Assembly: GCA_904063045.1 (NCBI GenBank)
Contig: CAJFCJ010000005.1
Location: 2,660,165 to 2,724,164 of the forward strand
DNA: 64,000 bases
Reading direction: 5' to 3'
Origin: Dimorphilus gyrociliatus
Lineage: Eukaryota; Animalia; Annelida
How positions within the stretch are numbered: the first letter of the stretch is position 1; every line of letters starts with the position of its first letter. Positions 1 to 64,000 of the stretch are shown here, piece by piece. The position numbers and the translations under genes are program-made. The notes below the pieces were generated by a model. That model saw only the letters and a list, made by a program, of their open reading frames with translations, had not been told where the DNA came from and did no database searches.

Positions 1-173
1 AATTAGCAATAACTAATAATAGTAAAAAAAACGTTTTAATTAAATTAATATTTCAAGTGAAATATATGCTTTTAAGTTTATTCGAAAGTCAAAAATCCAA
101 TAATATTGGTATTAATCCTATTTCAAAGATACTTATTAAACTAGATAATGGAATAAAATACAATTAATCACCT

Positions 174-2450
174 TTAGCTTGGTTTGAAGTACCTATCTCG
201 GAAGCTTTCTTCATAGTGGTTTTTACCAAAATGAACATTATTATCGGTATCGGGCTATAAAAAAGAGAGATTGGTATTATTATCAACGTAAGCAGTATTT
301 AATTGTATGTATTTGTACTTGAAATGCTCTTGTTTTTTGATAAGTTAATAAACGTCTTGAGACTTTAGAATTAAGTATTTGTTCACAGTTGAATATGCAT
401 TGCATGGCTTTGTTCTCGGGTATATTTTCTAGTACATACCTATCAAAAATGATCTTACTTTTGACAAGTTAATATTATTAATTATCGATAGTTACTCTTC
501 CCTATAAACTGGCAGCCAAAAAACAAGTCTACCGCCTATATGTAGGTATTTTGCTGCAAAGAGCAGTAAATCTGATAAAATATCTGTCATCACGTATACC
601 ATCTTCGTTTGATCGTTTGATCTATAGAAAATATGATTAATTAGCTCAATTACATAAAAAAAATTTAAAGATAATTTTTATGTACAATTTCGTCTCATTA
701 TTCCCACTTTTCACAGTTGGTTCTCTTATACCATATGGAGCTGAGTGTATATAAGGTATGTATATAAATATAATTAAGTGGTGGATGATAGTCCACTTCA
801 GAATGAAAATAATACAAACGATCTGTTACTATAGCATCAAACATTGTATCTTTAATATTCCACATAGCTTGTTTTGAAGTGTCCGCGATAAGTACGTCAA
901 AATAACGATTATCTAATCCGTATTGTTTTAAATTACCCCTAACAGTTTCGTCTCTATCTCTCCATTTTTGACCTTTTCTACTGGATTTACCTTTAAAAAG
1001 TATTAACGTTTGAAAATTACAATTATTGATAAAATTTTAATTACCTCTGCCGGAAAGTAATTTTTTATCGATATCACAACCAGACACGAAAGCACCATGT
1101 TTAGCGCAGGCAACTAATAAACTACCTGGGAAGATATAAATGATTTTTAGTTCAAAAGAAAACAAAAAGAATCAATGAAGATTCTATCAAGGAATTAAAA
1201 ACAAAGAGGAGGGGAAAAAAAACCTGTTCCGACAAATGGATCATATATAAAACCTCCAGACTTTGATTGTGAAATATTAGAGATAATAAAGGATAATTCT
1301 GCGTCCATACTAGTATTTCCTGATAAATTATTCAACAACCAATATAATAATATTGTTATTTTTATTGAAATTCGATGACTTACCTATAACTTTTCTTTTA
1401 CTTAAATGAAAATCTTTTATTGAATTTCTATCGCTATCGCATATCTAAATTTATTTATACAGTTTATCAATTAATAAACTATATACAGTATATAAATTAT
1501 ATCAAATAGACTTACAAATCTACCAAAATACATTCTATCCAAAATAGGTATCGACGTTTCACGTTTATCTTTGTAGCATTCGATTAAATGGAATACTTTT
1601 TCCGGATTTTTTAAATTAACTTTTCCATTTATTGGATAACTTTCTAAGAAATTCTAGGAAAGAGGAAGGGAGGGAAAAAATAAGAAATGTTCTTTTTTTT
1701 TAATATCCAAGCAAAGAAATATTCCATTAAAAATAAACTCACATCAATTTTTATGACTTTTTCTTGTAAATCAATATTGTGATTAGAGGAATGGAATTTT
1801 ACCGAAAATGACGTTTTCTCATTCTTAACATATGGTTCCTAAAATGTGGTAAAATATGACGGGAAAATAATTTTAATGCACTTAGTAGTTTATTTGCCTT
1901 ACTGTTATTTCTTTAGGTAAATTTTCTATTTCTGATTTAACTTCATCTATAGTTTTTCCACTGCCCCAATATTCGATTACGTTTCTAGGAAATAGTAATA
2001 TTTATTTTACTAGATAAACATTGGAATTTGCTATTTTCCTCTTTAAAAACTTGCCCTACCTTAACAGTACAGTTCTATTTGCTATTTTTCTCAAGCACTC
2101 TTCAGATGGAACCTCAACTACAAGGACAGGATTCTAGCAGTGGACAATTGAATTTTTGTTGTCATTTATAATTATTAAACTACAATATTGTTACAAACCT
2201 GTTTACTCGATAATTGATCATCTATCTTGACTGGTATATTGAAACTACTAGCGATTGAAAAGAACTCCTGAAAAATTGGAATGTTCTTTTGTGTAAAGGG
2301 AACTTAAGAAAATATTTAAATATTTTTGATTTTTTGGATCTATTAAGCATTTTTATACAATTTTAAAATACTAACTGGCAATCTAAACTCTAGATAGTCT
2401 TGAGTAAATTGTAAAATGTACTTGCGCAACATGCTTGCATTTGCCGCCAT
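174..2450 (-). CDS. TRMT11: tRNA (guanine(10)-N2)-methyltransferase TRMT11, multi-exon
   Basis: Minus-strand exons translated by hand: start MAANASMLRKYILQFTQDYLEFRLP (ATG 2450); RMYFGRF; KRKVIGNTSMDAELSF...IYDPFVGTGSLLVACAKHGAFVSGCDID (SAM-binding motif); NLKQYGL...FDAIVTDPPYGIRE; DLLLFAAKYLHIGGRLVFWLPVY; NCEQILNSKVSRRLLTYQK; ends SFRDRYFKPS* (TAA 174-176). Introns are GT-AG. Not in the ORF track because the exons are short. Confidence 0.93.
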
Positions 2451-2674
2451 TTTCGTAAAAACATTGATGGTGTAAATAGAAGTTTTCTGCTGCCACCTAT
2501 TGTTAAGCCTCGAAATTTCCATAGAATAGCAACACCATTTCGAATAGTCAATATATTATAAACTATCTGAAAGCTTGTCTATGATCTCGAATATTGTTCC
2601 AAAATTGAGCGATAACAGGGACTCATGAGCAAGCTATTATAAAATAATAAGAGAAAACATCATTCTAAATAAGA
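2451..2674. promoter_or_regulatory. Bidirectional promoter between TRMT11 and PSMF1
   Basis: The two start codons are head-to-head and 224 bp apart. A YY1-like AAAATGGCGGC (minus strand) overlaps the TRMT11 ATG. Confidence 0.7.
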
Positions 2675-3859
2675 ATGTTTGGTTACGAACTACTTTTCAC
2701 ACACGTTCAAAGTCAATTAAGAGACAGTGAAGATGCTCTAGTCTCTGTAGCGCATTGGACTTTAATAAGTAATGGTTTCCTCTGCGTAGGAAAAGGAGAA
2801 CAGGTTTTTATTTCTATTTTTTTAGGCAACTTTCGATTTCAGTTACATAGAACATTTTTTTAAAAATTGAAAATATTATTAGCCCAGTGATGATATGCGT
2901 AAGTCAGAATTATTACCAAATGCTTGGAATTCTGATAAAGAAGTTTTCACCCTAATGTACGTCCAACCACCATCTGCACAAGTTCATCTTTTGAAAGTCG
3001 TTAGATCCTCTGGAGATTTACTTTTCTATTTCATGGTTTGTAGATTTGAATGAAGTTTGTATAGGCTTGTATTAATGAAGATATTTGGTTAAATAATTGA
3101 AAAAATAGGATCTTCAATCAGATGAAATGCGAGATGCAACTATCCCCGTGAACAATTACTGTACTGGGAATTTAATTTCTTTTGCCAGTGCTTTCAAGAA
3201 TATCGAAGAATTCCGAAAAGAATTAGAAAAGAATCTGTTAGGAGTTGGTGTATCCAAAGCTGAGGAAAAGGCTAAAAAAGATAAGAAAGACAACAATAAA
3301 AAGACTGACGATTCTTTAAGACACGAACCATTCAGAAGACAACCTGCTCTTTTTCAAAATCCAAGTATAAGACCAGGATTTGAGTCACCATTTGATATCG
3401 GAAGAAATGATTTGGACCCATTAGGTCATTTTGGAGCAGGGGGTGGAATGTATTTTGACCCTTTTAGAGGAGGTCATGGAAGAGGAGGCCCTAGAATTCC
3501 AGGACTGCCTCTGTAATTAATAATATAATTAATCTATACAACGAGTATTAATAACACCTTATTCTTTGTATTAACAGAGGAGCTGTACCTCCAGGCGCTA
3601 GATTCGATCCAATTGGTCCAGGTCATGGACGAGGAGGAAGAGGTGGAGGTTTCAGTGGGAATAGAATGGGGTAAGCCATTCACATAGATATGTAATATTT
3701 ATATACAGACACTTAATTATTTTAAAAATTACGTATTTACTTATATTTTATTGATTTCTTTCTATATTCCTTAAGATAATATTTCTTATTTAACCTGTTC
3801 TTAGCCCAGATCCAGATCATCTACCCCCACCTTCGGGCTACGAAGACATGTTTATGTAA
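2675..3859 (+). CDS. PSMF1: Proteasome inhibitor PI31 (FP domain + Pro/Gly-rich tail), multi-exon
   Basis: MFGYELLF...DALVSVAHWTLISNGFLCVG, ELLPNAWNSDKEVFTLMY, FDIGRNDLDPLG...GGMYFDP, GAVPPGARFDPIGP; last exon PDPDHLPPPSGYEDMFM* (TAA 3857-3859). Confidence 0.93.
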
Positions 3860-4587
3860 TAAATACATGCTAAAGAGACTGTGTTGCGTGGATTTAATGA
3901 AGGAAAAACATGCAAATATTTTTAAAATAAAAAGAAAAAAAAAGTAATATTGCAGATAATCAATGTAGATAAGTATCATGCCGTGCGCTATATGCAGTAA
4001 TAATCGTGACCAAAGACTTTTTAAGCAGTTTATCGAACGCTGTTCAACCTTTCCTTTTATTATTTAAACCTTACGCAATAATCCGACTGTTGTATTATAA
4101 ATTAGATATATACTGTATAGACAAGGCCACATTGGATAAAATCGATCTGGCTGAAAATCGGCCGTTTTTCTAATTAAGCGGCCGTTTGAAAACTGTTTGT
4201 CAACCTGATTGAAAACTATGGAACACGAGTACGTTACTAACGATTTATACCTATTTTATTTAGTATTAGCTATAATTCCTATACAAAACCAAATAAAACA
4301 GTAAAAGCCAACTTGCAAAGGTTTCCTATGAAAATTTTATCCTATTTATACGACTTGAAAGATAATTTTTAGTTGAAAGCAACTAGAAAAAAGGGGATTA
4401 GAAATGAAAATATAAAAAATATAACGACTAATACAATATTATTCGTTTCTTCTTTTATCGTCTTGTTTATTCTGTATAAACGTTAAAGGTATATTTTTTT
4501 TTGACATGTAAATTTGAAATATCTTTTCTCAACAGTTTTTATCGTTGTATCTATAACTAGATGCTTTCGTATGGCTGTCTCTATTTT

Positions 4588-4620
4588 TTTTCTCTCTCTC
4601 TCTCTCTCGCTCTCGCTCTC
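4588..4620. repeat. (TC)n/(TCGC) microsatellite
   Basis: tctctctctctctctctcgctctcgctctc is directly visible. Confidence 0.9.
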
Positions 4621-4689
4621 TTACTCGCTCGTCAAACCCTTCTCCCCGCCCCCTTTTCTTTAGATCCTGCTCTCTTTTCTCACACACTG

Positions 4690-4859
4690 TTTATCTCTTT
4701 CTCTGTGCGCGCGTGTGTATGTGTATATCTACTGCTCCAATATTCTCTTTCGAGCTAGTGGCGACGAACGAAGACGCAGTCTCGCGCGCTTTTTTGTTGC
4801 ATTCGTTATTTGTAACTCTTGACGACCGTATTAGGCGGTTGCGTTTATAAATGGTGAGT
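4690..4859 (+). promoter_or_regulatory. Putative promoter/first exon ending ATG|gtgagt, probably the 5' end of the tandem Rab gene
   Basis: Locally GC/CpG-rich segment flanked by CT and TA repeats, ending in a strong donor (ATG 4851-4853, GTGAGT 4854-4859). The nearest downstream + strand CDS is the tandem Rab. Confidence 0.4.
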
Positions 4860-4898
4860 GCGATTTATTATTTTTCTATACATATATATTAATATATA

Positions 4899-4901
<3 letters not shown>

Positions 4902-4931
<30 letters not shown>
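4902..4931. repeat. (TA)n microsatellite
   Basis: About 15 TA units visible. Confidence 0.9.
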
Positions 4932-4932
<1 letters not shown>

Positions 4933-4937
4933 CTGCG

Positions 4938-5305
4938 TTATACTAGGTTTATAGTCGAAATTTACATATTCATATTCAATAGAGATTGATATTTATATGT
5001 AAATAATAGTAATTACCTCTTCGAGTTTGTCTACTAAAAAAATCAAACAGGTACTTTGTATTTAGTACGGCCTGAAAAGGTTTTATTAGATATATATATA
5101 TATATATAGGGAGATATACACTTACATAGATTTGGAAGAGTCCAAAACTGTACATAAACCGCGTAGATTGCATATACTATATGTGGATTGAGTTCATATG
5201 GTACATAAGCTACTATATACTTGACCATATTCACGATAATTCCCTATATATGTATACAAGTGTCTCTCTATTATATATTTAGTAATATAGATAGTTTTTC
5301 CAAGC
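4938..5305 (-). CDS. Candidate small multi-exon gene of unknown function (5' end not resolved)
   Basis: Exons 5305-5221, 5176-5126, 5071-5017 and 4942-4938 are joined by GT-AG introns of 44, 54 and 74 nt (one with a GTAAGT donor and a ccttttcag acceptor). They give the open frame LGKTIYITKYIIERHLYTYIGNYREYGQ-YMQSTRFMYSFGLFQIY-AVLNTKYLFDFFSRQTRR-V*. No homology recognised. Confidence 0.3.
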
Positions 5306-5420
5306 CTATATGAACGGCATATATACATTATATATATTTCTGTAACTCTGTATACATAAATACATATTTATATAAGAATTATATAACGTATGATTTTAGT
5401 AAAAGACCTTTCATTCGCTG

Positions 5421-5438
5421 TCTCTTTCTTTCTCTCTC

Positions 5439-5486
<48 letters not shown>

Positions 5487-5489
5487 TTT
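5421..5489. repeat. (TC)n / GAGA-type microsatellite
   Basis: About 60 bp of near-perfect TC repeat. Confidence 0.9.
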
Positions 5490-6249
5490 CTAGATTGCTC
5501 GATCTATCTATCTCTTCTCATGTTGTCCATAAGTAATTGCCTATTTGCATTTCATGTTCAATTGTAGGTAGTTTATATTTTTAAAAAGAAAAATGAACTA
5601 ATATAAAAATGAATAGAGAGAATGGAAGAAGAGAAAGAAAAACAAAGAGTAGAACAATTGATATCCGATACAAATTCAATAAGCGCACCTTATACGGTCG
5701 ATATACATATTCCTCTAGTACTAAAACATTTATACAATTTGGGCTTAGGGTGTCTAGATTGGCTATAAGTCAAAGCTTTTATGTTTACATTATAGGTATA
5801 TATAAACTATTTAAAGAATAATTTCTTCTTTAAACTTAATCAATCAAAAATTTCTCTTTCCTATTAAACCGATAAACATGATTATCGATTTTGGCGGCAG
5901 TTTGTCCAAGATGTTTACAAACGTCAGCTGTCCATTATTTTTTTTACCTCTCCGTCTTTCTTTTTCTTTCTATCTCTTTTATAGCTCTATTCATAAGTTT
6001 CTTCGTTAAATACACACTCGACTCTTGTTGAGGAAATGAAGCTTAAAGGTTAAAAGGCACCTAATTAAACTATTGATGATACGAAATGGTAGGTGATATC
6101 GACCCATAGTTCTTTAACTGTCTGGTATACTGAAGAGGGGAGCAGGGGGAAGGCAAAAGAACCGTTTGTCGCGGGCAAACGAGTCCAATTAAGCTATATA
6201 CTCAGGAGAACCTTTTGATGTTTTAGCAGATGACGGACGGAAATTAACG

Positions 6250-7497
6250 ATGCGAGGAGAAAGTGAAAAGGTCAATAAGGCTGATGAGAACGTGGCTAAA
6301 GCGGTTGCTTATGAGTTTAAAGTAATAATAGTCGGAGATCCAAAAGCTGGGAAGAGCAGCCTTGTACAAAGCTACTGCCAAGGAATATTTAATAAAACTT
6401 ATAAAGCTACCGTCGGCGTTGAATACGCTGAACGCTTGGTTGAAGTTGAAGGCAAATTGATAAAGTTAGCACTATGGGATATATCGGGCCAAGAGATGCT
6501 GCTGAAAATTTCCGACAAGTATATCAAAGAAGCAGACGGTTTGATTTTCGTCTATGATGTAAGCGAGGAATCTTCATTCAATTCATTTCCAATTTGGATG
6601 AGATATGTTTCTCAGCATCTCGGAGGTAATAGCTCTTTATTAAAACTCCCAAAAGCCGTTGCTGGTAATAAAATAGATCTACGTCATAAACAAGTTGTCG
6701 CGCATTCTCACGCCAAGGAAGTAGCTATACCCGACGGTGTTGATGCCGACCATGTGATAGAAGTCTCTGCAAGAAGTGGAAAGAACCTAAATTTGCTATT
6801 CTATCTACTCACAAATCAGATGTACAGACTGTTTGCAAACGGAGGGATTAGGAGAATAGGAAAAACGTCTATACCAGCCGAAGGTCAAGCTGTATTCGAT
6901 GAAGAGATTTATAAACATTCGATAGACGGCTCACCGTCGTCTAGAGATGGTAGCGAGTATAGTCACGTATTTAAAATACTCTTATTAGGGGCGTCCCGAG
7001 TAGGAAAGACGTCTCTCAGATTTCGATTCTGCCGCGATTACTATTCAGCTGAATATTTTGCAACTGCCGGTTTCGAATACGGAACGAGGACAGTTGCAAT
7101 CGACAACGTTAGGGTCCGTATTCAAGTTTGGGATGTTGCGGGTGACGATGTTTACGATTCAACACGAAGAGGCTATTACAAGGGAGCGAACGCTTTTATA
7201 ATCGTTTACGACGTCGGAAATAAATCTTCGTTTACTAAGGCCGAAAACCTCTTGAAAGAACTAGACTTGTACGGACATTCCGAAGCCCCTAAAATTCTAG
7301 TTGGAAATAAATCAGATATTGGAGGTAAAAGAAAAGTTGGATTTTGTGCGGCAGAAGAATTTGCCGCTGGTTGGCGAGTTCCTTTATTAGAAAGCAGTGC
7401 CCAAACTGGGCATCAAGTAGATGCTGCTTTTATGAAACTGGCTATTGCCTTAAAAAGGCAACTAGCTCCATGGAAAAAACTTTATGATTTTTCATAA
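6250..7497 (+). CDS. Tandem (two-domain) Rab1/Rab8-like small GTPase, single coding exon, no C-terminal prenylation motif
   Basis: Domain 1: FKVIIVGDPKAGKS, TVGVEY, LWDISGQE, GNKID, EVSAR. Domain 2: EYSHVFKILLLGASRVGKT, TAGFEY, VWDVAGDD, YYKGA, GNKSD, ESSAQ. The linker is about 50 aa. The protein ends PWKKLYDFS with no Cys. Confidence 0.9.
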   Translation: MRGESEKVNKADENVAKAVAYEFKVIIVGDPKAGKSSLVQSYCQGIFNKTYKATVGVEYAERLVEVEGKLIKLALWDISGQEMLLKISDKYIKEADGLIFVYDVSEESSFNSFPIWMRYVSQHLGGNSSLLKLPKAVAGNKIDLRHKQVVAHSHAKEVAIPDGVDADHVIEVSARSGKNLNLLFYLLTNQMYRLFANGGIRRIGKTSIPAEGQAVFDEEIYKHSIDGSPSSRDGSEYSHVFKILLLGASRVGKTSLRFRFCRDYYSAEYFATAGFEYGTRTVAIDNVRVRIQVWDVAGDDVYDSTRRGYYKGANAFIIVYDVGNKSSFTKAENLLKELDLYGHSEAPKILVGNKSDIGGKRKVGFCAAEEFAAGWRVPLLESSAQTGHQVDAAFMKLAIALKRQLAPWKKLYDFS

Positions 7498-7591
7498 TTT
7501 ATGCCAACTCCAATTATTTTATAAAAAAATTTTGAATAATTAATAATAACACAAATTTAACAAGAGAACAAGAGGCAAATCAGTTTCGGAA

Positions 7592-10500
7592 TCAGTACTG
7601 TCCCCTTTTTCTTGATCGTCCTCGAAAGTTAGTTCGAAAGTTACTTCGAGTTCCACCATCCCCTCGCCCTCTAAATGAAGTTGTATTACTATTGCCACCT
7701 CTGTATGGTCTTATACTTCCAGTACCACTTGAGGGTCCAACTCCTCCTCCATTTCCGCCAGTTGCCCCTATTCGAGATCTATTTTCCGATTTTTGCCAGG
7801 GCATTGAACTAAAATCTTTTGTTGGCATGGCAGTTGGCATAGTGAGCAAGGACGGAATAGAAGGTTGCTGCCCTTCGAAGCGTTGAGGAGGAGGCTGCTG
7901 CTGTTGCGGCTGCATTGGTGGCGGTGGTTGCGGCGGCTGTTGTTGCTGTTGCGGCGGCTGAGGTTGTTGCTGAGGCTGATTTAGAGAAAGAGGTGGCCTT
8001 TGGAGGGTAGGTGAAATGAAAAAGTCTGTACCAGATGGTCGAAATCCAGTTGCTTGCATAGGTGGTCGAAATCTCGATCTTTGATCCTCTCCAAAGGGCA
8101 TTGAAGTTGTAGGTTTCGTAATCGATTGATTGTAAAATGCTGATTGATCATCAGCTACTTTTTGTTCTTCCGGAAGTTTAGGAGTGGGTAGAAGAGCTCT
8201 TGTTTCTTCAACGTTAGAGTTCGTATCCCACTTTGATTTTTTTCTCTTACGTTCCTCTTGTTCATTTTTAATTATATTCAAAGCATTTTGAGCCGATAAC
8301 AACCGCTTCTCTAATTCTTCAATATCCTCTGGACTATCATCTCCGCTGTCTGATTCATTTCCCAAAATAGTATCTTTTTGACATGCTGGTGCAAGGTCTC
8401 TTTCAAAAGAGTCCTTTTCCTCTCTTTTTTGTTCAGGTTGTACGACATCATCATTATCGCTTCTTTTGTCTCGACGATTTACTTCCAATGAGTCTTCTCT
8501 ATAAGACCTTTTATCTCTTTTTCGATCTTTTCTATCTCTTCTATCTCGAGGAGACCTCTCTCTTGACCTTGAGCGTCGAGGATGCCGTCTTCGTCTAGGC
8601 GACCTTGATCGTTTACGTCTAAGCTTTTTATCTCTGTCCCTTTCATCTCTCCTATCCCAATCATTCTTTCGATCACGTCTGTCCAGTCTTTCTGATCTTT
8701 CATTTCGCTCAGGTCTGTCTGATCTTTCCGGCCAATCTCGATGTTTGTCATTTTCTTGGAAAGTTGACTTTGTCTGCATATGACGATATAAGGATCGCTC
8801 TTCCTCAGCAGTTAGTGTCGCCGACCTCACAGTATTTGGTGCACTAGATAAGCCGCTAGTTGATGATGTTGACAGAAACCAGGACGGTTGCTCTGAAGGA
8901 AAAGGTATACGTGGTGGAGACCGTTCCACTTCCATATCCTTGAAAATATTTTTCTCAACTGGAGCGAATTTCCCATCAAGTCCTGGAATAGTTTCCGCAC
9001 TAACTTCTACAGAGCTTGGTGATGCAGTACTTTTAAGAGCGAAACCTAATAAACCTGCTGCTGACTCATTTGGAGACTCTTTTGATGATTTAGAGAAAAG
9101 ATTACTGAGAACAGTTGGCAAAACTGGTTTCTCTACTTTTCCCTTTCGTGCCATTTCATGCATTGTCTTTTCCATATTCTGTAATTGTAAGGCGGTAGGA
9201 GGTTTCTTTTCATTATTTTCCGTAGGGTTAAACCAACTTGGTCCAGATATTGGAACAGCGTTTTTGTATAAATCACTATCATCTTCGTCATTATCGTCTG
9301 ATTTGTCTGCGGTGTTAATCCCCAAAATCTCTTTCATCTCTTCATTCAGATCAGACATTGCTATCAAGTTTCCATCAACAACTACATTGTCCTTACTAGA
9401 GCCAGTACTTGTATTCGAAGGTTCGGTCTTTTTAAGCTCAACTCGTGCAGATATCTTAAGCAAATTCTGTTGAGAATATGTCAACTCTTCAACTTCTGCT
9501 ATTTTTTCATAAACGGCAGACATAATTTCATGAGATAGATGAAATTTTTTAAAATGTTCAATTATTTTTGTTATATTCAAAGAGCCATCATGTTTTCTAT
9601 TTTCCGAATCAGCTAAAATGGCTTTAAAATCGAAAGAGTTAAAAAATTCGTCCACTTTTTTACTGGATTGCTGCTTTGGCCTTTCCTTTTCCAGAACAGC
9701 TGCAGGATTATAGTGCGGTTCTATTCTTATTTTTGAATCATCATTCGCCTTCTCATTGTCTACTACTTCGTGTTCATCATCGTCATCGATTGTTACACTT
9801 GATGCAACTACATGAAAGATAATATCAAATAATAACACATATTTCTAGATATAAAAAAAATATACCTAATCCTGCCTGAGCCGGATCGTACTCGTCCTCC
9901 TCTGGTATTACTTTTTCATTAATTGTGTTATCGATCGGTTTGCTTTCTTGCTCCACTTCAGCCGGTTTTAACACTGAACTTCGGATTATTGGGGCAAAAG
10001 GCTTAGCAGAACGTGTTTTCACAACTATCAACAACAGAGTCTCTTTGCGTTGAGACGGTAATCCTGGACCTTCAAAAGGGAGGAATTCCGACGGAATAAT
10101 AGCGTCGGGAGTTAAAGGTGCTAAATAGATATCCTTAATAGTATTAGAGTAGTTACTAATAACCCCATATCGACCCCTCCCATGTAAATATGTAAACATT
10201 TGTGTGAAAAGATGGCGATCTGCTTCGCTCCATAGTTCTATGCGCATAATTGCAGCTTCCTAAGAGCAGACAAATTTAAAGATATAGCGAGTGAACATGC
10301 ACGAAACAGTTTATGAATATTAATTACCTTATTAGATCGTCTTGTTTTTAGTTGCTTGACATACTCATGAACTTGGTATGGACTTATTCTTCCGCATAAC
10401 GCTAGAGAGTCTGGCAAATCCTCATCAAGTCCCTCGCCATCTCCCGATACTAGATATGCGTTAGCCAGGAAGTTGGCCGTATTATCTTGAAGGTAAACAC

Positions 10501-13500
10501 TCCCCCTCCACAATGGCTCATAGTCGTCATGGGTTACAGTTTTTTGAACAGTTGGATTAGTTTCAATTGGTGTAGCTTCTGGACTTGGTTCGGTTACAGC
10601 TTCTTCCAAGTTCTTTTGTTCGAATAAACGATCTGTTTCTTGTTGCATTTTTTCTAATTTTTCGACAAATCGCTTGTCTTCTTCAGCAAGATCAGTCTTT
10701 ATTCCTGCTGATTTGATAATCGGTGGTTTGACGGGCTTGGGTTCATCTTGAGGCTCTTGAGAGTAGAAAGAAAAACCTGGGGCAACGTTTGGTGTCGATT
10801 GCCTATTGTTACTCTGATACTCATCCCGAACAGTGGGTTTATAAGGACGATTACGCAACGACTCAGTTAATTCATCTGTTTTCCCTGAACAGATTTTACA
10901 GTTCATGTCAAATAAATGGCTTCCATGTTGAGAGGTCGTATCAGTTGCACTCATAATTCCCCCTAGGAGGTCAACTGGTTTATTCGATACGGTGCTGGTA
11001 ACTTCTCTTTGTTGTGTTGCCGTACTCTGGTTTTAAAAAAGATATAATAAGGCATAATTATGGTAAGTTTCAAGGCACAACGCCTTTTTTTATAATACCT
11101 TTAGACTCTTTTCAAAGAAACTTGCTGCCATTCGTACTAATTTACTTGCAATCAATTCACCCTGGTATACTTTCTTGAGAATCGACTATAAATAGAAAAT
11201 TATTTATAAATAACAACAAAAGGTGTGTAAAATTTAATGTAGAGCGTAACATACACTTTTATTCTTAAAGGAATCTTGGATAAGTTCGGCTTTTTTCTTA
11301 TATTTTGCATCGGTATTTTTATAGAATTTATATAGTTCTTCCTCAATATTCATAGCCAATTGCTTTACTTCCGCCGACGATAGCATAACTTCATCGTAAA
11401 ATTGCAAGCTAAAATGAAATTAAAAGAGTAATCAGTATTAACTTAATATGTTGGTTGTCAATAGATGCAAATTTTACTTTTCTTGCAGCAAATCTCTAAA
11501 AGCTCTTCTTGTTCGAAAACGCTCTGAGGCTAGCGACGATGAACTCTGGGAAGTCGGAGTTGCATACTGCTTACGTGATTCCTTTGGAGTTCTCTCAATT
11601 TGCATTTGTAAAATAGCTGCCGAGGTTGTTTCTTTGTCCTTCTTCACTGCTGATTTAGAAGGCGCTATAAGAACAGTAATGGGAAAGTTATAAATTACAA
11701 ACACAAAAAGTGATAGTTACTCACTAATAGGTTTAGTCGCTTTTCTGACAGAACTACTTTCGGGTGTCATGACATGAAAATCTGGGTGAAGTTTTAACCA
11801 CTCAACAAGTGTACTTCTAGTTGGAGCTGCAGGTCCGGTAATTATTTTCCCATTATTCGGTTGCATCATAACTAAGCGTTCATCTTCGTTCATCTTTAAT
11901 AGGTAACACATTTCGAATATTATAAACATAAAGTAAATAGACAAAAAGAAATCATTAGTGCAAATTACCTGACTTTTGTTAGTAACGCCGTTGTTTAGTA
12001 ATTCAATTGCATATATTGAATAATTTGATATACAATCCTGACTGCAGAAGAGCCCTTCAGTCATCTTATTACGACAGTCTGGAGCAATACATCTTTCCTT
12101 TTCAGAAATTTCTTCAGTAACACTTTTCTTCTTTTCTTCAAACTTCTTTAGTTTTTCCCGTCGCTTCTCCCTGGTTTCTTTCATTTCACGTAATCTTTCA
12201 TCCATACTTTCCAAACGTTGCTTTTGTCTTTCTGATCTTAGAACTGTACGAACAGGAGAATCAGTATCATTATCTGTGCTTTGTTGACCTTCGTCTCCAG
12301 TGTCAATGTATAAATCATCTGACATCATTGACTCATTTCTGCTTCTATTGCCCACTTGATCATCTTGATCTGTCCTTTTCTTTGACATTGCCTCTTTAAC
12401 TTTTTCGTAGTCAATATCTTTTTTTTCTTTCAGTTTAGCCTTCAATTCTTTCTTTTTTTCTTCTATGTTTTTGTTAAACTTTTCCTGATTGAGTTGTTCA
12501 GCTTTACGTTGTTCTTCAAGTTCTTTTCGTCTCTCATCGTTAGGTTTTCCCTTTGCACGTTTTTCGGCCGAAACACTTTCTTCATTCTTTGACGATTTGT
12601 CTTTCTCTTTGGCCTTCTCACGCTCTTCTCTTGGATGCCTAGTAAGTCTTTTCATTTTAGATTTTCGGGCACCATCCTCTTTAGCCCCACCAGCTAATAA
12701 GTAAACAATGTAGTAAAAAGATATTTAATGAAATGTATCTTTCAATAACTTTACCTCTACATTTAGGACAAATCCATCGAGATTTACTGGCTTCTATATT
12801 CTTCCCTTGTTGTCTTGTGACATTTACGCAACTTCCGTGAAACCACTCAACACAATTATCGCAACATATCATAAATCTTTTTCCATATGGCTTTCTACAA
12901 ATACACCACAGCTTTTCGGGATCGTCTTCAGAATGCCAACTATCATCAGACGGAATTTCAGCTGCTCCGTCGTCTTTAACTTCATCATCGCTCAATTCTA
13001 AGCTATCGTCAGAAGCATCCTCATCCTTCTCTGTTAAAAAAAAATGACAATTTTTTTAGAAAATTTTACGAGCATACATGGTAAATATTTACCAGGCACA
13101 TATTCTTCAAGGTTAGCTTGATCATACTTGGATCCCAATCCAGCATCAACCTGTTCTAATTTCTCAGCTTCACCTTCATTAAACTCTTCTTCCTCTTGGT
13201 GTTGTGAGTCATGTTCCGAAGAGTTCTCAGATTCATCTTGTGCTATTTTACGTTTCTTGGAAACCAAGGGATCTTCATGAGATTTTTCATCAATAAAAGT
13301 ATTTTCAGGGTCACTTTCATCGCTCGATTTTTTGCCTTTCAAAGACGAAAGTGGTTTGTTATCCTCATCATCCGAAATACTTTCATCGTTATTCTCATCA
13401 CTTTCCGGTTCAACATTTTTTCCTTTTATTTGTCTTCCTTTCCGTCGTTTTGTTGGAGAAGGCTTTGACTGGTTTTTTATAGGTTTTTTTCTCTCCATCT

Positions 13501-14413
13501 AATTTGTGCAAATTAATTAGTAAGAATAAAAAAAATTAATGAATAAGCTATAAAAAAAAATAACCTTTGCTTTCTTTTCAACCGGCTTCCCTTTTTTACC
13601 TCTTACTGCAATTGTTTTTGCTCCATCATTTGTAATTCTATCTTTTTCTTCTTGCTATTGTATGTGTTATTAAAAGGAGGTTATTGAACTCTTAAAAACT
13701 TTGTTAGTTATTTAAACTAAAAAACCTTTTTAGCAGCATTAGCTGGTGTTTTACGCTTTAGTAAAGCTTCTCTTTCTTTTTTTGCATTTTCCTCTCGGAT
13801 TCGCTTTGATGTTTGTCTTTGTTCAATTTCTTGAACACGAGTAGAGCGCCTTGATGGTAGTGGAGGTATTTCTTGCCTAAAACATTATTGTATAGATTCA
13901 CTAAAAGCCTGACGAATTGAATTCGTTTACTTCGTAGTTTTAGTAGCTTTGGGGTTAATCGTTTGACGATTAGCCGCATTAGTGACGTTGCTCCTTGTAA
14001 CGACCCCTTTTCTTGTTACTCTAGCATCAGTTCTTTCCAATTCGCCTGACATTGTTCTAGAATTCGTTTGATCTAAGGTAGGCTCTTTAGAGAAAGGTAA
14101 TTATTTTTGGTATTATATTCGAAAATGACATTGAAAAATATACCTTCTATTTCAAGTGCATTTTCTGCATCCTTATCACTATACTTAGGCCTTTCAACGT
14201 AAGAATGCTGGTAATGGTAAATATTTTGTTAAATAGTGCAAACTTTGTGACGAATTAACAAAAAAAAATTATAACAATTTATACAGTTAATATATCAGCT
14301 TTTAGTTTCTCTGATTTGCTTATATAAGGATTATACTTATGAAAAAAAAAACGTACATCTGTTAGGCAAGCTTCAACTATTCTTTTATCTGCTTTTGTCT
14401 TTTGAGTTGCCAT
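7592..14413 (-). CDS. DIDO1: DIDO1/PHF3 (fly pps)-like protein: PHD, TFIIS-M, SPOC, long RS/RE-, Q/P- and RGG-rich C-terminus; multi-exon
   Basis: PHD finger LWCICRKPYGKRFMICCDNCVEWFHGSCV...WICPKC (12681-12995); CIAPDC...FCSQDC motif; TFIIS-M exons ~11100-11500; HLFDMNCKIC; SPOC WRGSV...LCGRISP...RYGVISN...KDIYLAPL (9900-10520). Start MATQKTKADK at ATG 14413 was traced through GT-AG introns. Orthology to DIDO1 versus PHF3 cannot be separated. Confidence 0.88.
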
Positions 14414-17400
14414 ACGTAAATAAAACTTCCCACCTAAGTAGTAGAAGAGACATGTAAGTCTTTAAATTAAAAATATAATAAATATGTTCAACATTTTTAG
14501 GCACTTCAATAAAGATTTATAAATTTATCCTTCTCCTTTTATTACATATAATTGTTGTATGTTGCTTTAGCACATTTAAAGAGATGAAATGGTTTGTTTT
14601 TGAAAGTATGTGTAATAATTAAGATGATAGTATATTCTTAGTTTGTAACTTTGTCTAGGATTGGAAAAATGTAAAAGCTGTTGTAACTTGACTAAAATTT
14701 AATAGATCAATCTAATTTGTTTAAAATTTTCCTATTCCCATTTATATTTTTTATCTTCCAATTAATTAATTGCTTTTCTCAATTTTGTGCAAATGAATGC
14801 ATTAAACAGTTTTCATTGTAATGAATTCACTGCAGGTTAAATTTCATTTTGTACTGCTATAAGTAATACTTATTACATTAGTATGGACCAGATGGCATCA
14901 CCAGTCTAAGTCGTTGATTCATTTATCATTCTGATGTTTATATTATAAACATATATTATGGACCGAATATACTCACTTCCTAATCATAACAATAATTAAA
15001 GGACATAAAAATCATGTATAGTATGAATGACTGAATGACTTAATAAATCTTATAAATAACAATCCATCAAACGGAAACAAATAGATTCTATTTTCTATTC
15101 ATCTAGCAAAATTAATCTCAGAATTGGTGTATTACAAAAATAAGAATTTCTTATTTTGTTTATAATATAAACCGAAGAAAGAAAATGGAAATATGAGAAA
15201 GCAGAAATTTAAAGAATCTTGTTTTGGATTCCCTGTTCAAATCTTATCACTCTAATGTGAGAAATAGATGATATATAAAAAAAGTAATATATAACAATAA
15301 ATGTAATATATACACATATAACACGATAGAGTAAGGGTTGAAATAGTTCCTTTTGTTAACTCATCAAAGGAACAGTATCATATTATCTCTAGCTCTCTCT
15401 CATTTTCACATTTACTTTCTATGAAGTAATAATAAAAATAATAGAAACTATCTATTTTTCATTGATATTATTATAAAAGTATAATTCTCTACATTATTGA
15501 CCCTAATTATGCGCGCTGAATTAAATCTTTTGATGTTTTAGATAAGTTTCTTGTCTTTCCTTTTTCGAAATCAAACTTCAAAGAGGAAAAAATTTAATTG
15601 GTTTTTTTTCTTAAGGTTTACAATTATTGCATAGGTCATTGATACGTAGGTTGAAATAAAATAAGAAAAATCATTGCTTTAATGAGAGGTTTTACTAAGA
15701 AAAACTAGATCGAATTAAGGAAGTTGTGATGAAATAAAAATGGATTCATTTATAGCTAAATGTGTCCTCCGTTTTCAAGATAAACGACAAATTCCATGCT
15801 CTTCTAAGTTAATACGAAGGATAACGATTTGAATTTATCAAATTTCTCTTCCAAGCTATTTACACATTAAGCTGGCCATTTAATATAATATTGTTTTCAA
15901 AGTGCATACAGCTATAATATAACAAAATTTCGTTAACGATTATCAAAATTCAGAATAGTTCATATAACAAGGACGAATGTTTTTTATCTAAATTATTGAC
16001 CTGTCATTAGTAATTGAAGGGAATACCCTGAAATTCTTCTTAATAATATAAAATTTACAAGTCATTTTAGACTTCTTTTTAGTATATATCATTAAACATA
16101 ATTTATTGATAGGAATGAGTTGTAAACGGTCGATGATCGATCATGAGAAACTAAATATCCCAGGAAAACCCTATATAAATGTTTTTGCCAGGACTTCATG
16201 TAAAAATACCGCTATAGGCAAAAGTTTTTCAATACAATACCTAATTACTTTAATGATAGTTTCTACAGGGCTCAATTGGAAATCATTGCTGGGTAGGTAA
16301 TCTATTCATTAGCAATGATTTATACAATTTTTCTCTGATGAAAAAGGTTAAGTCTACCTTCCCTAAACATTATTGATACCAAAGCAGCCTGACGTTGAGT
16401 TTCCAAGTCATAGAAATTACATTGTCTTTTTCGTGTTTGTAATCCAATACTCTTAATTATGCAATTTGAAATGTATATAACATATTTTGCATACGACGGA
16501 TCTATACCAGGTGACTTGATAAGAGGAATACTAAAATCACTATGGCAGGATCTTCTCTCCATAGGTAGAGTGCGACATTATGTCCTGTACACTTTCGTGT
16601 GAATATTTGTTTATTTAGACAGAATTATAATGGCTAAATAAATAGTGATCGAAAGGAAAAGCAAAAAACAATTGTTTAAATTTCGAAAACATGATAGAGA
16701 ATCCTTTTGAAATTATGTGATGATCACTTATGATACCTACAGTATGTTTTAGAAAGACAAAACAATTATAACTAATAGGATATACGTATATACCAAGAAA
16801 CCATGCCAGGTTTCATGTGTGAATGTGTAACAATTCCATATAATCAGCTGATGGAAAAGGGAAGTGAAATTATCATTTTCCATTGGTTTGCTAACTTTTT
16901 AATGATTATATTTATTCCCAATAAGAATTGGAAGGAAATTCCATATTTTGCAATTGCAGGTATGGAGACTCAATTATAGCATTAATACTAGAAAAATACT
17001 GAAATACATTTAGAAAGCAAGATACCCAATCACATACAGACCTTTAATTTGTTCCACAAGGGACTCCAATACCTAGGATAATGAATCGAAGGTGTTGTTG
17101 AATATCGGTTGGTTAACCTCTTTCAAAGTGCTGAATCGACGATCTAAATGAGGATTTTGTATATATACTTTTTAAAGTGTCTCTTCTTCCCGGTAAACTG
17201 AATAAAAATTCTGATTGTTTGTGAAGACAAGTGTTTCAAATTCCAAAATTCAAAAGTGGTTTTTCTTGAGTAACAATGTTATACCCTTGATGTTTAGGAC
17301 AATAACAAAAAAGCTTTCAATTTAAAGATAAAATTATATACAGGGAATAGCTAATATGTGGGAAAATAGTAAAATTTCTCCAACAATATACTTAAGACGC

Positions 17401-19287
17401 CATATTGACTCCTTTGGTGCTAGGGCACTGAGCGAACTACTTTTTTTTTTAGAAGAAAACTTGAATGAATAATTTTAACTGTAATATTAAAAAAAAATTA
17501 AACTATGATATAATATGTCGAAGATCTACATTGGGAATGGGAAAGTTTGATCGAACAAGTTTTTTATGTACTTTCTTTTCGTCGAACTTGTGTGTAAAGT
17601 CAAGCGTAATAATATACAAATATTGTTCTTACTAACTACCACTATGAAATAGACTTTGTAGTAAATGGTATATCTAAGTTTGATTAATAGTTCTCCCACG
17701 TGAGTTTCTCCTCAATAATTTCCATCAGAACTTGTTAATATCGCAAAAATTCCTTAAACAGATATTTTGATTAAAATTATCTAGGTCAGCTTTCTTGAAT
17801 GTTCTAGTCATTACGAAGACCTTGAACTATATATGCTATCATGTCAATGTAAGACAAAAAAAATATTAAATGTATAAAATATTCCAAATTAGTTACGGGG
17901 TGCTTCAGAGGTCTTTGAAGGTTAGGTTAATGTCTACCTTCCAGCTTTTCCTTAAAGTATATTTCGCTGAAGAATTCAAGTATAAACTAAGAAAAGTCAA
18001 ATCGCCTAAGGCATTATGCACTCTAAAGGTAATCTCGTTCTCGCTAATTCCGTGTGAGAAAGTAGATGAAGGTTCTAAATTTGTAATCCCCTATTTAATT
18101 ACAAATTCGTCAACAAAAATGATGATGAAAAATTTTATAAAACGCAATTCTTAACGCTCCATCACAAAGCTATTACCTCAAATTTCTTATCCAATCATTG
18201 GCTTTCAAAACGAACTTGAAGTGTTAGATATTAAAAGATAAAACCTGATAAAACAATGTTAAAAGGTATGAAAAAATAAAAAAATCCTATGAATTTCTTA
18301 ATACTTCAACATGTGCTTCCTTGCCAGCGGTACATTTAGAACACTTTGAAACATGATTTCTTTATTGATTATGTCCAAAGTTTGATGATATTACTCCTTA
18401 TCTGACGCTTGCTGTTCCCAGATTATTGGCTTGTAGCCAGCTAATAAATTTTCAATAAAACACTGTCATATAACTATTATTTTATTTATTACAAAGGCTC
18501 TTTTATCGCTTGCCCAATTTAATTACCATAGTCTTCTTTTATATCACAGGTCTTTCAGTACAGAATTACATTTTACGTAAGAAAAATATTCTTAGCCAAT
18601 GTTACTGATTTATTTTTTATTCTATTTTGCTGGTAATTTAAGTATTGTTTTCAAAGAGAAAAGTCAACTATTTTTTTTTCTTTATATAAACTTATCCCAG
18701 ATATGAGACAATTTTCTTCTGTACGTGTGCTGATGTGTGGTAAATGGCACGGATGATGTTGAAAATAGTCCATATACAAAAGAAACTCTGATTTTCCACA
18801 GTTAGAAATTTTTTATATTTATGTTATTTTAATAATTTAATTTAATTCTATTGAAAGCATTCTTCGTCGACGCATAAATTTTTATAGACAACACATCTCG
18901 TCTCTATAAGTATAATTCCAGCAAGTTAAAAAAATACACATTCACATCTCGAACGGTACGAAAATTGGCAAACATTTCTCATAGCGTTCAAACCAACAAA
19001 TTATCCTATAATTGAACATTCAGAAATTACATATATTCCGAAATGCGATAAAATCCTGTTTCATGGAACTTTGTCCATGTTATTTTATATTGCATATACA
19101 TTAATAATAAATACAAGACATCATTCATATATCAACGGATGTATACGCAATATAAATTTGAGGAAGGAACTTGGGTTCCTTAGATTCTACCGAGTTTTGT
19201 GTAAATTTCCGAGCAAAAATAATTTCGCATATATGTATATATATATAAACATTAGGGATATATACACATAGATATATAAACGTGTAT

Positions 19288-19295
<8 letters not shown>

Positions 19296-19327
<32 letters not shown>
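19296..19327. repeat. (TA)n microsatellite, probably in the PTP4A 3' UTR
   Basis: About 16 TA units visible. Confidence 0.9.
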
Positions 19328-19334
<7 letters not shown>

Positions 19335-19574
19335 GGAAAGTATATATAAATATATGTTTACTGCAAGGAGCACCATTATAAACGATCCATATTATTACAA
19401 TGATCTTCAATCTACACAATAATTTGCATGCGCTACATTGAAAGCTGCGTGATACACAAAACGATTTCAAGAAACGATGCACAATATAGTGAGAAGCTGC
19501 GGAATCAGCGGCGAATCTTATGTTTAAAAAACCCTGACTTTTTTCCTTCCTCTGAAACCGCTTAGCTGTTTTTT

Positions 19575-20331
19575 TTACATTATGCAGCACTGCTTTCCGT
19601 TGGCTTTAAGCCGGCCTTTTGGACGATACTTCTTTAAAAACTCCAGCTGATTAGCGTTGATTGCCCCACGTCTTTGCCTATAAGATCAGTCACCTTTATT
19701 TTATTTTCAAACATGTCATAAATTGTACTTACGCTCGGATCATCTCTACAGCGGATTCATATTTCATTCCGCATTCAATCAAAGCAACAGCTACAAGAAC
19801 TGGAGCACGTCCTAATCCTGCGACGCAGTGAACAGCCACACAGGATCCTGGATCATTTTTGAATCGATTTTTTAATAAATCAAACCACTGATCCACTATC
19901 TTTTCGGGTGGCGGATATCCGTCGTCGAATGGCCAGTCCTGAAGAAAAAAATCACATTCTTGTTGACAGCATTCTATCATGCTTACACTCTTCGTACTAA
20001 GTAACCTTTAAGAAGCTACTTGACCTTCGACTTGTGGCCAAAAAGTTATTCCAATATATTTAAGATATATACTCACAATGACATTTATTCCTTGAGCTTG
20101 AATAGGCTCCTTAGAATAAGCTGACGGACAAACTCGAACTAAGTCGCGCACACCGACTCTCTTCAAGTCCTGAAATATGGAAAGAGATTAGCATCAAAGA
20201 TTCTCTCGATTGATCTTTATCGATTTTACCTGTATGTAGCTGTCTAACCCGTCCTCTTTGGGACAATTAGTTATGTAGAACTTCATGTTCTTATGAGTAA
20301 TTAAAGTCGGTTCAGGAAGTCTGGCCACCAT
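19575..20331 (-). CDS. PTP4A: PRL/PTP4A prenylated protein tyrosine phosphatase, 4 coding exons
   Basis: [70 protein letters not shown]-terminal CaaX CCIM* (TAA 19575-19577). Confidence 0.95.
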
Positions 20332-20486
20332 ACTTTCGCGTTTTTTCTTCAAAAAATGCAATTTACCAGCAAAAAAATTATTGTGCAGACAAAAATTTCG
20401 TTGGCAGCAGTGAATAAGGCAATCGACGATTTCTTTTTTTTCTGAATAAGAGCGTTTATTTTAATCCATCTAAAAAGTATGACTCC

Positions 20487-20702
20487 TTAGTTGAGATGCT
20501 GTGCCTGGCAGTAGTCACCGCTGTTGCACACAAATTCCATGAAGGTGTGCCCGAGTTCTCCTCTAAACTGCGTGAAAGAGAAGAACAGTCGTTAATTACA
20601 ATTTCCACTTCTTACGCAACTTTGTAAAGAGTCTTTGTTACGAATGACGGATTGTTCACCTACTGTTACGCGCCGACTTCGTACTCTCCCACTGCTTGAC
20701 AT
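20487..20702 (-). CDS. Peptide-coding uORF in the PTP4A 5' leader (spliced; C-terminal ...FRGELGHTFMEFVCNSGDYCQAQHLN*)
   Basis: ATG 20702, exon 20702-20616, 48-nt GTAAG...CAG intron 20615-20568, exon 20567-20487, giving a 55-aa open frame. An internal ATG at 20540 is in frame. The stop is 155 nt upstream of the PRL ATG. Vertebrate PTP4A1/2 leaders are known to carry a conserved Mg2+-responsive uORF. Confidence 0.75.
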
Positions 20703-21253
20703 AGCTTATCAAGCACACTAAAAAGTCACAACCGATAGCGTTGTTAAAATTAACAGAGATAATTAAACGGCCGCGTCAGGTATGCCGATACATATTGACT
20801 ACGTACTACCATCTGCCGGCAAAAAAAAACTTCATAAACCTAAGCAGATCGAGGTAATGCGTTACCATAGCATACACACCTGTTACTCTTTCTTTTCCAA
20901 GACTAGGAAAATAATTGCACTCATTGACCGTTTAAGAGATACGACAGAAATGTTTTAAAATCTTTTATTACTCAATATTGTACAATACAATGTGATTATG
21001 AATTTTTTTATAATGATTCATTACCACTAATTATCCACGTGATAAAATTCTTGGTCTATATCGAAAACAACTGTCTAAAAATATTCGAAACGGAAAAACA
21101 TATCGATAAAAAAAACGAAACGTTGCTTAGAAGTGAATACTGAGCTTATAAAACTGGTTTAAACTAGGTACGTGGTCATGGTAAACAAAACAACCTGAGA
21201 TATCTTGAGATTCTATCGAAAATTTACAGCTAAAATTCAATTATTCTACTTAC

Positions 21254-21400
21254 CAATATGTTCGCGCTCATTTATTGTCGAAATTCGAAGGGAAAAAGCT
21301 CTGAAGCTAGCGACTTCGATAAAAATATCGTCGCAGTGCGACAAGCGTTCTGGAAAGACCGAGAAATGGCGACCGGCCTTACAACGTCATTGGGAGATTT
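21254..21400 (-). promoter_or_regulatory. Putative distal first exon/promoter of PTP4A
   Basis: GC-rich segment with CCAATGACGT (CCAAT + CRE half-site, 21384-21393). It ends ATG AGC GCG AAC ATA TTG|GTAAGT (donor at 21253). Confidence 0.55.
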
Positions 21401-22219
21401 CCTTTTAGTTACTAGTGACATCTAGTTAAGAAACATTTTGATGTCTCAAATTCGTTACAACAAACAAGATAATATAAATATGTTTTTGTTATATTTTTTC
21501 TATCATCTTCTATACTTGCTCATGAGGCAAAGGTTCAACGAACGCTACGCCAAGATTATATTGTTCTAAATTACATGTTTTACAGAGTCTAACCAGTGAG
21601 CAGGTTTTCCAAAAAACACACACACATGATAATACAACGATAGGGAAGAATATTAAAATCGCTATATGTAACCACTGCTCGTCTTTGTTTACTAGATAGG
21701 AAAAAAAATAATGTTAATAAAAGCGTTACAAATCATTTCACTGGTGTATTAACCAACCGGAAACTTGATTAGAGACGTATAATGCAAATTTGATCTCTTG
21801 TTGGTTAGTCAATGATCGTTTGGTCTGAAATTAGACGAAGCATAACGTTTTTAATTCAAAAAATATGTAAAAAAAAAAAGGATTTTGAAAAATTCCATAT
21901 GGTTCGCAGCTGAAATAAACAATATTCTTTAAAACAAGAAGAAAAAGACGAAAGAAACATAAAACAAAAACGAGTGATTTATTTAACTTACGCGAAGTTT
22001 AATGTTTTTACGATCGATAAAAAAAGTCACGACTACATCGATAAATTGCAAAAGAAGCACAAACAGCCTGATTAATCTTATGTTTTTCATCGTTTTAAAT
22101 TTAAATTTGTGAGCGAAAAAGGGATACCGTATTAATATTATTTGGAATTACATTCGAATAATAGAGGATTTCTGTACAATATAAGATAATGTTCAGAAAT
22201 TAAAACTAATTTGTTAAAT

Positions 22220-25200
22220 ATGCTTCGTCATGTAATTAATTCTAGTAATCTTATAAAAATTCCCCATTTCAAACATAAACTCTCTTGGGAAATAAAGAAA
22301 AAATCAAAGTTTGTACACTTCTATATTATCGGCGTAAATCATGTGTCATTCTATTACATTAAATACAGATTATATTTGGTATCGCGCAACTTCTTTATAT
22401 CTTCAGTTTCCCAAAATGACAAAACAGTATGGAAGCTTTTGTTGCAAAATTTATTTATAGATCGCTAGTATCAAACAACAATAACCTACAGATTCCTATT
22501 CCCGAACAATTTACGCCAGACAGAATAAGAAATTTTAGCATAATTGCACATGTTGATCATGGGAAGAGTACTTTAGCAGATCGCTTATTGGAAATAACCG
22601 GTAGGAATCTAAGCATCTTTTTCAATATTCTCATTTTTAAAAGACAATTTCGAATCTTTAACGACGTATCGTGCCTGATTTGACTCAAATTCTATGCTTT
22701 CATCAATCACATGTAAATCAACTGTACAAACAGACGCGTATCTACAAAGAATGACATTGTGGAAAGCTTTACGGCACTCTGATGAGGTTATATAGAATAG
22801 AATAGGCATCAAAGCACTTTGAATTTCTGTCAAACAATAGCTCACTCTATGCAGGGTATGTGGTAACTTTTTCCAACTTCTATCAATAGCGTAGAAGAAT
22901 GGATAGGGTATCCAACTACATGAAAAAATAATGAAAGCAATCGCAATTATTTTAATATTTTTTAAAACCGGTTGCATCGTCCTTTGCATGAGTGGATTGA
23001 TTTTGCAGTCATTAGAAAAGTATAGCTTGCAATAGCAATAAATAATAATTGAATAGTTAACAGCGGCTAGAATAACTGATATAATAACATCAGACTTTTG
23101 CGATTCATAAATACAAGCAGCATATACATTATTAAAGATGTACAAATTGTTGTCTAACAAATGACTTTTAATTAGAATTGTCGCAATGAATATAACCCAT
23201 AATATCATAAAGATAACTGACAGGAACATCCTCGAGAATATTTTCCTATATATTGTATATTTTTGAGCTACGTATAATCGTCGATTAATGGCAATGAATG
23301 TATGAGTTGTTAATCCAACACAAAACAATGCGACATGTATGGCTGGTGTACATCTGCAAAAAGTCAATCCTGCTAACCACTTTCCTTTATACATTGCCTC
23401 TATATGCAGGGGAGATATTAGTGCTGCCTGCAATATGTTAGCCAAGGCCAAATTGGCTAATAAGACGTTGACCGTTTTCTGTAGCATTTTAGTCGATACG
23501 ACTGTTAGGATGAAGAAGACATTACCTATAAGAGTCGTAAGGGCAGAGAAGGTTAAGAGAGCAACGAAGGTCAGGCGTTCTTTCTTCGATATAATATGAG
23601 ATCCATTTCTAGTAATGTTGTCATCCCCGAACATTTGTTAGATTTCCAACGTACACAAGGCGTGACAAAAGTGAACTAAATAGACACAGCAGGGCGTTAC
23701 TATCGATTCTCGATGTACGACGCTAGTGATGCCTACTAACCGTAAAACATGTCTTCTTTATAGGTACAATATCATCTAATGCAAAGAACGAACAGGTGCT
23801 GGACAAATTACAAGTGGAAAGGGAACGAGGAATTACAGTTAAAGCACAAACAGCCTCTTTAATTTATAACCACCAGGGAATCGAATATTTACTTAACTTA
23901 ATTGATACACCGGTTGGGTACATATTTTTATTTAAATTCAGCCGTCGATTTTATGGATATTTTTGCATTATCTAGGGCCATGTTGATTTTAACTATGAGG
24001 TAGCAAGGTCATTGGCCCCCTGTCAAGGCGTAATCCTACTAGTAGACGCTAACCAGGTCATTTTTCTTCATCAGACGAATGATGTATATAAGTTATTCCA
24101 CTTTTTTTTATTTATATTCAGGGAGTACAGGCACAAACAGTTGCTAACTTCTATTTAGCTTTCGAAGCAGAACTTGCAATAATTCCAGTTATGAACAAGA
24201 TTGATTTGAAGGTGGCAAAACCGGATGAAGTCATGAAACAGTTGCATAACGTTTTTGATATTAGAGAGTCAGAAGTGTTAAAGGTTAATATTGAGTTATT
24301 AAAAACATTTGGCTTTATTGTACGACCCAATTCTCCTTGCAAAAATTAATTATCATGTACTTATTATCTAGATTTCTGCTAAAAATGGTACAGGCGTTGA
24401 AAATGTTTTAAAAGCTGTTATAGAGAGGATTCCACCGTATTTTTCTACCTTTTATGTTAAAAATGTTATCTATTTATGTGTTCTATCTTTATCGCAGACC
24501 CAACGACTGCGACAGAGAAAAGCCTCTAAGGGCATTGATATTTGACTCTTCTTACGATAAATACAAAGGAACTATGGTTAATATAGCGGTTAAAGATGGT
24601 ATAATTCGTCGAGGACAAAAAATTCAATCAATTCATAATAAAAAGACATATGAAGTAAATGAAATTGGTTTATTACATCCTGACAGACTGCAAACTGACG
24701 GATTGTGAGTCTTATAAAATCCTTTCGCAAACTGCAGAACATTTCATATATAAATCCTTCTTTAAATCTAGATATGCAGGCCAAGTTGGCTACCTTTTTG
24801 CAAATATCAAAGCTGTCGGAGAAGCAGTTATAGGAGATTGCTATCACAAGGCAGGACAACAAATTGAACCTTTATCGGGCTTTAAACCGGCTAAACCAAT
24901 GGTTTTTGCTGGAATATATCCAACCGATCAATCAGAATATCCTTCATTACGCACGGCTCTCAGTAAATTAATGATGAATGATCCGAGCGTTTCCATTCAC
25001 AAAGACAGTAGGTAAATAACAGTAAAAGTTTTTTTTTGTTTAAAAAATTTATAACAATTTACTTATAGTGATGCCTTGGGACAAGGATGGCGAGTAGGAT
25101 TCCTAGGGCTATTACATATGGACGTCTTTTGCCAAAGACTAGAGCAAGAATTTGATACAAATGTAATAATAACTTCACCAAATGTGCCTTTTAAAGGTAA

Positions 25201-26886
25201 ATTTACAAATCTAGCAACGCTCATACCATTAAATTATATACCGTATTTATTCAGTCAAAATAACTGGGGATAAATTCATCAAAGAATATGGAGGAGATGA
25301 AGTAACTATATTGAATCCAAGCAAAGTATAAAATAAAATATTCTGAATAATTGCATGATTTCAAATGCTCTCTTTCTCTCACAGTTACCATCAACTCAAA
25401 TTATCTCTGAATACCAAGAACCTATAGTTAAAGGGACGATAATCACACCGGACGAATTCTTGGCGGAAATTATTGATTTACTCATGGTTCGATATTCTTT
25501 TTAGTTAATGCTGATTTCATACTATGCTAATATTATTAGGATAAAAGAGCAAGAAACATCGAACAATCCTACATTGACAACAAAAGAATAATCTGCACTT
25601 GTATATTACCGCTAAATGAAATCGTAATAGATTTTTTCGATCATTTAAAATCTATTTCGTCTGGATATGCCAGGTATCAAATTTAATAATTATTCTTTTG
25701 AGAAGAATATTAAGTAAATGAGACCCACTAACTTCTTCAATGCCTTTAATATTGTCTCTGTAGGAACGTCTTTAAATAGCTCGCACTTAGACATGATTGT
25801 GTATATGGCAAAGGAATTTGATGAACAAATGCTATATACCTTTTACAGTAAAGATTGATTTTGTTCTCTATGCGAATTGTTTAACTCTAAGAAATATCTA
25901 AATAGAACAAAATTAACAATGGTACATAATTTTTAAATCGACTTCTCACAAAGATTTTTGTTTTGAATTATTAAGCATTTCTAATGAAAATTTGATCACT
26001 TAGAGCTACTCATAAACTTTATTCTGTATTTATTATGCTGCATTCTCCATGTATACTGAAAAGCACACCATCTCTTACTTATTATATTTATATAGCGCTC
26101 TTTATCTTTATGCGCATTAAATAGTTTTACTTATTTCTCGTTATACTTACTCTAATTTATAATTAATCATATATATAAAAGGCAAGAGTATGTAAATTCA
26201 TAATGTAGAATAGAGGTTTAGCTTTATGATGTATTATTTTAATGAGAAGGAGATACCATAAGATCTGCACTATTATAAAATTACAATATTTTGCTCACAT
26301 TTTTGCTTAAAGACGTGCACACATCTAAATCTAAAAGCACTTGTTATACAAGACAAATAAATACAATTTTAATATATGTACTTTAAGCTTTGACTATGAA
26401 GACCAAGGTTATCAGGAAACAAGCTTAGCAAAGGTAAAGTAAATTCTCTTTACTACTTTTCTCTTTGAGACAATATTCATGTTCTTCAGATCGAAATTCT
26501 CCTTAACAAGAAAGAAGTACAAGAACTTTCTCAAATTGCTCACGTTTCTAAAGCAGTATCTAAGGCTCGAAGCATGGTCTACAAGTTAAAAGAAACATTA
26601 CCTAGACAACTTTTTGAAGTCATTATTCAGGCAAAGGTTGGTGGTAGAATAATTGCGCGGGAAAACTTAAAAGCTCTCCGAAAAGACGTTCTTGCCAAAT
26701 GTGTAAGTATAATTGATATTTTATTTACATTATTTGTAATTGCAAATATCTTAGTATGGTGGAGATGTGACGAGGAAAATGAAATTGCTGAGACGACAAG
26801 CCGAAGGCAAGAAACGTTTAAGGAAAATAGGAAATATTACAGTGCCAAAAGACACTTTTATATCTGTATTAAAAACTAGTAGATAG
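22220..26886 (+). CDS. GUF1: Mitochondrial translation factor GUF1/EF-4 (LepA), multi-exon
   Basis: [122 protein letters not shown]...[11 protein letters not shown]; stop TAG 26884-26886. The N-terminus is basic and presequence-like; the start (ATG 22220) is less certain. Confidence 0.95.
22609..23634 (-). CDS. Rhodopsin-class (class A) GPCR, intronless, nested antisense in a GUF1 intron; closest in motif pattern to the Tre1/moody/melatonin-receptor-like group
   Basis: 341 aa with seven hydrophobic segments; N-terminal N-glycosylation sequons (NIT, NGS); TM1 GN; TM2 LANLALAN; W-x5-C...P into TM3; AINRR at the DRY position; TM6 CSWIP; TM7 MPILFY. It lies inside GUF1 intron 22601-23763. Confidence 0.88.
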
Positions 26887-27703
26887 AATAAACCACATAT
26901 TCTATAAATAAGTAATTATTTGCTTGAATTTGTTTTTTCATTTCTCCAAAGTTTCATTTAAAATAGAAAATAAGACTTATTGCATTTTTTCGATTTCGAA
27001 GAAATAAGTGAAAAACAGATACAGTGCCATGGAAACTGTTCGGTTTCCAAGAAAAACAAGTAACGATTTCACTGCAAAACTTCTAACAATGACGTCAAAC
27101 TGAATCGAACAGATATGAAACTATAATTATTCGCTGACTCTCTTTTCCTCTTATATACGAAATGAGACAAAATTCGCCTGATTTATCTCTAGACGAGCAT
27201 TCGTGACTATATCTACGTGGTATAAACGTCTTTCACCGTATTTTGAAGGTCACGAAAGAAACAGTTAAAAAAATACAATCAAATCTCTAGGTAATAATAA
27301 TCTTTGACTTTCTTAAAATATCAATAACTTTTAATGCTTCTGTTTGATTCTTTCATGTACTTAAAGTCATTAGAAGCTAACAAAAGAGTCTTAAGATTAT
27401 TGAAAAGAGTATTATAATTTTACATGGTAAATTCTGGTGCATTTATCAGAAAAATATCTTGGTGAGCTTTTTCCACAACCTGTACGACCTTCAGGAAAGT
27501 TTGTTTAAACGGGAGAAATATGCAATGTGCGTCACTAAGTAAAACTGAAAGCTATACCAGCGATTGAGATAATAAATATTATTGTATCTCTTTTTTATTA
27601 TAATAACACGGTTACTTGATAAAAAAAATTATATCGACTAAATTTAGTCAGTCCTATGGCACCACGGTTCACAGAGCGATATTAGGGTGAAAACAAAAGA
27701 AAC

Positions 27704-30233
27704 ATGTTAAAAGGAATCAGCTTTCATGTTAAAAGGCGAATAGGCACAGCTTCAAAACTAGTGACGACTTTTAACCAGCGGCCCAAGAAAAAATTTAGTC
27801 TAAACTATCCCAAGAGCTCGGTTGTAAGTATAAATTAAGGTTCTGAAGCGAAATACTAAACTCTATACCTAAAAGGGATTATTCAACATATCAGAACTAA
27901 ATCATCCTGATGGCTTCAAGGTTCTTTTAGATAGGGCTCAAACAAGGGTAAGGGAACTTTTCGATGAAGCCATTGCTCAAGACAGAAAGAGAATACTAGT
28001 GGAAATTTTTGATGACATGTCCAATACAATTTGTAAAGTAGCGGATATGGTAATTGTGCACAGTTGATTAGCTTTCAAAACATTATTCAGTTGTTTTTTA
28101 GTCAGATTTTGTTAGAACATGTCATCCGAACTTAAAAATGGCAGGAGCGGCTGACGAAGCTTTTATGAATTTGTCACGATTAGTTGAAGAGTATGGGTTA
28201 TTTATATCCTAAAAATTTAATGAAAGTATTATATTTTAATTAGATTGAATACCAACAAAACAATTCATGAAGCTTTAAAATATACTCTAAAAAATCAAGA
28301 TGTTAAGGAGTTGACTGATGTTGACAGACGTGTCGGCTGGATGTTTATTAACGATTATGAACAATCACTTGTGGCGGACGATAAGAAGGTATAAAAGGAA
28401 ACACATAAGTAATATTAATAAAAACAGGCGACATTAAATTTGACCAGGCTAAAGAATTTGTTGACATTACAAATGAAATTTTGAGACTTGGTACTAAATT
28501 TTCGCAGAACTGCGCTATTCCCGTAGGCATTCCTACCGAATTTCTACCGAAAGATTTATTGAATGTGTATGCTTTCAATTTCAAGTTCAAACTACTTTTT
28601 AATTAAATTATGTCATTCTATATTAGGTTTCCAAAGAATGGAGGCCATAGTCTTATTACACATCAGTATTCTTTTCACCATAATGAAAAAGTAAGAGAGA
28701 CTGGCTATAAATTATTTTACGGAGAGGAAAAGTCCCAGTTGGAAATATTGGACCAATTACTGCTGGCGCGTTATAAATTGGCTGAAGTAACAGGTTTCAA
28801 AAGTTACGCAGAGAGATCTTTAAATCAAACTATGGCTCAAACTCCAGAATTTGTTGATTCATTTCTACAATCTTTATCAGAAAAAATACGACCAAAGTAG
28901 GTTAAAACCTAAAATACTATTTTCTTTAAACAGTTTCTTAAATAGAGTCGACGAAGAAATGAGAGAAGTTTCAAAAGCACATGAAAAAAATTTTGGTAGT
29001 AAAGTATGTTATTATCTATCAGTCCATATGTATTTATACTTCGCTATAATTGTAACTTTTATGACAGGAAGTTCAAGTATGGAATACCCATTACTTGTGC
29101 AATCAAATAAGCCAAATGAAAAATAACTTTAAAGCTAGTGAGATTGCTCCATACTTGTCTTTGGGAACTTGCATGGAGGGACTAAATAATCTTATTCAGG
29201 AGATCTTTCGAATTAGTTTGAACGTTGAAGATACAGAACCAGGAGAGATTTGGCACGAGGATATTAAGAAAATTGTAGTTAGAGATGAAGAAAATAATGA
29301 CTTAGGGACAATATATTGTGATTTTTTTGAAAGACAAGGTAAACTTCCTCAAGAGTGCCATTTTACAATTTGTGGAGGAAAAGAAATGGCAGATGGAACC
29401 TATCAAAACCCAATAATAGTAGTTCATCTTAATCTCCCAAAATCTAGTTATCCATGTCTTTTAAATACGCAATCCTTAGAAAATTTGTGGCACGAATTTG
29501 GGCATGCGATACACTCAATGTTGGGAAGAACATATTATCAACACACTACAGGAACTAGATGTCCATCAGATTTTGCAGAAGTTCCTTCAATATTTTTAGA
29601 AAAGTTTGCAAGTGATCCAAGAGTTCAAAAATCATTTGCAAAACACTATGAAACAGGTGAAGAGTTATCCGAGAAAAAAATACTTAATTTGAATAAATCA
29701 AAAAAAATGTTCAGTGCAATGGTAAGACTTTTCTTTAAGAAAGTCCTGATGATTGCATAATTTCTTTTGAAATAGGAAACGAACGAACAACTATTCTACT
29801 CTATGATTGATCAAGCTTACCATGGACCACACCCTTTAAAAGGCAGTACAACACAAATCTTACAGAATATTATGAAAACATACTATCATCTACCTTTCGT
29901 TAAAAACACCGTAAGTAGTTTATACTTCTTATTTTCAGTAAGGAATTTATGATACATTGAACTTTTCAGGCTTGGCAGGGAAGATTTAGTCATCTTAATG
30001 GCTATGGTGCTAAATACTATGCATATATTCTCTCCAGAGCTGTAGCAGAATCAATTTGGCAAGAAGCCTTCGAAAAAGATCCTTTTAGCCGAACTGCTGG
30101 AGAAAGATATAAGAAAAAAATCTTAGTTCATGGGGGATCACGCCCGCCATACGACTTGGTAAAAGATATGCTGGGTTCAAATATCAACAGTTCTACTCTT
30201 GTTAATTCACTTTCCAGGTCATTTGAACGTTGA
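27704..30233 (+). CDS. MIPEP: Mitochondrial intermediate peptidase (M3A), multi-exon
   Basis: [93 protein letters not shown] zinc motif, [32 protein letters not shown]; stop TGA 30231-30233. Confidence 0.95.
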
Positions 30234-30864
30234 TGAAATTTGAAACTGTTTATATTATTATCTTACGTTTTTTATTGAACTTAGGTAAAAAAATTTAACG
30301 CGTTTATAAGACTTGTTATTTCGTCCTCAAATAGTTCATACACAAATGTCAAAAAAGATTCATTATTTCAAAAGTTAGAGACATTCACGAAAGGGATCAA
30401 CGTGTTGTTACAAATGAGTTACTTTTTTAATTACTAGTTAAAATATCAGATTTCTTCCTGATGTATGGAAAATACAGACTAATGAACACAGAAAATTCAC
30501 AGTTAAATGGCTTAACGATTTCTCTAACATTCTCTCTACAATATAACTTTAAAATATTATTATTTACCCTGTTGTTGAGCTGTAGTAAAATGAAGCTTCG
30601 AAGCGTGAAATAGTTAAATCCGAATAAAACGGAACTTGAATATTAATCGATTCCGTATCGATTATTTCGATATCGATATCAATAAGAACTCGATATTCAA
30701 ATTCGAACGAGAGCGGAACATTTCGGTCTTTATAAAAAGAACATTTTTAAAAATAATATTCCAAGAAAAGTCCTTTTCAGTACTTTTCAGGATAAAGTTG
30801 CGAAAAACAATATTCTTTTAATATAAACTACCTTTAACGCAACTATTCTCTTACAGCGGCAAAG

Positions 30865-33800
30865 ATGAACTGGTCACGAGTTGATAAAACCAGCAAAAAA
30901 GCTGTCGAGGCTAAGATGCTAAAGGTAAGAAAAATTTTACTATTAAATCAGTAAAATTTAAAATATTTCGTTTATTGAGCAGCAGAGTTTTGCCAAATTA
31001 AAACGAAACCAAACAATGAAGAGACAAAGTCACGATTTAGAATTCCTAATGCTCGGCAAAAATAAGAAAAAAGAAGATTCCAGCAAGCATATTCAGATGA
31101 ACGAGGACAACAGATCTACTTCGACAATTTTGTTACCTAATGAGAAAGAAAAAATAGAAAGAGTTCTAAGGGACGCAAGATCGAAATCCAGAGACATAGG
31201 TAAAGCAGAGAAGCTAATGAAAACGCCACTAAATAAACTTATTCCAAAGAATAGGCAGCTTGGTAACACCAGTGAATTTTCTTTTAGAGTAACAATGCGT
31301 TCTTTTTCCAATCATTAGAGGTTTTTTGATTTTCTTATACTTCAATTTTTGCAGCCAATGGTTGCTACTCCAGCTAGTTCAAAATCTGTGATATTCAACG
31401 ACCAATCTCCAACTGTGCATACTTTTTCAAATTATCCTGTAGTAAATACAGTGGGAGATTCTGATCCGGAAAACTTTCCTTCCACTGTGCAGACTGATTT
31501 CAATAATTCAGAAAATGAAAACGACATATTTGTAAAGCCTAAAAAAGTTCCCAATAATTTCTTTTCTCCAAATAGTTCCATTCATGACAAAAATATTAAG
31601 TGGAAACAGAATTTTCCTTTAAAGGAAATTAAGTCAAAAGAAATTACTACGGATGACAGCGCAATGGATATAGCAGAAAATCTTTACTCAGATTCTCCTA
31701 ATATTATTTACTCCGCAAGCAATAGTTCTTCAGGATGTTTGCCTAAAAATACAGCTGGAATAGTTTTTGATGAAATACCTAAAACGAATTCATCTAATAA
31801 TGATTTTGTTCGACCAAAGCCGAAATTGGGAAATTACTTACAAAATAGTGAAGAAGAATTATCAAAATTATTGCCAGATTTGAATAATGAAATTACTAAA
31901 TTTCAACAAAAACCCATTTCAAACCCTAAGTCATCCGGCATTTTCCAGAACAAACAAGCTTTATCTCCTAAAAAGAAACTTATGGGAATAAATGTTCATG
32001 GGTTTAATGAAGAAGAAGATAACGATGATAAAATGTCACAATGTTCGTATCGGTTTCCACCATTTACTTGGGTAAGTTTTGTGCGCTAAGGCAAAAGATA
32101 AAAATTAGATCCCTTTTTATGTAAACAGAGCCCTTCTACATGTGCTGATAAGGAGGATACAGAAAATGATATCAATAGTCAAGGGGAATTAAAAGAAATT
32201 GACTCAGATCATAGGATAGAATCGTTGAAGACCTGTAAAATTCCTACAAAGAAAACTGAAAATCACAACGAAAAAATTGTATCAGATACTAGTCTCTTTA
32301 CTAAAATAGACTGGGTACGTTTTCACAGAATGAATTTGTAACTCTTTTAATAACTACTAAACCAAAAATGTATATCGGCAGAGCACACGTGAAAGAGGGT
32401 CTGATGAAATGATTCCCTCTAAAGAAAATTTTCCGAATTTATTTGTTTCTCCGGTATGTCAAACTTTATAATCGACATGTACAGATGAATTTAGGCTCAT
32501 TTTGGCACATGTTTCAGGATCTATCCCACAAGAAGTTAGCCTCCGAAAATCTATCTGACGACTTTAAATTTATTGTTGGTAGCATTAAAATAATTTTTAG
32601 TTTTAAAAGATTTTTCGCAGATCTCTCCAGGTAATCATTTGGAATCTTTAAGCAACCAAAATATCCCAGATCCCGTAAAACTTAAGGAATCCTTCGATGA
32701 TGAAGTAATATGGGAAAAATTTTCTTCATTGATTGATGAACAGGTTAATATCTTTCATTCTTGTTAATGTACTGAAATTTAATTAAAAAAAAAATAGTTT
32801 TTATCTGCTTTTATTGCTCTATGCTAATAATCTACCCTAATATTTATGCAGGTAACTAAGGAAGAGAAAACATCTGAAACCGACAGTCCAACATGGACGA
32901 AAAAAAAGGAAGAAACTATAAGAAAAGTTTCCAATAAAGAAAGAGTGCTAATGAAATTTGGATGTAAAACATTTGCAGGAGGGATCGAAATAAATTATAC
33001 AAAAAAGACAGCTTCATATTCTCCCCGTTTCTCAAATATTACAGAAAGTGTTACCACTCATTCGGAGAACACAACCAGTCAAAATGAGGATATAAAATCG
33101 ACAGACAAAGTTATTGAGCAAAGTGATAACAAAAAGTTGGAAAATAAAACCAGCCATTCAACTTTAACCTCTAAGAGAGGTGATTGCCAGTTTTCCCAGG
33201 ATAGCCTCGAAGAGTTTACTTGCGAAAACGAACTTATGGATGTTTTTGAAAAAAGTGATTTAAACAACTGTAAAGAAGAAATCGTTAAATATTCAACATG
33301 CTCTACTCAAACTTCTCCAACAAAAAAGCTATTCAGAGATATTGGGACTATTACTTTAGTAGATTTAGACACTTCAAAGGGAACACAAACTGATGTTGTA
33401 GCTGCTAAATTGGATAAGGCCATTAATACTGAAAATCAAAGTATAAACTCAGTTGCGCTGCAAACTTCACCAACATTGAGCAGGAATATAGTGGATTGTG
33501 CATCAAGTCCTGTAAAATTTCCATGCACAAAAAATAATTCTTGCATCTCTCTAGATAATAGTGAAAGCACTAGTATAGAGAACAATTACAATAAGCATGA
33601 CTATGATATGGAAATTGATAGTGATAAAAGTTTATTTGACGAGACAACAGAGGAGAACTTAGAACTTTCGGGAAAAAATGAAACAGAAAAGGAAAACTCC
33701 AGTGTGTCTAATTGTAAAATTAGCACTTCTGAAAGTAAAAACAGAACTACAAACTCTCAAACTACCATTTCTGAAAAAGAAATCGGTAAGTCTGAAGGTG

Positions 33801-35126
33801 TCGATGACGCCAAGCTTCAATCTTCCCAAGTTGTCCCCAGTCACACAAATGAAACTTTGGCAACTGTTATGAGTGATGATGATTTATTCTGTGAAAATCC
33901 ATCGAGACAGGTTAGACACTCGGCAAGGGAAAATATTTCGGAAGCATGTGATATCGACAAAAAAGCAATTGTTCCTTCAAACGAACTAGCTATGAATGAT
34001 TTCAATAAACAAGGAGAATCCGACAAACATAAAAATTCAGATAAGGTGAAATCTGCAATCAGTTTAAATGAAAATAAAGCCTGTGGACAAGTTCCAATAG
34101 TAGATATAGAAGCGGAAGAACAGTCTTTAGACAATCAAATGAGCAATAGATTAGATCCGGCAACAGAAAATTTTCATTTCAATCCAATTGATTCATCAAC
34201 TCAGGATAGAAATCTTATCCAACATAAGAAATCTAAAACCACAGCAATTGAAAATACAAATCCTGACAGAAAAGCAAGCGATTTTCACGAAAACTTGGAA
34301 GACAAAGATAAAGATAAACAAGACAAATTACTTGAGAAAGACATCCCCACGAATATATCAAGCTCTCCTAAAGAAGCATGTAAAGAAGGCAAATTTCGGG
34401 AGAGTCAAAATTCAAGTAATGAAATAAGTGACATAAAACTTGAGAATTCCAATACTTTACAATCCGATATTGAAACAACCAATTTATTAATTTTAAAAGA
34501 TTGCATGGATAAGTTTTTACTCACAATGAAGTCACCGGTAATTAACAAGACAAAAGAAGAAAATTTTAATAAAATTGACTTAGAAGTCGAAGACAACTCA
34601 CCAAATTCAGAAGAAGCAAATAACCATAAAATTGACATGAACGACGATCCTATTGTATTTTTGGACACCCAGGATGTTGTTAACTTAGAATACGATAATG
34701 AAAGTTTTTCAGGTTCACAAACAGCCGTCAATGAAGTTGTTTCTAAATTCAAAATAAATAATCCCACTTCAATTATTGACTTAACAAATGATACGGATGT
34801 AGAGAGTCAGCAAAGTCAAAAAAGTTTGCAAAAGACGCCAGAAAAACCAAAAGTAGTATATATTTAAAACATTAAACATTTTTAATTGAACTTAAATTTT
34901 CTAGGCTCAATCATTCAAGAGAAAAATAAACGCTTGGAAACCACCTACAAAGCGATTAAATCTCAGTCCTGCTGACAATGAAAAGTCAATAGAAGATAAA
35001 GACTCTTGCATGGAAATAAAAAGTCCTCACGAAATGTTAACTCAAGCATTTTTTCAATGTCTAAATGAACTGAATGATAAGTCGCCAGGAAAAGAATTGG
35101 ATACGGGGAGCTTAACAGTTACTTAA
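30865..35126 (+). CDS. Large (~1200 aa) mostly disordered protein; N-terminus resembles REDIC1/C12orf40 (DUF4552)
   Basis: Spliced start MNWSRVDKTSKKAVEAKMLK|SFAKLKRNQTMKRQSHDLEFLMLGKNKKKEDSSKHIQMNED, followed by S/T/N/E/K-rich exons (31349-32072, 32852-34854) and a last exon 34904-35126. The similarity to C12orf40 (MNW..SRV...S.D...L.M...KKK...H..MN) is from memory. Confidence 0.6.
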
Positions 35127-35804
35127 AATTTGAATGGAAGATAATGTGTTGTCGTTTGTTCATTATATTACTTCACTGTTTTTGAAAAATTTGATTACTT
35201 TTGATTTCGTGAATGTTTTTCACCAATTTAATATGCAGCTAAAAATTTTTAATATTAACATTTGTCGACACCACTTTAAAAGCCGTGTAAGATCTAAATC
35301 GGTGCATCAAGTTGATCCGATTAAAATTGTATCAGTCCTGTTCAATGATGAAGTTATTCACTAAAGTTCCTAATACTGTCACAAAAGATATCCATGAAAG
35401 TCGCTGATTCTTGCAAATTATTAGACTGTAAACTTTTTTAATTTATCGTTTATCATTTTCTATCACTTATTCGAATATTCTTTAATAAGATCAACATTAA
35501 TTCTATAGATTGGACAATTTTTTAAATTCATTAAAGGTAACATCATTGTAAAGTGTAAGTTGCTAAATGGCATGGAACATTGTTGACGGATAATTCAAAA
35601 AAATTACAATTCAACAGTATCAATATTATTTGTGCGAGAATTATGCTAACTTTTTGGAAATAAACAAATTAATCCATAGTAACATACTAAATTGTATATC
35701 GCTATATAACCAACTATTATCCAAACATTTCTCAACAATTATTTAGAACTCACACATACAATGGACACTTATCACAGTTAGTGACACTAGTTTCTTTATA
35801 CTTG

Positions 35805-39025
<3,221 letters not shown>

Positions 39026-39757
39026 ACTTCTTTCCAGTTTGCGAAGCGGAAGTCACGTGATTTTGACAACGCACAGTGACAGCTCACTTCCGCCGGCTTT
39101 TTCACTTCGCGCGAAGATATTTGCGTATTTCCAAATTTTTCTAATAAAAAATATTACAGCAGTTAATATTTCTAAAACGTCTACCTTAATAATATATCTT
39201 ATTTTCAAATACCGTCTTACAAGCTGGGAGATAGTAATATCAACTGCAACCACATATTCCTTTTTTAATGCGGTTTCTATTCAATATATATTAATTCTTC
39301 ATCCGGTTCAGGAGTATCGAATCGTATGAACCAGGCGAAGCTGAGAGAAGTAAATTTTTTTATATATCTTGTTGATTGCAATTAGTTATTTTCCTTAAGT
39401 TCCATAAAAGAAACCATGATTTATTATTAAAATATCTTCATAAAATCGTTCAGTATAAAAACTCTTAAAACGATCTCTTTTTATACTGACTATTAATGAC
39501 CTTCTAACCGAGCGATATTTTGTGTTGTACAGAGTTGAATGATACACTGGTTAAGAAGAAATTTTGTTAGTATTTTATTTCCAACCTTAACAATTTGGGC
39601 AATTTCTGCGGATTTATCAAGAGGAAAACGCTATAAGAGTTTAAAGAATCAAGAAGAATCTAAAAGAGAAACGGCTTAAAAAGTAATACTTTTACTTAAT
39701 AGTAAAATTTTTTGCATTGATATCAATCTATAATATATATTTATTTATAATCAGAAA

Positions 39758-39958
39758 ATGCCTAAGGATTTCGGATTAATACGCGCTATCACCAGACCCG
39801 GACAAGCCGTCAATTGGTGGCATGTGGCCATTGGAGTTGGATTGATATGGGTTGGAAACAAACTAGACTACAGAGAAGAAGTTAAAGGTGATACCTTCAG
39901 AGGAAAGTCCCATATGTTTGGCAAGCCTGATGTCCGATACGATAGCAAAGATTATTAA
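39758..39958 (+). CDS. NDUFB1: Complex I accessory subunit NDUFB1 (MNLL)-like
   Basis: 66 aa with one TM segment, followed by GNKLDYREE...TFRGKSHMF, matching the family pattern G..LD...E....FR.KS.LF. An acceptor (tataatcag) lies just upstream of the ATG. Confidence 0.75.
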   Translation: MPKDFGLIRAITRPGQAVNWWHVAIGVGLIWVGNKLDYREEVKGDTFRGKSHMFGKPDVRYDSKDY

Positions 39959-40161
39959 ATATAAACTGTCGATTTGTATAATGTATTGAGAGATAATTAA
40001 AACAATAAATACATCTATAAGCTCATCCTTTGATATGCATCGTTCAGAGGATAAAAAAAGAACTAGAAAAGTTACCTGATAGAAAAACGGAATTAGCAAT
40101 TAAAAAAAATGCCTGTCGATGGATTGCCACAGTCTTCTGAGGATGGACCTTCTTCAAAACT

Positions 40162-41166
40162 TTACCAGTTGTCTAGAAAATCAAATCCCGATTTTTTAAC
40201 TTGACAAGATTGGTCCTCCTAATGACAAAACACAAATGCATGCATGAATTTGTAAGCATATATGTAAAAAAATGTAAACCTTTGTTTCTTTTAGATCATC
40301 GAAAGTTTCAATAGGTTCAAATGTAGGTTCTGTTTTCGACTCAAGGTAGTTTAAAACATTATTCTCAATAACATCTGATTTTACTGGATTGGAAAATTGT
40401 TTCTCAACTTCTACAACAGTTACGGGAGAATCATCAGAGTCGGTGGTGATATCTTCGTCAAGTTCCAACCTAATATTCTCCTCGTTGGCCTTATATGAAT
40501 CATTTTGACCAGATACTTCATTAGCACCAAAACTCTCCTGATTACTATTCTTATCGTCATCATCGTCGTCGTCTTCGTCGTCATCGTCCTCGAGCTTTAA
40601 CCCAAACTTCTCAAATAAGTGTAAAGCTTCTGAACTCATTCCTTTAGATCTATCATTAGCAAGAAATGGTGACTGCCATAACTTCCCCTTTTCTTTCTGC
40701 TTTTCCAACTTCGGCGATGGAACTCTATAGCCTTTTGGCTTTTCTATTTCATTTATTTTGTCGAATGTAAACTCGCTTTGACTCTAGAAATATCATAAAA
40801 GTGTAAATAAATATAAGTCTACATTAAACTAATCGAACTTACGGAAGTTTCCCAGCAAAATGGGCCAGAGAACTCATCTCGAAAATAGTTTTTGTCGTCC
40901 AATTCAACAATTTTTTCTCCGCTGTATAGGGTTAATTTGGGAAACATTTCAGGTAAATCTCCCAATCTTGGAGCATCTGCATAAAAAGTTTCCACTTCTT
41001 CCGGCACGAAGTGATTGTCCAACAATTCCTCTTGCTTTTCAACAGGTAAAGAATGAAAATACGGAGAGTCGTTTGAATATTGCTTGACTCTTTCAAGAAT
41101 TCCTACGGCTTCAGGGCTAATAATAGAAAAATATGTATAAGCCTTTTCTTCGAAATCAACTGACAT
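40162..41166 (-). CDS. C1orf198: C1orf198/DUF4706-like protein, 3 exons
   Basis: AYTYFSIISP...MFPKL...GEKIVELDD...RDEFSGPFCWETS|SQSEFTF; acidic middle; conserved C-terminus KSGFDFLDNW* (TAA 40162-40164). Confidence 0.85.
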
Positions 41167-42062
41167 AATGATCGATTGATTTTAAGCCAAAATAGATTTG
41201 TAAAACACAAGATTCGTTCGAATATCAATATATTACTCAGGAAGCTTCTCTATTGTTGCTAAAATGTGAATAACAACAAAGGGATACCCTAGAAAATCCC
41301 TGGACATCGTAAAGTGATTTTCGAATGTAATTTTCCCGCTTTTTTTTTAAAAGTATTACTTTAATTATTAAAAAATTGATTCTATTTTTTGCGCTGTCTC
41401 TATTAAATCAAGATTAGTCGACTGGAATTTAGAACACATAGAATCCTAGATAAATATAAAAAAAATTGTTTGAATAGTTTTTTGACATGCGCAAAAACGC
41501 AAAAAAAATTTTATATTCTAAACTATCCATGAAGAAAGATATTATCTTCTGACCCACTCTCAGTCACGTAGAACTTTTTTCTTATAATGTAATAGATTAG
41601 ATTAAGTTCTAAAGACAAACAGATAAAAAAAATTAAGATTAATAAAAAAAATATTGAGCATATTACTAAACTATATAAAATTATTTAAAATTCTACAATT
41701 TAACAGGCCACGAATGAGACGATGCAATAATGTTCCATTTTTAGCTACTAAAAGTTCACGGTGTAAAAGTATACTATATCGAAAAAACTTTTAAAAGTTT
41801 TCATGGTCAGTGTTATCATATAAATTGGGCATATTTATCTATTATTGTCATTTCCTTCTTGTTAGGCCTATCATTGAACTCTCCATAGACCCCACCTGGG
41901 CATAGTCATTTGAAAGGAAGAGCCAATGGTATATTTTCATTTGATCAAATCAGAAGAGATAAAAAAAGAAGCAAAAGGGACAATCTCGGCTAATTCATAG
42001 CACATGCCTCACGTAGGCCTTAAGGAAAAAATCAGTCTCAATCGACCTTTAACACCGACAAC

Positions 42063-43817
42063 ATGAAAGACACAAGACAAAAGTTTAAGAGGAGACAAAG
42101 TTATGTTAGTCCTGATGGAGGATATGGCTGGTTTGTGGTACTTGGAGCCGCAATTGTATTCTTCATCGGAGCCGGTTTTGCGAAATCTTTTACACTAGTT
42201 TATCAGCAACTTTTAATTAAGTTTAAAGGAGGAGCAACAACAACAGCATGGGTTCAAGCTAGTAACGGTCTAGTGAAAATGATGATGGGTTAGTAAACAA
42301 GAAAGAATTTCGCATTCTATTCGCAAATAAATAAATAGAATGCTACTTTTTGAATCATTCAATGAGCCTAAATAAACTATTCTTTAAATTATTGCCAAAC
42401 AGCACCAATTTGTTCGATGTTCTGTAATAAATTTTCCTGTAGAACGTCAGTTTTGGTTGGAACATTTTTCGTTTCTCTTGGAACTCTCCTATCAGCTTTT
42501 CCTACTAGTTTGGGATATTTATATTTCTCTTATGGAGTAGTTGCAGGTTATATCATAAACTAGTCTAATTTCATTTACAAATAATTAAATTAATAAAGCC
42601 ATGCGGGCTTTAAAATGTATTTAATTATTATTACTTTAATTCTGTTCCCTTTCTCGTTAGGCTTTGGTGCAGGATTGGTATTTACGCCCTGTTTTATAAT
42701 AATTGGTTTATACTTTAATAAAAGGAAAGCTAGGGCAATGTCACTAGCAACTTTGGGCGGTGGCTTAGGGGGAATAGCCTTTCCTCCACTTTTAGAAAAT
42801 ATGTTTCATTATTACTCTTATTCTGGAACAATATTAATTATTTCGGGACTTATGATGAATTATGCAGTTGCAGCTTTGTTGTTTAGACCAATTGAAAAAA
42901 TTCGAATAACATCTCTTGCCAAACTTGAACACGAAAATCAAGATACGAAACCAAAACCTGTAGAAGAAAAACCAACATTAATAGTAGGCTCTGATCAAGT
43001 TTATGTTGTAAGTGAAGAGGAAGGAGATAACAAGAAATCAGAATCATTACGAAAGTCAATTAGGAGATTATCAAGAAAAATATCCATATCTCCGTCGACT
43101 TTATCATCCAAAGAAAACGATACTAAAAAGTGTTGCTCAATTTTTACCGATTATTTCGATTTAAGCCTGATTAAAGACATTAAATTTCTTTCTTTCTCCT
43201 TATTAATGATGACAAGCTTCCTTTGTTTTACGGTAACATCAATGTTCTTTAGTGAGTTTGGTAAGGAATGCGGATTCGATAGAGTTGAAGTGTCTTTAGC
43301 ACTTTCGTTATCGAGTATTGTAGATATTCCTTGTCGTTTGTTATCTGGTTTTATTTTCGATTTGAAAAGAGTACGAGGAAGGAGGATATCTGTCTATGTT
43401 TTAATAGGAGCATGGACTGGATTATCGACAGCCTGTCTACCTATATCTATGATTGTTTTAAGTACATTTTATCGGAAAATAACCTTCTATACATTTTGGA
43501 TTAGCTATACTATATCTAGCGGTATATATCATACACAACAACATACCGTTTTAACAGATTTATGTGGGAGTCATTCAAAAACTCTTAGTTCAGCTTTAGG
43601 TTTAAATAGATTATTTCAAGGTATAGGAGGTCTAATTGGTCCATCAGTTGGTGGAATATTAAGAGATTCGTTAGGCACTTATACTTTTAGTTACGTTACT
43701 GCTGGTTGTATTCTAACAATAATGGCTATTATTTTTGCTGTATTTTATGAATTTTACTTAAAAAGAGAAGAAAAACAAGAAGAAGAGATAACTTACGATA
43801 TTATTACGAAAGCATAG
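42063..43817 (+). CDS. Monocarboxylate transporter family (SLC16/MCT, MFS), 3 exons
   Basis: PDGGYGWFVV signature, GLYFNKRKARAMSLA..G.GLG...FPPL, GLMMNYAVAALLFRP, long central loop, GLIGPSVGGILRD. Confidence 0.92.
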
Positions 43818-44238
43818 AAAAGGAGAGAGAATAACATGATAAAAAAAAGAGTAGCTTCAAAGGAAGACTGGTTTATATCTCATATATATATATATAAATA
43901 TACACTTTGTATATAGTTTGATTTGTCTATTTTTGCAAATGAAACCTAAGACTTTTCCTTGATTTATTTAAATATAAATTCTAACATATGTATTTAAGTC
44001 TTTTTTTATTATTTTTAATCAGATAAGTAGGATTAAGTAGATGTTCTACTCCCCTAGTTTCCTTTCTTCTCCCATCAAATTGATTGATGTTGTGAACAGT
44101 AAATTGTCAAATTGTTTACTATTAGCTCTCTATCTGTTGAAAAATCATTTAAATATAAAACCAGATGGCGTATATTGTGATAAAAAATTTCGTTTGAAAC
44201 CTATTAATCCGTGCAGAAATATAAAAACACTATTAAAA

Positions 44239-45208
44239 ATGGTTAGAAAGGTAATAATTACTGGAGCAACCGGTTTATTGGGTAGAGCAGTTTTAGAAAA
44301 ATTTAAGTCGGATAGTAAATGGGAAACTCTTGGCTTAGGATTCTCTAGGGCTGGGAATGAATTGAAAAAAGTGGATTTAACCGATAAGCAAGCGACGACT
44401 AAAGTTATTAATGATTTTGAGGTAATTTAAACAAGATTGAAGTATTTATAACTATTATTTTGTAAATTAACTATAGCCGCATATAATAATTCATTGTGCT
44501 GCTCAAAGACGTCCTGATATTTGTGAAAATGAGGAAGAAGTTACGCGTCAGATGAATATAGAAGCTACGGCTACCATCTGTGACATTGCTAAAACATTGG
44601 GTGCTTTTGTTATTTATATTAGTACAGATTACGTGTTTGATGGTACTAAACCTCCATATAAGCCGTCAGACGCAACTAATCCTCTAAATAAGTATGGCAT
44701 AAGTAAACTGGAAGGAGAAAAGGTTACGTTGGAAATAGATCATAATAATGTTGTTCTTCGTGTTCCAGTTTTATACGGTGAAATAGCATCTCTTGATGAA
44801 AGCGCTGTAACAATACTTTATGAAAAAGTTGCTGACAATACAAAGAATTGTCTCATGTCTCACATTGAGCAAAAATTTCCAACTAATACCGCCGATATTG
44901 CAAAAGTACTTGAACTACTCTGCATTGAAAAGCTAGAAGATTCTAAGAAAGTTAAGGGAATATTCCAGTGGAGTGGTAATGAAAAATTTACTAAATACGA
45001 AATGTCGTTGAGAATCGGTAAAGTTTTTAAAACAAGTGTAGATCATGTTCAAGCAATGACAAAAGCAGATAGTGTAGCTAAAAGACCTGTCGATTGTCAA
45101 TTAGATTGTTCAACTACCATCGAAGTTATTGGCTGTAATCCTCAAACGAATTTTGATGATGGAATTTACAAGTCTATTTCTGACTTTAACAATAAAAGTA
45201 ATAATTAA
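44239..45208 (+). CDS. MAT2B: Methionine adenosyltransferase 2 beta subunit (RmlD-like SDR), 2 exons
   Basis: KVIITGATGLLGRAV, GFSRA, P.IIIHCAAQRRPD, IYISTDYVFDG..PPY, PLNKYGISKLEGE, VLRVPVLYG, GIFQWSGNEKFTKYEM, RP.DCQLDC. Confidence 0.92.
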
Positions 45209-45315
45209 TAACATTAATTTTCAACAATTTTACATTATTTTCAAGTATTGTACTGTGGAATAAAGACAGTTGAAAAATAGTTATAGAATTTTATACATTT
45301 AATAGTTATTTTATA

Positions 45316-47496
45316 TTAGCTATTTGATTTTATGACATCTATAACATCGTCATCGTCTAGATCAAGTTCACTAGGGGTACATGTACTTTTTATAACATCG
45401 CCATCGAAACGAAAAGATAAATGAGTAATATCCGCTTCTAGAGCTGTAGCAAATTCTTTCATCACTTTTTCCAATTTACTTTCCTATTTGGGTATAAATT
45501 GAATATTAATTTCTTCTTAAACACATTACATTAGCCAATTTATTAATTAACTTACATAAGGTACTTTATAACCAATGTCAACACTATGATTACTCGTCTT
45601 CGATTTATGTCTAAACTTTAAGCGAATGTAATCCTCATCCGAAAATGTATTAGAAATGTCGAGATCTGCAATATTCAACAGGAATGCTGAAATGGATCAT
45701 ACAAAAGGTGTCATTAGATAATTAACCTAATATTCCACCACCGGTTAAACCAGCTGACAGGGGAGTAGTCTCGTTATTGTCTATTCGTTCAGCATTATGA
45801 TAAAGAATCATTTGAACAGTGGGGATTTTAAGCAATACAGAGAGTTGCCGAACCAACGCTGCAAACGGCTGGTCCTGAAAAGCAGAGAATAATTAAATAT
45901 AAATTACATAGGTGACTGTAGAACATTAGTAAAAAAAACAATGATCTTCAATAGATATTTACAATATGCAACTTCATAAACTTCTTCTGATTTGAGTATA
46001 CTACAGTAAAGACAACTACTTTTGATTCATCGTATTTCGTATTTTCGACTATTTCCAATACTTCTTGGTTTGATATTGAACTAAATACAGTAGGTAAGCC
46101 TGTCAGCTGATCAACAAGATTATATTGCAAAGCCTGTCTTTCAATTTTCCTGGAATAGTTTAATAGTATTAAATTGTCGGATAAATAGTTACTATAAACA
46201 GACTTAATGAGATTTTCATCTTTTTTTCGAAGAAATCGCTTCTGATTCTTTCTAGTAGTTTGTGTAATTTTATTTAATTCTTCGTCGAGTCTGTTATAAA
46301 TTTACAAAGTAGTGTTTCAATTGGGGGAAAAAAAAAAAAAGAGTTAAATTACTCGGCATCGACTTCTTGTTCTAGTTTCTCTCTTTCCTTAAAATCATTG
46401 GCACAATTTATCGCGTCCTTGTGTTCAGTGGCATCTTCATCTAATTGAAAACATATTGTACAGTCTATATTTAATTTTTTGCTAAAAAAAGATCACCTGA
46501 TGACGAAGTGTCTGGCATAAGAAATACTCGTTTAGGTTTTGTAGACTCTTTCTCTTCCATGCTCTTTTCATCGCTCTCTCTTTCTTCGTTATTGTCATAT
46601 GATTTCATAAAAATATTTTCAAATTCAATATCATCGTCGTCTTCAAATTTCGAAAAGTCATCATCTGCAAACTGAAAACTTAATTCTGAAAGCTTTTCCG
46701 GTTTCTTCTCATTTACTTCTATTTTCTCCTCCTCTTCTGTCTGTTCCCCGATTTCCTCTTTATTTTGAACAGAGACTGCTGTAAAATCAACATTTTTAAT
46801 ACCCTTTTCAAAGACTACAAGCCTTTGATTTCTAAAACTTCACCTTTGAAATTTGCAGCAGCTGCTTCAGGAGGAATTGATATTATTTGATCACTAGCTG
46901 AGACATCTTTTGTTCTATTTAGAGGTTTATTAATTATTTTTTCCACAGATACTTCCTGATCAGAATCGTCCGAAAGTACACAAATAACGTCATCTTCCTG
47001 TAGACGACCTCGCTTGCATGATCTACCCGAAATTATCCTCTTTCTTTTCTGATCTCTATCTGATGTTGGTGTTGGTGCTTTGGGCAATAAACTTGGCAAA
47101 GGAACTAACAAGCTAGACTCAAGTTTTGATGTGATTTGGCTTTCTGTGCCTCTACGTCTTCTCGATGTTTGAACCTAAAATACATTGTCATTAGTTTGTT
47201 AATAAAAGCTTAGCAGTTTTGTATTGGAAAAGGAAATAATTTTATTACTAAATTTTCTGCATTATATCCTTGTGGCATTTGACCGTACCCATCTTCTTCA
47301 TCAGATATATCAATCCCTATAGTTTCTATATTTCCGCCCCTACCTCGACCTCGTGCTGAAAAAATTTGAAAACTTAACACAACAGAGTAAACGAAATAAA
47401 AGTATGCGTCGAAAATAGGGAAAATATATAAGCTTGCTACTTACTTCCAGATGACCCACTTCGGCCACCCCTGCGGTGACCTCTTCTTCTTGGCAT
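45316..47496 (-). CDS. NFATC2IP: RENi-family SUMO-like-domain protein (NFATC2IP/Nip45, Rad60/Esc2), multi-exon
   Basis: Basic start MPRRRGHRRGGRSG (ATG 47496); SIM-like DDVICVLSDDSD; acidic region; SLD1 (KKFMKLHI...DQPFAALVRQL); SLD2 (YIRLKFRHKSKTS...KVMKEFATALE...LSFRFDGDVI...TPSELDLDDDDVIDV). Confidence 0.8.
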
Positions 47497-48060
47497 ATTT
47501 CTTTCTAAATTTATTTTTATATATCGAAATAGATGGGGGAGAAAATCTAAACAACAAAAGTTTCGGATTTTTGATTGTTGTTACCTTCTACACAAATTAA
47601 CCGTCAAATACAAATTGAATATAATCAGAATTTTAACACCCACTAACTCTAAGTAAATTAATTATCAAATCTAAATTAGCTTATCACAGAGAATTACTAC
47701 ATATGTTTTATGAAATAGTTTAATAGAAAATTCAACATTTTTCAAATCCGAATTTGGTAGCAAATTCTGTTTGGTCATACTAAATACCGTATTGCACAGG
47801 AACATACATAAATATTTTCAGAATATTTAGTATATTTTCACTCTGCCTCATAGTTCACTTGTAAAAATACGCTAATCACTGTATTCTGACGCAAGAACAT
47901 GTCAGAAAAATTTATATATTTATAGGACGCGCTGTTTGCAAAGACATAAAGGCAAATTTATCCCCAATACAAATATTGTACAATATCTCTTTTATCGTTA
48001 CTTCTTCTGCTATCTGACGTTGGCGCCACGTGGTATTTATTTTTTGGAAGTGGTAAAGTA

Positions 48061-50472
48061 ATGGAACCGAGAGAAAATTCGACTGAAAAGAAGTCAAGAC
48101 CACAGTGGAAAGGTCCTGAAGGTGACTGTAAAACAGGTTTGAAGCTATATAATGGTTTAGCAAGAGCTGTTGTTGATTTTGTTGCGCAAAATGGGATGGT
48201 TGTTTCATGGTACGGCTGTGGTCCGACCGTATATGACTCGGCTCATATGGGACATGCGAGATGTTATATAACATTTGATATTATTCGTCGAGTGATGAAA
48301 TCTTACTTTAACTATGACGTTAATTATTGTATGAATATTACTGATATTGATGATAAAATCATTAAAAGAGGAAGGCAGACGTATCTCCTTCAGGCATTCC
48401 AGAATGAAAATCCAAGTCTCGAAGTTGTACGTGAATATTTAAATATTGGTTTAAAACATATCAAGGAGAAAATATCTGAGAAAGAAGCGGAAATAAAGGA
48501 GGGTACAGAGAGTTTAATTGAAAAAGAATCGGAAATGGAACAAACGAAGAAGATGTCAGCTACAGGAGAAGAAGAGTTAAAACTCGCTAATAAAGTTTCC
48601 GATCTCAAAAGAACTATAAAGAAAATATTAGAAAACAATGCCAATGTACAAGCTAAATATAAAATGTTAACATCTCTCCATGAGAAAACGGCACCTCTTC
48701 TTCAAAAGGAATCTGTTCGTGATATCTTCGCTTTAGGAGCCGACATTCTAATGGAGGTTTTAGATGAAGAAGTTCTGAGTGACAACGAAGAAACTAGCAA
48801 TGAAACTACAAAGAAACTTCGTAAAATGTTGGATGATGAAATATGTCGTGATTGTCCTTATAGCGAATCAATATTTGGGCGCTTATCAACTAAATTCGAA
48901 AATGAATTCTATAGAGATATGAAAAATCTGAATGTTATGCCTGCTGATACAATCACCAGAGTTTCAGAATATGTTCCAGAAGTTATTGCTTTTGTACAAC
49001 GGATTATTGATAATGGTTATGCCTATGAATCTAATGGATCTGTTTATTTTGACACTGGTAAGTTCGCCTCAAGTCCCAATCATACATATGCAAAACTAGT
49101 ACCTGAAGCTTACGGCGATCAAAAAGCTTTGAAAGAGGGTGAAGGGGATCTGAGCATATCTGCAGAACGTCTTAAAGAAAAGAGAAGTCCAAACGATTTT
49201 GCTTTATGGAAAGCTTCCAAAAAAGGCGAACCATTTTGGCCTTCATCTTGGGGCAACGGTAGACCTGGTTGGCATGTTGAGTGCTCAGTTATGGCTTCTG
49301 ATATTCTAGGAGAATCTATGGATATACATAGTGGGGGTGTAGATTTAAAATTTCCTCACCATGACAATGAGTTAGCTCAGTCCGAAGCTTATTACGAAAA
49401 TGATCATTGGGTTAGATACTTCCTTCATTCTGGCCATTTACACATTGAAGGATGTAAGATGGCGAAATCTCTGAAAAATTTCATAACCATCAATGAAGCC
49501 CTTAGAAATGACTCAGCCAGGCAAATTCGTCTCCTCTTCCTCCTCCATTCCTGGAGTGACACCTTAAATTATTCTACTGATACTCTAAAGATGGCACTCA
49601 TTTATGAAAAGAAATTAAATGAATTCTTTTTGAACATTAAGCATCAGCTAAGACAATTACCTGCTGAAGGTGTAGAGTCATTTAAAAAATGGCATAATGA
49701 AGAAAAGAATTTGAACGACTTTTTGACTTCAACAAAAGTAAAAGTTCGCGAAGCTATATGCAATTCTATAGACACAAAAGCTTCTATGTCGGCAATAAGC
49801 GACCTAATTGCCGAAACAAACAAATATGTTGACAATAGGAAACCAAATCTTAATAGGCAATTGTTAGAGAATATAATGAGGTTTATTACGCATATTTTGG
49901 AAGTATTCGGGGTTACCGAATCGGACAGACCTTTGGGATTTGGGTCTGCATCTGGAAGTAATGTTGAGAATCTTGAAGATACCTTGTTTCCTTACTTAGA
50001 AGCATTCGCACAATTCAGAGAAACCGTTAGAGACACTGGAAGGAAGAACGGTGTAGCAGATCTACTTAAAGCATGCGATTCAATTCGAGATAAAGTTCTT
50101 CCGTGCTTGGGAGTAAGGCTAGAGGACCATGAAGGTGAACCAACCGTCATTAAGCTAGTTGATAAAGAAATATTGATGAGGGAAATGAAAGAGAAGGAAG
50201 AATTGGAAGAGAAGAAAAAGAGGGAAAAAGAGGAAAGATTAGAAAAGCAAAGGCTAGAGGCTGAGAAAAAAGACAAACAGGATAGTATACCACCCTCTGA
50301 AATGTTCAAAAACGATACAAGTTACTCCCAATTTGATGAAGAAGGTGTACCTACTCATGATAGTAACGGCGAACCACTAAGTAAAAGTTGCGTGAAAGGT
50401 CTCAAAAAGAAGTATACAACCCAAAAAAAGAATCATGACAAATGGTTAGCGAAGCAAAAGGAGATGAAATAA
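48061..50472 (+). CDS. CARS1: Cytoplasmic cysteinyl-tRNA synthetase, intronless, with lineage-specific insertions
   Basis: WYGCGPTVYD, HMGH (HIGH motif), MNITDIDDKIIKR, DFALWK, GRPGWHVECS, DIHSGGVDLKFPHHDNE, KMAKS (KMSKS motif), eukaryotic C-terminal extension; a single 803-aa ORF. Confidence 0.96.
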   Translation: MEPRENSTEKKSRPQWKGPEGDCKTGLKLYNGLARAVVDFVAQNGMVVSWYGCGPTVYDSAHMGHARCYITFDIIRRVMKSYFNYDVNYCMNITDIDDKIIKRGRQTYLLQAFQNENPSLEVVREYLNIGLKHIKEKISEKEAEIKEGTESLIEKESEMEQTKKMSATGEEELKLANKVSDLKRTIKKILENNANVQAKYKMLTSLHEKTAPLLQKESVRDIFALGADILMEVLDEEVLSDNEETSNETTKKLRKMLDDEICRDCPYSESIFGRLSTKFENEFYRDMKNLNVMPADTITRVSEYVPEVIAFVQRIIDNGYAYESNGSVYFDTGKFASSPNHTYAKLVPEAYGDQKALKEGEGDLSISAERLKEKRSPNDFALWKASKKGEPFWPSSWGNGRPGWHVECSVMASDILGESMDIHSGGVDLKFPHHDNELAQSEAYYENDHWVRYFLHSGHLHIEGCKMAKSLKNFITINEALRNDSARQIRLLFLLHSWSDTLNYSTDTLKMALIYEKKLNEFFLNIKHQLRQLPAEGVESFKKWHNEEKNLNDFLTSTKVKVREAICNSIDTKASMSAISDLIAETNKYVDNRKPNLNRQLLENIMRFITHILEVFGVTESDRPLGFGSASGSNVENLEDTLFPYLEAFAQFRETVRDTGRKNGVADLLKACDSIRDKVLPCLGVRLEDHEGEPTVIKLVDKEILMREMKEKEELEEKKKREKEERLEKQRLEAEKKDKQDSIPPSEMFKNDTSYSQFDEEGVPTHDSNGEPLSKSCVKGLKKKYTTQKKNHDKWLAKQKEMK

Positions 50473-52417
50473 CTAAATGACCATTTCTATAACAGTATTA
50501 AACCCTGGTATTGCTATGAAGTGGACAAAGAGAAATAAAGAAAAGATTCATTAAAAAAAACCTTATTTTCGTATTAGTTTATGCCATCAATCAAACGAAA
50601 TTATAATTAGAAATAGAAAAAATATTTATCCATTAAAGTTCTTTCATATCTTTATCACTAAATAAAATATATAAACACGGGTCATCAACTATGAAATAGT
50701 TTAAATTCTTTCTATTATTTCCTTGAGTTCGTTATTTTTTCTTTAAATTAAATGGATATATAGGTCAGCCGATACCTACTTTACGTTTTCCTATATCCAT
50801 CAGTGGGTAAATATTTCTACAGAAGTAATTACTAATTGCAATAGAATTTGTCGATATCCACTTAAAGTGCTTAAAGAAACCTATAAATGTTACAAAATAC
50901 ATTAACGTTGCAGGTTCTTATTACATTACAAAAACGTATTTAGAGAAGAGGTTACATTAAAAAGTTGAGCAAGTATCTATGATCAGAGGTATCTCTATTT
51001 GCTATAGAATAAGTTGCAAGTTTGGAAACTGCTAGATGAATCAGAAGGGTAAATAGAAAGTTTTTAAGTACTATACTTATAAATCAAACTATAGATATTA
51101 GTAGATTATAGATTCTTTCTATTTCTATATTACTATTCTGTATTCCTTTTAACTATTTCCTCATTGTTTTCAAAACGTAATACTTTTATTGATCATTTTA
51201 AAAGGTTTATATTCTTAGTTAATGAACCCAATTTTAAAAGTTTAGCCCTTGATCGTTGTTTTCTTGTTTATAGTACTTGTGCCTTGGTAATAAAAAGAAC
51301 AAAAACTATAAATTAGTATGATTAATGATAAATTAGAAAGTAAGTTTTATTGTTTAATTATAGTATTATGTAATTGTATGAATATTAATTACGATACATA
51401 TCAATTAAGTTACATAATATATAGGTTTGTTTAAAAGTTGATGGAAAACATATTTTTGAACTTTCTATTGGAGATATTGGTATTAAAAAAATGGAGGTAA
51501 GTCACGCAACGAAAAACGAAAATACTTGTTTAGATTTCATGTATATTGATTTACAAAAAATGAGAGAGGGGATAGCTATGAGACACATATCAATCATGGA
51601 AAGAGGGAAAAAAATGATGCATATTGAATCAGCATAAAGGCTATTTAAATAATAAAAGTTTTATAACAATAAACAATAGGATGATATTAAAAGTAATAGA
51701 AAGAGAAGAAGATAAATTACAGATATAGGGAAAATAAAAGAACTTAATATTTTAATGAGTTTATAATTGATTAATAAAGTGGAAAAAGTTAATGATTCTG
51801 AAATGGCTAACTGAACAAAGACAGAGATAGAGAGAAAGAGGTAGAAGATAAATATGTTGACAAAATATAGTAAAAGGTTTGAACCGACTCATTTAAATCG
51901 ATATCTATATAAAAACGACTTTTTAATAAGTAAGAGAGAGAGAAAAATAGGAAAAGGGTTATCAGATAATTGGTCTATTGTTGAAACTTATCCCTTAGAG
52001 AGAGTTGGTTAAATAATATAGAGTAAGGATAGATATAAAGATTGCTGTACCTATTTAAATTATCTTGGCACTCTAACAATTAAAATCAATCAGTTTATTC
52101 TAAAATATGCCGTAGACACATGAATAGACAGACAAGTAGAGAGACAATACGGCAGACATTCAAACTTCATTTCAAGCTACAGAGGAATAAATAAATAAAA
52201 AACAAATCACCCTTAAGAATATATTACATGGAATTGATATTTAAATATGATTAGGCCTCTTCATTCTAGTTTTTATTTATTAATAAAATTGAATAGGCTT
52301 AGATTCTGATTTACGAAAGTAAAATATTCTTTTTAACGACCTCTAGTGAGTAATATAAAGGTGAAGGTTAAAAGATTTGCGGTAAATATTAGCAATTATT
52401 TAAAGTATAAATCAACA

Positions 52418-53187
52418 ATGGAGAATACATTGTGGGGAGAAGGAAAAACAACTAATCAACTACCCGAAGTTGACCAAGAGTTATTGAAACCTAAAAATGT
52501 TGATAAGTTAACACTTAAGTATGAAAATGCAGCTTTCGAGGAATCGCATCACGAGTCGTTTCTTAATAGGACTTATAACATACCACGGTAAATATTATAT
52601 TTAGATGAATGTAGAAATCTTTGTCTATATTATATATTATAAATGATGATTAATCTGTGCGCAATTTCAGTGACACCTTAATGGAATCTCTACACGGTGT
52701 ACTAATTAGATCACCTTCTCCATTGGACTTATCAAAGCTATCAGACTCTGAGGAAGATACAAAAATAATTCACCTAAAGTCGGATCAATGCCGATTGTTA
52801 ATACGCCGATCTCTATCTATCATTTTACTGCATGTAAACTTTATGACAGCTACTGAAAACAGTCTTAGCGTTTTAACAGATGTTCTAACAATGTATTTGG
52901 AACAATTTGCAAAAAGAATACGTTTAGCAATTGATCAAGAACTGTTAAAAGGAACAACAGGATTTCCAAATGTATTGGAGAAAGCATTTGCAGAAATGAA
53001 AACTGGAGCTACACAATTAAGAGAGCATATGAACGAATGTCTATCAAAAAAATTATCATCGGAAGATACGAATCTAACAAATACAGATGGAGAGTCGCCT
53101 CAATATATGTTCAAAACTATCGACCATAGTGAAAGTGACGCCGACGGTGCTTTAGATATAGTAGGGTTAGACTCAAGTATGAAATAA
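52418..53187 (+). CDS. SUPT7L: SAGA subunit SUPT7L/STAF65gamma-like histone-fold (BTP) protein, 2 exons
   Basis: N-terminal LWGE, P.SP.L, and histone fold CRLLIRRSLSIILLHVNF..ATENSLSVLTDV...YLEQFAKRIRLAIDQE...TGFPNVLEKAF.EM. Intron ~52589-52670. Confidence 0.8.
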
Positions 53188-56100
53188 CGTTGCAATTTTA
53201 GTCACTCACCTGTCAACAAACAGTTTAACGTGAGATTAACTTTACTTATTGCTTTATGTTTTTAGGATTATTAATAAATTTATACACAGAATAAAGAGAG
53301 ACTATACAATCATCTAAGTATTTCACCTTGTCCTCCTTTTCTACCTTTTACCCTCTTTCTATTTCTCACCAACTCCCCTAGATATATTCCAATTATTAAT
53401 ACATCAACTATTTACCTTTCAATTTCTTTTACAAACTTATTCCATGAGAGAGAAAAGGGAACAAAAGAGAACATGAAATACTTAATTCATTAATAGGACT
53501 ATAAAAAAACCATATACACAAAAACTACTACTCATAATATAAAGATATTGTAATTATAATTAAGTTACCTATTAATAATAGATTGTCTGCTAGGGAATAT
53601 ATCCTAGAAGTTCACTCTGATACCTTTGTTGGTTAAAGAAGGTATGGTTATTTTTTCCCTTCGTTTTTTTATATAATCAATAATGATCAAGGTGTCAATA
53701 CGTCTATTAAATGGATGATTTATCGCACTTTTTCAAATATTAACAATTTTCAACGTAAAATTAGTTAATAAATTATTATATCTTTATACTTTTCATAGTA
53801 AAAGATCGCTAATGTTCTTTCGTATAAAAAATGAACTACGTAACAAAATGGCAATAATATAATAATAGACTTGTGTATAAAAAAAAGGGATAAAATAGAC
53901 AAAGTACAAAAAAAAACACCACATTCACATACACATACAAACATTCATACACGTACTAGCAATTCTATCCAATGTAAACTATAAAGAATCGTTCAAGAGT
54001 ATTTAATTCTTTAGGCCTAGATGGCTAATAGGGTGAAATCGTTAAGCTATTTGAATTAATTGGGGATATTCAATACACTGCAGGAGATTTTGTTGTAAAG
54101 TCGAGACGAGTAATACTTATTGCGTATAAGAAAGTGTCAATTTTTGAACAAGAAGTGGCCTTGTCCGGCTTATACTACGTGACTCCCGACGTTATATCCT
54201 TAACGGACGTAACTTTGAAAGTTCTTCTCTTTCCATCTCTCGCCTCTCCAATTAATTAAAAGATAGGGATTTTCCCATTCTATTTTTTTATTTGGCTTGT
54301 TTGCTTTCATTCGATCGCTATCTTATTGACGAAGTAAACACGTTAAGGGTGACAACTAAATGACCAATACATGACCTTGAATATGTATATACAAAGGAAA
54401 AATGTATATATTCGTATACACTGAGTTTTTCCTTAAAAGGATAAGTATTGAAAAGCACACGAAAACGTATTGTAGTAGAATAATTTAGGCGTCAAAAGCA
54501 ACAATGGACATTGGCTACTGACGCCCTACAAGTTAATAGCGAAAGGATACTTTAGCCTATACACACAATTTCGATTTGGGAGAGAGTTACATGAATTGGT
54601 TTCAAAAAAGAGAGAGAGAAAGTAAAATATAAATTGAATGCTAGATCGAATATCATTAAATCGTAACACATTCATTTGTCTTCTATATACAGTTTGGTTA
54701 TAGATAAAAGACCTAATTTAACTTGAATACATTGAGTTTTTACAAAGATTACCTAACATTTAATGAATCTGTACAATTAGTAAATTTCTACAACACCTTT
54801 TCTTTACGAAATAAAAGAAACTACCTAACACTTAAAACGGTATTATCCTTTATTCAATAAAATGATGAACAGTAAATTCAGTAAATTCTTTTTTGGATAA
54901 CAAGCAAAGAAAGAATTTAGACTGGTTTTACGGTATATGGTAATTTATCATTAGGTAAAAAAGGTACGAGAGTTTGTATCCCGTGAATAAATGTCACGTA
55001 CCAGACATATACGGGCGCGTGCATCCTTTTTTTATGTGCAATTAGTTAAATACCACGTCAAAGCCGGTCAAACGATTCATACATAAAATACAAAATTACC
55101 ATAATACATCATTAATAATAGGTAGTTTTTAATTGGACAAACAAGGGCAGAACCCGCATCATTTTTATTGAATTAGATGAAGTTAAGCGTCAACTGAAAT
55201 ACTTATTCACTAAGTGTGAGGAGTTTATCGGAAGAATAATGATAATCTTCATAGCGCTAGTAGCGGCACGCTGCATTTAATTAATTATTCAGTTTTCACA
55301 TAAAGGTGAAGTGGTCATCGAAGTTCTAACAACATACATCAATATAAAAAAAGGTTGAAATAAATAAAACTTAATCCATAGATTAACCTGAAAAGGGCCC
55401 TTCGTATAAAGCCAGTAAAGGAATGATTAAAAGTTATTACCGTACATGACAGATGCCACTAAGGTATTATTAAGTAATTCGTTCAAGCATGCAGGATTTC
55501 TGAATGTAGAAAAGAAGTAAAAAGAAGTATGTACAATGAACATATCATGAATAATTTATGAATGAGCGAGATTTTGACAATACCCCCCCATCAAGTTACT
55601 TTTCAATAAATTGCGTCAAGTTTATAGTCAATTTGTTAATACGTTTATCAATACAATTATTAGTATCCTTAGTACATTGTGTTCTATGTGAGAAAGTGTA
55701 TAAGGTATTAAGAGGATTAACACAGTTCATTTTTGTACGTGTATCTGTATTGTATATATTAAAAAAGCAGCGTACAAAGAGTATTCTTTGTATATTTTCC
55801 TTTTACACATCGCTACCTGTACAATCAACTTCCGTATCTCACCTTGTTCAAATTGTCATTTCGTTCTATTAATTCCGCCTAATTTCTTCTATCGGACGTT
55901 CTAGTAGATTCTTCTTTATATTCTCTAAGAGATTGAAAGGAAATCTTAAGGAAAAAGTACATTTAAATATATGTTGATTACTTGTACGCTTCGCTGATCA
56001 AACGTCCCTCAATTTTACCGTCACTGTCTGCTATTCAAGTGAATTCGATCGAAAAGAAAGAACTGAGCCGGTCAGAGGAGGATTGGTACACTTGAATGTG

Positions 56101-56888
56101 CCCGCTCAACTAATTAAGCCTAAGAGAGCAGGCGTGCCTAATAGCCGTCCCTTTTCTCTCTCCAACCTTCTCTCTTTCTTTTTTACAACTCGTCTCACAC
56201 TCCTCATCACTTATATTGGACAGGTGAAAGGAATCTATAATTAATGTTTTTAACTACAATTCAAAAGCTCTCGATATATAGGTAGTCATAACTTTTCGTC
56301 TTTCTTCCCCTAAATCTTATTTAGACAGGTACAAGACAGTTAATGTTCCACAAAAAAAAGGAATCGTTGAACCCTGTAAGAGCCCAAAAACTATGCATTC
56401 TCTCTATCTTTCTTTCCTTCTTGCTCTTTATTTATGCGTCTACATTTTCAAATCTTTACCATTCTCTACTCTTTTTAACCTTTCCCTCTTCCCTTTTTTT
56501 ACAATTTATTCACCAATAGATGGCGTCTGGCTTATACAAGTTGTTTCTTCTCACCTTGATGGCCAATCAACATTTACCTGGGCGGTGCTTAAAAAATGGC
56601 CGCCAGCTGTCGCGGTGTGGCGCGAACAGTGTATAGAAAAATCTCGCCGAGAGACGATCGATTCCTAATACACCTGGATATATTCCTCTGTCAACCTAGA
56701 CTATTTTATTTACGATATTTTTAACGTTTTTCTCACTGGATAACAACGTCGATCGGCGATTTGAACGCAGTAATATCTGAACAAGAAGAAGGGTTAAGAG
56801 CTGTTGTATAACGACTATGAACAAACAAGGGTGAAGTGTTTAAATAATCGTCTTCAATCGCGGATGCTCTCCACCGGCTTTGTTCGAC

Positions 56889-59800
56889 ATGGACATTACT
56901 TGCCAACGAGAACCAATAATGAGAAAGGCTCTGCCAAAAAGAACTTTATTTTTATTTATTTCACTTATAAACATTCTCATTGTTCGAAGTGAGGAGACAA
57001 CAGCATTTGCAGTTGACAACAAGCAAGAATTCAGCGTTGAAGAGGAGCAACGTTCTGGAACTTTTGTTGGTAATATATCAATTATAGATGGATTAGAATA
57101 TAGGTTTTTCGAGGAATCCGAATATATAAAATTGAACTCTAAAACGGGCGAACTTCGAACGTCCAAAATAATTGATAGGGAATCTTTGGATGAGGACTAT
57201 ATCGAGTTATTCGTTCAGTCCATACCGCCGAAACACTTGATAGAACTCAGGATTCATGTAAAAGATATCAATGATAATTCGCCTGTTTTTCTACAATCTC
57301 CTCAAACCGTTTTCTTCTCGGAAGACGATCGACAATATACCCAAATTCTATTGCCAACAGCAACCGATAGGGATTCGGGCAAAAATGGCGTCACAACAAA
57401 CTATCAAATAGTAAACGGTAACGAATTAAACCGTTTCCGACTGTTAACTCTATTGACAGACTCTAAACCTTTGTTATATGTTGAAAATACTCAAAAATTA
57501 AATAGGGAAGAACAATCTGAATACGTTTTGAACGTTTCCGTTGCAGATGGAGGAGATGTACCAAGATACGGTTTTTTAAAAGTGATAGTTCGTGTTACGG
57601 ATGTCAATGATCAAGAACCAATCTTCGATCAAAGTGATATCGTTGTATCTGTTAACGAGACAATTCCGCCGGACAGTTATCTGGCTACTGTCAGAGCAAC
57701 TGATCAAGACGAAGGAGAGAATGCTAGAATCACATACTCTATTCAAGACGATCAGCATGATCAGTTTCGAATAGATAAGGACACTGGTGAAATATGGTCA
57801 AAGAAAAAGCTTCAGTGTTTGATAAGTTGCCAATTTTCAACTGATAGTAATTGTTTTGAACGTTCTTGCGTTGTCACGCTAATAGCAACAGACGGCGGTA
57901 ATCCGCCATTCGTTAACAGAGCGTTTCTAACCGTCAGACTACTTGACGTTAACGACAATATACCGACTATAAAAGTTACATATCTACCTACTAATGGTGA
58001 TTTTGGAATTATAGAAGAATCAGCTAACGCTAGTTCTACAGTTGCCATAGTTACAGTTACAGATAACGATGAAGGTCTCAACGCACAAACGTCGTTGAAA
58101 ATTTCATCAGGAAATGAGAAGAATCAGTTCTCTCTAAAAAAAGTCTTCGACACTTACCTTATAAAGGTTAATGCAACTCTCGATAGAGAAAAGAAGGATA
58201 AATATAATCTAACATTATATGCTCACGACAATGGTACTCCTAGATTGTCTTCACGTTTTCACGCTATCTTCCATATAATAGATATTAACGATCACAAGCC
58301 AGTGTTTGAAAAGACTGCATACAATGCAGTTCTAACAGAGAATTCACCTATTGGAAGTTCGGTTGTAAGCGCTACAGCAACTGATGGTGATAGTGGAAAA
58401 AATGCTGAGTTAACTTATAGAATACTATCAGGAAATGATTACAAATGGTTCAAAATTGATCCTGAAACTGGATTAATAACTACAGCTGCACGTATGGATT
58501 ATGAAAAAGATAATACTATAGATTTAACTATTGAAGCGAGGGATAAAGGCAACAAACCATTTTCTACAACGGTTAGTTTACAAGTTCGTCTGCTAGATGT
58601 AAATGATGAATACCCTATATTTAGTAATAATAATATTACTGTTACTAAATCGGAAAACATAAGAGTTGGAAGTTTAATCTACGAATTTCGAGCAGAAGAT
58701 CGGGATTCCGGAAAGAGTGGTTTAGTAAGGTATAAGTTTGGTAAATCAACCGACTTGTTCAATCTTGATAAATCGAATGGCCGTTTAACGTTAAAGAAAT
58801 CTTTGGATAGAGAAAAAGTGGCTATTCACCGTTTAAAGGTGGTAGCATATGATCAGGGTCAACCTTCCCTGTCGTCGACCTCTTCTATCACAATAATATT
58901 AAGTGACGAAAACGATCACTCTCCAATATTTTATCCTTTAAAATATTTTGTTACTCTTCGCTTTTGCGATTCAAAAGCCCGTGTAACACGACTATTCGCA
59001 AACGATAAGGATAATTCAACAAACGGTACGATAGCATTTACTATACAACCTATCGATAATCGTTTTAGAATTGATGATAATGGTGTTTTATGGACGAATA
59101 ATGGTATTTGTCAATCTGGACGTATTGCAGTAAATGTAAATGCACGTGATGGCGGTGGGAGACAATCTGAAAGGAGAGCTACAGTTTTTGTATACGTTTC
59201 TAATGTGAAAATTGATCCGATAGTTTTTACGAGGGAAACATTCTCTTTTACCGTTGACGAAGACTACGATAGAAATTCAAACTTTCCCATAAGAACTATA
59301 GGTCGAATCTTATTACGCGATTCGATAATAGGAGTAGAATTTCAAGTTGTTAATGGCGACGATTCTGGTTTATTTCAAATTGATCGAAATGGGTATTTAA
59401 AATCAACTAATAAAGGATTAAATGCCGATCAACAGAAATCTTTTTCGCTAATCGTTGTTGCAAGTACAAGAACCAGTTACGGAGAGGTCACAGTTCGAGT
59501 AGATTTGAACGACTTAAATGATAACCCTCCAACCTTTGATCAACAAGAGAGTGTAGTTAATCTGTCAGAAGACGCCGCTGTTGGTCATCATGTCTATAAA
59601 TTAGGTGTTACTGATAAAGATATTACACCCGTAAATTCTCAGATAACCTATAGTCTTCAAGGTTCCGATAGATTAGGCATATCGTCAGATGGATTACTAT
59701 ACGTAAAGAAATTGTTAAATTATACACCTGGCAAGGAACTAAATGTGAAAATTACTGCATCAGATGGAAAGCATTCCAGAGAAGGAACTGTAAAGGTGTT

Positions 59801-61955
59801 AATTGTCGATTCCAATGATAATAATCCTGAATTTGAAAAGGCGGAATACGTTTTGGCGATTAGTGAGAAAAGCCAACCGAATAGTGTTATATTAGAAATG
59901 AAAGCAAGCGATCAAGATTCGGGTATTAATGCTCGATTAAACTACGTAATTGAAAGCGGAAACTATGAGAATCAATTCGGCTTATTCCCCGATGGACAAT
60001 TATACGTCAAGAAAGCGTTAGATAGGGAATTAAAAGCAGATTATAAATTAATAGTACGTGTTAACGATAATGGTCAACCTGATCGAAGTAGTACAACTGT
60101 CGTAAAGATTCATTTAATTGACGAAAATGATAATGCTCCAGCTTTTCCTAAATCTATAAAGTTTTCCGTTCAAGAGAATAGTCCAATCTATAGTTTTATC
60201 GGTGTTCTTAAGGCTACTGACCCAGACGAGGGACGTAATGCAGAGATAACTTACAGTTTCGAGGAAAAGAATGAGTCGCGTTTCGGTATTGATCCTACTA
60301 AAGGCGTCGTATGGACTAGACAAGTATTTGATCGGGAATCAATAAATACTCATATCCCAATCGTTGTTGTTGCCGAAGATCATGCTACATTGGATAGTAG
60401 AAAAAGTTCGTCTGCAACTATAGAAATTTATGTCACCGACACGAACGATAATCCACCGAAATTTGAAAAGGATTTCTATAAAATTTCTTTACTGGAATCA
60501 ACTGAAATCGATGTATCGATTTTTAAATTAATTGCTACAGATCCTGATGCTGATGAAAATGGTAATGTTGCATATGATATTTTATACGGCGATAGGGAAC
60601 TGTTTAGAATAGATGCTCAAAGTGGAGGACTATTCTTAAACGAACAATTGGATAGGGAGAAAAAAGATGAGTACAGTTTAACTATCATAGCTAAAGATCA
60701 ATCACGAACTAACCCGTTAAACTCTACTTGTAATATCAGAATAAGTGTACTAGATTACAACGATCATCGTCCAGTCTTTGATAAAAATTCCTATTCATTT
60801 TCCTTGAAGGAGAATATACCTGTCGGCTCTTTTGTAGGCCAAATTCGAGCCATTGATAAAGATATTGGCGTGAATGGTCTTGTTAAATATGATCTTGTAA
60901 GAATGGATGACAATGTTTTCGATTTAGAGAGGGAAAGTGGACGTCTATATCTAAGTAGACATCTGGATTTCGAATTAAAAACATTTTACATGCTGAATAT
61001 ATCCGCCTACGATAATGGAAATCCCAGAAAAACCAGTTTTGTAGCCTGTAAAATATCGATTATTAACGAAAACGATAATCAACCAAAGTTTCCAATATCA
61101 TCAATTATTAAAACAATCGACGAAGGTCAAGATGCTGGTAAATTTGTTGCTTATGCTACAGCAACTGATAAAGATGTAGGATCAAATCTAAAATATTCAT
61201 TGGTTCGTCAAGAACCACCTGGAAACGATTTTAATATCGATGAAAATACCGGTAGAATTGTGACAAAGGCCATTTTGAATAGAGAGGAAATTGAAAGTTA
61301 TAAGCTTGTTGTAGAGTGTCAGGATGGTAAAGATTATAGAATTGAAAAGAGCGTTGTAGTCCTTGTTGGAGATGTAAATGACAATCCACCGGCATTTAGA
61401 TGTTGGCGAACAGCTATTGTGAATAGAAGAAATTCAGTGGGTATTAAATTCTTTAAGGCGACTGCTATCGATCCAGATCTTAACGCCGATATTGCATATG
61501 AACTCAAGAAAGGTAGCGAATATTTTGAGATAAATCGTTCAGATGGAACATTAAGCGTGCTAAATTCCTTAAACAACGCACCATTGAAAATAACAGTTAG
61601 GATAAGGGCCTTTAATCCAGGCTCTAGTCAATCTGTTGAAGAAGATTTTCAAGTAATAGTTGCTGACTCGATGACTGAATCATTTTTCTCTAAATCCGTT
61701 TATTATGGACAATTATATGAAAATGAGATGCCTAAGGATATAGTTAAATTAACGACTACAACCGAAGTAGACGAATTCCTCGCCTTTGGGAATGATCAAA
61801 GAGGAGTAGGTCAATTCGATGTCATTATAAATGATGGGAGATTAAGAAATACTAAAGAATTAAATAGAGAGGATTCAAATCTATTGAATGGTATATTAAT
61901 CGAAGTTGCTGGGGTAAAATATTCATCTGGTAAAGCATCAGTTGGCAAGACAAAA
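56889..61955 (+). CDS. ds: Dachsous-type giant protocadherin, first coding exon (signal peptide + ~15-16 cadherin repeats); gene continues beyond the window
   Basis: Signal peptide TLFLFISLINILIVRS; repeated DxND(N/H)xPxF, LDRE and AxDxD motifs; Dachsous-type Cys insert in EC3 (LQCLISCQFSTDSNCFERSCVVTL) and PIFYPLKYFV. The exon ends ACAAAA|GTAAGT at 61955. The start is ATG 56889 or 56919. Confidence 0.88.
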
Positions 61956-62008
61956 GTAAGTGAATTTTCAATTTGTTCTTTGTCAAAGTTCTCTCTTTAT
62001 TCATATAG

Positions 62009-62031
62009 TATATATATATATATATATATAT
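62009..62031. repeat. (TA)n microsatellite at the start of the Dachsous intron
   Basis: About 11 TA units visible. Confidence 0.9.
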
Positions 62032-64000
62032 TCCTTTTACGACGGCTAATGTTGACATATTTTAGCGCATTCTCAGTTCAAACTTAAACGTCGGGTCCTG
62101 TGATCCAAACGTGTTGAATAAACACAGGAAATCGGTTATAACCTTACTCGCCCAAGTTATTTCTTTCTGTTGTGTTTTTTTTCTCATTCTGTAACCTTTT
62201 TTCGAAAACGTAACAACAATTCATTATCAGTATTTTGTTTTTTTTTAAGCCCAAATATGTAAGCCTATATTTTATATTATAAAGAGAGTAAAAGAGTGGG
62301 AGTAATTGAACACGAATAGGCCTAAGATCATAGGGTGAACTAGAATGAATATACGTAGGTATTTTGTAATACAAAGACCCTATCACGGCCGAGTGAATGT
62401 GACATAGTGGCTGGCTTTATAAAAGAGTATAACGATTCTTTCGATAAACCCCTGGACCCTCGTCCCGTGTCTCTTTTCATTCAACCTTTCATTGATTATT
62501 ATTACCGTTATTACTTTTTAAAAGATTTATAAAGAAAGTGTTACTCTTTTTTTTATTTAACGTCTCACTATCCTCTTTGAACGAAAGAAAACTAAGCTCC
62601 TCTTCCTTTTCGTTTTCTTTTTTTTTCTTTCTTGTTCAATTCCTATCGTTCTTTATTTATATTCTAGTACTCACGGTAGTTTGGCTATATTTACGCTGGT
62701 ATCGATTAGTTCTAACGCTTCGGGTATGTAGTCCTATATGACCAATACGCTTGAACAGATGTTCCAGTTAAAGGAGTAACGAAACGTCAATAACATTGGG
62801 GGGAAAGTATTGATCGGTTTTTAAAAAAAGAAAAAAAAACGCCTTGAAATTTGTATATATACAACATCTACCAGCTCCTTTCTGTTGGCTTTTTATCATC
62901 GTTTATATTATTACTTTTACTCGTCTTAAATCCTTTCTCCGGGGAGATCGAAAAGCCGGGGTGATAAAAGAAGGTAGGATAAAAACGCAGGCGTTGTATA
63001 AACACGCGTACGCGCCGCTAATTGCGGAAAGTTACATAATAAGTGTGACGTCATAAGTGTCGTTGGAGCTTACCAGGGGGTAAAAAGAACTTTTTTTTAA
63101 CCGTTTCAACAGTATAAAGAGCGCGTTAGACGAAAAATAGAGGTATTATAGAGGGAAAGAGTGAGAGAAAGAATGGGAAAAGGGGGAGTAAAATTGTAAG
63201 ATTATGGACAAGAGAGAAAGAGGCACTCTTACCAGTTTCCTACTGTTTTCTTACCTGCGTAAAAATTAGAACTATACACAAAAAAAGAAATACGATTTAT
63301 ATTGAAAATGATTCAAGAATAATCATTTAAATAATAGGCTACTGTAATAAAAGAATATTTGTACATATATTTCCATATAGGTATTCGTTCAATCGAATAT
63401 TGAACAGTTAGTAAGTAGTAAATCGTAACCAAAAAAAAGTGTTCAAATCAGTATAAGCGTATATACCTGAGAGTTGAAGAGACGAAGGAGGGAGGGGGGG
63501 GAGAGGGACAAAAAAAAAAAACCGCGTTCAAAAATTTAGGTCGATGCGATCTCAGCGGGTAGCGTTCGAAACGGGGCTGCTTACAAAACACACATTCTGT
63601 ATAATTGAGGATTACTGGCTATTGTTGTATGAGCCCTAGATTTTTTTACGCTTTATATATATGTAGATATATATATATAAACTATCGGGTGTTTATAAAA
63701 TATGCGAAAGTTAAGGGGGGAAAACAAAAAAAAACAGGGTCTAAGAATTAAACTATACAGCGTAAAGGATAGGCTTTAACGGAACTGAACAACAAAGGCA
63801 ATCAACAATAAGTTATCTGTGATATCTTGTTCATTCCCCGTGTTGGGAATAGGGATAATTATGCAATAAAAAAATAGACGGTACGTTTAGCTCACATCAA
63901 ACGCTAATTAGATACGAAATTTCTCACTCTAAACATTATAATCGTTTTATGAGGCGATTTGGCTTTTTTTTAAGCCTATATATGTTATTGGAAGCAATTT

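What the first reader, a model, noticed from the sequence alone, without database searches (positions are those of the whole stretch)
6250..7497. A single polypeptide containing two complete Rab-like GTPase domains in tandem
Seen: two full G1-G5 sets (domain 1 ~6304-6790, domain 2 ~6955-7455) joined by a ~50-aa linker in one ORF. The domains are highly diverged from each other, which argues against a recent duplication or an assembly artefact. Established: canonical Rabs are single-domain. Known two-GTPase proteins (Miro, EngA/Der) have different architectures, and large Rabs (Rab44, RASEF, CRACR2A) have one GTPase domain. Inference: a little-studied 'double Rab' that could bridge two effectors or membranes, or in which one domain regulates the other. 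This is the best candidate in the window for an undescribed protein system.
Basis: partly seen in the sequence, partly recalled or inferred. Interest (0 to 1): 0.8.

Follow-up and report, generated by a model that had tools for sequence, protein, structure and literature searches.

The report
Annelid protein with two Rab-like domains
The worm Dimorphilus gyrociliatus has a real, transcribed gene for one protein made of two different Rab-like GTP-switch domains, and it belongs to a small, conserved, unstudied family whose named members are all annelids.

Summary
Window 6250-7497(+) is one 415-aa ORF with two Pfam Ras/Rab domains (residues ~22-190 and ~239-400). A ~48-residue linker joins them, and the two domains are 30% identical to each other.

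The genome is Dimorphilus gyrociliatus. RNA-derived contigs cover the whole ORF without joints and reveal an untranslated first exon ending at 4853, so the whole coding sequence lies in exon 2. Against a sister taxon, dN/dS is 0.02 overall and is low in both domains and in the linker.

About 20 colinear two-domain homologues exist. The three named ones are annelids (Dimorphilus, Paralvinella, Capitella). Domain-1 and domain-2 trees are each monophyletic and largely congruent, so this is an old fusion and not a recent duplication or a gene-model artefact.

Family-wide features:
- No C-terminal cysteine, so no prenyl anchor.
- A conserved C-terminal tail, LAPWKxxYxFS.
- In domain 2, Asp replaces the catalytic Gln, and the P-loop carries an invariant Arg.

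AlphaFold2 gives two good Rab folds but no confident interface between them. I found no paper describing the family. Unrelated ORFs with several Rab domains exist elsewhere, so the architecture alone is not unique. Function is inferred: a soluble two-headed Rab-like adaptor with one normal switch and one atypical domain. The scan noted the same stretch once before (s1-084638).

The parts
4824..4853 (+). 3' end of the untranslated exon 1. The exon start was not determined. The exon ends ...TTTATAAATG and is followed by the donor GTGAGT at 4854.
   Evidence: In one search, RNA contigs of runs X6 and X3 carry 29 or more loose letters in front of 6226/6229. Those letters match window 4824-4852 exactly (0 expected by chance). 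The donor site was read.
4854..6226 (+). Intron 1 (GT...AG). There is a tandem NAGNAG acceptor, tag|cag, so a second acceptor lies at 6229.
   Evidence: Two loose-end positions (6226 and 6229) carry the same leader. The sequence was read. A low-depth contig (X6, 5516-6255, depth 17 against 428) looks like unspliced RNA.
6227..7497 (+). Exon 2 up to the stop codon. It holds the whole coding sequence. The 3' UTR runs on beyond 7497, and its end was not mapped.
   Evidence: the X6 contig spans 6229-7963 with no differences and no joints, and the X3 contig spans 6229-7952.
6250..7497 (+). Coding sequence, 415 codons plus TAA. The ORF cannot extend 5' because exon 1 carries an in-frame TAG with either acceptor.
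   Evidence: for the ORF. The frame was read by hand. The protein is identical to the annotated protein P0121 in GCA_904063045.1.
6313..6819 (+). Domain 1 (residues 22-190), Rab-like. Motifs: G1 GDPKAGKS, G2 Thr54, G3 WDISGQ (Gln81 at 6490-6492), G4 GNKID, G5 EVSAR.
   Evidence: dN/dS is 0.013.
6820..6963 (+). Linker (residues 191-238). Conserved patches flank a variable stretch: the upstream patch aligns to the family consensus LRYRxLGxxxxLG, and the downstream patch to DGPEYxHLF. Predicted to be disordered.
   Evidence: Alignments A1 and A2. pLDDT is about 30 for residues 198-237. dN/dS is 0.033. RNA contigs X1 (6698-7071) and X2 (6523-7031) bridge it.
6964..7449 (+). Domain 2 (residues 239-400), Rab1-like. 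Motifs: G1 GASRVGKT with the invariant P-loop Arg250 (6997-6999), G2 Thr272, G3 WDVAGD with Asp299 (7144-7146) in place of the catalytic Gln, G4 GNKSD, G5 ESSAQ.
   Evidence: Foldseek gives TM 0.92-0.94 to Rab1b and Rab8a. dN/dS is 0.016.
7450..7494 (+). Conserved C-terminal tail ...LKRQLAPWKKLYDFS, with no cysteine and so no prenylation motif.
   Evidence: 0 Cys in the last 30 residues of 13 of 14 members, and none has a CC, CXC or CAAX ending. The tail motif is conserved in 12 of 14.

Best explanation
This is a two-exon gene of the annelid Dimorphilus gyrociliatus. Exon 1 is untranslated and exon 2 holds the whole coding sequence. The gene encodes a soluble 415-residue protein made of two different Rab-like G domains on a flexible ~48-residue linker. 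It belongs to an old, conserved family whose named members are all annelids.

Shown:
- One ORF, one transcript, and strong purifying selection on both domains and on the linker.
- The fusion predates the diversification of the family.
- Both domains keep the residues needed to bind guanine nucleotide and Mg2+.
- There is no lipid-anchor motif.

Inferred:
- Domain 1 usually keeps the catalytic Gln and acts as a conventional GTP/GDP switch.
- Domain 2 has Asp in place of the Gln and an invariant Arg at the P-loop position of Ras Gly13. It does not cycle like a normal Rab and is most likely mainly GTP-bound and insensitive to TBC-type GAPs.
- The protein therefore works as a cytosolic two-headed adaptor. 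One head binds a partner constitutively, the other binds conditionally, and the conserved tail (LAPWKxxYxFS) serves as a further docking site.
- It is not a membrane-anchored Rab.

I am about 0.9 confident of the identity and gene structure, and about 0.4 confident of the mechanism.
For: - ORF and domains.
- Organism: record GCA_904063045.1, which a paper names as Dimorphilus gyrociliatus.
- Transcript: depth in run X6 jumps from 17 to 428 exactly at the acceptor (6229). One contig covers 6229-7963 without joints. Contigs from a sister taxon (X3) and from two metatranscriptomes (X1, X2) bridge the linker. Exon 1 was located.
- Selection: dN/dS is 0.021 overall, 0.013 in D1, 0.033 in the linker and 0.016 in D2, at dS ~1.
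- Family: colinear homologues at 34-53% identity. In the word-based search full-length members score 542 bits or more (near-complete fragments 476-537), against 305 bits or less for generic double Rabs. In the exhaustive profile search of 1.84 billion representatives the ranges overlap: the divergent member P0214 scores 410, while canonical multi-Rab ORFs score 429-467. The named members are Paralvinella and Capitella.
- One gene in every locus examined, with any introns lying inside D1 only.
- Tree: D1 clade 100/97 and D2 clade 100/99, with largely matching internal topology.
- Motifs: the P-loop Arg of D2 is present in 14 of 14 members and the Asp at G3 in 13 of 14. D2 is more conserved than D1 (53% against 47% mean identity). 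There is no C-terminal Cys.
- Structure: two Rab folds with a disordered linker.
Against: - No biochemical or localisation data exist, so the nucleotide state of either domain is a guess from sequence.
- Domain 1 does not always keep the Gln (Lys in P0010 and P0011, Glu in P0016 and P0214), so 'D1 is the normal switch' may not hold across the family.
- An invariant Arg, as opposed to any bulky residue, hints at a catalytic or phosphate-contacting role and not mere inactivation (see rival 1).
- AlphaFold2 was run without nucleotide and on only 11 sequences, so the missing interface is weak evidence.
- Annelid restriction rests on three named members. Most members come from unnamed assemblies whose taxa I could not determine.
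Confidence: 0.6

Rival explanations
1. Domain 2 is not a dead or locked domain. It is a self-contained GTPase that uses its own P-loop arginine (Arg250) as an internal arginine finger, as GBP1 and atlastin do. Hydrolysis would be triggered when G domains pair, either domain 1 with domain 2 within one chain or two chains together. That would make it a GAP-independent, dimerisation-activated small GTPase.
For: The Arg is invariant in 14 of 14 members and sits at the third variable P-loop position, GxxRxGK[ST]. That is the position of GBP1 Arg48 and atlastin Arg77, which act as internal arginine fingers on dimerisation (review PMC5084822). Domain 2 is the better conserved domain, which is unexpected for a degenerate module. 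In several members domain 1 has Arg or Lys at the same position. Tethering two G domains would favour pairing.
Against: The fold and sequence are Rab-like and not dynamin-like. AlphaFold2 gives no confident D1-D2 packing (pTM 0.45; the Atlas model has pTM 0.50). In Ras, a bulky residue at position 13 impairs hydrolysis (my own knowledge). No residue is known to take over the water-positioning role; Asp299 is only a candidate.
Confidence: 0.2
2. One reading: it is a bona fide membrane-bound double Rab that bridges two membranes or two effector sets in vesicle traffic.
For: Both domains have Rab1, Rab8 and Rab11 as their best matches. Domain 2 keeps the RabF2, RabF4 and RabF5 signatures (alignment).
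Against: There is no CC, CXC or CAAX ending, and no Cys in the last 30 residues of 13 of 14 members. There is no N-terminal Gly2. No transmembrane or lipid-binding domain was found by Pfam. The switch II RabF3 signature, which canonical Rabs use for REP/GDI binding, is lost in both domains.
Confidence: 0.08
3. It is an artefact or a recent accident: two adjacent Rab genes merged by misassembly or read-through, or a young tandem duplication fused in this lineage only.
For: Some two-domain 'Rab' entries elsewhere look like this. The halves of the Rotaria, Lucilia and P0222 proteins are each other's nearest relatives.
Against: The same colinear ORF occurs in independent assemblies and RNA data sets. 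The linker is under purifying selection. D1 and D2 form separate clades, with support for their monophyly against the reference Rabs and largely congruent topologies. In intron-bearing orthologues the linker and domain 2 share an exon with the end of domain 1.
Confidence: 0.02

Closest known systems
Rab1/Ypt1 and Rab8 (canonical Rab GTPases)
   Same: The closest sequences and structures for both domains. Domain 2 is 38-39% identical to Rab1a/Rab1b with TM 0.92-0.94. Domain 1 scores about 105 bits to Rab1A. The G1-G5 motifs are present and the RabF2, RabF4 and RabF5 signatures are recognisable in domain 2.
   Different: Two G domains per chain; no C-terminal prenylation cysteines; the switch II (RabF3) signature is lost in both domains; in domain 2 the catalytic Gln is replaced by Asp and Arg sits at the Ras Gly13 position.
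Miro (mitochondrial Rho GTPase)
   Same: A eukaryotic protein with two Ras-superfamily G domains in one chain, the second of them atypical (papers listed).
   Different: Miro has two EF-hand pairs between its G domains and a C-terminal transmembrane anchor. Neither is present here (Pfam). Here the linker is ~48 residues and predicted to be disordered, and both domains are Rab-like.
EngA/Der (bacterial tandem GTPase)
   Same: Two consecutive G domains in one chain.
   Different: EngA has TrmE/Era-class G domains plus a KH-like domain and works in ribosome assembly in bacteria (PMC4245960, listed). Here the MMR_HSR1 hit is only a weak side-hit to domain 1, and there is no KH domain.
Non-prenylated Rab-like proteins (RABL2, IFT27/RABL4, IFT22/RABL5) and Gln-less small GTPases (Rnd, Rab24). 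This comparison rests on my own knowledge and was not tested here.
   Same: A Rab-like fold with no lipid anchor, so targeting must come from protein-protein contacts. Some lack the catalytic Gln and are mostly GTP-bound.
   Different: All of these are single-domain. No specific sequence relationship to them appeared in any search. Neither the tail motif nor the tandem layout is found in them.
GBP1 and atlastin (dynamin-superfamily GTPases with an internal P-loop arginine finger)
   Same: An Arg at the same P-loop position, GxxRxGK[ST] (one search compared with the review).
   Different: A different fold class, with large G domains plus helical domains. The resemblance is one residue only and is a lead, not a membership.
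Generic multi-Rab ORFs (Rotaria sordida P0017/P0018, Lucilia cuprina P0019, Solemya velum P0211, unnamed P0210, P0212, P0213, P0222)
   Same: Two to four Rab domains in one predicted protein.
   Different: Their domains keep canonical DTAGQ motifs, some end in Cys, and the halves tested in the tree (Rotaria, Lucilia, P0222) are each other's nearest relatives. In the word-based search they score 305 bits or less against the family profile, compared with 476 or more for members. In the exhaustive search the ranges overlap. They are independent origins.

Membership tests
Ras superfamily small GTPase fold (Pfam PF00071) | A G domain with G1 GxxxxGK[ST], a G2 Thr, G3 DxxG, G4 NKxD and G5 SA[KR]-like motifs | tested here: met
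   Two PF00071 stretches. All five motifs are present in both domains and conserved across the family. Foldseek gives TM 0.92-0.94 to Rab1b and Rab8a.
Rab family sensu stricto | Best similarity to Rab subfamilies over Ras, Rho, Arf and Ran | tested here: met
   The top PDB hits of both halves are Rab1, Rab8, Rab11, Rab5, Rab30 and Rab43.
Rab family sensu stricto | RabF1-F5 signature motifs (IGVDF, KLQIW, RFRSIT, YYRGA, LVYDIT). The motif definitions are from my own knowledge (Pereira-Leal and Seabra). | tested here: not met
   Read by eye on the Rab1A alignments. D2 has AGFEY, RIQVW, VYDSTR, YYKGA and IVYDVG, so F2, F4 and F5 are kept, F3 is lost and F1 is weak. D1 has VGVEY, KLALW, MLLKIS, YIKEA and FVYDVS, so F3 and F4 are lost.
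Rab family sensu stricto | C-terminal Cys motif (CC, CXC or CAAX) for geranylgeranylation | tested here: not met
   The protein ends ...APWKKLYDFS. There is no Cys in the last 30 residues of 13 of 14 members, and none has a terminal Cys motif.
Rab family sensu stricto | A catalytic Gln in G3 (DTAGQ) | tested here: inconclusive
   D1 has WDISGQ. The Gln is kept in 10 of 14 members and replaced by Lys or Glu in 4. D2 has WDVAGD, with Asp in 13 of 14 members and Gln in none.
Miro | Two G domains flanking EF-hand pairs, plus a C-terminal transmembrane anchor | tested here: not met
   No EF-hand family among the Pfam hits at E 0.01 or below. The linker is 48 residues and predicted disordered. The tail is polar and aromatic, not a hydrophobic helix.
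EngA/Der | Two Era/TrmE-class G domains plus a C-terminal KH-like domain | tested here: not met
   No KH-like domain was found. MMR_HSR1 is only a secondary hit (E 3.4e-10) beneath Ras (E 7.6e-81).
Large Rabs (CRACR2A, Rab44, Rab45/RASEF) | N-terminal EF-hands and a coiled coil, followed by a single C-terminal Rab domain | tested here: not met
   No EF-hand hits. The Atlas structural matches to EFCAB4B clusters cover one Rab domain only, at TM 0.29-0.50.
Unnamed annelid tandem Rab-like family (this family) | Colinear D1-linker-D2-tail architecture, GxxRxGK[ST] plus DxxGD in D2, and the tail motif LAPWKxxYxFS | tested here: met
   Alignments A1 and A2 and the motif table. The profile separates members from generic double Rabs in the word-based search, and less cleanly in the exhaustive search. 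D1 and D2 each form a single clade.
GBP/atlastin-type GTPases activated by dimerisation | An internal P-loop Arg finger, with hydrolysis that depends on G-domain dimerisation | not testable with these tools
   Only the Arg position matches. The fold is Rab-like and not dynamin-like. Whether the domains dimerise is unknown.

The most novel reading that the evidence does not exclude
The two tethered Rab-fold domains form a nucleotide-dependent pseudo-dimer. In it, the invariant P-loop arginine of domain 2 (with Asp299) replaces the usual Gln plus GAP arginine. This would be a GAP-independent, self-timing small GTPase built on a Rab fold. It would represent a catalytic solution so far known from GBP and atlastin, arising independently in an annelid-specific family.
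Probability: 0.15. Interest if true: 0.75.

Novelty: new variant of a known kind. Interest (0 to 1): 0.5.

Why it matters
Small GTPases of the Rab type are textbook single-domain, lipid-anchored switches. Here a conserved, expressed animal protein family breaks three of those rules at once: it has two G domains per chain, no lipid anchor, and a second domain with Asp for the catalytic Gln plus an invariant P-loop Arg.

It offers a natural test case for how tethered G domains talk to each other, and for whether a Rab fold can adopt an internal arginine finger. It is also a clean lineage marker, an old fusion gene, for annelid comparative genomics.

The significance is limited because function is unknown, the taxon range is narrow as far as it can be named, and unrelated multi-Rab ORFs show that domain tandems arise repeatedly.

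Tried and rejected
- Spliced-leader trans-splicing. The loose 29-nt leader ending in ATG on RNA contigs looked like a spliced leader. I rejected this because the leader lies in cis at window 4824-4852 with a GTGAGT donor.
- 5' extension of the ORF through exon 1. Rejected because exon 1 has an in-frame TAG. The 442-aa variant P0122 is an ORF call that runs into the intron.
- Recent duplication or gene-model fusion. Rejected by the tree.
- Naming the taxa of unnamed members. The contigs are ERZ metagenome-style assemblies or SRA runs. A full-text search for their accession numbers found only the Dimorphilus assembly. The listing of cluster members gave names only for Capitella and Solemya. The taxon range therefore stays open.
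- Literature. Five full-text searches for tandem, double or multiple Rab or GTPase domains, and for Dimorphilus plus Rab, returned only Miro, EngA and irrelevant papers. One search failed on a format slip and was resent.
- Foldseek against the PDB found only single-domain Rab matches and no solved two-Rab chain.
- The ESM Atlas gave only generic Ras-family clusters.
- The bacterial-type promoter and terminator scan around exon 1 is uninformative for a eukaryote.
- Whether D1 and D2 are sisters (an internal duplication) or come from two different Rab paralogues stayed unresolved. The joint node also includes a Rab33 sequence, has 85/51 support, and the reference panel was small.
Full report
**1. 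The observation**

Window 6250-7497 (+) is a single uninterrupted ORF of 415 codons. Pfam finds the Ras family (PF00071) in two separate stretches, with a whole-protein E-value of 7.6e-81. Roc and Arf appear as overlapping side-hits. No EF-hand, KH, coiled-coil or membrane domain is found.

Each half alone matches solved Rab structures. Residues 1-197 hit Rab1A, Rab8A and Rab11A almost equally, at about 105 bits and E about 4e-29. The second half hits Rab1A, Rab1B and Ypt1 best, at 146 bits and E 2e-41, followed by Rab8. The two halves are only 30% identical to each other (82 bits).

**2. Organism and gene structure**

The protein is letter-for-letter the annotated product of record CAJFCJ010000005.1 of assembly GCA_904063045.1. 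A genome paper lists that assembly as Dimorphilus gyrociliatus, a miniature annelid (PMC10212961).

I laid public contigs on 5300-8300. Run X6 comes from the same organism and has no differences. Its depth steps from 17 to 428 at exactly position 6229, which is RNA-like behaviour. One of its contigs covers 6229-7963 with no joints. Run X3 is a sister taxon, with 138 differences over about 1.7 kb, most of the listed ones at third codon positions. It has a contig over 6229-7952. Two unrelated metatranscriptomes hold near-identical pieces that bridge the linker: X1 at 6698-7071 with 2 differences, and X2 at 6523-7031.

In front of 6226/6229 the RNA contigs carry 29 or more letters that do not match the adjacent DNA. 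I first suspected a spliced leader. However, the same 29 letters lie in cis at window 4824-4852, followed by G and the donor GTGAGT.

The gene therefore has three parts:
- an untranslated exon 1 ending at 4853;
- an intron from 4854 to 6226, with a NAGNAG alternative acceptor at 6229;
- exon 2, which holds the whole coding sequence.

Exon 1 carries an in-frame TAG, so Met1 at 6250 is the start. Exon 1 ends in ATG. After splicing this opens a 6- or 7-codon uORF that stops 2 nt before the main ATG.

**3. Selection**

I compared the ORF with the sister-taxon copy (L006:778-2025, protein P0001, 96% identical). The Nei-Gojobori dN/dS values at dS about 1 are as follows:

| Region | dN/dS |
|---|---|
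| Whole ORF | 0.021 |
| Domain 1 | 0.013 |
| Linker | 0.033 |
| Domain 2 | 0.016 |
| Tail | 0.038 |

Both domains and the piece that joins them are kept by selection as one reading frame.

**4. The family**

A length-restricted word search returned colinear two-domain homologues of 389-469 aa at 34-53% identity (P0002-P0016). The only named one in that search was a hypothetical protein of the annelid Paralvinella palmiformis.

A profile of 11 members (A2) added P0123 and P0124. It showed a clear score gap: full-length members score 542 bits or more and near-complete fragments 476-537, while the next hits score 305 bits (Rotaria) and 268 bits (Lucilia).

An exhaustive profile search of 1.84 billion representatives added one more distant full-length member, P0214 (397 aa, 410 bits), and fragments P0217, P0219 and P0224. 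In that search the score ranges overlap, because canonical multi-Rab ORFs reach 429-467 bits. P0224 is Capitella teleta ELU07285.1, which is domain 2 plus the tail on a 1.4-kb scaffold.

Every named member is an annelid: Dimorphilus, Paralvinella and Capitella. The rest sit in unnamed metagenome-style or SRA assemblies whose taxa I could not establish.

In every locus examined, both domains lie in one gene. The coding sequence has no intron in Dimorphilus, in Paralvinella (L004) or in L002, L010 and L013. It has one intron in L009 and two in L011, always inside domain 1. The end of domain 1, the linker and domain 2 always share one exon.

**5. History of the fusion**

I built a maximum-likelihood tree of all D1 and D2 segments together with 17 single-domain Rabs and the halves of three generic double Rabs. 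It used 52 rows and 171 columns under LG+C20+F+G4.

All D1 segments form one clade (100/97) and all D2 segments form another (100/99). Their internal topologies match in several respects: P0214 is basal in both, and P0016+P0123, P0006+P0007 and P0005+P0010+P0011 group in both. The fusion therefore predates the family's diversification, and the two domains have evolved together since.

By contrast, the halves of the Rotaria, Lucilia and P0222 proteins are each other's nearest relatives. Those are young and independent tandems.

Whether D1 and D2 are sisters is unresolved. The joint node also includes a Rab33 sequence, has 85/51 support, and the reference panel was small. Both domains share Ser or Ala-to-Ser usage in G3 (WDxSG). 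This hints at a common origin but is weak evidence.

**6. Sequence anatomy**

Domain 1:
- G1 is GDxxxGK[ST].
- The G2 Thr is invariant.
- G3 is WDxSGQ. The Gln is kept in 10 of 14 members, with Lys or Glu in the other 4.
- G4 is NKxD, followed by a conserved LRHKQ.
- G5 is EVSA[KR].
- There is a conserved AKEFAIPEGM patch.

Domain 2:
- G1 is GxxRxGK[ST], with the Arg invariant in 14 of 14 members.
- G2 has Thr in 12 of 14 members and Ser in the other two.
- G3 is WDVSGD, with Asp in 13 of 14 members and Gln in none.
- G4 is NKxD.
- G5 is E[TSAV]S[AS][RKQ], E[ST]SA[RKQ] in most members.

Other features:
- Domain 2 is the better conserved domain, at 53% against 47% mean pairwise identity.
- No member ends in a Cys motif.
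- 12 of 14 members end in LAPWKxxYxFS or a close variant.
- The switch II Rab signature (RabF3) is unrecognisable in both domains.
- RabF2, RabF4 and RabF5 survive in domain 2 (alignments).

By the usual criteria these are Rab-like domains and not true Rabs.

**7. Structure**

AlphaFold2 on the family alignment gives two Rab folds. Block-mean pLDDT is mostly about 60-90, and it is higher in domain 2. Residues 198-237 are predicted with low confidence (pLDDT about 30) and pTM is 0.45. There is therefore no confident relative placement of the two domains. The ESM Atlas's own model is similar, with pTM 0.50. Foldseek against the PDB returns only single Rab chains, at TM 0.92-0.94 normalised by target and 0.40 by query. 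No solved chain has two Rab domains.

**8. How it most likely works**

Shown: both domains keep every residue class needed for guanine specificity (NKxD, SA[KR]), phosphate binding (P-loop Lys and Ser/Thr) and Mg2+ binding (Thr/Ser in G2, Asp in G3). Both should therefore bind GTP or GDP.

Inferred: without a prenyl tail or any membrane domain, the protein is soluble and must be placed by protein contacts. Domain 1 usually has the catalytic Gln and can behave as a regulated switch. Domain 2 lacks the Gln and has a large basic side chain where Ras has Gly13. In Ras and Rho proteins, changes at these two positions abolish GAP-assisted hydrolysis (my own knowledge). The simplest reading is a constitutively GTP-loaded binding head. 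Its strong conservation fits an effector-binding role.

The result would be a two-headed adaptor, with one head constitutive, one head conditional, and a conserved tail peptide. I give this about 0.4.

The main rival (0.2) starts from the invariance of the Arg. It lies at the third variable P-loop position, which is the position of Arg48 in GBP1 and Arg77 in atlastin. Those residues act as internal arginine fingers when G domains dimerise (review PMC5084822). A tethered pair of G domains would be an obvious way to build such a pairing. The tools here cannot test it.

The artefact readings are effectively excluded.

**9. Comparison with what is known, and novelty**

Miro, EngA/Der and the large Rabs fail their defining features (see the membership table). 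Five full-text searches found no description of tandem Rab or Rab-like proteins or of this family. The library does not cover most subscription journals.

The architecture is not unique in sequence space. The exhaustive search and the Atlas show many unnamed ORFs with two to four canonical Rab domains. These include a Solemya velum model and clusters labelled Nematoda, Arthropoda, Nucleocytoviricota and Asgard archaea. These are unrelated to this family in origin.

I therefore rate this as a new variant of a known kind. It is a well-delimited, old, undescribed Rab-like family with a tandem layout and an unusual second active site. It has no known function and, as far as can be named, an annelid-only range. 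Interest is 0.5.

The scan had already noted the same stretch once (s1-084638: hydrolysis-impaired second domain, no lipid anchor). My tests agree with the sequence facts in that note but leave 'hydrolysis-impaired' as an inference.

Noticed in passing
window 4851-4853 joined to 6227-6249: Exon 1 ends in ATG. After splicing to 6227, or to 6230 at the NAGNAG acceptor tag|cag, it opens a 7- or 6-codon uORF (M Q M T D G N stop) that ends at TAA 6245-6247, only 2 nt before the main ATG at 6250. It is a possible translational control element.
   Followed up: partly
window 7592-9838 (-): The convergent neighbour is a 748-aa single-exon ORF rich in Arg/Ser/Asp-Glu repeats and poly-Gln/Pro, with no Pfam hit. 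Its stop codon is 95 nt from the stop of the double-Rab gene, and RNA contigs run across both 3' ends. The sister taxon has an 18-nt insertion in the poly-Gln tract at 7915.
   Followed up: no
proteins P0210, P0211 (Solemya velum KAL5008153.1), P0212, P0213: These are predicted proteins, some of them continuous ORFs, with three or four canonical Rab domains (DTAGQ) in one chain. They come from unnamed assemblies and a bivalve. The Atlas also lists clusters of double Ras-domain proteins of about 360-430 aa labelled Nematoda, Arthropoda, Nucleocytoviricota and Asgard archaea. Multi-Rab proteins as a class seem unstudied.
   Followed up: partly
L009:3141-3299 and 3947-4975; L011:1991-2221, 2638-2877 and 3031-3834: Orthologues in two unnamed large contigs have one and two introns inside domain 1, at different places. 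The Dimorphilus, Paralvinella, L002, L010 and L013 copies have none in the coding sequence. This indicates intron loss or gain within the family.
   Followed up: partly
window 6313-6819 (domain 1), tree: Domain 1 of the Dimorphilus lineage sits on a long branch (0.79 substitutions per site on the branch shared with the sister taxon), while its domain 2 branch is 0.24. It also has lineage-specific insertions (GGNSSLLK and VDADH). This points to accelerated change in domain 1 only.
   Followed up: no
window 5516-6255: A low-depth contig (17 against 428) in the RNA-like run X6 covers the 3' part of intron 1 and runs across the acceptor. It is probably unspliced pre-mRNA. A 70-aa ORF at 5609-5821 lies inside this intron.
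   Followed up: no
window 4590-4625 and 4880-4932: A (CT)n/(CTCG)n tract lies just upstream of exon 1, and a long (TA)n tract lies at the start of intron 1.
   Followed up: no

Follow-up and report, generated by a model that had tools for sequence, protein, structure and literature searches.

PRL phosphatases and CNNM form a Mg2+-homeostasis module that is also relevant to cancer, and an upstream open reading frame (uORF) in the PRL leader is its proposed Mg2+-responsive step in vertebrates. In this closest described system, the "magnesium-sensitive upstream ORF" of PTP4A1/2, translation of vertebrate PRL-1/2 goes up on Mg2+ depletion via the leader uORF (Hardy 2019, as summarized in passages of PMC11855589 and PMC10083557); the same passages state that scrambling the uORF coding sequence, with the start and stop kept, abolishes the Mg2+ response, and that AMPK/mTORC2 signalling is needed for the response. 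A frameshift in the conserved-peptide uORF of human PTP4A1 led to higher reporter expression in the ESUCA study (PMC7530721, Takahashi 2020), in which the PTP4A1 uORF was used as a positive control, and conservation of the PTP4A1/2 uORF from human to fish was reported with uPEPperoni (2014, PMC3914846). The element is described as "evolutionarily conserved" in passages of Hardy 2019 and later papers. In the literature searched, no statement of PTP4A uORF conservation in invertebrates and no occurrence of the string DYCQAQH were found, and Hayden and Bosco 2008 makes no mention of PRL; the taxonomic ranges of ESUCA, given in a figure and the supplement, lay outside this search, and bilaterian-wide conservation may already be catalogued there (e.g., in the ESUCA 2020 supplement). 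The family and its function are thus already published, and it is the annelid member that is new. The element described here, from the annelid Dimorphilus gyrociliatus, is like its vertebrate counterpart in occupying the same place in the PRL leader and ending ahead of the main AUG, and also in having a homologous core, a length of about 30–45 codons, and selection at the peptide level. It differs in the tail that follows QAQH, which consists of six residues of the form x-x-(F/Y/L)-A-x-K in the four vertebrate sequences and of two residues in Dimorphilus. It differs also in its host, an annelid, in that the published descriptions consulted concern vertebrates or name no invertebrates, and its function in Dimorphilus is presumed by homology.

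Eukaryotic arrest peptides encoded by uORFs, reviewed in PMC7530721, include the fungal arginine attenuator peptide, the AMD1 MAGDIS peptide, and the plant conserved-peptide uORFs. In these, as for the PRL uORF, a short conserved nascent leader peptide couples the level of a metabolite or ion to the downstream ORF; however, they are unrelated to the PRL uORF in sequence, and in the PRL uORF the distance from motif to stop varies. The Mg2+-responsive uORFs of TRPM7 (Nikonorova 2014, as cited in a passage of PMC11855589) likewise place a Mg2+-homeostasis gene under uORF control but, compared by that description, belong to a different family and work by ORF competition, unlike the PRL uORF. The bacterial mgtA/mgtL and PhoP/PhoQ-controlled 5' leaders (PMC10083557), which link Mg2+ status to the expression of Mg2+-homeostasis proteins, offer an analogy without homology, as they act by riboswitch and transcription attenuation.

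The stretch of DNA analyzed here, 64,000 nucleotides in length (the window), carries a PRL/PTP4A gene on its minus strand, the features of which are collected in the table below together with the homologues from named taxa. The encoded PRL is 100% identical to P0002 (DgyrCDS3712 of Dimorphilus gyrociliatus), for which precomputed Pfam matches to PF22785, PF00782, and PF00102 are available, and its translation contains the Cys-X5-Arg P-loop, the DWPFDDG loop, and the C-terminal CAAX box CCIM that are the hallmarks of the family. An AT-rich tract of short repeats (TATA/TACA-like units) lies at 19125-19376, about 200 nt past the PRL stop codon, and probably belongs to the 3' UTR or to the sequence immediately following it.

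Features of the Dimorphilus PRL leader and gene, and uORF peptides found in named taxa
Feature	Positions in window	Strand	Sequence or remark	Basis
Distal 5' exon of the dominant PRL transcript	21254..21344	minus		X1 record 1
Intron, GT..AG, 686 nt, phase 0	20568..21253	minus	splits the uORF just ahead of the first conserved codon	contig joints
First uORF exon as proposed earlier (ATG 20702, 29 codons)	20616..20702	minus	inside the 686-nt intron	unsupported as part of the conserved-peptide uORF
Conserved uORF core, 24 codons	20496..20567	minus	FRGELGHTFMEFVCNSGDYCQAQH	translation and homologues
Variable uORF tail and stop	20487..20495	minus	L, N, then TAA (20489-20487)	translation
Spacer from uORF stop to PRL start, 155 nt	20332..20486	minus		coordinates
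PRL/PTP4A coding region, 167 aa	19575..20331	minus		contig joints and translation
PRL coding exons	20229-20331, 20076-20168, 19732-19937, 19575-19676	minus		RNA contigs
Zebrafish ptp4a1, L031			MSKHIPQFCGVLGHTFMEFLKGSGDYCQAQHGVYAEK, stop; core FCGVLGHTFMEFLKGSGDYCQAQH, 19/24 identical to window	transcript
Zebrafish ptp4a2, L033			MVGPFFCFRVDSDHTYMAFVTVCREFCQAQHLTFADK, stop; core 12/24 identical to window	
Barn swallow (Hirundo) PTP4A2, L026			FCWRILGTFMAILSVRADFCQAQHSTLAAK, stop; ~0.6 kb before the start exon; core 10/24 identical	
Little skate, PTP4A3-like, L027			FNSSFQHTFMEFVRNSSGYCPAQHSIFADK, stop; PRL exact match to Leucoraja erinacea protein	Logan transcript
Amphioxus (Branchiostoma), L024			FFGCLGVTFMAFVKDSAEYCRAQHDA, stop; ~290 nt before the ATG	
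Acorn worm Glandiceps, L042			FSGCFGVTFMEFIKNSGDYCQSQHE, stop	
Scallop Pecten maximus, L037			FFGELGHTFMEFVTNSGDYCQAQHAL, stop; core 22/24 identical to window	
Termite Cryptotermes, L038, L039			FLGETILTYMEFQLDSGEYCQAQHK, stop	genome and transcript
Bee Nomia, L043			FPGECILTYMEFQLDSAEYCQAQHK, stop	
Limulus, L041			...LMELFLRVEGEYCQAQHK, stop; weaker match	

The structure of the leader was derived from transcript contigs of four RNA runs aligned to positions 19600-21600 of the window; the runs with a PRL transcript are coral, marine, and invertebrate metatranscriptomes, and this RNA evidence, consisting of assembled contigs, is silent on abundance and transcript ends. The main contig (run X1, record 1; 1085 nt) comprises 19600-19676, 19732-19938, 20078-20168, 20229-20567, and 21254-21344, so that a single contig covers the distal exon, the uORF exon, and the PRL coding sequence. 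Its splice joint between 20567 and 21254 is the main one, and a minor joint between 20567 and 20660 occurs in run X20. At its 3' end, the distal exon reads ...TAA ATG AGC GCG AAC ATA TTG before the donor GTAAGT; the uORF thus starts at the ATG at 21271-21269, directly preceded by an in-frame TAA, and the six codons MSANIL are joined to the conserved exon, giving an RNA-supported uORF of 32 codons. Read on the minus strand, 20567-20487 translates as FRGELGHTFMEFVCNSGDYCQAQHLN followed by the stop. The ATG at 21271 is the first AUG of the leader as assembled (at least 327 nt; the contig ends at 21344), and its weak context (caataaATGa) may cause it to be skipped by many ribosomes. It is followed by an in-frame internal AUG within the core (20540-20538, minus strand, invariant among the homologues), which would yield a form of 17 codons (MEFVCNS...), then by a mini-uORF of two codons (ATG GAT TAA, 20469-20461) inside the 155-nt spacer, and finally by the PRL AUG at 20331, which stands in a strong context (gaaagtATGg).

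These contigs bear directly on the earlier note, which had proposed, from the letters of the window alone, a spliced uORF of 55 codons ending 155 nt before the PTP4A ATG. Its 3' half holds: the TAA at 20489-20487 lies at exactly that distance from the PRL ATG, the conserved exon is real, and the acceptor cag/TTT at 20567 is a genuine splice site in the transcript contigs. The 55-codon form itself is not borne out, the RNA contigs giving 32 codons from the ATG at 21271. An ATG at 20702 followed by 29 codons up to a GTAAGA at 20615 is indeed present in the window (minus strand); however, the 48-nt intron (20568-20615) that would join it in frame to the conserved exon is rejected by both the RNA contigs and the comparison with the closest relative, a metagenome locus (L003) whose PRL is 98.8% identical to that of the window. 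The joint between 20615 and 20568 occurs in no contig of the four RNA runs, and the proposed intron is read through unspliced by X1 record 2 (20577-20933) and X20 record 9 (20540-20689). The uORF exon of L003 shows 100% nucleotide identity with the window, versus only about three-quarters (estimated from the alignment) upstream of the acceptor; since this upstream part carries 1-nt indels across the proposed exon and intron, with GTAAGA changed to GTAACA, the coding frame of the proposed first exon is not preserved even between such close relatives.

Some other RNAs retain or include parts of the 686-nt intron. A minor leader isoform in run X20 joins the distal exon to an extra exon at about 20660-21194 (~535 nt, with a loose end at 21195), which lies within this intron and of which 20660 then joins 20567; this isoform would bring further short uORFs into the leader. 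Across the joint between 20660 and 20567, the ATG at 20702 reads MSSSGRVRSRRVTVV up to a TAG stop, in a different frame from the conserved peptide. The L003 contig (1-130), in which the coding introns are spliced out, keeps intron sequence immediately ahead of the uORF exon, and X1 record 2 consists of intron sequence alone. In such intron-retaining RNAs, the conserved peptide could start only at the internal AUG (17 codons), and this may be one reason for the constancy of the methionine at core position 10. Apart from leader structure, Dimorphilus PRL transcripts with at least 99% identity occur in coral and marine metatranscriptomes (X1, X2, and X14-X18), and Dimorphilus is probably common in such samples without being noticed.

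Homologues of the uORF peptide were found both in metagenomes and in named taxa. In a word search, the 55-residue peptide matched only P0001, a metagenome ORF over the same exon, which has the acceptor in common with the window and reads FSGEFGHTFMEFVCNSGDYCQAQH...; the alignment of these two sequences was then used to scan metagenome contigs, yielding 20 loci. Thirteen of the 20 (L003-L015, from metagenomes or metatranscriptomes and without taxon labels) are true homologues, all reading F.GE.GHTFMEF(V/I/L)(C/T)NSG(D/E)YC(Q/L/R)AQH and, in all but one, continuing after QAQH with a short tail, variable among the loci, and then a stop. In the genomic loci among them, ...cag stands immediately ahead of the first F codon. 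PRL coding sequence lies downstream on 10 of the 13 contigs, as a full or nearly full coding sequence on six and as the first PRL exon, 1.2-1.4 kb downstream, on four genomic contigs. A further hit, L022 (9334-9378, RSGDYCQAQHL), was rejected as a chance match in a long bacterial ORF resembling DNA gyrase B with an inserted element. Loci L016-L021 all have the same tblastn values (79%, residues 1-24), and L020 originates from a human-gut assembly; we suspect vertebrate, probably human, contamination, and these six were left out of the comparisons, in which the vertebrate side is represented by zebrafish, skate, and swallow.

For named taxa, PRL proteins with source names were traced to their loci or transcripts, which were searched with the uORF peptides; the taxa compared are all bilaterians, namely an annelid, a mollusc, insects, Limulus, a hemichordate, a cephalochordate, and vertebrates. 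The window, zebrafish ptp4a1 and ptp4a2, and swallow PTP4A2 have in common the pattern F..TFM....(D/E)(Y/F)CQAQH. The acceptor just before the phenylalanine at core position 1 is shared by the annelid, scallop, acorn worm, termite, and amphioxus, and in the transcripts that reach it, the uORF start codon lies in an upstream exon, 1-14 codons ahead of the junction. The tails after QAQH comprise mostly 1-6 residues and are not conserved outside vertebrates. With more than 20 independent loci at which it is found upstream of PRL genes, the conserved exon is far above chance. The skate uORF precedes a gene that NCBI names PTP4A3-like, and in vertebrates the element may extend to paralogues other than PTP4A1 and PTP4A2. 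A search of the Apodemus PTP4A2 locus (L023), covering the gene range and a further 10 kb, revealed no uORF exon, probably because the 5' exon lies further upstream or the gene model is atypical. The leader of Drosophila PRL-1 (FBtr0332357) contains a conserved 42-codon sORF without YCQAQH (Mackowiak 2015, PMC4568590, supplement), a motif retained in both termite and bee; flies may have lost the element or replaced it.

Selection was assessed on the 24-codon core of 22 sequences by the proportions of synonymous (pS) and non-synonymous (pN) differences. Against the window, pS is about 0.7-1.3, that is, saturated, and pN is 0.03-0.32, and the means over all pairs are 0.74 and 0.18, respectively. 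Saturation of the synonymous sites together with so little non-synonymous change indicates selection on the peptide. Six positions (F1, T8, M10, C20, Q23, and H24) are invariant in 22/22 sequences, and F9/Y, F12, S16, Y19/F, and A22 are nearly so. In some pairs, the uORF core is even better kept than the phosphatase that it precedes: scallop and window agree in 92% of the core versus 62% of the PRL protein, and zebrafish ptp4a1 and window in 79% versus 57%. The peptide has no match among Pfam families or PDB chains. Purifying selection on the frame, for which the earlier note had proposed a check by dN/dS, is borne out, and the similarity to the vertebrate PTP4A1/2 uORF peptide to which it pointed holds with the zebrafish ptp4a1 core. 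The motif EF.C.SDYCQAQ given there was approximate, the homology being sound and the true shared motif being HTFMEF..(N/G)SG(D/E)YCQAQH. The claim that a nascent-peptide Mg2+ sensor is conserved across bilaterians stands in part: the peptide is present, and under selection, in deuterostomes, lophotrochozoans, and ecdysozoans, while Mg2+ sensing in invertebrates is extrapolated from vertebrates.

We therefore regard it as likely, by homology, that the Dimorphilus element is the annelid orthologue of the conserved-peptide uORF of vertebrate PTP4A1/PTP4A2 and works by the same switch mechanism. By homology with the vertebrate element, ribosomes on the uORF would be slowed or arrested via the nascent peptide, and this block would prevent scanning and re-initiation, resulting in low PRL synthesis; a drop in intracellular Mg2+ or in energy status would then relieve the block, so that PRL would be made and could bind the CNNM Mg2+ transport mediators. 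For the annelid, translation of the uORF, the repression, the stalling position, and the Mg2+ response are all what we infer from that homology. The occurrence of the same peptide before PRL genes in annelids, molluscs, insects, hemichordates, cephalochordates, and vertebrates suggests that the translational switch is probably ancestral to bilaterians and not an addition of the vertebrates.

A further-reaching proposal, which we put forward only tentatively, is that the PRL uORF encodes an ancient arrest peptide, of at least bilaterian age and with the six invariant positions, that would on its own render translation responsive to free Mg2+ or Mg-ATP within the ribosome, the elongation stall falling at or just after QAQH and not at the stop codon. 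The varying distance from QAQH to the stop is a poor fit to a stall positioned at a constant interval before the stop; on the hypothesis of a stall, the short variable tail outside vertebrates would tie it more likely to the core than to the stop distance.

It is also conceivable, though unlikely, that the peptide-dependent repression of PRL operates in invertebrates without any Mg2+ response, as a constitutive brake or in response to some other cue, for instance eIF2 phosphorylation, general energy status, or polyamines. Few mRNAs are resistant to eIF2 inhibition; that of human PTP4A1 is one of them, its leader conferring the resistance (PMC4383229), and the reported requirement for AMPK/mTORC2 signalling in the vertebrate Mg2+ effect (PMC11855589) means that the peptide itself need not be the sensor. 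Against this, PRL-CNNM binding is reported as evolutionarily conserved in a passage of PMC10040874, and a shared homeostatic loop, as assumed in the switch that we favour, is the simpler reading of so strongly conserved a peptide.

That all 24 residues of the core, and not the C-terminal ones alone, are constrained while the length of the tail before the stop varies would also be compatible with a free micropeptide acting in trans on PRL, CNNM, or another partner, any effect on PRL translation being secondary. We consider this improbable: in cis reporters in human cells, the effect on the downstream ORF depends on the uORF sequence (PMC7530721), the peptide, of about 30 residues, belongs to no Pfam family, has no solved structure, and carries no evident targeting signal, and its linkage to PRL leaders is strict at every locus with downstream sequence. 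Least probable is that the conservation is due to an RNA element (a structure, a protein-binding site, or a splicing enhancer) and not to the translated frame, as the complete nucleotide identity of the exon between the window and L003 might by itself suggest, since third codon positions are saturated between phyla with the amino acids kept and every pair has low pN against saturated pS, the 19 codons GHTF..QAQH differ between the window and locus L001 by 9 synonymous and 0 non-synonymous changes, and the frame is open at all loci with a stop shortly after QAQH, a codon substitution pattern by which RNA-level conservation is excluded as the main cause.

The annelid orthologue of the vertebrate uORF thus extends a known family, and since both the family and its function are known, its practical value is modest; the invariant residues provide a short list for mutation. 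If the PRL uORF does encode an ancient arrest peptide, it would be among the oldest and best-conserved regulatory nascent peptides of eukaryotes, and its sensing could be studied in any animal, among them Dimorphilus, a small annelid that can be cultured and has a compact genome.
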